A stretch of 64,000 bases of DNA from Bugula neritina (lineage: Eukaryota > Animalia > Bryozoa), in the NCBI GenBank assembly GCA_964035545.1, contig OZ037765.1, positions 2,418,001 through 2,482,000 of the forward strand. The letters run 5' to 3'. This document shows positions 1 to 64,000 of the stretch, in pieces. The translations under genes and the position numbers were made by a program. A model generated the notes under the pieces. The model ran no database searches. It saw nothing but the letters and a program-made list of their open reading frames with translations, and was not told the DNA's origin. Within the stretch, counting starts at the first letter, position 1. The number at the start of each line of letters is the position of its first letter.

Positions 1-93
1 TATCAAATTGTGATATTATATTATTGCATAATGTTATGAAAATAATATAACAGTATAACCAGAGTCCAATAACAATATAAAAAGTGAACAGAC

Positions 94-3000
94 CTCTAAA
101 TTTAGCATGAGTTCTTAGTTGCATTGCCAGTTTGCCGTCTTCTCCGATCCCAACTCGAATGATGTCTACAGAAGCATCTGGTTCCTGCAAGATGTCTACT
201 CCAGTATGGAACTTCACCGAGTCATAGTAGAACGAGAACTCCAGGGTGGTCTGGTGATCCAGAGACACCCAGCCAGCCGGTGCCTTAGCGTATATGTAAG
301 ACACGTGCAGTGGTTGATGTACCGTGACAAAGCTGTTGGAAGCAGACTCGACGTCAAAGTTTCTCGTGACTCGCCCTCCACAGTAATCCACGAGATGCGA
401 CAACTCGTACCAAGCCTCGAATGTCCACCTGCAGGTCACTCTGTTTAAGTGTCTGTATAGTTGAACAGCTTTGTCAACTCTCCCGGGAGGATCAGCTACT
501 CCACTGCTGTAGAAGTCATTGCTGAGAAACCCATTGATCTCCGAGGATGTTGAGATGTCAGACGTATTGGGGAGGTTTGAGCAGAAGTGCTGCTTAGTAA
601 AAGAGGTCTGTGTGAGAAGATAGTCTACGTTATAGATGGGCATTGTAGAGATCAAAGGCAACATGCCGTCTTGGTGCGGGATTTCCACCTTGATGTGGAT
701 CTTATTAGAGGTTGAGGAGCTAGCCTCAGGTTCTACATAGTCTAGAGTCGCTGTGAAGGACTGGGCTCCTAAGGCCCCGTGTGAATTGGGAATTACAGGG
801 TTGGAACAGACACCTCTGGAGTGGACAGCTACACTGGCACTACGTATTGGCACCCCTAAAGTAAACAAAAAAATATAGCAACTTAATAATAATTAGTATA
901 TAAATAAATAATAAATAATTAATTTAATTAAATAGTTGAACAAATTATAAAGACTAGCAAGTGAAAGCTTTAATGAAAAGTAAGCGAATAATAAAATAAA
1001 AAATGGTTGAATATATATATATTATGTAACTGAGCATATTACCTGCATAGTTTAAATACATAAATAGTAGTCATATTGGAAACATATTATATAAAATTTA
1101 AACTCTTTCTGCAGTACTTGATATAAACTTGGTATAATCAGAATGCAATTAGGTGACCATTTGTAATACACAATACATGCAAGCACTTCTGCATGTATCT
1201 TATAATTAAGATAGTTTCATACTTCTTACACACACATTACTGTAAGACGTATAAAGTGAAATAATAAATACTGATCTAAACTGCACCCACACACACCTGT
1301 ATGACCGTCAGGCCGAACTGGAGTCGCGATACATCGCACGTTGAACCCGGCCCTGAAATGAAACGTCTCAAGCAGCTGTGTATCTACTTTGGAGAAGGTC
1401 GTAGCCTGAGAAACCTTGAGATATGCGGAGACTTTACCATTAGACCTCACTGGGTAAGACAACTCCCACCCGTACTGAATTGCAGATGAGTTTATATTAG
1501 AACTTTGGCAAATTTCTTCTGTTTCAGCGTATTGTGGGTAAAGAGGATCACAGGGCTAGAAATAAACACAATGATGTCAGCTATTAAACATCCACCATTT
1601 TTTTGCTGTTGTTCGGTGCATCAAAGATGCTGCAAAGCCATTGCTTTGAAGCCAATCATGTATGAATTTTGTTTATTAAACTACGTTGTGATCAGCTTAG
1701 CAGCCATGACTTCTCAGTGACTTTAGTGAATAGAAACACAGCGACTGAAACGCCAGAAGTGGAGCTTAGTTTACGTCAGCATCAATAAGATTGAACCCCA
1801 ATTTATGGGAGTAAAATTCCACAGGGGTGTATTATATAAGCTTGAGTAATATTTCAATACATCAACATACATTTTCACTTGACAATAAAATATCACTTTA
1901 AGTAAATTGGAATCAGGAAGACCCAAACTTTTCAGTCACACAGAAAGTACAAAGCAACAGAAGTTTTGTGAATAGAACCACAGCATAGAGATCTCTTAGT
2001 GTTGCTTCTTAAGGAGTAAAAAGCAGAATGAAGAGCACTAGATGGAAGGTTCCAGAACTTACAGAGAGACAGATGAGTGGATATCCAGGAGAGACTTCCT
2101 CTACGACGTCACATGACCCGGAATCGTAGTCAGCCAATGAGACGACCTGAAATACACAGTAGACCATATACAATATATACAATGACAATAGTAGACCATA
2201 TAGTATGCAGTGAATGATGGACAGTATCATACAGCACATAACACAAATCCGTTAGATGACCAATTTTAAAGTATTCTAAGATATAATTAGCACAAATAAT
2301 GACAACTGTGTTAGAAGAGCAATAAAACCTGGTGCACCAAATGATTTATTGGTTAAAACATTTGAGAAAAAAAATTATTAGCTTTCTTACAGTGAATTAG
2401 TGTCGTATGACTGTGCATGCATGTGATGATATTGGTAAAGTACAATATACATCACTCTCCATGTTGCATCGTATAATAATATCAAACTAGTCCATTAAAA
2501 CGTGTACTGCAGGTAAATAATATCCTTCTCACACTTACAATGGGTACCGTAGGTAGAACCAGACTGCCCGCCACGTCTGTATCCAGTATATTAATCACAG
2601 CCGAACTGTTTTCACCAGCTGAAACTCCTGCCAGCTCCTCTAAAACTACTACAAAACTCTCATGCCACTCAACTTCCGGGTTGTACAAGATCTCTATATC
2701 CACGAACTTTGACCTTTCACCTAAACAGAAAGGTTAAAGGTATGAATAATGAAGTTGAAGCATAGATATGACTAGAGAATATAAACTAGTCTAAATTTGC
2801 CATGACACAAATTGAGTTAAAAAATATTGACTTGCTACTCAGTCAGCAGTTGTGCCTACGCTAAGCAATTAACAGTTACCTGCGAATAAACCTACAATGC
2901 TTGAGTAATGTAGGTGTGGAGCTAGACTCAGACTATAGATACTATGGCATACAATAAATACACTGTGAGTAACTGTAAGCACTACACAGTTCCACAGAAT

Positions 3001-6000
3001 TCATATGACATGCTGCCTCTCACCTGGCATGAAAGGCAGCACCAGACTCGTAGCCACATAGTCAACTCCCGACATTGCTGACCTATCTCTAGTGCTGACC
3101 CTGGCTGTTGCCGGCTGACTGGCATCCCCTTGACGTCTCACCTTCACCTTAACAGAGGTGTAGTCTGTAAAGGATATTGGCTCTCTGATGCTGTATGATG
3201 AGGACTCAATAGATATCAATGGCTCTACAATAGATACAATAAAGATATTGGAGTTGTGTCCTCTCCATGCATTTATAATAAAAAGATAATGTTTTACAAC
3301 ACAATACAATACCAAGCAACAAAAATGAACAATATTATGAAAAAAAACTGTGTTTAAATAAAATTTATGACCATCAAAAGCAATATATAATTTAATTATA
3401 ATAATAAAGTATTGCAATAAAGCAAGTTTAAACCTAACAAAATATGGCAAAGAAAAAATTACAAAATTCACTAATAAATTTTGAGCATGATAAAATATTA
3501 GGAACAAACCATCTTCGGCATCTTCTATGTTGAGAAGTGTTACATCAAGATCTCCTGTCATAGCCCCACATCCTTCAGGTTCAGCGAGTCTTAGGAGGAG
3601 AAACTCTGACGTCTCGTATATTTCATCATCAATAATTTCCAGATCACACGCTGCAGAGGTTTCACCAGCCAGCAGTTCAACACGAGACTCGTTGGTTAAC
3701 GGCTGAAAGTGCATAGAATATCAGTTTCATAAGCATTCACTCTGTGCATAATTCTATGTTTTACAACTTGTAACATAAAATGAATATGCATGTATTTAAC
3801 AAATTACAAACAACTGAAAAATATTTGCAATGTGTTATATTTTGCCCAAAAGTAAATTGCATGTTTTCAAAGTATTGTAGCAATTCTGTGTGAAAATATA
3901 GCACATTTATGGTGTAAATAAGTACCAGTCTTCATTGCTCATGTCTATGCAGCATGTTACAGGTATTATTATACTTAATGCTTTCTAGCTTATCTTATGT
4001 TGCTAAATGTTGCAAATATTTACCCAGTTGGTTAGCACAAAGCTTCATGTTTCAATTTGATGATGAGAAACATAAATATAAGGACAGTGAAGTGTGTCCG
4101 GTAATTTGATTCAATTTTTGAATTGCAATAAACTTTTGTCTATTATTTATACATACACTACATAATACTCACACTTTGCAGAGTTGTCTTCTTTTACAAA
4201 CCACAAGCAGATTAATTTAGTTTGGTTACACAAAAACAAATTATAATAGCAATTTTACTTTCAAGTAACATTAACAGCAGATCATACTTTATTATTTAAT
4301 ACTGGAAAATCAAACAAAAATCAGAAATCTACACTTAAAAATTTATATTTGCCTTTTATATTCATATCAACCCTTTTGCAATACAATGCAATGCGTCTGT
4401 ATGACACACTACATATAAACCCTTTCCTTCTATGATACACTATATATACGAACCCTTTCCTGGTAGTCTGCCATAACAGACGCTGTTTGCTGCCGAGTAT
4501 AGCAGATGACAGACACGGTACAGCTGACGTCACCAGTTCTAACTATAGGCATTGAGATCTTACCATCCTTCTCATCTACAGTGTACTTGGCCGTCTCAAA
4601 ACTCAGTAGAGGTACTGGAAACATAAACAAAGACACAATATATACCGGAGTGGTGAGATAATAGAAAGTAATAAACTGTTTATATAATGTGAAGGAAATA
4701 ACATGTTAGGAGAGTTGGTGCTGTGAGACGTTAACTTGTGGTGATGGTATCTTATTTCATAACCTCAGAGAAAAACTAATTCTAATAAATTCTACAATAA
4801 AATGCATTGCTGAAATATATAATACAGTAATGACATTATGACTTTTAAAATAATATCCAACACTCATTATTTTATTTTTGATATTTAAAAATAATTACTA
4901 AGATTTCCCTCTCCTGAGGTTTAAGATCTAGTGCTCCTGTTGCATCTATTATTATGATGGAAAAAACTAGATTACCAAATATATATTTTAAAAGCCTGTT
5001 TTGAACAGACAACTCCTAGTATTCTCATAAAAATCATCAACATGTATATTGTAATCATATTGTAGAACTTGACTGACCTTGAAAATGTTTAAGAAACTAA
5101 ATAGAAATATATTTTTTTAATTTTTCAACGTATAACTATCTGATACTAAATATACTAAAAATATTTTTCAAACTTTTCGATGTATGAACATTTGATACTG
5201 AACATATGGTGAACCGATCACTTCAATATACACTATAGAGCCCACATTCTAGAATCTTCAGTCTACAGAATGTGAACTTACCGTCTAAATCTGAGTCATC
5301 GATATTTATAACAGTAGCAGACGGTTCAGTCACAATAGACCGAGAATCTGCAGATATGATAGTAACTACGAACTTCTCTACACCCTCCCTTCTTGGCTCG
5401 GCAACATCGTCTATTATTATGATTTCGCATAACTAAAAGATTGAGAGAACATTCTACTAAAATTGTGTAAATATAAAAAGCTGAGATAAAATTTTGTGTA
5501 AAATATAAATTTAACATATCAATTGCAATTCACTCTATATAAAATGTTGAACAGATTTTTTTATCGGATACACAAAAATTGAAGAGTGATATAGAATGTT
5601 AAAGGTTTTACCTATTATAAATAAATAAACTAATGAAAACACCTAAATTTATTTAACAAGACTAATAGTTTCAATTTCCATAAAACAAAGCATATTTCCT
5701 AACCCACCTAATATTGTGAAAGTTGAATTTGAAATGAATGGATTTTCTTGTTAAACACAACTAAAAGGTTCTACTAAAATAAAAGTGCATAAAGCAACCT
5801 GTACAAACATACGCTGTCTACTTACAGCTTTACGCTGTCCAGCATCAAATAAGATTTTCCGAGATATTGGAACATAATCCTCACTAGGGGTCGCTGCCTG
5901 CGAGCTCTGCGACAGCATCTTAGTCGTACACCAGACGCTGGAGGGGCGACTCAAATCCAGCCCTGTTCTGACAATCTCTACAAACGCTGACTCTTCGTCT

Positions 6001-9000
6001 TCAAAGACAGCCAGCTCTGTGGCTGCCATGTGAATTGTTGATACTGAAATAAATGGAACTGCTGTCAAAGAACTTAATCTTTATAAAATTAATAGATGCT
6101 TGATTCTGCAAATATATATACGGTATGCTGGACTTTTGCGTCATTAGAAAGTGTGAAACTAGCTGATTCTAACTGATATATGTCCACTTATTATGCAATG
6201 TAGGGAGAGCCAGGAAGTACTATCAATGTATTACATAGTGCAGCCATAGAGAACTGTTACTTCCTTATTAAACAAAACTTATTGTCTGATACACATATTT
6301 CTGTGCCAGAAAAACCAGTGCAGACAAGGGATAATGATGGCCAATTCAACATTTACAAGCACTAAAACAGGTGACACAGAGAGAGACCAACTACACCATA
6401 ATCTACAATCGTGTCAGCATGTAGTAGCAATCTTACCATCATTAGGGCCGTCTATAATCACTGTAGCCTTAGTTTGTTGCTTTAGTTCAGCTGGGGGAGA
6501 CGGGGAGCTGAGCACCACCTCAAACTGCTCTTTCACCTCATACAGTGTGTCATCTAGTATCTAAACAAGTATTAAACTTTCTTACTCTTACTCTACTGTT
6601 TTGTGGCTAACAACTACAGCATAGAAAATTTTGCATACAAAAATTTGTCACCAATTCATCAATCAAACTGCGTTTTTTTAGTCATTTAATGATGTTAATT
6701 ATTTGAGAAACACAGCTGACAGAGTGGTGACAAATCATAAAAAAATTTATTAGAAAACTATACAAACTACTACCAACTTACTTGAATGTTACAATTGGCA
6801 AACTGCGTCTTCTTTAGTCATTCAAACATGTTAATTAGTTGAGCAGCACAACTAAAAGAGTAGGAATAAAAAGAACATTATTATGTTAGAAAACTTACTC
6901 GAATGTTACAACTGGCAATTGCCTCCCCTGCTTCAAACTTCACAGCGTAGTCATTCCTGCTGATGTAGTCTGTACCAGAGAGAAGATGATTTCCTTCACT
7001 ACCAATAGCCGTCTGCGAGGTAGTCGTACACAGCACTGTGATAGGCTGAGACAGATCTCCTGACCTAATTATAGGCACGTTGGCAGAGCCCACCGACTCA
7101 TTGACAATGAGCTCTCTTTCACGAAACTCAATCAATGGCACTATAATGGAGAGAGAGAGAGAGAGTAGAACTCAATGTATTTATTAGGTTGTTTTAAAAT
7201 GGAATCAAGTAGTTTTCTGAAGCTGCAAGGATGACTATCAATTTAAACTTGAGTCATTACGGCATCAAATACATAAATGATAAATATACTAAATTCAGAA
7301 AATAAATGTGCTAAAAATATTTATATATATGAATAATTTAAAGTAAAGTAAACACAAATACCAAATTAACCCTATTTTCTTTTGGTATTTAAATAAACAA
7401 CTTACAATCTTCTAAGTCAGTGAGTCTGATTGGCACGGATGAGTCATCAGCCATCAGAGTCTTCACAGGAGAAGATAACTTTAAAACAAAATCTTCAACT
7501 CCTTCATACACGGTATTATTCACTATAGATAATCTACATGCTGAAGTTGTGTGCCCTTTCTCAAACTGTATTTGAGGTGTGAGTACAGTGATGTCACTAG
7601 AGTAATGTTCATCTCCCATTGATCTCTCCAACTCACACTTCAATGTTGAATACTGAAAACATACAAGTATGTCTATAAGAATAAACAGATGTTGAGGTGA
7701 TACTGATACAGTGTGATTACAACATACTAGCCAAAAGCTAATTGATGTCATGATAATGTAGTGATTGTATGTACAGTGGTGTTGGAGCAATAAATTAGCA
7801 ATAATCCAGTTATATGTAAAGGTAGTGTAGAGATAATGAAATGGTGATGCAGTGGTAAGGTCGTATTAATAGTGTGATAATGTAGTATTGACATAGTAAT
7901 AATGAAAGGATAATGTAGTGATAAATTCGTAATTTAATGCAGTAACAAATTAGTAATAATGAAGTGACAAATTAGTAATAATGCAGTAATAAATTAGTAA
8001 TAATGTAGTAATAAATTAGTAATAATGTAGTGACAAATTAGTAATAATGTAGTAATAAATTAGTTATAATGTAGTGACAAATTAGTAATAATACAGTATT
8101 GATGTAATGATGATGTAGTGATGGTGTAGCAGATTATAGGCAGTGTTGGAAGTTCATTGCAAGTAAGAAAAACAACTATGACGAAGCCTGTGCATTTTAG
8201 AAAAAAAAATAGTACTAACCTCTTGCAGTGACCCAGTTCGACGTACGGGCACCTCGATAGTCCCAGCCATCTCTTCAGCTGTTATATTGTTGGTACTGAG
8301 ACTAACATAGCTCCAGGCTATATTGAACATTACATTATTAACAGTATTGGGCTTCGAGTCAAAGACGCTGAACTCGAAGTCATCGCGAGTATCAGTGACA
8401 TCATCAGACATCGTGTATACAATGAGTCCGTTGGTAACATCATCTGAAATTAGGAATAAGAAGTCAGTAAATAAGTGGATGATCTTGAAGGTCACAATCT
8501 TGTAGTAAAATGGCTAATTGCAACACAAAACCTTGATTCCTTAGTGATGCAATCGCAATGAAGCAAAGTAATGTAAAAATAATCTATAAACAGAAATACA
8601 ACTGGAAACTTGAAAATCACACTTAAAATTATTTTTCTATGCCAGGGTGGTAAGAGATGAATAAGACCATTGCAAACCAATCACAAATTGTGATTTAAAA
8701 AAAATGAACTCCACGTAACTTGGCATGACATAAGGATTTTACTTTTTCATCATAACTTTGTCAGCTAAGTAGTAAACTAGACATCAAATTTATTGAAAAC
8801 GTACACAATCGAGTCACAAATAATTCACAGATACCAACAAAGTTGAAACATCAAACATTTTGATGAAACTCAAACTGAATAAAATAAACTTTGATCTTCA
8901 TTACTTCTTTGAACTACAGCATTTTTGCACGGAAATGAAAACATTCAAAAAATGAGTAAAAAGTTGTCACATTGACTCGTGAACACATCCCCATTATAGC

Positions 9001-12000
9001 ATTGACTTGCGACATACCCTGAGTGAACTGTGATACAGTTGTCCCATCTGGTAATCTCGATAGGATTCCATATTTGGGGATACGAGTTACTTTAATTACT
9101 ATTTGCTCTTCTTTAGTATCAGCATCTTCTATTTTTAGTTGTCGGCCGGTAATTTTAGCCACGTGCTAAAATATACAAACAGCACTAGCACCAACAAACA
9201 ACTATATCAACGCTATAATTTTTAAATTATAAATTGAGGTTTTAAAAGTTTTTTTAATTCAAAGTGAATTCGAATTTTAAGCAAAATCGATTAAACATAT
9301 TTAATTTTAGAAGACAAAATACTATTTCATTTATGCATAATGTAAATGACATCAAAAGAGGTTTGCATAATAAAATTATTAGCAAATAGAAATAACAATA
9401 AGGTGGTGATACCTTTCCATGCTGATCAGTTTCTAAAAATCGAATTCCTGTGTTTCTAACAATCCTAGGTATTTGATCATCCAGGAGTTGAATGGTTATT
9501 TCCAGTGTCTAAAAAGTATAGCAATAACTTAAACACAAAGTAGCACAGCTGGTGTTCCAATTGATTGTAGATATATATGGGGTTTCAAAGTTCAAAAGAG
9601 AGGGCAACTCCAGCAAAAACTGAGTATACTATCTTTATTGCTAGCCAAATTTTAGTTTTTCTTGTTTCAGATCAAAATATTTTAAAAGTTGAAAGGAGTG
9701 AATCATTAAGTTTCAGTTTAAATTTGTGACAAGAAACGTACAAAATTTATTGATGGCAATAATTTAAAAAAGTATAGGCTACAACTACAGTCGTAATTTA
9801 AAATACTTCATCTTAATTCCTTTACAAATACAAGAAATAATGCATACCAAAGGAGAAGTGGTCTTGATTAGCTCTCCATCACGCTCAATATAAAACTCCT
9901 TATTTGATTGGTCTGTGACGACAAAGGTAAACCAATCAGAGCTACTCTCAGTGTTGTCATGACGATAGGATACTGCGCCATTGTATATGTCCGCCATTGT
10001 GAATATTGTGCAGGCAGCATCAACTTCCTCTCCATCTCTAGTTAGGATTATGCTACCATGAGTAGGCGGAGCTAACAAGGTTATCAGCAAAGACTCCTCC
10101 TACAAAACATGTCAATCAAAAAATAGGCTTACTCCTACAGAGAACTCCAAAACACAACATGTATCCTTATACAGAAAACACTGTTTTATATAACATGTTT
10201 TAGAAAAATTTAATAATTAGGTAAACAAAAAAGCATTGATCAGTTGCAGTAAATGAAGAATTAGTTATTATTGTAAAGGTCCCTCCTTTGATTTTAGATG
10301 TCAAGGACACTGACTTACAGCTGTGTCGTTGTCTGCAATTTTGATCTCAAACTCGGTGATTTCTTTATCCTGCCCTTCCGCAGCAAAGAGTTTGCCGATA
10401 GTAGCCACAGGAAGTGAGTCATCAACCTGAATAAATCTCACCCGGAACGACTGGGTGACCTAGAAAATATTTCTAGATTTGTCACATTTTCATTGGTTAT
10501 ACAGATATGTCTTAAGCAACAAACTACTTACAAGCACAAAGAGAAAGAGAAGATAACTTACATTATTAAACCCATCGGATGCTGTAAATTTGAAGGAATC
10601 GCCAACAGCCTCTTTTTCAGATTCGTGTACATAAAAGATTCTGTTGGCAACAATATCCGTCATCTTGAAACTTTCTATAGGATACGCTGTCACAAAATAG
10701 ATGAAATTAGTATCAAAATGTAACTCAAACTAAAGCATACGAGTGCTTCTATATATCGAGCTTCAGTTTTGGGCTATACAACATGTAATAAAAACAGTAA
10801 ATAAAGATCCCCAATTTTCAGAGAGGTTTGTATAAATTATAAACCCTCATTATAATAATTACTAAACCATCTTTTGATTACTGCTAGCACAGATGTTAGA
10901 CACTACCTGGTCATCAGGCAACACAGCCAACCACCTCAAACCTCTCTAAAAACCCATAGGTTTAGACGTACTCTACTCTAATACAAAGGCAACAAACCTT
11001 TGGTAAGGTGAAAAGGCTAATCTAACTTTAAACCGAAAAAGTTGAGTAAAGATCAACAAACCTGGACAATGGAATATTATAGAAGCTGACAACACTATTC
11101 CTCACCTTTCATGTGATCATCTTCTAAAACAATGCTACCAAACTCTGGTGAGACATCAATGTAGACAATGAGATCTTCAGCCATAGGTCCTTCGTCAGTT
11201 ATGTATAAGTGAGAGGTGGTGATTGGTGCAAAGCCATCTTCCCGCACGGAGAGAGGAGAGTTTACCCTCACAACTGGCACGGAGTTGTCAGCTAATGGGA
11301 CAATATTACTTCATTATTTTATACACAATATTGAGTATTAGGTAGAAATAATATACCATCACATGGTGACTGAAATATCTCTCTCTTCCTTCCTGCCTCC
11401 CCCTTTCCCTATTAATTTATCTCGTCAATAAACTAACAGCTTACCCATGGCTCAAAGGTCACCTGCTCTTTTAATAACATTAGAAAGCTTGAGCTTTCTT
11501 AAATTCATTTAGCTTGAATACATGTTTGTTATAGAATATATCCCGTGATGTCCCAAGACTGCTTTGTGCAGAGTTTAATGATGTCATAATAACATTTTTG
11601 ACACTTTTTAAAACTTTGCAAAGTATAGAACACAGGCTAAATTCAGCAAGTTTCACATTTTCAAGTAAGTTTATGAAAATACCAGATAGCAGAAAAACTT
11701 AAAATAAAGAAAAATAAATAAATAGTTTGAAGTAGACCACAATGAAACTTGAGCATTTAAACACAAAATATACTTATAGTCTTCAGTTACATTTCACCAA
11801 CCTAGTAGATCAATGTAGAGCACTTGTCCAATCAGACGATTATCATTGAGGTCTACGACATCAAACTTGAAGAAGTCAAAGCCTCCCTCATTGATGTCTT
11901 TTGTGTTTCTATACTTGATGACACCTACAGGACAAATGGTATCATAGTAAGTGTCAACCTCTGATACCTGCTATAGAGAATTGAGCACAAAGGGTACAAT

Positions 12001-15000
12001 AATACCTAGTAACCAGCATTAAGTAGGCAGCGCAAATAAATGAAACAAATGCTAAAATGAAAGTTAAAGCTAAAATACAACTGAATGTAAATGCAAAAAA
12101 CAGCACTGTTAAAGGTTTTATGTAGTTCTCTAAGTGAGAGAACCTACCTTCTCTAAGATCTACAGGTGTAAACAGTGAAATATTCTGTTCTGAGCCATTA
12201 TTACTTGAAGGCATGTAGAGAATGCCTCTGTGCACAGGTTGCGTGATGATGAATATCAACATCTCATCATCTGAGTCTATATCGGTAGCATAGAGCACTG
12301 AACTGTCCAGTACAATCTCTCCTCCAGCCTACAAGAGTCTGTACTATTAGCTTTAAAGCAACCTAGCTTAAAAAAAATTGTGGTTTTATTGTATTTATTA
12401 GCATAAAACTAGTACCTCTGGAAAACAACATTTATGGCTTATTTAAAAATAACTAGATTGTGTTTTAATTTTTCAAAGAACGAAAGTTAATATGAAAAAT
12501 ATCAAAGCACTTTATTTTGCTGCAAAATTAAGCAATTTATATTTGCCTCTTTTAATCAAACTTTGCTATAAAATTTCCTAAAAGACTCCGACACAGTATA
12601 TTTTCTTTACAAGGATGAGATTAGGCAGATAAGTGAACAACTTTGCTTATCTAATGTCAACTTTCCAAGACAAACTATGAGCTGAAACTCAATGCATTAC
12701 TTTGATCCTCAGTCCGTCATTGATTTTGATTCTCGGAGTCTCATCGTCGAGAAGAGCGATGTCTACAGACACACTCTTGATGTCTTCGTGCATTCCGTCA
12801 GACACAACGACGGTGAATGCATCCTGGGATACATCCTCTCTGCCGTGATGTGAGTAGAAAATCTCTCCATCTAGAATGTTCTACAAAACAAAAAGATAAT
12901 CCAGTTTAATGTTTTTATTTAAATATTGAATAAAAATACTACAAATTTTGGGATCATAGTGGGTATTTTGATGAAATTGTAAAATCCATGAGAATCAATT
13001 GTGAAGTTATTATTAGAAAAAGCATTTGTTGTGGCAATTTAGATCATTAAATGGTATGTTTTTTTCATAAAGCATCACAAAAAATATAACTGAAGGCAAA
13101 AGGTGTAATATTATATCATATATGTAAGATGTGTTTTCATTTTATTAAGCATGGCCTTGTGTCAAGTAAACAGAGCTGAAAAAACAATGAAGACGTAAAC
13201 ATAATGTCATCGCGGAATATTTGTTTATTTTTCCCATCATAGATTATGCGAGTAACAGAGTTGAAGTTACAGATTCTTACCTCCATAGTAAAAGAGTCTC
13301 CTGTGCGAATAATCGTTCCATTGTGCGTCTGCAGATTTCCTTCCCTCGGAATTCTGGTGACGGTGAAGACATGCGAGGCAGCGGAACTGGCATCAAACTC
13401 GCTGTCTATGTCGTTGACGTAGAGACTGCTGTTTGTGATAGCTGCAGTTTCACCCTCCTCAATGAACACCGTGCCCGACACTATGACTGGTGGCTCATCA
13501 TTCTCAGGCTAAAATATATGATATAGTAATATATAGCAGAGTAATATAATATATAGTAATATATTAGAGTTAAATATAATATTACATAGTAATATATAAT
13601 AGAGTGAACAAATATATTGCGAATAAAATATTATATAGTTGACTGCAATATAAAATATAATGTAGTATATAATACAATAGAAATAAAGATGAATAATATA
13701 ACAGAATTAACAAAGATATATAAAACAATAATATATACTACAATAGGAGATATATATCATACAGTGATGGTGATGTTAAATCTTTCCACAGGAGAGATAT
13801 TTTCACCGTCACTCATGTGGAACCAGAAGAAGTCACTTCTTGGTTCAGTTCGCTCGTGATCCGTCTGATCGTAGTACACAATTCCCGCATAAAGATCGCT
13901 CAGCAGAAACATGTGAACCTGGCTCTGTCTTATTCCACTCTCTAGTCCGTCTGCGAAGAAATTAGAACTCAAATTTATGAGAATATAATAAAGTTTAATT
14001 AAAACCAAATCAACATAAATTCATCAACAATATTTAAAGCGTACAACAGTTAATCTAGTAGACACGTACCTGAAGTTATGATTTTCAAAGTGCCAAGAGT
14101 GGGGACAGCGTTAACTACAACCATCAAATTAGTGAGTATACTGTCAGGATCTTGGGCTGAGATGTGAGTCTTAGTCAGCTGCTTGCGCCTCCCCTCCTCC
14201 ACCTAAATTCACATGAGTGTGGACATCAGGCTATGTTATTACTCACATGATACTATACCAGTCTTGGAAGAATAACTCCACAAAAATTTATTGAAACAAC
14301 TTCAGTTTACTATTGCAAATATTTTCAGTTTATAAAAATAATATAAAATCTACAGCTTAAATTTATTAAACAATATAATTTAAACTTTAAACCTTACATT
14401 CACACTTAAAACACAAAAAAACTGAATTTGTAAAAATTGAGACTTTATCAGCACATTTGCTTTCAGTAAAGAGTTGACTAGGTATAATAAGTTGCTTAAT
14501 AAACAACTTTATGACAGAACTTTAATGATAAAACGGATAATTAAAATAAAATCAAATAAAATGATTGAGCTTCTGCTATAAAACCGAGATTTTTTTTATT
14601 TTTCATTGTTTTACAAATTGATAATACAATTTCAAAATACAAAGTAAGTATCGTAATTGAAAAGGCATTACTAAAGTCTGTTCAACTCACCACCAGATCA
14701 GATCCTATAGTAACAATTGGAGGATGATTGTCTGTGGCCATAATAGACACTGTGAACGGCTGCATGGCGGCCATATTGCCCAGTGTGTCACTCACATTCA
14801 AGTAGATCGTATCCATGATCTCAATATTCCCAAGTTCATTGAAAGCTTGATAACTGAAAAACAAATAAAACTACCACATTGAAATATCGAACAAAGCTTT
14901 CTAGAAACTTAATTTTTTCTAGAGCATGAAAGCATGAGAAGATTCTAGAACATAGACTATAGGAAATCACCTGATGTATCGGGAGACTAGTGCCGTGTGA

Positions 15001-18000
15001 GTAAAGCCGTCTGCTAACTGCATAGCCTGAGACTTGTGATATAGAGTACCAAAGCGAGGCTCATTAGCTATCTGATAGAAGACAAGGCCGTCTGCAGACT
15101 CATCCAGGTATTCTAGCTCACTTAGAGTTATCACTTTCTTCTCTCCTGAATAAGAGACTTATGATTGTTAATGACAAGAAATTTCTACTCCCCTATTGGC
15201 CATTGTTCTAAAATCCAAGAATATTTATATCGCAAGACTACAATGTGTCACATTTTAGCATAATATATTTTTATTATGTAACAGGTTACTCAAACACACA
15301 TTTGACAACATTGTTTAACCGTGCCATAAATCGTGTTATATTATATCTTTCCATCAAAGCTTTCGTTCTTCTATTGCAATGTAACAAGGCTCACAACTCC
15401 ATGTTGAAAAGAATGCGTAAATTTCAAGCTTTTTTGGTGGCGCAAAAATTTTCATATGAAAACTATCTAAAATAAAATCCTACGTTACTCTGATTTGAGT
15501 AAAATGATGGTTATATAAGAAAACCACAACTTACAGATTATCAATTCAGCAACTGAGTAAGTGTTGGTGAGAAAAAACGATTTACCTTCATTTAGCCTGA
15601 GTTTCATGGTAGCACTAGGACTAAGGGTGGGGCTCTCGGTGTCGCTGTACTGAATTGTCACAGGGATCTCCACTTCAGCAGACTGGATAGAGTCAGAGAG
15701 TTGGATGGTGAAAGAGTCCTCCAGTGGCGCCGAGTTGTCATGAACGTAATAGATGGTGTCGGACAACATCTCAGTGTAGGAGTAAGTAAAACCTGCAGCA
15801 GTTTTAATAAAAATAAAAACTAAATAAACCTTAACAAATAGAATCTGCAGCAATTGTATTCGAACAGATGAGGCACACAGTGATTGAAGGTTTTTGTGAG
15901 GCATAAAGCTTCATTTTCATTCAATAAGTAAAATCATCCACAGATGCAAGAGTAAGTGAAATCTGATGAACGTTTAAACTCAAAAGTAAAAAAGACAACT
16001 TCTAAAATTACCAGCCACAATGTAAAGGTTTAACTTTAACTACCAAACTATGACAAGACTAAATACCTGCTCTAATGACGGCGTGGAACATGTCACTCAT
16101 CTTCACGATGTCTCCGTGCTGAGGCAGAGAGATCAATGTAAACTGCAGATTCTCTTTCGACGTGTCAACATCGACGACTTGAAGCAAATCATCATTAATC
16201 AGAGTTGATCTATCTCGTTCTACGTTCACTCTCACACCCTCCCCAACCGAGGGCGCTTTGTTGTCCACAGGAAGTATCATGATGTTAAACTCTTGGTTTA
16301 GTATAGCCTTGGAATTGTTGTCAGTCACTAGATCAAACACAACACATCAAAATCAGAGAATCGGACTGGCAAGCTAACTTTTTAGTCGCATAAACAGAAT
16401 GTAGAAGAGTGTGTGATAAACAACTGAAATGTTTAAGTTAAAATAGGTGATGGCTACGTCATGCATGCTATGGAGTTAGCAGAAGATTCAGTTTAGTACA
16501 ATATTTGAATAAAGTCAATATAGAAACAAAACAATTTCTTCAGTAAAATTTCAACCGTTAAAGCACCTAGTAAAACTCCTCAATATTAAATAATTTTTCT
16601 CTTTAAGTTATTAGGAAGACTTCAGAAATAAAACAATGAATGAAATGCAACAGGTTTTCAGAAGGTTTAGAAATAAACTATAAACATAATAAAATAAAAT
16701 TATTATACTAAGCACAGAGGTTTGAGGGAGGGTCGTAGCTTCAAAAAGAGTAACATGTAATAGAACAATAATGGGTATAATAACAAAGCCCACCTTCTAC
16801 CATTGGATACACTGAAAAAAACATATACTTCAACATACTCATGTAATAAAACAATAAAGCATAAAATATTTTCTTGGTGATTTATTAAACTATCTGAAAA
16901 AGGTTATTGTATTAAGCTGAAGTATGACACCTGCATGACACCTGTATGACACCTGCACGACACAGGTATTTGTGTAAAATTAATTCGGTTGATTTAAAAC
17001 AACTCAAGGTTGCTTATTCCAATATCAGTTAGTGATTAACAGTTACTTTTAGTGAAGCCTTAGGACTCACCATTAAACTTGAATAAGTATGTGGGCTGAG
17101 TAAGTCCAACCTCTAAATCAGCAGGAGACCTGTAGGCTAATAGACCGTCATTGATGTCTTTCTGAGTGAAGCTGAAATATGAATACACTTCGTTTCATGA
17201 ACAGAATTTAGATTAATGAATAGCTTTTAATTTCTCTACAGCATGAATTACAGGTAGTATTAGATAAAATCTTTTCACAGCCTACCAACACCGTGTAAAT
17301 CTCAAGCCTTCTTGTAATATAAAACAAGCACCAGGTGGGAGGAGACCTTCAAACATATACCCCTACCTGGAAATGGGTACTTTGGGAGCTGAGGCTAGCT
17401 CTATCATCCCTTGATAGTAAGGTAACGGCTGTGTTATTGTAAATAGTATATCCTCAGCAGTACTGTCTTCATCATCAAATAAGAGAGATGAGGAAGTGAT
17501 AGTAACCGTCTCGCCCTCTGAAACCTAAATTTAGGTAAAAATAAGGCTATAAAATCTAATGATGTAGTTCACCAAGATAATGCTAACCTGTACAATATAG
17601 AACAACTGCTTTACTAGAAAAAATTGCTATGATGTAACTATCATATAGATCTAATTACTTTTGAATTTTTTTCTCACTTCAAACTTATAGTTCAATGCAT
17701 TAAGTAAAATGAGAAGTTTTTGTAAAGAAAGTAATAAATAACATTATTATATAATACATGTTATGTTACTAGCTCGTACATGATATAACACTATATTATT
17801 AATACAAGTATAACAGAATATGTTCTATTACTACTGCATATACAATATCACATGCTATATGACTAATGCCCATATATATAACACACTATATATACTTATT
17901 CTGTATATAATATAACATACTTGTAATATAATATAATATAATAAACTATTCATATAAAGAGAAGATAACTTACCACTAAGCTAAGGCTGCTGCCCGCTGC

Positions 18001-21000
18001 CACACTGGGAGCATCAAACACTTCTGCTGGTTGGATAGAAATAGCAAACAGCTGATTGGCTAGAACAGACATTGATTCTTCATACTTCACCTGCCGACGA
18101 TAACAGAAGATAACTACTGAGTAGAGAGAAGATAACTACTGAGTATTGAAAAGACAACTACTGAGTAGAGAGAAGATAACTACTGAGTATTGAAAAGACA
18201 ACTACTGAGTAGAGAGAAGATAACTGAGTAGAGGGAAGATAACTATTGAGTTGAGAGAAGATAACTGAGTAGAGAAAAGATAATTACGGAGTAAAGAGAA
18301 ATACACTTTGAAAAAATCAACTGGACAGACAAAAGATAACAAAGCAAAGAGAGAGCAGATAATAGCAAAATTTAAAGAAGACATCACTCGTATACCTAAG
18401 TGGTGTGTTGAAAATTGTCAATAAAAGAAAATATATGATTGGTCATTCTATTTAAGATATACACAAACATTACTATTTCCCTGCTATTAAATGAAATAAA
18501 ATACTGGATGATATCATACCACCTATTCTCAAATTAAAGCCTCATATTGTGAAGGAGGAATGTAGCACACAATGACTCATTAAACAAATCAATAGACCAT
18601 TGCCAAGTTTGTGTGGAAAGAAAACAATGAAACAAACCTCAAAAATAAAGAAGTCGATGAGATCACCACTACTGCTAGCTTCATGCTGATAGTATATGTA
18701 GCCATCGTTAATATCTGCCTGGCTAAATTCCTCAATCTGCTTAAACATTGTACCATCAGGTAGGGTAGTCCACCCGGCTTGAAGGGATGTACCAGCTGGT
18801 TTTGGGACTATCATAAGAATGGATCCTACAATAAAAACAGTACGCAAAACTAAGTGACTTTTAAAAGTTGAACAATTTTCGTAAAGAAACCTTTTCAACT
18901 TTAACTTTGAATAAAAACAAAAATAAATCAATTTTTTCAAAAGTTTCAAAATAAAAACAAGGGTGAGTCATTAAAATCCTCGTCATGAATTCATTCAATT
19001 CACACAAAATAATGGTTAGAACAATTAAGCCAGGTAAAGGCATGCCTTGGAGCATTTTATTTACATAAATCAGTCATGTCTAACTGTTTCAACTGAGATG
19101 TTGGTGTTGATATCTATTGGTCAAAGTTTATACTTAATACATCACAATCAAAGCTGGGCATACAGTTATTAAAATCAACTATTTCAGTCTGAGAATATGC
19201 AAATACCATTGGATGCACTAAGCTGAGTTTTGAGCATGAAAAACATAGTCTGAGAATATGCCAGTAAAACCTACCTGCATTAGGTTGCTGAGTTACTGTA
19301 TATTTTATTAGATGAGTCTTATTATCTCCCCCTGCCTCGTACAACAAGTTTGTTCTTGTAAACTTAGCTTGTAGTCCAAACGCTACTTCTAGTGTAGCAT
19401 TGTTTACCAACACCAGCTTTGAGCTTGCCTTCAAGATATGAATTGTATATTAAATTATAACTTTAATAAATGAGCATATCTATCATACAAGTTTACATCT
19501 GACAATTCATGTATATTAGATACACTACGAGCAGGTGGTGCCTATAATATATTACACGCCTAAAATAATAACCAACTTCCCATTTACAACCACTAAGTAT
19601 CATGTCACTAACACTTACATAATCCTAATCATGGAATTCCTTTGAAAAGCTCGGTTTCGAATCTGATATTGATATGAAATTATATTTAACTAAGTACTTT
19701 AAATTAATTTGTTAGTAGAGGAATACAATTTGAAAAATAACTTGCAAGCATACACATTACATAATATACATTAGAAAAAAAACATAGTGCGATTATAATT
19801 ATTGCACAGTTATGAATCTAAAGTAGATTGGAGAGTTTGAAAGTTGAATAATGACCATCATTTTTCAACTTTCAAAAAAGTTTTTAAGTCAAATAGTTTC
19901 TAATCAACTGTCGGGTTTACCTCAACGGAAACAGGAAGTAACACGTTCTGCAGACTCTGGGAATCCCCAGCCTGAAGGAGTATAAAGTCATCGGGTTCAC
20001 CGCTGCCGTCATGTTGATACTCGAGTCCGTCCATCAGCTCCTGATAACTGAACTCTTTGTTTCCCTCGTGTAAGACGCCATGTTCTGGCCCTTGAGGAAC
20101 AGGTCAAGTTCTTGAGTATATTGCACAGGCGCTTTTAAGTCACATGATGATGTCACATGACAGAAGTTACAGGACTGGAGTCACATGACAGAAATCATGC
20201 GAAAAAGTCACATGATAGATGTCACATGAGTGGAGTCACATTTCACAACCCAAAAGTAGAGCAAACCACAACCAAGGAAGAAAGTTAACAGTTGATAGCA
20301 TATGTGAGAAACTGTAAGACTACAAGCGTTGGTTACATAAAACTAGTCAATTGACCCATCCCCACATAAAACTAGCTAGCAAACTACTGCTTAATGAAAC
20401 TTCATCTTTAGCTAACTATAAATTACAAAAAGTTCATAGGTTAAATCATGATTTGCAGCCTCTGAAAGCAATCATCACATTGGCCAGATTTAACTTCTAA
20501 GTTTATATTATTAGATATAAAAATGCTGTTACTTGATGAAAAATCTATAGAAGGCATGAGAGTTGAATTGGTATCATGAACAGAGCCTGAGTATGACTGG
20601 TATATTAGTATGACTAATACTATAGTAGAATGCTGCTTGAAGTATCGATGATACGGAAGAAGAGAGATCATGTTTGTGAGCATGCCCAGTCTTGCCTATC
20701 CATACCTTGAATTACCGTTAGTCTGACATCGTCTAGCGATATAGCCTGTATTTCTAAGTTAGCTGCGGAGACAAGAGCGTTCTCCCACCGTGTTACTAAC
20801 ACCGGGGCTATAACCTTAACACTCAGTTGTGAGTTAGAAGAATCTACATTCAAAAGGAATGAGGTGCAAAGTGCATGGATTAACTTCTAAAAATAACATA
20901 TATTGTCACAGACAAACAAGAATAGTCATCACAACACTAGGTGTCACCTCTTTTCGTCAGGTGTCAGCACATTGCAATATGTGTCATAATCTAATTGGTA

Positions 21001-24000
21001 GAATCAAGTTGACACCAAACTTGAAATCTATAACTATGCTCATCAAAATTTACATGTTCAATATTTCTCAGCATTGTCTTCACTGGTCAAATAACTAAAA
21101 CTTCACAAACCATTCAATAGAAACAATATTTCTAACTCATTAAAACTTCTTTTCAATTCAAAAATTTTTGTGTTGTGACGACTCCTCTACACAGAAAGTT
21201 AAACACATAAGCAAATCAAATTTGCACAAGGAAAAACTCCAAGTTTAGAATTAATATAATTGATATAAAGCAAGGAAAAGTAAGTAAGCAGGCATAGCTT
21301 AGAGTGAAAAGATATTAAATGCGCAGGCTTAGATGAAGCAATGTTATTTGCAGCTAAAGTCAGTGACAATACATATTAGTTAGAGCAAAGGCTATTGTAT
21401 GATTTAAAGCAACAATTAAATTTTATCATTTGCTACTTTCAAAAGAGTTTGAAAAAATCAAATGATAAAAATTGGTATTTTTAGCAATAAGATGGTTAAG
21501 AACTTTACTTAGATGTAAAGTAAGCAGAATTGACAAAATGTTAGACGAATAGGTATTATTTTGAACTTGAAGGGATCGCATGCAGACGTATCATCACCCA
21601 GCAGCCTACCAAGCAGCATGCTGACTTAAGGGCTGAGGTTACATCAACTCTAGATTAATACTGAAATATGAACTTTACTACTCTTAGCCTCAGTATCCTT
21701 AATACAAATGATTATCAACTAATACAAGTAAACAATTGTCAATCAATAGGCACAAAGTTTGAGAACTCAAGCTAAGCTCTAGGTGTTCTACCGGAGCAAG
21801 ATAAGGGGTGATGTAACCATTCTATCTGGAAATATTGTGTAACAGGCTACAGTTTGTATTTCAGATAATGCACAGTATGTGGCCTGATATTCTACATCAA
21901 AACTTCAAGAGAACTTAAACTGAAAACAGCTGCTTTATATTAAGTTGATGAAAAAATTGCCTCTAAAAATAATTCAATAGAATTTACTTAAACTTGATGA
22001 AATCATTTCAGTAAGGATTTGATTCAAGGTTTTGTTTTTGTTGGTGACACAAACACATGCCTGGATATTCAAATCAGACAAGGTAAATGTTGTTAAGATA
22101 TATATAATTACAGCTTATAAAATATAGGAATTTTTCTTATTCTCCATAAACTCAAAAGCCAAAGATGACCTTGTATTCACTTCATATACAGAGGCAGCTA
22201 CTAAATGAACAAAGGCAGCCTATAGAGTGCAGCATGAGTCAGTAAGTGCCCTACACAATATTCACTCTCTTGTAAGGAAGCAAAACAAAAGGTCTTTTGA
22301 AATTCAAAGCTGTCTAGTATTGAATATTGCATAACACAGGTGCAGGGATAGGCACTGGACAAAAGGGTGATGTCAAAGTGCAGGTGTTTGCAGGTTGTGC
22401 AGATAAATTATAGGTTTTGTGTGCAGACACTGGAATGCTGAAGTGTGCAGAAATAAAAAGAAGCAAGCTCGGTGAAAACAAGGGAAGGGATAAAAAACAC
22501 AATTGCACAGAAAACTAATAATTTCTATAAACTGACGTCTTATCATGAAAGGTTCAACATTACTTAAATAAGTTCTCACTTTCTTGTAATTTACTGAAAG
22601 ATGTTTCTTGGCTCAAGTTTGTACACTTTAAATAACAATTCTATTTAGTTCAAACATTTTCCTTATACAAAGTTTATCAAAGAGTAAAATGAAATCAAAG
22701 ATTACGTATAAAAAGAGTGCAATACAAATGTAAGAACCAATAGTTTGCAATTGAAACGTGGTAAGCATTTTCATGGTAACTTCTTCAAATATAAACAAAA
22801 ATGAGTAAAACTAGTGAAAAAAATTTAAGAAAACTTTTACTGCATGATTGTTTAATAATTTTGTTGCATAAAATCACATACGAGCTACTCAAGAAAATGG
22901 TTAGCACTTGAGTTGGAGAGGTTCTACAGTTGCTAGAATATTAGTAGGGGGCGGTCACTCTATTAGTAGGGGGCGGTCACTCTAAACTTACTATTGTTGA
23001 AACAAGAGTTTTCATAGCACTGAGGCTGTCCCTGGACACATGTGCATCTCTTACAATCATCCACTTTCCAAGACGTCAACTCCTGTACAAAGTATACAAT
23101 ACAGACCTTCTAAATATGATGTGTAGTACATAACTAGCGTATAATGTATAGAAAAGATGCCAGTTTGTAAGACCATCTATATTCTTGATTAAGAAACTTT
23201 AGATATTGACAGTACAACCCACTATAATAAACCTACAAAAATTATAAGCATCAACATTTACAACAACATGGAAAATATAGGCATTTTTTAGAAAAACTGT
23301 TTTTTTAAGAGTTACTTTTTAAATATTTTAAAATGTTGTGCATATATATTTTTATGAATATTTCATTAATAAATACGTTCACTAATATTTTACCAAAAAC
23401 CTTAAATAACACCTTTTCTACAAAGAGATGACTTGCTACTGGAGGAGGAAGAAGGGGGAGACTAACCTGGGTGGAGCGTAGGAAACCTTCGTACATACAG
23501 TAATCCTTAGCCCTGCATACAGGACAGCAGGCCCCTTCTTCTTGATACAGGTACTCAGTCTATCAACAGGAATTAGTGATGAAACACAGTGAAGACATCT
23601 ACTATACTCAGTATTTCTTGAAATCAACATGTTAATGCTTTTAGTAGCTTCATTTGCAGTAAAAAATCAGTCAAAGGGGTATTTTCAAACTTTTACATAT
23701 TTTATATTATTGTTTATATTTAATTTATTTCCAAGATCTTTGTATGGAAGAGATTACTGATGGCAGGTGTTTGTGTCTCATGATACTAAGCTGTCACTTG
23801 TACCTGTATTTATACATCTATAAATCTTCACTCTGTACACACAGATAGATATAATTATTTATTTTAAGTTGTATCAAGATATAAGAAAGACAATGGAATT
23901 ATCTACATCCAGTGCATGTTAATACACACTTACTCAGTGTTTTGTATTTACACACGACTATCAAGCTATCATTGGAGGCAAGTTCGAGTGACCACAATGT

Positions 24001-24521
24001 TTGTTCGTGTTGCAAACATTGTTACAAACTTGGCTTTCTTAGATATCAAAGTAAGCAACAGACCAGTGGCTTAAAAGTCTTCTTACAGCTCAATGTTGTA
24101 TTAAGTAAATATATAACTTTATATAAAATACCAAAAATAAAGAAAACTGACATTAAACCAAATTTTAAACGGATTTAACTAAAAGTTGAATCTGATTGGC
24201 TAAGAGCACTTACGGGACTGCATTCTGATTGGCTACACTGTATTGTGTCACATGACTCTTTGCCATTGAAGCACGTACAGAGCTGACAAATATCTTTCTG
24301 CCACACCTGACCATTATAATGAGTGACACCGTTGCTGTCGTTACACACCCCGGCAGCGGGAAAACACTCAGAGCAGCAATCTTCTTCCCTTTTTACCAGT
24401 ACTGTGTTCTGCAATCATTATGACTCGGACAAATTAATTGAAATTGAAAACAGCTTTATTGAGCTGAATCGAATGACTGAGTTAGCATGAGTTATAATGC
24501 AAATAATTATGTTCCAGCCAT

Positions 24522-24584
<63 letters not shown>

Positions 24585-27500
24585 AACTCATTAGTGTGTT
24601 ATACTATTGAATGACTAGTGGTATGTCTAAAGTTTAGAGTGACTGTGACTTAAGAGAATACTGTAACTACTCACAACTGTGACTGTAGCCACAGTCACTA
24701 GCATAACTATGATTACTATAACATAACTGTAAAGGGGTGAAAGTGAGTGAATCTGTTAATATATTATTATAGCTGTATTCTCCTAAATTCACTCTAAGGA
24801 ATAGCTTTTAAAATCACCAAAAGAAATATATACACCTAGTAGACCACATACCTGGGGACAGACTTTGTCATAGCAGGAAGTAGTGAAGCATTGAGGACTT
24901 CCTCTTATACACACACAACTGTCACAGGGCCCATCATTCCACCGTTCACCAGCCTATAGTATAAATGAAGCAACTTGTTTTAGAAAACAGAGTTATGTTG
25001 ACAAGATTTAGATCTACACCAGTATTTATAAAAATGGCTAATAATATTTTTATGGATATTCTTGACTGATGAAGGCCAAACAGATTTGTTTAAAATATTA
25101 TTTGGGTAGTTTGGATTGCAGACGGTTATGCAAAAGCCGTAACTGTCCACTATCAGAAGTAGCTGAATAACTAGGAAAAAACATGGGAAATCAAGCAAAA
25201 TTAAAAAGAACCTTGATTATTTATGTGTATTTATTAATATTTTACTAGTTTTTGGCAAAAACCCATGTTCATTAGCAGCTAACTTGTAAAAAATAGCTAA
25301 ATACAGGAGATTTCCAGTGTGTACTAAATTAAGTAAAATGACACAAAAATGAAAGTGCTTTCAACACAATATATAGTTTATGTATATAATTAGTTTAATG
25401 AGAAGCTAATTAATTGATTATGATGATGCAATAACACAGTTTAGAGAAATCGGAATTTGTTTATCAAAGTTCATAATTGATAGAAATGAATGCCGTAGAT
25501 AATTTTTACACTCAACTTTTTGAATATGGCCTCTAAAAACAAAGAACAATCACAGAGCTTCACTAAATATCTTTTTAGTGTTTCATTGAGTTCACTGGTA
25601 ACAATTCAATATTCCAACAATGCTCAATGCAACCTCACACAAAACATCAATCTCACTTCTTAGCTTTTATACTAGCGGCTGAAGTTCAAAAGGCCGTAAA
25701 CAATTTAAGTTATGCCCTAAAACAAACTATCACTGCTCGGGAACAACATTTTACGGCAATGTGAAAATAAAGTTCTCATGAAATTTCTCTAGCGATAGAA
25801 ACGAAATTGTTTATAGCATAAACAAAGCCAGCTATTAGAAAGCAGAGTTTAGCTGTGATCTATCATATACCATCAACAAGACTGGCATTGTAGGAAAAAC
25901 AATAGATTGTCTAAAGAACTAGTATAATTATGACAACAAATACCATATTTATGCTTGCAGTCACACGAAGAGCTCTATAGCTAACAACAGCAGTAATTAG
26001 CTTGTTAATTTAATTAATGTAAAATGATGTAAAGATATTTCCGGCTAAACAGAACCAAAGTTCTACACAATCTTGGGTTTTAAGCAATTCAGATGGTTTG
26101 AGACAAAAAGTGCTGAATGAAAAGCGCATGAGGCTGAATGTGTCAGATGGAAAGAGTCTCGACTTTGTGTACTCACTTCATAAAGAGCGCCTTTGCTCCA
26201 GCAGAGGTTGTTGGGACAGATCGGACAACAAGCTCCATCTGGTGTGTACGCCTGCAATATCGGGGAAACAACTTAGCTTAATTTCACAGGAATATGAAAA
26301 AATAATACTTTTAGTTTTCCACCAACATTCAAATTTCTACCCACAAATAATGAAGAGAATAATAACATTCTAACACTAGCAAACCGCGGCTTTCATGAAA
26401 AAAACTTTAAATAATCAAAAAATTAAATTAAACATTTTCATAAAAAATGTATTTTACTATGTTGATGAACATTGACCTAAGGATATCCAACAAAAGAAGC
26501 TAAAAATACTCAATAAGTATAACCAATTATTTCGGCCTGATTAGGACCTGCATGCCATTACTTGATGAAAAGGGGCCAAAACCGATAGTGTGTATAATTA
26601 GAGCGTATAATGAGCCAGTTTACACATGCCAGTTGCCTATTTCCCATTATAGCATTTAAGATATATATATTTGAGTAAGATTTTTATATAAATCTGTTAT
26701 TTATTAGCAACGTGCACATCTGTCCCATCAATTATTTCATTTCCTATCAAGAAGCCTATGAAACGTGCAGCGAAACTAACATAACTTAGGAATGTTTTAT
26801 ATTTATACACATGCTTGCAATGCTCTGTATCTAGAAAGAAAAGTACACATGAATTGACTGCATGTTATATATATTAGTATGTAGAGTTATGAGCTAAAAT
26901 GGGGCATGAAATGAGCTCTCATGGTATAGATAGAGAGGTCTGTGTTGCAGACAAATTCAACGTAAAGTGATAACAGAAAGGTAACACTAGAGATCACTGA
27001 GGTAGTGGAAAACATCATGCAGCTTTACTCAAAGGAGATACACATTTCATACCAAAAGAAACTACACAGGGTTACAACTTTCAATCAAATCAACAAATTG
27101 ATACAATCGTCTTCCCAAATCATTACTACAGCACCAGTTTTTTATAAATTGCAGACAACATAATATAAAGTGTGAGATTATTTTTAATGAACTTAGTCTT
27201 TTAAGCAAAGCATCATAACTTGTCAGATGCTGAAAACTCAACAATTTGAGTAAATATGAAATTACTTTCAACTAAATGCTGCCAGACAAGTATGTAAGTA
27301 TGGTAAGTAGAGAACATGGTGGTAAGTTAATCAGAAGAAGTCACCAAACAGATATAACTGTATCTAATGCATTGAGAGGGAGACAGGGTGGTATAGTGAT
27401 AAGAATGTCTCTACATGACTTTTTGGTCAAAGGTTCAACACCTACTTTCTGCATGACACTAAGTTTCTCTTCAATAGCAGGATTAACTCTTTCTCTTATG

Positions 27501-30500
27501 AATTCATACTAAATAGACTGGGATCCTAACTTACGTGTGAGCAGTTGAGTTGGGGACAGGTCTGTGAGAAACACGTCTTGGTTCCCTCATTGCATTCACA
27601 AAGTATGCATCTACCTTTACTCCACGTAGACTGGTCAGGGTAGAGCTTCCCCTCATCGTAACACATTTCTACAAGATCACAGGAATTAGCTCTGCATAAT
27701 ATGATGTCAGAGGAGTAAATCCTAGCCAGGAAAAATATGCCAACTCAAAGGAAAAGCTGCCTTATGAAGGATGAAATGAATTAATCCATCTTTTGCATTG
27801 TATTTTATTCTGTAAATTCTGCATTACTTTTTACCATACAATATTAGGGCAATAATTTCATATATTTGATATCTAACTAACCATAATTTCTGTTCTTATT
27901 AATAATTAGCTATATTAGTAGCAAGTGTACTTGCAGATCTCTACTGAAGTACAGACAGTGCAAGTTCTAGCTAATATCACATGACTATAGAGAAAGTCAA
28001 AGAACCTAAAGAAATACATTCTTACATGAGAGTTCCTACAGAGTAAAAAGAATTCAATGTTTCAAAAACCTATTTAAACACTCTATTTTCAATCAACTCT
28101 GAATCTCATCAGCTAACTTCCATAAGCCTGTCTCACTACAAAACATATTTTCTGCGGCACAGCTGTGTCAGCAGACGGTTGCCATGACAACAGCAAGAAC
28201 TGTTTACAATACAGGAGATACCTACCATCGGCACAACTACTGCAGCACTCATCCTCGGTGAGGCTGTCACATCTTAGCTGAGTGCAGTCTAGGAAACTAC
28301 ACGTCACCACACCATCTCTACATTCACATTGCTCACACTGCGGGCTCCTATACACCGTCCCGTGCTGCAATACATCAACCAAAAATGTTAAAACCTCAAT
28401 GACTAAATTCTAGAGTAAGAAAGTTCAAGAGAAGAATAGTAATAAGTGTCAAAATCTTTTTAGTTGAATTTTAGAAAAAGAAGGTTTAATAGACAAACAG
28501 TAAAGGTTTAAACAGCTCTTTCTATATCAATTCTATTAGAATAAATTCAGAGGCTGGTTACTATAAAATACACAATTCTGTTAGCTTGGACACTTTATGA
28601 ATGACTTTGTAAGTTGGCTTATTCATGTGCATATCAAATCCCCTTGCAAGCTAATACCACAAACAAACTCACGGAAATAACACCGAGTCTTATTGTTTCC
28701 AACATGCACAAGCGTAATTGCTCAGCTATTTGTATACAAACATGAAGGAAATTTCAAAACTAAAAGCTACACTCGTAAAAAAAATTACCCATGCTGAAAA
28801 CAATTTAGGAAATGCCGATGCCTTTTGTTTTCGTTTAAATGAATGAATATGGCAGAAGTTGAAACAATGTCATAAAAGTGAAAACGTAACAAAGAAGATC
28901 AGCTGTGTAGCTAGAGTAACGCGTTACCAGCATTAGTATTAGTAACTCTGAATGCGGGAGAAGATAATAGATCGTGAGGAAGTCAATGAAATCAGGATAA
29001 ATGTTGCACCAGTTACATTGAACACAGACAATGGGTGGTCTTCTAGTATACATGTCTCATATGTCCTTACATCAAACACTTTCTGTGTTATCCCTAATAT
29101 CACCATACTTGATCAAAAACTTTACCACTACCTAAAGTCATGGTACTTTATCGAGATCTGCCAATAATTCTAGCAAGTGAATATTAAGAAGAGTAAATGC
29201 AAAGAGTAGTAATGCTTGTGATCAAGTATGTATGGTTGTTATCATCTGGTATAATAGAAATGTACAAGTAGAGAATATGCCCAATCTTGCCTTAAGTGTT
29301 TGATTGTTGTACTGACAGTCTTTGTAAGGTGGAGAGCAGCTAGGGCAGCACTCTTTGGGCTCGAAGGTGAGTATCTCCCCCTAAAATATTAATAATAACA
29401 GTGCAAGTAGCGCAGTAGCAGTGATAATGTAATGTAATGCACTGATAATGTAATGCAGTATTAATGTAATATAATGCATTGATGATGTAACATAATGCAC
29501 TAATGTACTGTACTGGTAATTTAACGTACTGACAATGCACTGCTAATGTAATGTAAGGCACTGATAATGGCTAGGAAAGAAACATGGAACAACTTGTCAA
29601 CAAAAATGACAAAAATCAAATGGAATAATTTTAAAGTTGTTACAATCAGCATCTTAAATACAGTGGAGAATAGTATAGGTCAAAGGTTATGTGTTGATTA
29701 GTAACAGTGAAATGATCAGTATATCCAACTTCTACAAGTAAACGTTCAAAGAGCAATTAGCAATTTCACTTGTCAAAAGGTAATTTTTCCCAAAATGTAA
29801 ATGAGATGTTTTTATTTGAAAAAATTCAAATTACAGTTATGTAAAAGATACAATTTGAGATAACCCGATTGTATGCATACGTTGCAAAGAGAATGTGTGA
29901 ACATTGTTATATAAAAGGGAGTGATTCCATCAGCATGGCTAGACCATGAGAAAATCTCCGGCCCTAATCAGATAAAGCCTTCATTGTTAAGGATGAAGGA
30001 GAAGATTGTTTTAGGGCATTGAAAGAAGAACCTAAGATGTGTGAATGCTGATAATTACACTCAAAAATTAGTAACATCTTTCTGTAAGCTAAAACTTCAT
30101 AACTGGGGCTAAATCTGCTACTGCTTTTGTCTTTCATCTTCAATGTAGCAATAATTACTACTTTATGACTTTTTATGTAAACTTTTCAATAAAAAATCTA
30201 AATAAATATAAACCCACTTTTTAAGTACTTGAAATACAAATGGTTGTTTTTATTTAAATATAATATCTTGGGTAGTAGCCCTTGCAGCTAGTTAGATAGA
30301 CATTGATGGTGTAGAAGTGTTTATTTCCAATAGCATAAGCTGTGTTTCTCCCTAGAGCTGCTCTATAAGCTGAGCCATGGACTAGTCATTTCTGTGGAGA
30401 GAAACTCCTCTCCTGGCATAGGGAGAGTATGACGATATCTTGCAGTGGTATAGGACATCAAACCAGACTATCACAACTATTAGGTGCAAAGATGCACATC

Positions 30501-33500
30501 CTTGTTCAGCTTTAAGAAAGCTCAAACTGCTCTTACTATGAATTTCACTGTAGCTAAGGCTATGTGAGATGTAGTCTGCAAGCAATGTTTTGTAAGATAC
30601 AACTAAATAGCAACAGTTAGAAAGGTCTTAGTTGAAAGAATTTCTGAGCTCTAAATTGGCCTGTCATATCCCAAGACTAAAGTAAATCATAATTTAACAT
30701 TGTGTATAAATTTGACCAGATCTTTTAAAAGATGATAATTTTATAGCATTTTTACGTAGATGTCAAAGCGATTTTGAGTAATAGCAGAGCTGGTCGAACT
30801 GGCACTGCGTAATGACATGTGATACTTAAAATTATTCCTTTTAATAATAAAAACAGTCCTTCAGATTACGGAGTTCACGTCAGCCAATAAACTTATGAAT
30901 TTAGTTTATAGATTTATGAAAGTTTGACACTTGAACAGCAATTAGGAGGTCAACAGGGTTTTCTCTGGCAGCTTTAAGGTGACAAAAGGTATTTACTACC
31001 ACGTGGATGTATATTGTAGTCAGAATAATGGTGGGTGTGAAACAGGCAGCTATTCTTGTTTATTACCAACAGGCGCCATATGCAGACATGGGAACTCGTT
31101 CCTTTCCAACTTACTGGAAAACCCCTAGACCGCTAAGATATCTTAATATTATACAGTGTACTGCTAAACATTAAATTTCAATTAAAAAAATACCTGAGCT
31201 AATTTTTTCTCTTCCTATACAAGTATTATCCAGGTTTACCATTAAACAGTGAAAGTATAAAAATTAATTAAAATTATAATATGTATTCATACATGCCTTC
31301 CTATAGAAAAAGAATATGAAACCAGGTGTTGGGGCTGAAGTGCTTCTATGAATGATTGCAGATTTTAAAGATAATTACTAGAGTTTATAGGTTTATGTAT
31401 TGAAGTGTGGTGGGTGAATTAAAACAATGAAAGTGAAACCATTAGGGTCCAGCTTATCAATATTATATCTCTAACTTCCACCATCAAAAGAGTAGCAAAT
31501 CACTTTAAACAACTCGATTTTTTTCACTATATTAGAATAATTCTCTATCTTTCTTTCTTTATAACTAGGGCCTATATACTATTAACTATACTTTAGAGTT
31601 TAGATAGTGTACAATATTATATATAATGTGTGTTAGTAATAGCAGGTTACATAAATATATCATGATATATCATATAGGAATTTTATAATATTACTATATA
31701 TTATATAGTATCATTATATGTTATAGAAGTAATACAGTATATTATGCACTTAGTACAGTATATCATACAAGTAATACAAGATAATATACAAGTAATACAG
31801 GATAATATACAAGTAATACAGTATATCATACAAGTATACTATGATAGTAATACATACCGGGAGACAGTCCGGTGCTAGACACTGTATACTCTCACACTCC
31901 TCATTTCCTGACGGTAGACAAGTACACTTAGTGCAGGGCTCTGGGTACCAGACTAGGGCACTATTCTCAGACTAGGAGAAAACACAGTTCAGGTTGAGAC
32001 ACTCAAAACCAGCGATTATTCAGTAGAGTTTATTACTTTAATATTGCATAATAGGTTTGCACCACGGCTATGGGTGGCTATTATGGATAGCTTTGTTGTA
32101 CGCAGTGAAGTTATAAAGTCTAAAAAGTATTCCTTATATTTTCCCATAGTTTCCATTTCTGATTACTGTAAAACCAACTTAAGGTCTTCAATTCATTTGA
32201 ACATTAGTCATTTGCAACCTGAAGGAAATTAATGAACCCAATCTGCTCAGATAAAACATAAATATAATGATCAATTAAAAAAAAATTAATCTGAATTTCA
32301 ATAGGATACAAAAATTTATTTCGTCAAGTCTTATTATTTGTAGCCGGTGATTTGATAAAAATATCAAGTGATTTGTAAATATATAGAACGTAGGTTTAAG
32401 TGGAGGTATTATATTTTAGGTAGTTGCTCTTGTAAACTCTCACTATGAAATGAGATGCCAGAAATAATTTCTAACTGAGGTTAAGAGCTCATATGAGCAA
32501 AAACATATTTTAACCAATCATTAGCCAAGAATGTAATTCAAAAATGAAAAAAATAAAAATTGAGTAATATTAAGCTAGTAGTCACCTGTGTAAGTGCTTC
32601 AACCAGGTCTTTTTGAGCACATAGTCCTACAAAGTAAAACAGTGAACATGATAATAAGTGTTCCCCATCTTTTTACATGCATATGCATTTATATAAATCA
32701 TTAAATAGATCATATGACAATATGAATTCTTGCTACATAAACCTTATAAAATTTATTTCAGAAGAATTGGTTTGACTAAGTTCAAATTATTAATTAAAAC
32801 AACCTATATAAGAATGCATGTCTATTATTTATTAGAGAAATGACCGAAAAGATGGTTTTGAAAATGTGCCTGCTGACTGCTATACCAACAAGAAACATTA
32901 CCATAGAGTACCTGCTCTGTGCTGACAATTCTCACTGACAAGCAGTTTAGGGTAACAATGTTAGCAGCAACAATGAGTCAGCCTGCACTAATTGCTAGCA
33001 TTTTAGATATATATTCTCTATTTTCAAAATACTACACGAGGTACACTTGTCTGAGTGTTCAAAAGAGTATTTATCAAGTAGTATTTTAAAACCTTTTAAA
33101 GTAGAGTAAACTAATAGTAAAGTGAAAGCACGCATGTATAGATCAGGATGTTAGTTCATAAGTCAAGTTGAAATACAGTTATAACTATAGAAGTGGAATG
33201 ATGTTGAGCGGTGAAAGTATAAAACTTAATTAAAATTATAATATGTATTCATACATGCCTTCCTATAGAATAATATGAAACCAGGTGTTGGGACTGAAGT
33301 GTTTCTATGAATGATTGCAGATTTTAAAGATAATTACTAGAGTTTATAGGTTTATGTATTGAAGTGTGGTGGGTGAATTAAAACAATGAAAGTGAAACCA
33401 TTAGGGTCCAGCTTATCAATATTCTATCTTTAACTGCCACCATCAAAAGAGTAAGCAACAAATGGGCTGCAAGAGCCGTCAGTTCATATATTATACTATT

Positions 33501-36386
33501 CATGGTTTGCAACTCTTTTCCACAGGAGAGGGCTTTCAGTAACATAGCTGGAAACTGCAGCTGTGTCCAAGTTGACATTAAAACCCTGGCCTCCTGAGCA
33601 GAAAGTGGACACGCATTTATTATACTCAAGTTTTTAATACAATTATAATATTTTTGGTTATAAAAACATAATTGTAAAAGTGCAACATCTTTCTTAACTG
33701 GTAGATGTCAACTTTTTGAAGAGCTGTGACCATTGGGACAAAGGGATCATTTTTTTGTCATTCCAGTTACTTTCAAATATTAAATTCTGTTGGCTGTATT
33801 TTCAAAATGAAGTGTCCTTAGGGGTAGTTAAGAGAGGATTTAGTATCCTTTCAATAGAAGACGACCTATCATTGTCACATGACAAGTTTGCATAAAGAGT
33901 GTGGGAAGGGATGCCCTTTCACTGTAATAGCAAACAGGGGAAAGATATGAATTACACAAATAGACATTGTCACAGTCATTTTGGGCTTATACCATATATA
34001 ATTACAATCTTTATTTATCTAAAGTTTACAATTTCTATTTCTTTAGACTTGTTGAAAATTTGATCTTTAATTTAGAATGGAGGTAACAAAGAGGGTCTGA
34101 AAGACTATAGATATCTGATAGTCGGCCCAAATACCCCACCTTCCGTCTCAAGTGTATTCTAACAATTGTAACCAAACATATGTATATCAATGTAACAGCG
34201 GCAGCGGATAATTAGAGAGCATCTGCTGCTATTTAAAAATATCAGATGTCTTATTATATTGGAAAGCTGGGACTTGTGTATATTGATGCCTTTGTAATAA
34301 TTAGTGATTTCCCAGCTAAAGTAATGTTATTAGTGTACAAGTAATACACTTGTACTAGACTTGCTCTTGTTTATATTAACTCTCATTTTCTCAAACTAAA
34401 ACTACTTACTAGATAGTTGAATACTAAAATCAACTTTTATAAGCAAATAAAAAAGCAATCTATATCCAGCAGCCGAAATTAATCAGAACGAATGTAACCT
34501 AGATAGGCAGATGGCAGTAATAGACTAAGTAATTGAATGAGTATTGGAAATCATCATTCCCTGTAAACCAAACACAGCCAGGCACTGAGCAAGGTGTCAT
34601 TCAAGTTAAAAACTGAAATGAAGACTCTGATATCGAATGTAATCTGCATCAATTTTGATGTATAGAACAGTAAATAGCTTAGGGAGATAATTCAACTATA
34701 TCATCTAAACAACATTGAATATTTTATATAATTATTTTGATTTTTTAGGGCTGGAAAAATAAAAATGTATACAGATAAAAGAAATTAAAATGTAGATGCT
34801 TTCAATGTACAACATTATGCAGGTCTAACATAGAGGTTGAAAAAGTAGTTTTGATTAAACTAGACAACATTATAAATGGTATTAAAATTATAAAAACTGT
34901 AAAGACTAGATAAAAATGTAAATTTCCCCGACAGAAACTCGTCAAAAGACCTGGTCAGTGCAGTCATAGCGACTTATCCATCCCGGGATCATTACCCACT
35001 ATACTGACTCACAACCAATTGGCCATTCAGCTTATTTCAATAAGTCTATTTGATAAAAACCACATGATAAATTTAGAAAGCTGTTTATGAGGAGATAATT
35101 GGGGATTTCATTATATTAATGACATTCATATGCCCTATCTGTCTACCTTGCATTGTCTACTCCACTTCAACACACCCAAATCAGCAAGAAAATCTTCAAG
35201 TCTATGAAAAATAAGTATTTATTTGTCCACTTTAAAAACATATCCCCTGAAAACATTCGTATGGAGATAAGAGTTAGAAGATGAATTTATTTGAAGACTT
35301 TTGGGCTGAGGAAAGATAGCTTGGGAGGAGAGGGTATAGTTGTCATAGACCAGAGGATAGTAGCCTTAGATTAGAGGGTGGTTTTCCTAGACGAGAGGGT
35401 AGTAGTCCTATTGTATCCACTAGATCCTGCCAGTAATTTACAGATATCTTGTATAGTACCGCCAGCTATAGCCCAACAGCAAGTCTATAACCCCACAAAG
35501 TGTCCCCCCCCCTTTCCCGAATAGGTATATGGGAAATCTCAGTCTAAATAAAACCACCCGTAAACTTCCACCAAGACAGTTTAGAAAACAATATTGAGAA
35601 AACTACAAACATAAATCAACTGTTGCTTTCCAGTCTTACATGACACCCAGGTTAAAGCTGTTTAATACAAGACAGGTTTCATAAAGTATGACCTTTAGCC
35701 ATAGTATGTCAGAAGGAAATCATTTAATAACTTTCATGCATATCTGCACTCAAAAAGCTGCTCTGTAGAACATAACATAAACGAACTCAAGCAAAGGTCA
35801 ACCTTTAAGGTCAGTCATTAGAATTACAGGCTTCACTTTGACATCTTGAAAATGGTAAAAGTTGTAAAAATGACATAATTAAGCAAATGTTTAAAGAAAT
35901 CGTAGGAAAGTATTCTACACTAGTGGTGTTAATTACAGCCTGCAGTGATGTATATGTGTGTAGTAGCAGCATCTGTATAAAGGCAGCACTTGTATAAAGG
36001 CAGCAAGCACTCAAGTGAAATAAGAATAGAATAAAATGAAGTAGAAGCCTGTCAAACATGATGCCAAACTCAACTGTTGACAAGTTAATGTTTAATCACA
36101 AAGTTTCTGACAAAAACCGATTACTATAGAACTTAGGTGGACATTTAGTTGTTATAAATTATTCTATTAGTGGCTAATGGGATAATCTATAAAACAACAA
36201 AACCCGCTTTGTTTATTTGCTTATACAGCAGGTTGGAATTAGCAGCTAAACAGCTCCTGCATAGACTAAGGTAGCGAAGGTGTGTGAGGCAGCAATGTGT
36301 GACTCACCTGCTGCCTGACAGCGTAGAATGTATACGGTGTAGATGACTAGAGTAGAGCAAATTGCTGCCGAAAATGATGCCGACAT
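94..36386 (-). CDS. FRAS1: Extracellular matrix protein FRAS1, multi-exon; 3' end continues beyond position 1
   Basis: First coding exon 36308-36386 encodes a signal peptide (MSASFSAAICSTLVIYTVYILRCQAA) and ends in GTGAGT. VWC exons lie at ~22990-32630 (e.g. WYPEPCTKCTC, PQCEQCECRDGVVTC, WQKDICQLCTCFNGKESC). CSPG/cadherin-like repeat exons lie at ~8300-20850 (YVHDNS, DxDS, PxHG motifs) and Calx-beta exons at ~2540-8300 (PIIRSGDLS...DY...F..GE). Exon 94-855 encodes VEIPHQDGMLPLISTMP...VSYIYAKAPAGW...THAKFRG, which matches the FRAS1 C-terminal region as I recall it. Phases were compatible at the junctions checked. Confidence 0.93.
7950..8095. repeat. Degenerate ~22-bp minisatellite (AAATTAGTAATAATGTAGTAAT)n in a FRAS1 intron
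   Basis: Tandem units visible directly. Confidence 0.8.
18104..18290. repeat. ~22-bp minisatellite (GAGTAGAGAGAAGATAACTACT)n next to a FRAS1 acceptor
   Basis: About 8 variant tandem units directly adjacent to exon 17974-18090. Confidence 0.85.
20139..20240. promoter_or_regulatory. Cluster of five GTCACATGA (E-box/M-box-like) motifs
   Basis: Exact 9-mer at 20139, 20152, 20180, 20207 and 20221, partial copy at 20235; the spacers are dissimilar. Function is inferred only. Confidence 0.3.
24514..24581. repeat. (CCAG)n microsatellite
   Basis: Near-perfect tetranucleotide run. Confidence 0.95.
31249..31493 (+). repeat. Dispersed direct repeat, copy 1 (~240 bp)
   Basis: Near-identical to 33211-33452 (GTGAAAGTATAAAA...CCACCATCAAAAGAGTA). 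Confidence 0.85.
33211..33452 (+). repeat. Dispersed direct repeat, copy 2 (~240 bp)
   Basis: Near-identical to 31249-31493, same orientation. Confidence 0.85.
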
Positions 36387-37239
36387 TTCAACAGAGTCTG
36401 AGACTTAGTAATGTAAATAGAGGTGATTCTGCATCACAATGTACATCAGCAGAATATATCCAGAGTATATCCACAGATTTGAGCAGAGGTAATCCACAGA
36501 AACATGCAGGAAATTTTCTATGAATCTTTTTCCTAGAAAATAAATGAAACTACTTAATTAAGAAAGTGATATACTCTTTTAAATTTCTGTAAATAAACTA
36601 AATTCTATATTTGTAAAATTAATATTAAATATTACTTTATGAATTGAAAAATTTTCCCAAGTATTTTTGCTGCAGACCAAGTAAAATCTTTCTCAACCCA
36701 TACAAGCACAACCACTATGGCCGCTAATCTACATTGAGTAAATTAGATATTTGCAATAGAAATGACAGCATTAACAATAGTGAACTATTGCATTTAGTAC
36801 CCATTTAGGATAGATTACGTGCAAATACTACAGATTTAAAGTACTTTATAAAATAATAGCAGACTATTGCATAGTATTATGTCTTTAGCACTATATTTCT
36901 ATATAACTTAACAGCATAAAGAAAAGAACAGTATTGCAAATAAATAAGCCAAACCATAATATTTAAGTTCAACTAAATGTGGCTCTAAAGCACAACATTC
37001 TAACTCAAAACTTGCCTACGTATGCCGAGACTATAACATAAATAACAAGTAACTATCATAGACCACTGTATACACATTTTACATGTATCTTGTGTCTTAA
37101 AACAGACAATGGTATTTTACCACTGAGGACAATGGAAATGTTTTCTTAAAAACAACTTGATACAAAGACAAATAGTACACACCTTTGACCTAAACACTAA
37201 TTAGAAGAAATTAGACCAACCTAGGAGTAGACAAGCAGG

Positions 37240-37375
37240 ATCTCACACCTTGCAGGGCAGCGTTATGAAGTTCACCAAACCACTAAATATTTTACTCCAC
37301 GAGTTTATACCGCACTTCAAATTATCAGTGTGAAGGGGCGGAGCCAGAAAGTGATTTGCTGTGTGATTGGTCAAA
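37240..37375 (-). promoter_or_regulatory. Probable FRAS1 core promoter and non-coding first exon
   Basis: CCAAT box (GATTGG at 37365-37370) and GC box (GGGGCGGAGCC at 37335-37345) lie just upstream of a - strand donor (CAAG|GTGTGA, ~37248). A TTTTCTAG acceptor at ~36532 precedes the ATG exon. Confidence 0.5.
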
Positions 37376-38541
37376 GGAATTTCATTCATGAAGCCAAAAT
37401 AATCTAACAAGGAGACGTAATTAATCTGGCAAATAAGATAAACATATGCTTGCATTGTTCTTTGAAATAACAGTAGAAAGAATTAATAGCTATCTATCTC
37501 ATCATCTTATACAACAGCTTGATTATCTCAAATAATGAATTTAATAAAAGATGAGACAATATGCTGTCCTAACATAACATCAGTTTGCCTGAGGCAAAAA
37601 ACTAGCCATTGTTAGAGCATAGCATCATAATAACACTGCCTCCGTCTTTATTCTGTTTAGTCACTAGCAGTGATGAAATAGCAGTCTGTAGCACTGAACA
37701 TACATCTCAAAGTCTACTCAAATCAGTTTATTAGATTGAAACATTTTTATTATTAAATTTGAGTTTGAACACCAAAGTTGATTATAAAAATATTTCAATA
37801 TTTTTAATATTTCATGGCACTTTGTTATAAAATATAGTTTTGGAATTGTTTTGTTCAGTTATTTTGTTTAATATTTTGTTCAAATTAAAGTTTACAGATT
37901 TAAATATTTAAATTTCAGGTTGGTTTAATAAAACAAATTGACAAGATTGGTTTCTTACCTTTTGTAAAGTTCTGTCATCAAATATTTTATATTTGAGCCT
38001 TTATTTGCTCACCTAGAGTTGTAATACTAGCATATTGCAGGCAAAAACTTTTCAAGAGGAAAAACAAAAAGAACTTTATTTTAGCAGACTATGCAATGTT
38101 GATCTTCTAGCAGTAATTATTTGGAATTGCCCTCCCTTAAACTCATCTGCTGCAAGATATATTGGTCACTACCATAGAAGAGAAGATGGTCTGTGTGTAC
38201 CCATACCTAATGTGAAATTATACAATGTTGCGTGACTGCTAGTCATATTACACATTCAGTTTATTTTATTAATTATATTGATAAACAAAACCTGTCACAA
38301 GATATTAACTGGCAGACCTGACATTTTTAATACAAGCATAGCTCAGTGATTCTCCAGTCCAAGCTCCAAAGTCCAGTTGACACCCCCAAACTACCATCAA
38401 TATAGCTGCAGATTTCAGGTTATCCTTCAGCTATTTTCTCACTCTAGCCAATTCAAGTTATGTACATCTTTTGTAGGAAAGGAATTTTCAAGTAAGTGTC
38501 TGACTAATCTATGTACAATTTAGATAAAAAGCTCCATTCTA

Positions 38542-47288
<8,747 letters not shown>

Positions 47289-47514
47289 TTTTTAAACTCA
47301 ACCTTATCTGTAGAAAGAGACATAATTATATTATTCTGTTTTAATGCTTATAGCTTATTACTATTAGACTTAGCATTACACTCACTCTCACTCTTGGTTA
47401 TACTTATTACCTATAATAATTTATCATTTATAATTTTATTAATAGTATTACTATCAGTACTGCTAAAAGCAACAATCACAATATGATAATGAATATCATA
47501 AAACTAAAAATACA

Positions 47515-47720
47515 GCTATTAGTATTAGTATTAGTAGTTCTATTACTAATAGTAATAGTAATAGTAATACTCTAATAGTAATACTATTACTAATAGTAAT
47601 ACTAATAGTAATAGTAATGCTATTACTCTAACTATATGATAAAATTATAATACTACTACAAGTACAAATATAACTATTGTCTATTAGTATTAGTATTAGT
47701 ATTATAACTTCATGTTTTAT
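47515..47720. repeat. Low-complexity (AGTAAT/TAGTAT)n tract
   Basis: Hexamer-based AT-rich repeats visible in both orientations. Confidence 0.75.
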
Positions 47721-49842
47721 CATAATAATAATGATAATCGTTAGTCTCAGTCTGATTAGATTCAGTGATTACCGATTACGGATTATCATTATGTTTAAAC
47801 TTCAAGAATTAAAACCTGTTTTACAGGAAAAAAATAAGTTCATTTAACAGAGAAATTCAAAATTAAACTTTAATTGTAAAGCATGGGTATTAATTTATTA
47901 TAAAGGGTAATTACGACAACTAGTCTATCTATTATAATTGTTGGAATTGATTGATAAATTTCGTTTGAAGGATTAAAAAAAGTATTTTCAAACGCACAAA
48001 AGTTAAGTTTTTGTTGAATAAATAGCATAGCATATATTTTACGTGCATGTTAATGTTTTTCAGCAAATTTTAGCATAGCCGTCGTTCTATAAATAACATT
48101 GTTAATTTGTAACAGGCAGAAAAGACCACTGAGCTGGAATAGACATTATTCAGTTCGATGGAAAAGACATCCTGGTGAGAAAATAACTTTTCGGACCTTT
48201 ACTATAATTTAGCGAGCGAATCATTTTCAATACATAACAACTCCGCAGCAGTGTGATCTTTAACCCTTTGCTCTTTCGCTTGTTGCCAACGATAGTATCA
48301 GTAATAAATATACTATAATAACGATAAACATTTTAAAGAGCGTTAAATGCAGCACAAAGTTTGGAGTCAGTGACTGCAGTATTAGCATACACAGTTTTTC
48401 AAGCTCCAACCTTTTGGTTGCTTCAACTTCGAGCGATCTCCTCAATTGTTGTCGCAACTCTTAGATTAAACTTTAACGTAAGGGTCAAGATTTGAAATTA
48501 TAATATCATTACGCATTGAGTTTTATGTAATGATTATAACTACACATGAATTAAATTTAAAGGATAAACAATTTTAAGTTAAACATTTTTAGTTGAAGTA
48601 AAACTGAAAGTATTGCCTCTGGCTGGCTTTGGCTTTGCCACCCTTACAGTTATACAGTTACAGTTACTGTTAGTGTTACACTTCGTCTTACAGTTAGTGT
48701 TACTGTTACTGTTAGTAATTAGTGAGTTACATACAAAGAATCTTTGGCAGTAGCTATAAATTAAGTGTAACATAAAATTAACTATGTGAGTGTCAGTGTA
48801 TGTATAATGATAATCATAATCATAATGATAATGTTCTGTCAATGTTATAGTTACTACCTAGTACTTACACTTACAGTTACTACTACTAGTAGTAGTAGTT
48901 ACTAGTTAGTATTTTACTTTTAGTTTTACCGATGTATCAGTATATTGTTTTATACTGATGATAATATACACTTTTAATAATTATAAAGCATCTGTCTAGA
49001 CGACTGAAGCAGGCTGAGATTACTGGACTTGTGTTTCCAACTGCAACTAGTTATCCAAGGTCTCAAAAGTAGGGAATAATCAAATAAGCTTAGAGTGAAA
49101 GTTAAACTTAATTATTAAATTGCAACTTAGTACTAGTATTAGCTAATATGATTATTATAAATAAATTATAAAAAGTTCAAATACGACTTCAACTACGAGT
49201 ATGAGTAAGAATCTCCGACTATCAGTTGTATCGAATAAAAATTTCAATTTGATTTGTCATGTTATGTTGAACTTAATGTTTACCTCAGTCTCTCTTGTAT
49301 CACCATTACATTATAGCTGAAACTTAGTCAAAATTGAGAAAAACCTAATCGGTTGTTGAACTTTTTAAACTGAAGCTGACAATTTGAATTACTATAGAAG
49401 CTCAATATCACTCTTAGTCTTTGTGGCTGTGATAGATCACAGTTAGTATCTTAGCTTTAGATTAAGAGTTAGTTGGTGTAAAGCTATTAGCACCAACCTA
49501 AACTCAACTACTTCTATACATAGTTCAAGTTCAAGTCCAAGTTAGTGCAAATCAAGTCAGTAACCAACCAACTCCAAGTCACTCCTGATCATGGTTAAGA
49601 CGGAAGATTATTTTCAAAAATAATAGCTAGTAATTTATGTAATGTTCATTCAATATATATTTTAATATTGTGTTTTTATTAGAACATAACTTTTTGCTGA
49701 AGCGCAAACTTTTCAGAACATTTTCTTTATAAGCCATGCAAGATTAGTTTGACTGGTTATTTTTTGCCTAATATGTGTTTATAATGTAGTTATTTAAACA
49801 CTTTGACTGCCCACAAAAACAAAAGTGGTTTATTTTTAGATT

Positions 49843-51288
49843 ATGGCGAGGCTAGATATGAAACATGGGTTTCTTCGTTACATCACCAAAAATCAGCTGG
49901 ATAGGTATGTTGTAATTATGTTCTGAAAGCTTCTGCACACAGAGATTTTAAATAAAGATTTCGTATTTGTTTTGCACACAATGTTTTATAGTTGAATTAA
50001 TATTTTTATCATATTGATTTTTTAACAAATTATTGTGCTTTGTGCCCTTGCCACAATTAAATTTAAACATTCCATTAAATTTATATTTCTATCAACCTTC
50101 CTCCTGATTCTCACATTGCATACTCAAACTAAAAGTTATCATATTGATTCTGTCTCGCAAAATAAGGATTTTTTTATGGTGGGATTGTTTTTGTTCCAGA
50201 GATCAATATGATAAAGAAATTAAGCAGAAGGAGCCGTCCAGAGCCCGCTCGAGTAATAGTAACAAAACTCGTAGGGAGGCTCAGGCTATTTATACTCCTC
50301 CTCATAGCAATCGCCGAGAAGCTACCAAGACTGACAATCTAAGTTCGTGTGAGACGACGACTGACATTACAACACATAAAAATGAAGGCTAGTAGAAGCA
50401 CAGGTTATTGGTGTGATGAAGCTGTACTCTATATTTTTGGTGGTAGATTTATTACATGAGATATGTTAATGTTGTTGGCTATAAGATATTCAGTCTGTTA
50501 TTTCAAGGTGCAGAGTTTGTTCTTTTATTCTCTAATGTAACTGATTCAAATACAAAAACAATATTATTGTAGCATGTCTTGGCTAGATCCTATCTCTGTA
50601 AACTAACAAAATCATTAACATATTTCAAATTGTAGTATTGTGCTGCAAATGCATTACTTCTGTTAATTTAAGCACTAATTTGATATTTGTGTTTATGACT
50701 TTCACAACAGCAACCTACAGAACTGCCTTGTAGATTTACTTTTACTTATGATTTTCTGTTGGTTGGCATCTCTTGCAACACATAATTAAATGCTGTTTAA
50801 AATAGAGCATAACAGGTTGATTTTATTTGTAAATATTGTTTATCCATGACTTGAGTTGAATGCAGATTGATGTCTGTTGCAGAAGTTGGTGCCAATCAGC
50901 AAACTCCTGATCACAAAATGGCTGACATATTGTTTGACGATACAAATGGCGTTACCCACAAATTTAGAGTTTATAATGCAAGTGTTTTCTCTTTTATTAT
51001 AAAAAGCCTCTTTTACTTCATCTGTGGTTCATTGATTTCTGGGAAATTATTGCTTTTTGATTTCTATGCAAAAGTCATACATTTTGAATTGAGTTTTTTG
51101 TCAGTGATACTATTCAAACTAATCTGCTAATTTTAAATTATGTGTTTGTATTCTAGACTGACGATCCTGAGGAAGTATCTAGAAAGTTCTGTGAGAAAAT
51201 GGGTTATCCTCAGAAATACGTTCAACCTTTGGCCAATAAGATAAGAGATGGGTGTTCCCAGTATTTCACCTTTACTGATGACTCATAG
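49843..51288 (+). CDS. C2orf68: UPF0561 protein, C2orf68 homolog, 143 aa, 4 coding exons
   Basis: Exons 49843-49904, 50200-50342, 50883-50977 and 51157-51288 total 432 nt with consistent phases. Protein: MARLDMKHGFLRYITKNQLDRDQYDKEIKQ...QAIYTP...FRVYNTDDPEEVSRKF..., matching recalled human motifs RLDMNHGF..IRRNQIARDDYDKKVKQ and VYQGDDP..VS.K. AATAAA at ~51660. Confidence 0.88.
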
Positions 51289-52337
51289 TCACTATGTGGT
51301 TCTCATCTCTTACTAAGACATCTCAACATATAATTTACTGTGTGAGCAGAATGCCAAATTTATTTAGCATCTAAATACTCATTCAGATATTTATTTTAGT
51401 GTGAAGTCATACATCCATGTGATATTTTCAATCATCTAGTCTTAAAGTTCTGCTTCTATTCGGTGCTCTGTAACAATCATATTTTTTATATCATTTGTCC
51501 GGTTTGATAATCTCAACATTTTTGTTTACTCAAATATACAATAGTCGTGCATGTACCCCATTAGTCCTGCATGTGACCCGGTAGTCCTATAGAAAGCTCC
51601 TATATATACCTCTAAAGAGCTATATGTACAGCATTCTACAAGTACATTTTGTTTTTAGAAATAAAATCATTTAAACTTTAAAGCATTTTACAAATTTAAT
51701 AGTGTTTTTGCTGGTGAGAAAGGAAGCATGACAAAAATCTTCAGTGTTCATTCTAATGAATTTATATAAATGTTAGGAACGTGGCAAGTATCACCACTTT
51801 ACTGTACATTCATCACAAAACAAGGTGCTGGCAGTTTTTCCTCGATTATTGTTTTGTGTCTCCCAGAACGAAAAATTCGTATCTATAAGATTGCTATGAC
51901 CCCCAAGTTGTTGCCATTTTTAGCTATTTAGTGAGTGTGAAAATTTCCCATTTCAGTTCCATGGGGGTTGACTCAATTTCCTGGAGCTTTACCATTTGGT
52001 GCAGAAAGCTAAATGTTTACTCCGTTCACTAGAGGTTTCATGACTATTTTGATAAAGAAATTTCATGGTTTCATGCATTATACTTTTACTTCATACACAT
52101 AATGACTGCTCCTGTTACAACTAGAATATTTCATTACAAACTGCACCTACCTCAATAACAGTTACACAGAGAAACTTTATAATCTGCTGGTGCTAACCCT
52201 GTGTCATGTATATATGATACCAAAGGCCAGTGCAATGTAGGGAAATATCTTCCTTCCAGGCAAATATTTGACCTTTAACCTGTCAGCAGAGAAATAAAAC
52301 AATAATCTTTAGAAGAAGTCTGATTATCCAAACTGAT

Positions 52338-55207
52338 CAATAGAGGGGTTTCAGACATCCCTCCAGAGGAATTTGTATTTTAAAGTTGTCTCCCCCTACA
52401 GGGATTGGGGGCAGTCTCAATGATATATAGAAGGACCATAAAATAAGTAGAGATGTATGGTTTGAGTGAAGACTACTACTAGTATAAGTTTCATTTTTTC
52501 TGAGATTAATATTTTGGCATAGGTACACATATGAGCAGTTTCAGAATTTTTTTAAAAAAATTTGTTAATGATAAATGGCACAGAAAGAAAACTTCAAAGC
52601 ATATTTGTGGTTTTGATTATTGAGCAAATCTGAAGCTGGCAGCTGTCATTATTATTTGCTTTGCTGACTGTAACCAGTCTGGTTAGAGCTGCTAACCTTT
52701 CAACTCTTAGAACAATAATAACATGCTCGTACACTATATAGCTGCACTAGTGGGCTCTGTCTTACTGAACTCCAAATGCTCCAAATTATGGGTTGGAACA
52801 CATGCCTGTACGTTTATGAAGGCACTGGCTCATTTGTATTAACATGTTCACGTACTTACACACCTATACTATGAAAATAACTAAGCCACCCTACTATCTA
52901 ATATTTCTATATATCAAAAAAATTAATATAAATATAAAGATATGTATTAAAATAGATAGATTAAATTTGTAATTTCAAACAACATCTTATCTAAAAATGC
53001 CAAACACTGTAAAACTATATATATTTTTTAAAAGCATTTGTTTACATGACATGCCTGCAAGTCAATGAAAATATTTAAAGAACAGGAAAAAGAAGCATAT
53101 AAATTTCAGAATAGTTTCTTCTTTTCTGAGATAAATATTTTGGAAATGTCCCACAATTCAACATTTAAATTAAGTCTGTAAAAGAATTTTTCACAGTGTA
53201 TTTTCAATGAATAATTATTCTTGCAAGCTGGTTTGTGTTTGTTCTGGCATGCCATTTTACAGTGGTCTAGTTAACTAGGTCAAAGTTCATTGAGGTGGAA
53301 TTGTTTTATTAACTTCCGTGTATTGATAAAATACTATCATTGGATTTAGAGCTTCTCTAAGCAACTTCGCAGTCTGATTAAATATCTGCGATACCTGCCT
53401 ATTAGACAATCCAAACCTAAAAAATAATATACTAAATCTTTGTATTACATGTATGGATGAAAAATAATGCAACAAATTGGCTAAAGCATGTTCAAGTAAT
53501 GTGAAAAACTCGAAATATAAATGAGTCCAACTAGAGCTAGTCAAGTGTGTAGTGTTTTTGGCCGATCTATATGTGTTGTTTAATCAGCTTATTATGTAGT
53601 GATGTAATCCTATATAATGTAATTTAAGTTAGACAGCTAAAGTTGGACAGTTCTCATTGTGCACTTTCTTGAATAAGCAGTTATGTAATATAGAGAGACA
53701 GCTACTCAACAGAGAGCTTCAAGCAAACAAAATTCTTGCAACAAGGTTGATTGAATACAAAACAGCTGCTGTTATTCTTATAGCAGCATGCATTGTATAA
53801 GAGATAGCCTGATGGTTCACATAGTTTACATTGACATACCACTGAAAATTATTAGAAACCACAGAAAAGATATAAAGGAGAGAATGCTGGCACAAAGGAA
53901 GTATAGCAATGCGGTCAAATATATGGCTGAAATCTGACCTAGAGATAAATAAGTACAAAATGTACATTATAGCTAAATCAGTAAAGCCAAATGATTTGAT
54001 ATAAAAAGTATTATCTCGGAATTTAGTGAAACTTAGTAGCATTATTTAGAACTCCACCTTTGAGCAACACCCGTATGGAGTAAAGCCAATCTTAATTTTA
54101 TTAGTGTCATAAGAATGCAGTCATTATGACATAGTTCGTTCTTTCTATACTTTACAGCTGGTACTAAATGTACATTTCAACTTTTTTTGAAAACAAAATA
54201 AGTTGCTTTGGCTGAAAAGTGCTTTTTTTTGATGATTTTTTTTCTGCAATGCAGCAGTATACAATTTACAATGCTCCAAAAACATTTCTTTATTAGGAAT
54301 GTTGGTATACAAACAGCTTGCAAGAATAGTTATTTATTGAAAATACACTGTGAAATTTTTTTTTTACAGACTTAATTTAAATGTTGAATGGTGGGACATT
54401 TCCAAAATATTCATCTCAGAAAAGAAGAAACTATTCTGAAATTTATATGCTTCTTTTTACTGTTCTCTAAATATTTTCATTGACTTGCAGGCATGCCATG
54501 TAAACAAATGCTTTTAAAAAATATATATAGTTATACAGTGTTTGGCATTTTTAGATAAGATGTTGTTTGAAATTACAAATTTAATCTATCTATTTTAATA
54601 CATATCTTTATATTTATATTAATTTTTTTGATATATAGAAATATTAGATAGTAGGGTGGCTTAGTTATTTTCATAGTATAGGTGTGTAAGTACGTGAACA
54701 TGTTAATACAAATGAGCCAGTGCCTTCATAAACGTACAGGCATGTGTTCCAACCCATAATTTGGAGCATTTGGAGTTCAGTAAGACAGAGCCCACTAGTG
54801 CAGCTATATAGTGTACGAGCATGTTATTATTGTTCTAAGAGTTGAAAGGTTAGCAGCTCTAACCAGACTGGTTACAGTCAGCAAAGCAAATAATAATGAC
54901 AGCTGCCAGCTTCAGATTTGCTCAATAACCAAAACCACAAATATGCTTTGAAGTTTTCTTTCTGTGCCATTTATCATTAACAAATTTTTTTAAAAAAATT
55001 CTGAAACTGCTCATATGTGTACCTATGCCAAAATAATAATCTCAGAAAAAATGAAACTTATACTAGTAGTAGTCTTCACTCAAACCATACATCTCTACTT
55101 ATTTTATGGTCCTTCTATATATCATTGAGACTGCCCCCAATCCCTGTAGGGGGAGACAACTTTAAAATACAAATTCCTCTGGAGGGATGTCTGAAACCCC
55201 TCTATTG
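52338..55207. mobile_element. Foldback or long-TIR non-autonomous DNA element: arms ~52338-53235 and ~54309-55207, spacer ~1.07 kb
   Basis: The arms are reverse complements with few mismatches; the near-identical ORF appears at 52337(-) and 55017(+). Ends read caAT|AGAGGGG...CCCCTCT|ATtg. No intact transposase is visible. Confidence 0.85.
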
Positions 55208-55747
55208 GTGTAATTGTACAATGTTGAAAATGTAAGCAAAATTACTCTCTTAGTTTTACAGTAGCAGAAGCAATATTTTGCACACATTACCAAAAAGACT
55301 ATAAGTATATATAAATGCTACATCAATTTTATTTTTGAACTCTATATATACAAACAATTAATTTAAAAAATATTAATAAGTTAATAAAAAAACGTGACCG
55401 TAGTATATTAAGTTAGCTATGTATATTATGAGTTGTCTGCTACTTTCATAACAATAAGACAACTCTAAATTTCTATGTAATCCACATAAAATTTAAATAA
55501 ATAATTTATTAAGCTCTTTTAATCAACTTACTACTTTAAAATGATAACACTCAGTATAAAGGCATTACTCATCTGCTATGCATAGAGTAAGAAAGTAACA
55601 GGAATCAATGTTGCTATATAAATGTACATATAGGTCACATGACTGGAATTTTTAATATATATCAGTCAGCGCATGATTATATAACCTTATGTTCACTATT
55701 TTACACTAAATGTCACACTGATAAAGAGATCAATAGAGGTTGAGAGA

Positions 55748-58700
55748 TCACGCAGGTTCCTTGTGCCACCATGGCCTACTCGCACAAGTTATAAACACAA
55801 TCAGTGCTATCAGACAGAGAAACATGGCAAGGTTTTCAGCTTTAAGTGATGATGGGATGTCACCGTATACAGGATACAGCAGGTGCTCTCTTGTCCAAGG
55901 AGGTACACAAAGCTCGCACTCTTGACTTTTCTTCTTGTAATAACTAAAAGCAGAAGAGATATTGAAATCAAATCACTTATGTTGTGGGGGGGGGGGGGAG
56001 TGATGGCTTGCTTCTTTTACACTAACTAGTAAAATACCCGTGGCTAAATTAATACCAATGAATATGGATGCTACAGCTATTGGTGCAAACAATGGTGGCT
56101 ATATATACTCTTTGTAATGAGAGGATACAACTATCCCAACTAGAATAACTAAAACAACTCATACTTTCTCCTGTAACATTTAAATTCTAAAAGATCTGCT
56201 CCGATTCTAACCAGTAGTTTAAATAATAAGTATCTAAAACCTCTAATTCTCCACTACTTGGAGGATTCACATGATAACTAAGACTATCTATGTAATATGT
56301 ACACTGCACTAATATATTCTTACTACTAACTGGGACACATTTATCAGCCTGTAGATCATAGAAATATAAATAATTTCTTCTGTACCTGCTTGTCCACTAG
56401 CACTGTCTCCCAGTCACTTTGATAGTAGTAATCATAATAAAACTAGGAATTCTTAATATCACAATTATTACTACTGTGCACCATAATATTATCTTTATTT
56501 TTAATGGTTATTGTTTTTTCCATCTAATAACAATAATATTAAAATGATCATTTATTATTCTACACAGTATAGAGAGATAGGTTAGCACTTTAGCAGCCAC
56601 ATATTGCAGTGTTGAGACTCCCAGGTAGCACCTGTAACTCAATGGTTAGCATGCTAGCTTGACCACAGGCCTGTAGGTGAGGGCATTCCTTTTAAACACA
56701 TTCTAACAGGACATGCACACTTGCCATACAATATTATATCAGCAGATATTATTACAAATGATTAGGTAATTCTTCACAGCTTCATATTGCCTGGTAAATT
56801 TTTACAGACATAATTAAAACACAATTTTCGTCATTCCTATGAATAGTTTTATTCTCAAAAATATTTTGAATAAATAGAGGGGGTATTATTTGAGCCCCTC
56901 GTTACGATGCTGTCAAAAGTGATGAGGCCACAGGTTATTATTATATAGGAATAATTATAAGGTGATACATTATTTCATGTAATTAACTGTCTAAAAATGA
57001 AAGTTGCAATGACTGGATTTCAGCCAATTGCAGACTAGTATCTAGTAACCATAGCAACAAGTAGATCAGACAACTTCAGGATGTTGCTGATTAGAGAGTG
57101 TGAGATATCAGTATGAGTAAGTCAACTATGATTCATTGCTAGTAGCTGACCCTAACCTACACAAGATAGAGAATATACACATATGTTAGCTGCGGGTAGA
57201 CATAGCTGCAGGTAGACATAGCTGTAGTTAGACACACTGCAGGTAGCATAATGGATATTACATTGTATACAATACTCCTTCTTGTTTCTACGTCTGGAGT
57301 ATTAGCAGGTAAATATTATATTTGAAATTTCATATTATTATAACGTTTTTGCTTAAAAATCATACACTGTTCTGTACAACAGAAAAACCATAAATGCTTC
57401 ATTAAGTTGAAATATTCTGTTCTCCAAAAAGTTTTTTTAACTTCCTCTAAATCTAAAAATAGCATTAGTTATAGATTTTCTTGTTTTCTCTGAAAAAATA
57501 AAGTCATAAAATTTTAACAGCCCATTCTGCTCCAACCATCAACTAGCTTCATCTATCTTAGCGTGCATACTGGTACAGTTTGACTGGATTTTTACCACAT
57601 TTTCAGCTGAAATTCCAAATGTTATAAACCACTTTGCACTGTGCCAACCTTTATATACATATCATATTTCTAAATAAAATAGAACCATTCTTAGAGGATT
57701 GCACAAAATTAATGTTAAAGAAAACTTTTATTGCTACTGAAAATCATGCATTGTAAAGATCATCTAGCAGATTTAATATGTTTACTAGGTGAAAGCAAGA
57801 CTTAGCAAGTGGTGTTTGGTACCTAAACACTCAGTCAATTAGAGCAGCAAATTAATTTCTATGCCTGCATGATAGCAAAAGCTGTGTCAATCCATTAATT
57901 TTAAAAAGAAGGGTAAACTTAAATTTAATTTTATGATAGTCGAGAAAATGACATACAACTCAAAGGTACTTGCAGAAAAAACTTCTCTTAGCTTAATAAA
58001 AACACAACTAAATTATAATAATTATGATTTATAAACCTAAACGTTATGTTCCCATGAAAGATGTTAAAGATAGAAGTTAGGAGGTGAAGTGATGCACAAG
58101 TTCACAGTATACGCACTTAATCTCTTCAAATGCTATGAAGACTTGAAGAGATCAAATAGTATATGTGATGTGACAAAGATGTCTAGCCACTACATTAAAA
58201 TGCTATTTTAATGTATACACGCAGGGTGTAGATATGACGAAGAGCTCAAGGAGCATACCTGTGGTAAACATGGTGAATGCAGAGAAACCAAGATCTCTAG
58301 CTTGTTTGTACTAAGATACTGTCAGTGCAGTAGAGGGTACAGTGGGAAGGAAAGCTGTGATACAAGATGTGGTGAGTTGATTGAACCACATAATATAATA
58401 ATATATTATTACTATAGTAGTATATTGTATGTATAGCATAATTATATTACAATATTACAAAAAAGTATAAAAATACTAATACTTAAATTGTACTTTTAAT
58501 TATTATAGCACAATAATTATTATAGTATGTACGTATTATTGCTTTAATAATATAAAAATTATATTATGCTAAATGCTATAAATGCACATTATTATATAAT
58601 AACACTAGGAAAATATATGACTATAATAATATTTTTGAATATAGTAATCTTACAGGAAAACACTAAGTGAATAGTGTAAATGCAGGGTATATATAGAATT

Positions 58701-61700
58701 ATATAATGACCATAATAGCATTAGGATACAAGATACCTTGTAGTTATTGTACCATATAGACAATATATTATTGTTTAGTATTTCAGCATACATGAATCAG
58801 CTATAGTTAGTCTGATCACAACTCAATATAAAAGTGAGATATTACAGCCTAAACTAGCAACAACAATGTTTCACCAGTGTTTTTCAAAATAGATCCAAGT
58901 AAGCGCAAACAGACAGTTTCTTTATAAACTAACATTGAACTGCGGATATTGCTTCCCTGTCATTAAGGACAACAAGGCATGAACCTATAGACCTAAAATC
59001 AGTACAACTATAAGCAAAACAACTACTATTACAATTGTTATGAACTTGGTGTGTGTAGGGAATTATTGATTTAAATCTACTTTTTCGTGTGAATATCGAG
59101 TTTTTTACAAGATTAGAACAAGACCACACTATCACATGATATCATTAAGGCGCTTACATAACAATTCTCCAGGAAGACAAGATTATACCTCCACTAAACC
59201 TCTAAGGTCACCTTCTATTACTACCTATAGTATGGAAATCCTTTACAACTTATGGCCAAATTATCACTAGTGGAAAAATATTGTGTCCAGTATGAATAAG
59301 AGAATTAATACGTGTTTTTGAGAATTGATGTTGATTAAGCCGGCATTGTAAAGCACACTCATTAACTATCAGACCGATAATCGAAGATATAGGAGGTAGT
59401 ATATCACTTGATTTCATAGAAGATGGAATAGTTTGTAAAATATTAATTTATTAGAAGTTGCACAGTATTGCCAAATAAAAAAAAAACAATTGTTATTTAT
59501 CCATGAATAATTGCAGTTTTTTTCCTACCGTGCGTACTTATTGTATCAAATTAATATTTTTCTCACAAATTAGTAACCCACGTCTATTTGCAGTGGATTG
59601 TTGTGACAATATGGCGGAACAGTGCCGCAACAAGAGGTACACTTCCCTGTGTAAACTGCCAAAGTGTCTCCGCAGAGTCCTTAGAAGTAGGAAGTGCCCA
59701 AAGACATCTCCGAGCAGAAAGAAAATTCTAGAAACTTTACACACCTATCTATCCTTTTGCAAGAAATCTAAATAGCCTGTGCTCTACACCTTGACAACAG
59801 CCCTACTGTGTCCACTAGAATAAGTTGAAGAGCAAACTGAAGCCAGGGCTATGAAAACCAAATACTTTATAATAAAAAGTAAAATTCATCTTTCAATACT
59901 CATTTATAATGACTTACTGTTAAAAGCTCTCAATGTTTGTATATAGTTAATGATATACTCATGATTCATTTCTCTAGCATTTTCTTTATTTAAATAAGCT
60001 AATGTATAAAATTATTAATTTTATTACACTACTATGGTCATATATATATATATTCATTCATTTTATAAATTTTTCTCTTTTGTCATTTTGAAACACATTT
60101 GGAAAACAAATGTAAATTGTTTTAAGATGGAAATAATTATTAAATGTTATTTTGGTAGACCAATGTTGTTTGATTTACTGCTGTTTTACTATTATAAAAT
60201 GTAAATAATACTCCCACAAGGTAAAATAAATATATTGAATGTATTTATAAATGTGAAAACTAATGCTATTATATATTAGGGCTTCTTTGGCTAACATCAA
60301 CTGAATAAAAGAAATATTCAACCAGCTGTTGTACGTATTCAGAGTAGTAAAACTGATACTAAAGATATTAAAAGTTATTATTGCATATCACCCTGTATGG
60401 GTTTATAGCTTTAGATCAAAACAAAGCATGAAAAATCATGTTTAAATAAACTAAATGTTTACATTTATTACTCAAGTGTGATACTACTATAGTGGGTAAT
60501 TAGATTTATAATTTAACTTCTAAATTTAAGTTTCAGTCTAGTAAATATTTTGGATGCACTTTGTTTAAACAGATTTTATTGCAACTAGATTAGTTCTGAT
60601 TCCATTGATATTTGAAAGAACTAAATATTGTACTTCAAATATTATTGCACTATTTCCTCAATAACACATCAGAATTCCAGAAGCATCTTTGGTTGTCATC
60701 AATGACTCACACTAAGAATATTAAAGAGTACATAGTACTAAATACAAACAAAGCCTTGGATCTTACCTTATGACAGGTAGGGGTGGGGAGGCTGGTACCT
60801 CAACAAACTGTGTGCTGAATGTAAAAGGAAACAACTTCTTAGAAGAGTTGTCACAACCTGTTCCGAGGCAGTCAAATGCCCAATCAACTTCTTTAACACT
60901 AAAACCAAGCAGATAAAAGACAGTCCAGTGCTATGTTTAGATGGAGCTGACACTTATTAGTAATCTAATTACACAAATATTGCTTGTTTACAACAGACTG
61001 TCAACTTCAATTATAAGTGTACAGATTTATTATTAACTTTTCTTTTGTGTGAAAGAATTTCCAAGTTGAGATGTTAAGGAAACTAATAATATTTTACTCC
61101 CTTTGGATGAGTTGTTCTATTTGATTGCAAATGCCCATAGCAGAAACAACCACCAGTTCTATGGCCCACAGCAATAAAAATAATATCATTTTTACACTCT
61201 AAATGTTGCAACTGCTTTGTCATGTGTAGATCTTTGCTTAGCTTACTCTTATGACTTCTGGTAAACTCTTTACCTCTCATAATATGAGCAAGACTAGTGC
61301 TAGTTAAACAGCTTACAACTTCACAACAGCATTTTTTTTTAATATTAAACCCATCATGCCTTTTTCTTCTACACAACGATTTACTTGCTATTGCTAATAA
61401 CAGAACTTGTTTTGGGGGAGGGAAGGGGTAAGAGAGGCTCAACACCTTTGGCGCCAAGTCAATAATAGCTTCAGTTCTCAAAGCTGCTACTCAATATTTC
61501 CCACCAAAAGACAGAAAGCACTGGCAGTGATAACTCACACTATAGGAATTGTCTACTTATTTATTAATAATATTCCGGGGCATAGCTCAGCAGCGAGTTT
61601 CATTGGCTAGTGAATCAAACAATTCCTCAGAACTTAATAGATAGCGTTCCTAGAACTACTTGACCACAGCTATATGAAATGCATGTTACTGACTAATAGC

Positions 61701-63945
61701 CTACCAATCCCAACTCTGACTCAACTGCACTATTAACTCCTTTCCCATTACACACTGATATTATCTAACTAGCTACATCTGAGGCTAAGATCAGTACAAC
61801 ACAGGAAGTGACCTAATAAATATCTCAATGAAAGGAAATAAGATTCATATCACAACCTCTTACCTAACTTTAGCTCCTACGATCTCATAGATGGGAAATC
61901 CCGCAGACTTGCCGGCTAGTGCATAGAGCACTTGCAGACTAGCAGTGGCAGGTACTCCAGAGCACTGGCCCTCAACTGTCACTTTCGGAGTTTCTGTTAC
62001 TACAGTGGCAGGTGTGTCTGTGGTATTACTATTATTAGCAGCAGTAGTAGTAGTAGGAACAGTAGTGACAGTTGTTGGCACAGTAGAGCTGTTAGTTAAA
62101 GAGTTATTAGTAGAGGCCATAGTAGTAGTAGTGGATACTATACTGTAGTCTTTAATATCTCTACAAAGAAGAAAGCAGCAATAATTTACCATTAGATGAA
62201 AAAATTTGTTGCTTACATCCCAGTTTATATGAATGACATCAACTGACAGTGTAAAGTGGGTTCTTGTCCCTTGTTAACAGACACTGTGGGCGTCCCCCAC
62301 ACCCCTACACCACAGGGCAATTTTGTCATTAAATATATTCACCTGGGGTTGTTGTAACCACGTACATAGCTACATGCAAAAAACATGCCGTATATGTCAA
62401 CATAGATAAAACTGACCACAAACAAAACTAACATTTGATAAAGTTGTAGATATAATAGGTTGTAGAACATAATTAGATGTATAGAATATAATGAGATATA
62501 CTGAATATAATTAGATGTAGAGGATATAATTAGCAATGATTAACTAGGGTATAAATAACTGCAGTGGTTGCCAAAAATTAAATTGCCTGGTAGCTGTGAT
62601 TTATTACACTGTAGAAGTATATAAACATAACATGTCTGTAATAAGTGGAAAACCACAATTACAAAATATCTATTTCTGTAATTACAACTTCAAAGCAGTA
62701 TTTTCAAATAACCTTTATAGATTTATATCAAAGTAAAAAGTTGTAAGTTTGCTTCCCAAATTTGTATCCTGCTGTTTAAGGCCTGGCCTCACGCTCTCGT
62801 GAGAATCACACGAAATCGTCTATTTGACACGAAAACACAAACATACGATAAAAATAGAGGGAATTCAAACAAAATCGTCTTCGTTGGGTGCACCCAATGA
62901 AGACGATGGACGAAAAATCGCAATTAATGATAAGCACTACTTGATTGGTCAACAGAATTTTAGCAACAGTAATTATTTCATTTCTACCACGTTTCTCTGT
63001 TTGGCAATTTTCTGCTGTTTGTATCTCGTGCAAGACTGATTCACGGACTATTTATTATGCGTTTCGTCCGACGAGTGTGTGGCTGGTCATAATGAGAGGA
63101 TAACTCACGAAAATCGTCACATGAGTTTCGTGTGATTCTCACGAGCCTGAGGCCAAGCCTTTATACAAATTACGCCTGTGTGAAAATATGCTAAAGTATT
63201 TATAGCAGCATGAAAGAACATTCATTCATGTACATATTACACATTATCATGATACATAATTGAGAACACTAATATTATGGAAGAAAAACCTAAATGAAGT
63301 GCCAGTAAAATGCAATAAAGTTATAAAATCTGTTCAGATGGAGAAAAGCTCTTCTATAATTGCAACTTCCAACTAAAGAAGAAAAGAAAAAAGAGGAAAA
63401 AGAAATTTAGTTGTCATGAATTTAGGCAAACAAATGTTATGTTAAGAAATATCTAGAAGTTTGACTGACAAGCATGTTAACAACTTGTGTAAACACAATA
63501 AAATGGAATAATATTACTCTAAAGTTGCGTTTTAGGAAAAAGTCATGGTCTAGAAGTTATAGCTTTGGCCTAATAGTCAAAAGGTCATGAGTTCAAATCT
63601 TAGCAGAGCCATTTGTGATGTCACTAAAGACATTCAGTTCCAATTGTCACAGCATACACCTTCTTTAACTTAAAACCTCGACTATCAAACAACCAAAACA
63701 AAACCTAGATAATAGCCTAAGGTTTGTAAACATGAAACTAGTCAGTTTAGGTTTCCTATAAGCTGCTCTCAATGAGCACAGGCCTGAATGAGCACAGGCC
63801 TGAATGAGCACAGGCTATGAGTCTGTACCTTAGTATGTATATCCACTGGGAGAAGAACTTGTAGTTTGGAGTCCCGAATCTGCTGATGAACAGATCAGAA
63901 CCTGCGACAGGAAAGTGACTTTCCAGCTCTTCGTACATCTGAGAT
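55748..63945 (-). CDS. TCTN2: Tectonic-2-like ciliary transition-zone protein; last four exons, 5' part beyond the window
   Basis: Exons 63829-63945 (ISRFGTPNY...WIYILR), 61864-62160 (CSGVPA..L.VLYA.AG...EIVGAKV), 60767-60898 (VDWAFDC...C...FSTQFVEVPA.PP.P) and 55748-55943 (C..C...LLYP, TM helix, RPWW...*). All three joins are phase 2. The C-terminal TM plus PW fits TCTN2 rather than TCTN1/3. Confidence 0.85.
57022..57122 (+). promoter_or_regulatory. Putative promoter and 5'UTR exon of the nested gene (CCAAT, RFX X-box)
   Basis: AGCCAAT at ~57022; X-box GTAACCATAGCAAC at 57045-57058; donor GTAAGT at 57117; acceptor CTGCAG ending at 57242, 8 nt before the ATG. Confidence 0.45.
57251..59775 (+). 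CDS. Nested secreted protein, 128 aa: signal peptide, EGF-like domain, basic Cys-rich domain
   Basis: Exons 57251-57308, 58225-58371 and 59594-59775 total 387 nt, with two phase-1 GT-AG introns. Protein: MDITLYTILLLVSTSGVLA-GCRYDEELKEHTCGKHGECRETKISSLFVLRYCQCSRGYSGKESCDTRCVDCCDNMAEQCRNKRYTSLCKLPKCLRRVLRSRKCPKTSPSRKKILETLHTYLSFCKKSK*. AATAAA at 59871. Confidence 0.85.
62779..63160. mobile_element. PIF/Harbinger (Tourist-like) MITE, 382 bp, in a TCTN2 intron
   Basis: Imperfect ~37-bp TIRs (AGGCCTGGCCTCACGCTCTCGTGAGAATCACACGAAA and TTTCGTGTGATTCTCACGAGCCTGAGGCCAAGCCT) flanked by a TTA duplication at 62776-78 and 63161-63; CpG-rich non-coding interior. Confidence 0.85.
63545..63612 (+). mobile_element. 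Possible degenerate tRNA-derived SINE head
   Basis: A-box-like TGGTCTAGAAG and B-box-like GAGTTCAAATC at tRNA-like spacing; no intact cloverleaf. Confidence 0.3.
63771..63816. repeat. 16-bp tandem repeat x3 just inside a TCTN2 donor
   Basis: (AATGAGCACAGGCCTG)x3, the last copy incomplete. Confidence 0.9.
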
Positions 63946-64000
63946 CTAATACACAGCATCATATATTATATACAGTACAGCAGAGTGGTGTGTTGATTGT

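Follow-up and report, generated by a model that had tools for sequence, protein, structure and literature searches.

Does the last intron of a tectonic-family (TCTN) gene in the bryozoan Bugula neritina hold a functional gene on its opposite strand, and if so, what might the product do? The locus lies in a stretch of 64,000 nucleotides, referred to here as the window. Its features, in window positions, are as follows.

55751..55943, minus strand: last coding exon of the host TCTN gene, with a hydrophobic C-terminal segment and then the stop
55944..60766, minus strand: last intron of the host TCTN gene, containing the entire nested gene
56944..57143, plus strand: candidate promoter or 5'UTR, a conserved block 100-300 bp upstream of the ATG
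57188..57249, plus strand: about four tandem units of ~16 nt, AGCTGCAGGTAGACAT-like, abutting the start codon
57251..57308, plus strand: coding part of exon 1 (58 nt; ATG at 57251; 19 codons plus 1 base, phase 1)
58225..58371, plus strand: exon 2, the EGF-like module (147 nt, phase 1-1, 7 Cys)
59594..59775, plus strand: coding part of exon 3, the cationic tail (7 Cys, TAG stop; acceptor AG at 59592-3)
59776..59880, plus strand: 3'UTR, with AATAAA at 59871-59876

On the minus strand, the host intron is bounded by a donor (AAG/GTAAGA, first intron base at 60766) and an acceptor (TTTTAG, ending at 55944). The last host exon has tblastx matches in Watersipora (L005:8734-8931) and in a metagenome contig (L006:647-826), and the public model of the host gene carries PF25752 and PF07773. 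Inside this one intron, and on the opposite strand, lie all exons of the inner gene, which makes it nested. These are three plus-strand exons (57251-57308, 58225-58371 and 59594-59775) with canonical GT/AG borders, joined in phase 1-1 when read directly from the sequence. The donor GT of exon 1 is at 57309-10, while exon 2 has its acceptor AG at 58223-4 and a GTGAGT donor. The nested gene spans 57251-59880 in total and would encode 128 amino acids with 14 Cys, comprising a predicted signal peptide, one EGF-like module and a cationic tail. The initial annotation had proposed just such an antisense gene in the last TCTN intron, with three exons joining in frame and the EGF module on a symmetric phase 1-1 exon, and our reading agrees with it in borders, strands, coordinates, splice sites and phases. 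An EGF exon of this symmetry is compatible with an origin by exon shuffling.

To ask how the locus evolves, we compared it with a diverged Bugula neritina assembly (lineage L004). The introns of the nested gene are 83-91% identical between the two, with 162 and 188 gap columns. The coding sequence has no gaps and 16 substitutions, 14 of which fall at codon position 3 and are synonymous. By the Nei-Gojobori method, dS is 0.199 and dN 0.0066, giving a ratio of 0.033 (Fisher p=9.5e-9). Exon 2 is 96.6% identical and free of indels, with 4/5 substitutions synonymous, and all eight substitutions in exon 3 are synonymous third-position changes. The ATG, the stop and all four splice sites are kept in L004, including the start codon and donor of exon 1. 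Among the six frames, only the proposed one is both open and conserved, and since it is conserved between Bugula lineages as well as between species, this frame appears to be under selection. Judged by these patterns of conservation, we show that the locus is a functional three-exon protein-coding gene, real and strongly constrained. Although the public models are themselves computational predictions, the idea that this is a chance open reading frame with chance splice sites, or a gene-prediction artefact within an intron, is scarcely credible and effectively refuted by the conservation data, given the third-position substitution pattern (p=1e-8 in round figures), a coding sequence without indels between indel-rich introns, the single open frame, and orthologues with the same Cys spacing and intron phases in two further genomes.

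The block at 56944..57143 is 98-99% identical to L004, which makes it better conserved than any other part of the host intron, where other 100-bp windows mostly reach 64-98% and two indel-affected windows 46-53%. We found no similarity in the promoter region between Bugula and Watersipora, or between Bugula and the metagenome contig. A CCAAT motif is present near 57024, in the candidate promoter region. The tandem units next to the start codon vary in copy number, with a 32-nt gap in L004 corresponding to two units fewer. Downstream, the AATAAA signal lies at a similar distance from the stop in the relatives (102 nt in L004 and 122 nt in metagenome contig L006).

The gene had been described as hidden. 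It is not, as the 128-aa model is already public as GenBank hypothetical protein EB796_009114 (UniRef name "EGF-like domain-containing protein"), differing from the window product at two residues (V17I and R66I), and the Watersipora orthologue has also been deposited, as an "uncharacterized protein" in NCBI. The public Bugula gene models were made by AUGUSTUS with transcriptome hints (PMC7576161). Literature searches on the locus tag EB796_009114 and on the identifiers of the metagenome samples found no match.

To see how widely the protein is distributed, we searched with the exon peptides one by one and with the public protein EB796_009114. A HMMER search with the tail against 1.84e9 representative proteins gave three matches only: a Bugula ORF over the same exon 3 (P0001), a Watersipora protein (P0003, E=1e-11) and a metagenome protein (P0004, E=9e-4). 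A search with the family profile returned the same set. No relatives of the tail outside this small family were found among these 1.84 billion proteins, no Pfam family was found for it, and a scan of JGI metagenomes added nothing beyond contigs of the same metagenome species. Searched separately, the exon 2 peptide hits PF00008 marginally (22.1 bits, E=1.9e-4, against a cutoff of 21.5), while the whole public protein stays below that cutoff at 18.7 bits. In these searches the tail matches no known family, which agrees with the suggestion of a lineage-specific protein; its distribution appears restricted, with orthologues found only in Bugula, Watersipora and the metagenome contigs.

The orthologues in Watersipora subatra and the metagenome contigs have all 14 Cys and the three-exon structure. 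Cys spacing is kept throughout, the single change being between C5 and C6 (x8 in the metagenome species). The tail is 49% and 40% identical to the two orthologues with every Cys in register. Across cheilostome families, identity is 50% and synteny is fixed. L004, L005 and L006 share the nested antisense arrangement, and the TCTN exons on either side have homologues in L005 and L006. Bugula, Watersipora subatra and the metagenome contigs have in common both the nesting within this TCTN intron and a UPF0561 neighbour gene. Signal-peptide exons ending at an A/G boundary are also found in these relatives (L005:10137-10206 in Watersipora and L006:1115-1178 in the metagenome contig). Within its own 216-Mb genome, no paralogue was found; the gene is single-copy, only one copy having been found.

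The N-terminus of the product is a signal-like peptide, MDITLYTILLLVSTSGVLA, followed by G. The same kind of pattern can be read in the three orthologues (...SGVLA, ...SQVLA and ...RLTDA, each then G), with the n-, h- and c-type parts of a predicted signal peptide, and small residues at -1 and -3, visible in exon 1 of them all. No second hydrophobic segment is present (the maximum 15-residue Kyte-Doolittle mean past residue 20 is 0.52). From these features, the protein is probably secreted, with a putative N-terminal signal peptide and without a membrane anchor. We calculate a product of ~12.7 kDa with a pI of ~9.3, of which the mature part is 109 residues.

In the EGF module, the Cys are spaced C-x10-C-x5-C-x13-C-x-C-x9-C, with GYSG, and the EGF signature C-x-C-x2-[GP]-[FYW]-x(4,8)-C takes the form CQCSRGYSGKESC in Bugula; Watersipora and the metagenome species retain all six Cys and an equivalent motif. 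The module has a net charge of about 0, and no consensus for Ca binding, O-fucose or O-glucose could be read in it. Eight further Cys lie beyond the module; the first falls at the end of exon 2, and exon 3 supplies the other seven. With 17 K+R and 4 D+E, the exon 3 peptide has a net charge of +13, and it contains KR, RR and RK pairs. On all these points (the predicted signal peptide, the EGF spacing with GYSG, the K/R-rich tail with eight extra Cys and dibasic sites, and the lack of a transmembrane helix), the initial annotation is borne out. The net charge of the tail is +13, +10 and +6 in the three orthologues, and since it varies two-fold, selection may not act on charge as such.

A first single-sequence structure model (pLDDT 58.9) gave only noise in structure searches. 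The AF2 model from a four-row alignment reached a pLDDT of 76.4, with beta hairpins predicted at 22-54 (strands 22-24, 29-31, 36-42 and 48-54) and helices at 71-81, 89-99 and 109-127. The tail of ~60 residues thus models as a three-helix bundle. The two-hairpin beta fold resembles solved EGF modules; in Foldseek, the top rows for this model were EGF domains, at weak E-values of 0.5-3. VIA-align of the tail returned only generic three-helix or TPR-like matches, the best having a Z of 6.7, below the meaningful level for helical bundles. An RGM N-terminal domain among these matches, at a Z of 5.5, did not stand out from the others. Searches of the ESM Atlas by feature and by shape found only generic EGF or TPR look-alikes below useful thresholds.

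What might such a protein do? The eight tail Cys could pair into four disulfides, stapling the helices together. The protein would act extracellularly as a ligand or adaptor: its EGF module may make a protein-protein contact with a receptor or matrix, and the basic helical domain may hold it on polyanionic surfaces, either sulfated glycans or the organic matrix of the cuticle or skeleton. Heparin-binding growth factors use basic regions for tethering to polyanionic surfaces. We favour a tethered extracellular ligand as the most likely function, by analogy with such factors. The full reading, a functional nested gene for a secreted protein of one EGF module and one basic helical domain, probably serving as a matrix- or glycan-tethered ligand or adaptor, is one that we would call an even bet.

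Alternatively, the protein may be a structural part of the cheilostome cuticle or skeletal organic matrix, small, basic and cross-linked, which binds acidic matrix or chitin without any signalling. It is predicted to be secreted, disulfide-rich and basic, both named species are calcifying cheilostomes, and the shell-matrix proteomes of invertebrates often contain EGF-like domains. However, it has neither repeats nor low-complexity regions, and no acidic or chitin-binding domain; nor did we find a proteomic record, the literature search on the locus tag having come back blank. We consider a purely structural role unlikely.

A defence or toxin-like function was one of three offered at the outset, alongside signalling and heparin binding. 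Membranes or receptors of microbes or prey would then be the target of the cationic, disulfide-stapled helical domain, with the EGF module acting as a pro-domain or in targeting. The protein is small and predicted to be secreted, its tail is Cys-rich, predicted helical and carries a net charge of +6 to +13, and EGF-like toxins exist in sea anemones and ants. Yet genes for defence and venom usually occur in several copies and evolve fast, whereas here one genomic copy was found, dN/dS between the Bugula lineages is 0.033, and 50% identity across cheilostome families goes with fixed synteny; the tail also lacks a match to any antimicrobial or toxin family, in Pfam or PDB. Single copy and tight constraint thus argue against a toxin or defence peptide, which fits least of the three functions and is quite unlikely.

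Cleavage raises another prospect. The protein could be a pro-hormone, cut at the conserved K-[KR] pair (residues 82-83), and maybe at other pairs, into a two-chain disulfide-linked product or smaller peptides. At this position KR, KR and KK align in the three orthologues, the Bugula context (RNKR) is a furin-type site, and the pair falls past helix 1 in a predicted loop between helices. However, the remaining basic pairs are not conserved, and there are no amidation or typical neuropeptide features. Because all Cys flanking the candidate site are conserved, a single folded domain fits instead, and we regard processing of this kind as very unlikely. In a more elaborate scenario, the product is a bryozoan-specific extracellular signal built on an undescribed 8-Cys cationic three-helix domain, perhaps cut at the conserved K-[KR] loop to give a hormone-like ligand of two disulfide-linked chains. 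The fixed place of its gene in the last intron of TCTN, a ciliary gene, would stem from regulation of the two genes that is either coupled or mutually exclusive, in ciliated cells of the larva or the lophophore. This, too, strikes us as quite improbable.

Hardly any secreted factors have been characterised in Bryozoa, a phylum that has received little study. Here, a small gene, strongly constrained and conserved across cheilostome families, joins an EGF module of a common kind to a domain otherwise without relatives among the 1.84 billion proteins searched. This constraint, conservation and isolation make it a tractable candidate for an extracellular signal or matrix component peculiar to the lineage, with metamorphosis, budding and wall formation as candidate settings. 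The conserved antisense nesting in TCTN also offers a clean case for asking what maintains nested gene pairs. The advance is a modest one, since a model of the gene is already public.

Among known systems, the product is most readily set beside EGF-like proteins (PF00008, hEGF type), with which it shares the six Cys, C-x-C-x2-G-Y-x(4-5)-C, two predicted hairpins and a phase 1-1 exon; its closest structural neighbours, all weak, are the EGF modules of EMR2/CD97, Pfs25, NELL, Spitz and neuregulin. It differs in that its mature protein, of 109 residues, begins with the only EGF module it has, and that this module is joined to a domain which other EGF proteins lack.

In a phmmer search, residues 52-87 matched attractin of Aplysia (PDB 1t50), a helical, disulfide-rich, water-borne pheromone, at E=0.11. 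Four Cys and a CDTI...M.E.C.N string align, and both proteins are disulfide-rich and helical (by prediction for the tail). We reject this kinship as chance: the match is lost once family profiles replace the single Bugula sequence, the window allele has R where the matching I stands, and a Pfam scan of the tail is empty.

The EGF-CFC proteins (Cripto, Cryptic and Oep) likewise have a signal peptide, one variant EGF and a second small Cys-rich domain. Their EGF lacks the A loop, and their CFC domain has 6 Cys, is non-helical and precedes a hydrophobic GPI-signal C-terminus. The Bugula protein, by contrast, has a long A loop (x10), a cationic and predicted helical second domain with 8 Cys, and a hydrophilic C-terminus (FCKKSK). 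No EGF-CFC match was found in Pfam or HMMER searches.

The heparin-binding domain of VEGF165, along with midkine and pleiotrophin, also provides cationic modules of ~50-60 residues with 8 or more Cys; they tether secreted factors to sulfated glycans, and their folds are largely beta or irregular. Their Cys patterns and folds differ from the tail, where three helices are predicted, and the tail has no sequence match to these modules in Pfam or PDB.

The EGFR/ErbB ligands (EGF, TGF-alpha, HB-EGF, amphiregulin, neuregulin and Spitz) are, like the Bugula product, small EGF-module proteins. Their consensus is CX7CX4-5CX10-13CXCX8GXRC, with an essential Arg before C6. While the C2-C3 (x5) and C3-C4 (x13) spacings of the Bugula protein fall within this consensus, C1-C2 is x10 rather than x7, C5-C6 is x9 in Bugula and Watersipora (x8 in the metagenome species), and Arg precedes C6 in 0/3 orthologues (GKESC, GTETC and GHLC), so that GxRC is indeed absent, as had been noted. 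There is no transmembrane precursor either. As judged by its sequence, the protein is not a canonical EGFR ligand. It nevertheless resembles HB-EGF and amphiregulin in pairing an EGF module with a basic part, which in those ligands is an N-terminal, linear heparin-binding stretch, and here is C-terminal, Cys-rich and predicted to be folded.

Inside the last intron of the minus-strand tectonic-family (TCTN) gene lies a nested gene on the opposite strand (57251-59775), with three exons exactly as the initial annotation described them:

57251-57308, + strand: exon 1, with the ATG start, encoding MDITLYTILLLVSTSGVLA; ends 1 base into the next codon, then GT
58225-58371, + strand: exon 2, 147 nt, phase 1 symmetric, AG before and GTGAGT after
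59594-59775, + strand: exon 3, AG before and the TAG stop at its end
96 nt beyond the TAG of exon 3, + strand: AATAAA

The surrounding 4.8-kb host intron (55944-60766) was confirmed by its minus-strand splice sites; by the donor (AAG/GTAAGA) it starts at 60766, and its last base, at 55944, closes the acceptor (TTTTAG). The product has 128 residues, including 14 cysteines. The first six are arranged C-x10-C-x5-C-x13-C-x-C-x9-C with GYSG, and the exon 2 peptide narrowly passes the Pfam EGF threshold (22.1 bits vs 21.5). Eight further cysteines lie in the C-terminal tail, which has no match in Pfam; the exon 3 portion contains 17 K+R vs 4 D+E. No hydrophobic stretch was found in the 128-residue product beyond the putative signal peptide. 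The initial observation is confirmed. A tandem array of roughly four ~16-nt units resembling AGCTGCAGGTAGACAT (57188-57249) abuts the start codon; it is two units shorter in the GenBank lineage (a 32-nt gap).

The window and the GenBank assembly of Bugula neritina are deeply diverged lineages, which provides a natural test of whether the gene is real. Against the GenBank contig L004, 100-bp windows of the host intron are mostly 64-98% identical with frequent indels, and two indel-affected windows drop to 46-53%. The coding sequence (387 bp) has no indels and 16 substitutions, 14 of them synonymous and at the third codon position of the proposed frame (Fisher's p = 9.5e-9 for the third-position pattern; Nei-Gojobori dN 0.0066, dS 0.199, ratio 0.033). 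Start and stop codons are retained, as is each of the four splice dinucleotides. In a six-frame comparison of exons 2 and 3, no frame but the proposed one was open as well as conserved, and stops interrupt the antisense frame that shares its third positions. A Logan contig carrying the exon 3 ORF is 99.5% identical to L004, and hence not independent evidence. Judged from this comparison, the nested gene is real and constrained, while its predicted expression and splice junctions rest on evolutionary evidence and public computational models.

The best-kept part of the intron is a 200-bp block (56944-57143), 98-99% identical between the two lineages. Its conservation exceeds that of the coding exons, and its position 100-300 bp before the nested gene's ATG, together with a CCAAT motif, makes it a probable promoter or 5'UTR. 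Across 43000-64000, the window and L004 (GCA_010799875.2), both labelled Bugula neritina, show ~10-20% non-coding difference, with dS ~0.2 in the nested gene. Such divergence is far beyond what heterozygosity ordinarily gives and is in line with the known complex of cryptic species.

On L004, the nested gene lies within a minus-strand 1018-aa gene with tectonic domains (PF25752 and PF07773), an unusually long TCTN model, and the pair neighbours a UPF0561 gene and a USP39-like gene. In the window, one TCTN exon (61863-62273, minus strand) contains a Thr/Ser/Asn-rich mucin-like stretch with a weak Pfam Mucin match (E=0.005). Within the USP39-like gene, short and nearly identical units follow one another over a long stretch (45024-45800, minus strand); two open frames of that strand read them as MMSLYVYY and DVIVCVLY repeats.

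The initial annotation called the gene hidden, but databases already contain its model, as yet uncharacterised. A word search limited to the exonic part of the exon 3 ORF found a 128-aa GenBank entry, EB796_009114, annotated as a hypothetical protein of Bugula neritina (UniRef 'EGF-like domain-containing protein'). Two substitutions, V17I and R66I, separate it from the window product. AUGUSTUS with transcriptome hints produced the GenBank annotation (PMC7576161). Our homology searches used the separate exons and this near-identical protein.

A HMMER search with the tail (residues 64-128 of EB796_009114) against 1.84 billion representative proteins returned only three at E<=0.001: the Bugula ORF over the same exon 3 (P0001), a 122-aa Watersipora protein (P0003, E=1e-11) and a 55-aa metagenome protein (P0004, E=9e-4). 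A profile search of a 5.8-billion set found the same family and nothing beyond. In the searched sets, where most genomes of other bryozoans and other phyla are not represented by gene calls, the family appears lineage-restricted, as initially suggested. No paralogue of exon 2 or exon 3 was found in Bugula's own genome (216,009,554 bases).

P0003 is an NCBI 'uncharacterized protein' from assembly GCA_963576615.1 of Watersipora subatra (PMC12902671). Its gene is on the plus strand inside a minus-strand TCTN gene adjoining UPF0561. The public model lacks a signal peptide; in L005:10001-10206 (OY755158.1), its first exon is 7 nt long (ME), and exon 2 is extended by read-through on its upstream side. 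This first exon is probably mis-called, because a phase-1 exon at L005:10137-10206, encoding MITSGGLLLLSCILSSIFSQVLA (a classic signal peptide) and then G/GT, better suits the structure in Bugula.

P0004 lies on three metagenome contigs, 99% identical to one another, two of them (ERZ27296354 k141_679809 and Ga0224501_10002344) animal contigs of 47% GC from environmental metagenomes. They contain a complete and compact (only 1.4 kb) three-exon gene, with the same phases as in Bugula (coordinates on ERZ27296354 k141_679809):

1115-1178: signal-peptide exon
1938-2081: EGF exon
2370-2548: tail exon

TCTN-like minus-strand exons flank the gene, with a UPF0561-like exon beyond. The source is probably another bryozoan, since this derived gene order is shared. 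Conservation of the nesting, a check named in the initial annotation, extends to the same TCTN intron in Watersipora and the metagenome contigs, and the gene has been kept there across cheilostome families. All 14 cysteines align across the three species, with identical spacing save for C5-C6 (x8 in the metagenome species); the mature Bugula and Watersipora proteins are 50% identical.

AlphaFold modelled the single sequence poorly (pLDDT 58.9). With a four-row family alignment, pLDDT rose to 76.4 (70-93 in the majority of the mature protein's 10-residue blocks), and the model predicts EGF-type hairpins (22-54) and a tail of three helices (71-81, 89-99, 109-127). The best Foldseek matches in the PDB were EGF modules (EMR2/CD97, Pfs25, NELL, Spitz, neuregulin), all weak (E 0.5-3). 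Among 48,161 chains, VIA-align found nothing for the tail but generic three-helix/TPR-like pieces (Z <=6.7, a level uninformative for helical bundles), and ESM Atlas searches gave nothing specific. Attractin, an Aplysia pheromone, was matched by phmmer at E=0.11, but the match disappeared with the family profile.

The nested gene is constrained and single-copy, and its product has a putative signal peptide, no anchor, an EGF-like module and an orphan cationic, predicted helical domain with eight conserved cysteines. We favour an extracellular ligand or adaptor, in which the EGF module would make protein contacts and the basic domain would provide retention on sulfated glycans, cuticle or skeletal matrix. 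A purely structural matrix protein is a less favoured alternative, as is cleavage in the conserved K-[KR] loop to yield a two-chain peptide. A toxin or defence peptide, as initially suggested, ranks low: peptides used in defence or venom usually form multi-copy families and evolve quickly, the opposite of this single-copy, constrained gene. The initial interpretation is partly supported: the gene is real, secreted-looking and apparently lineage-restricted, and it combines an EGF module with a novel tail, but it is not hidden and probably not a toxin. Nor is the protein a canonical EGFR ligand: its A loop is x10, it has no transmembrane precursor, and the GxRC arginine, already noted as absent, is missing in every orthologue. 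For the favoured ligand or adaptor, the proposed role of the basic domain is analogous to that of the basic regions of HB-EGF, amphiregulin, VEGF165 and midkine.
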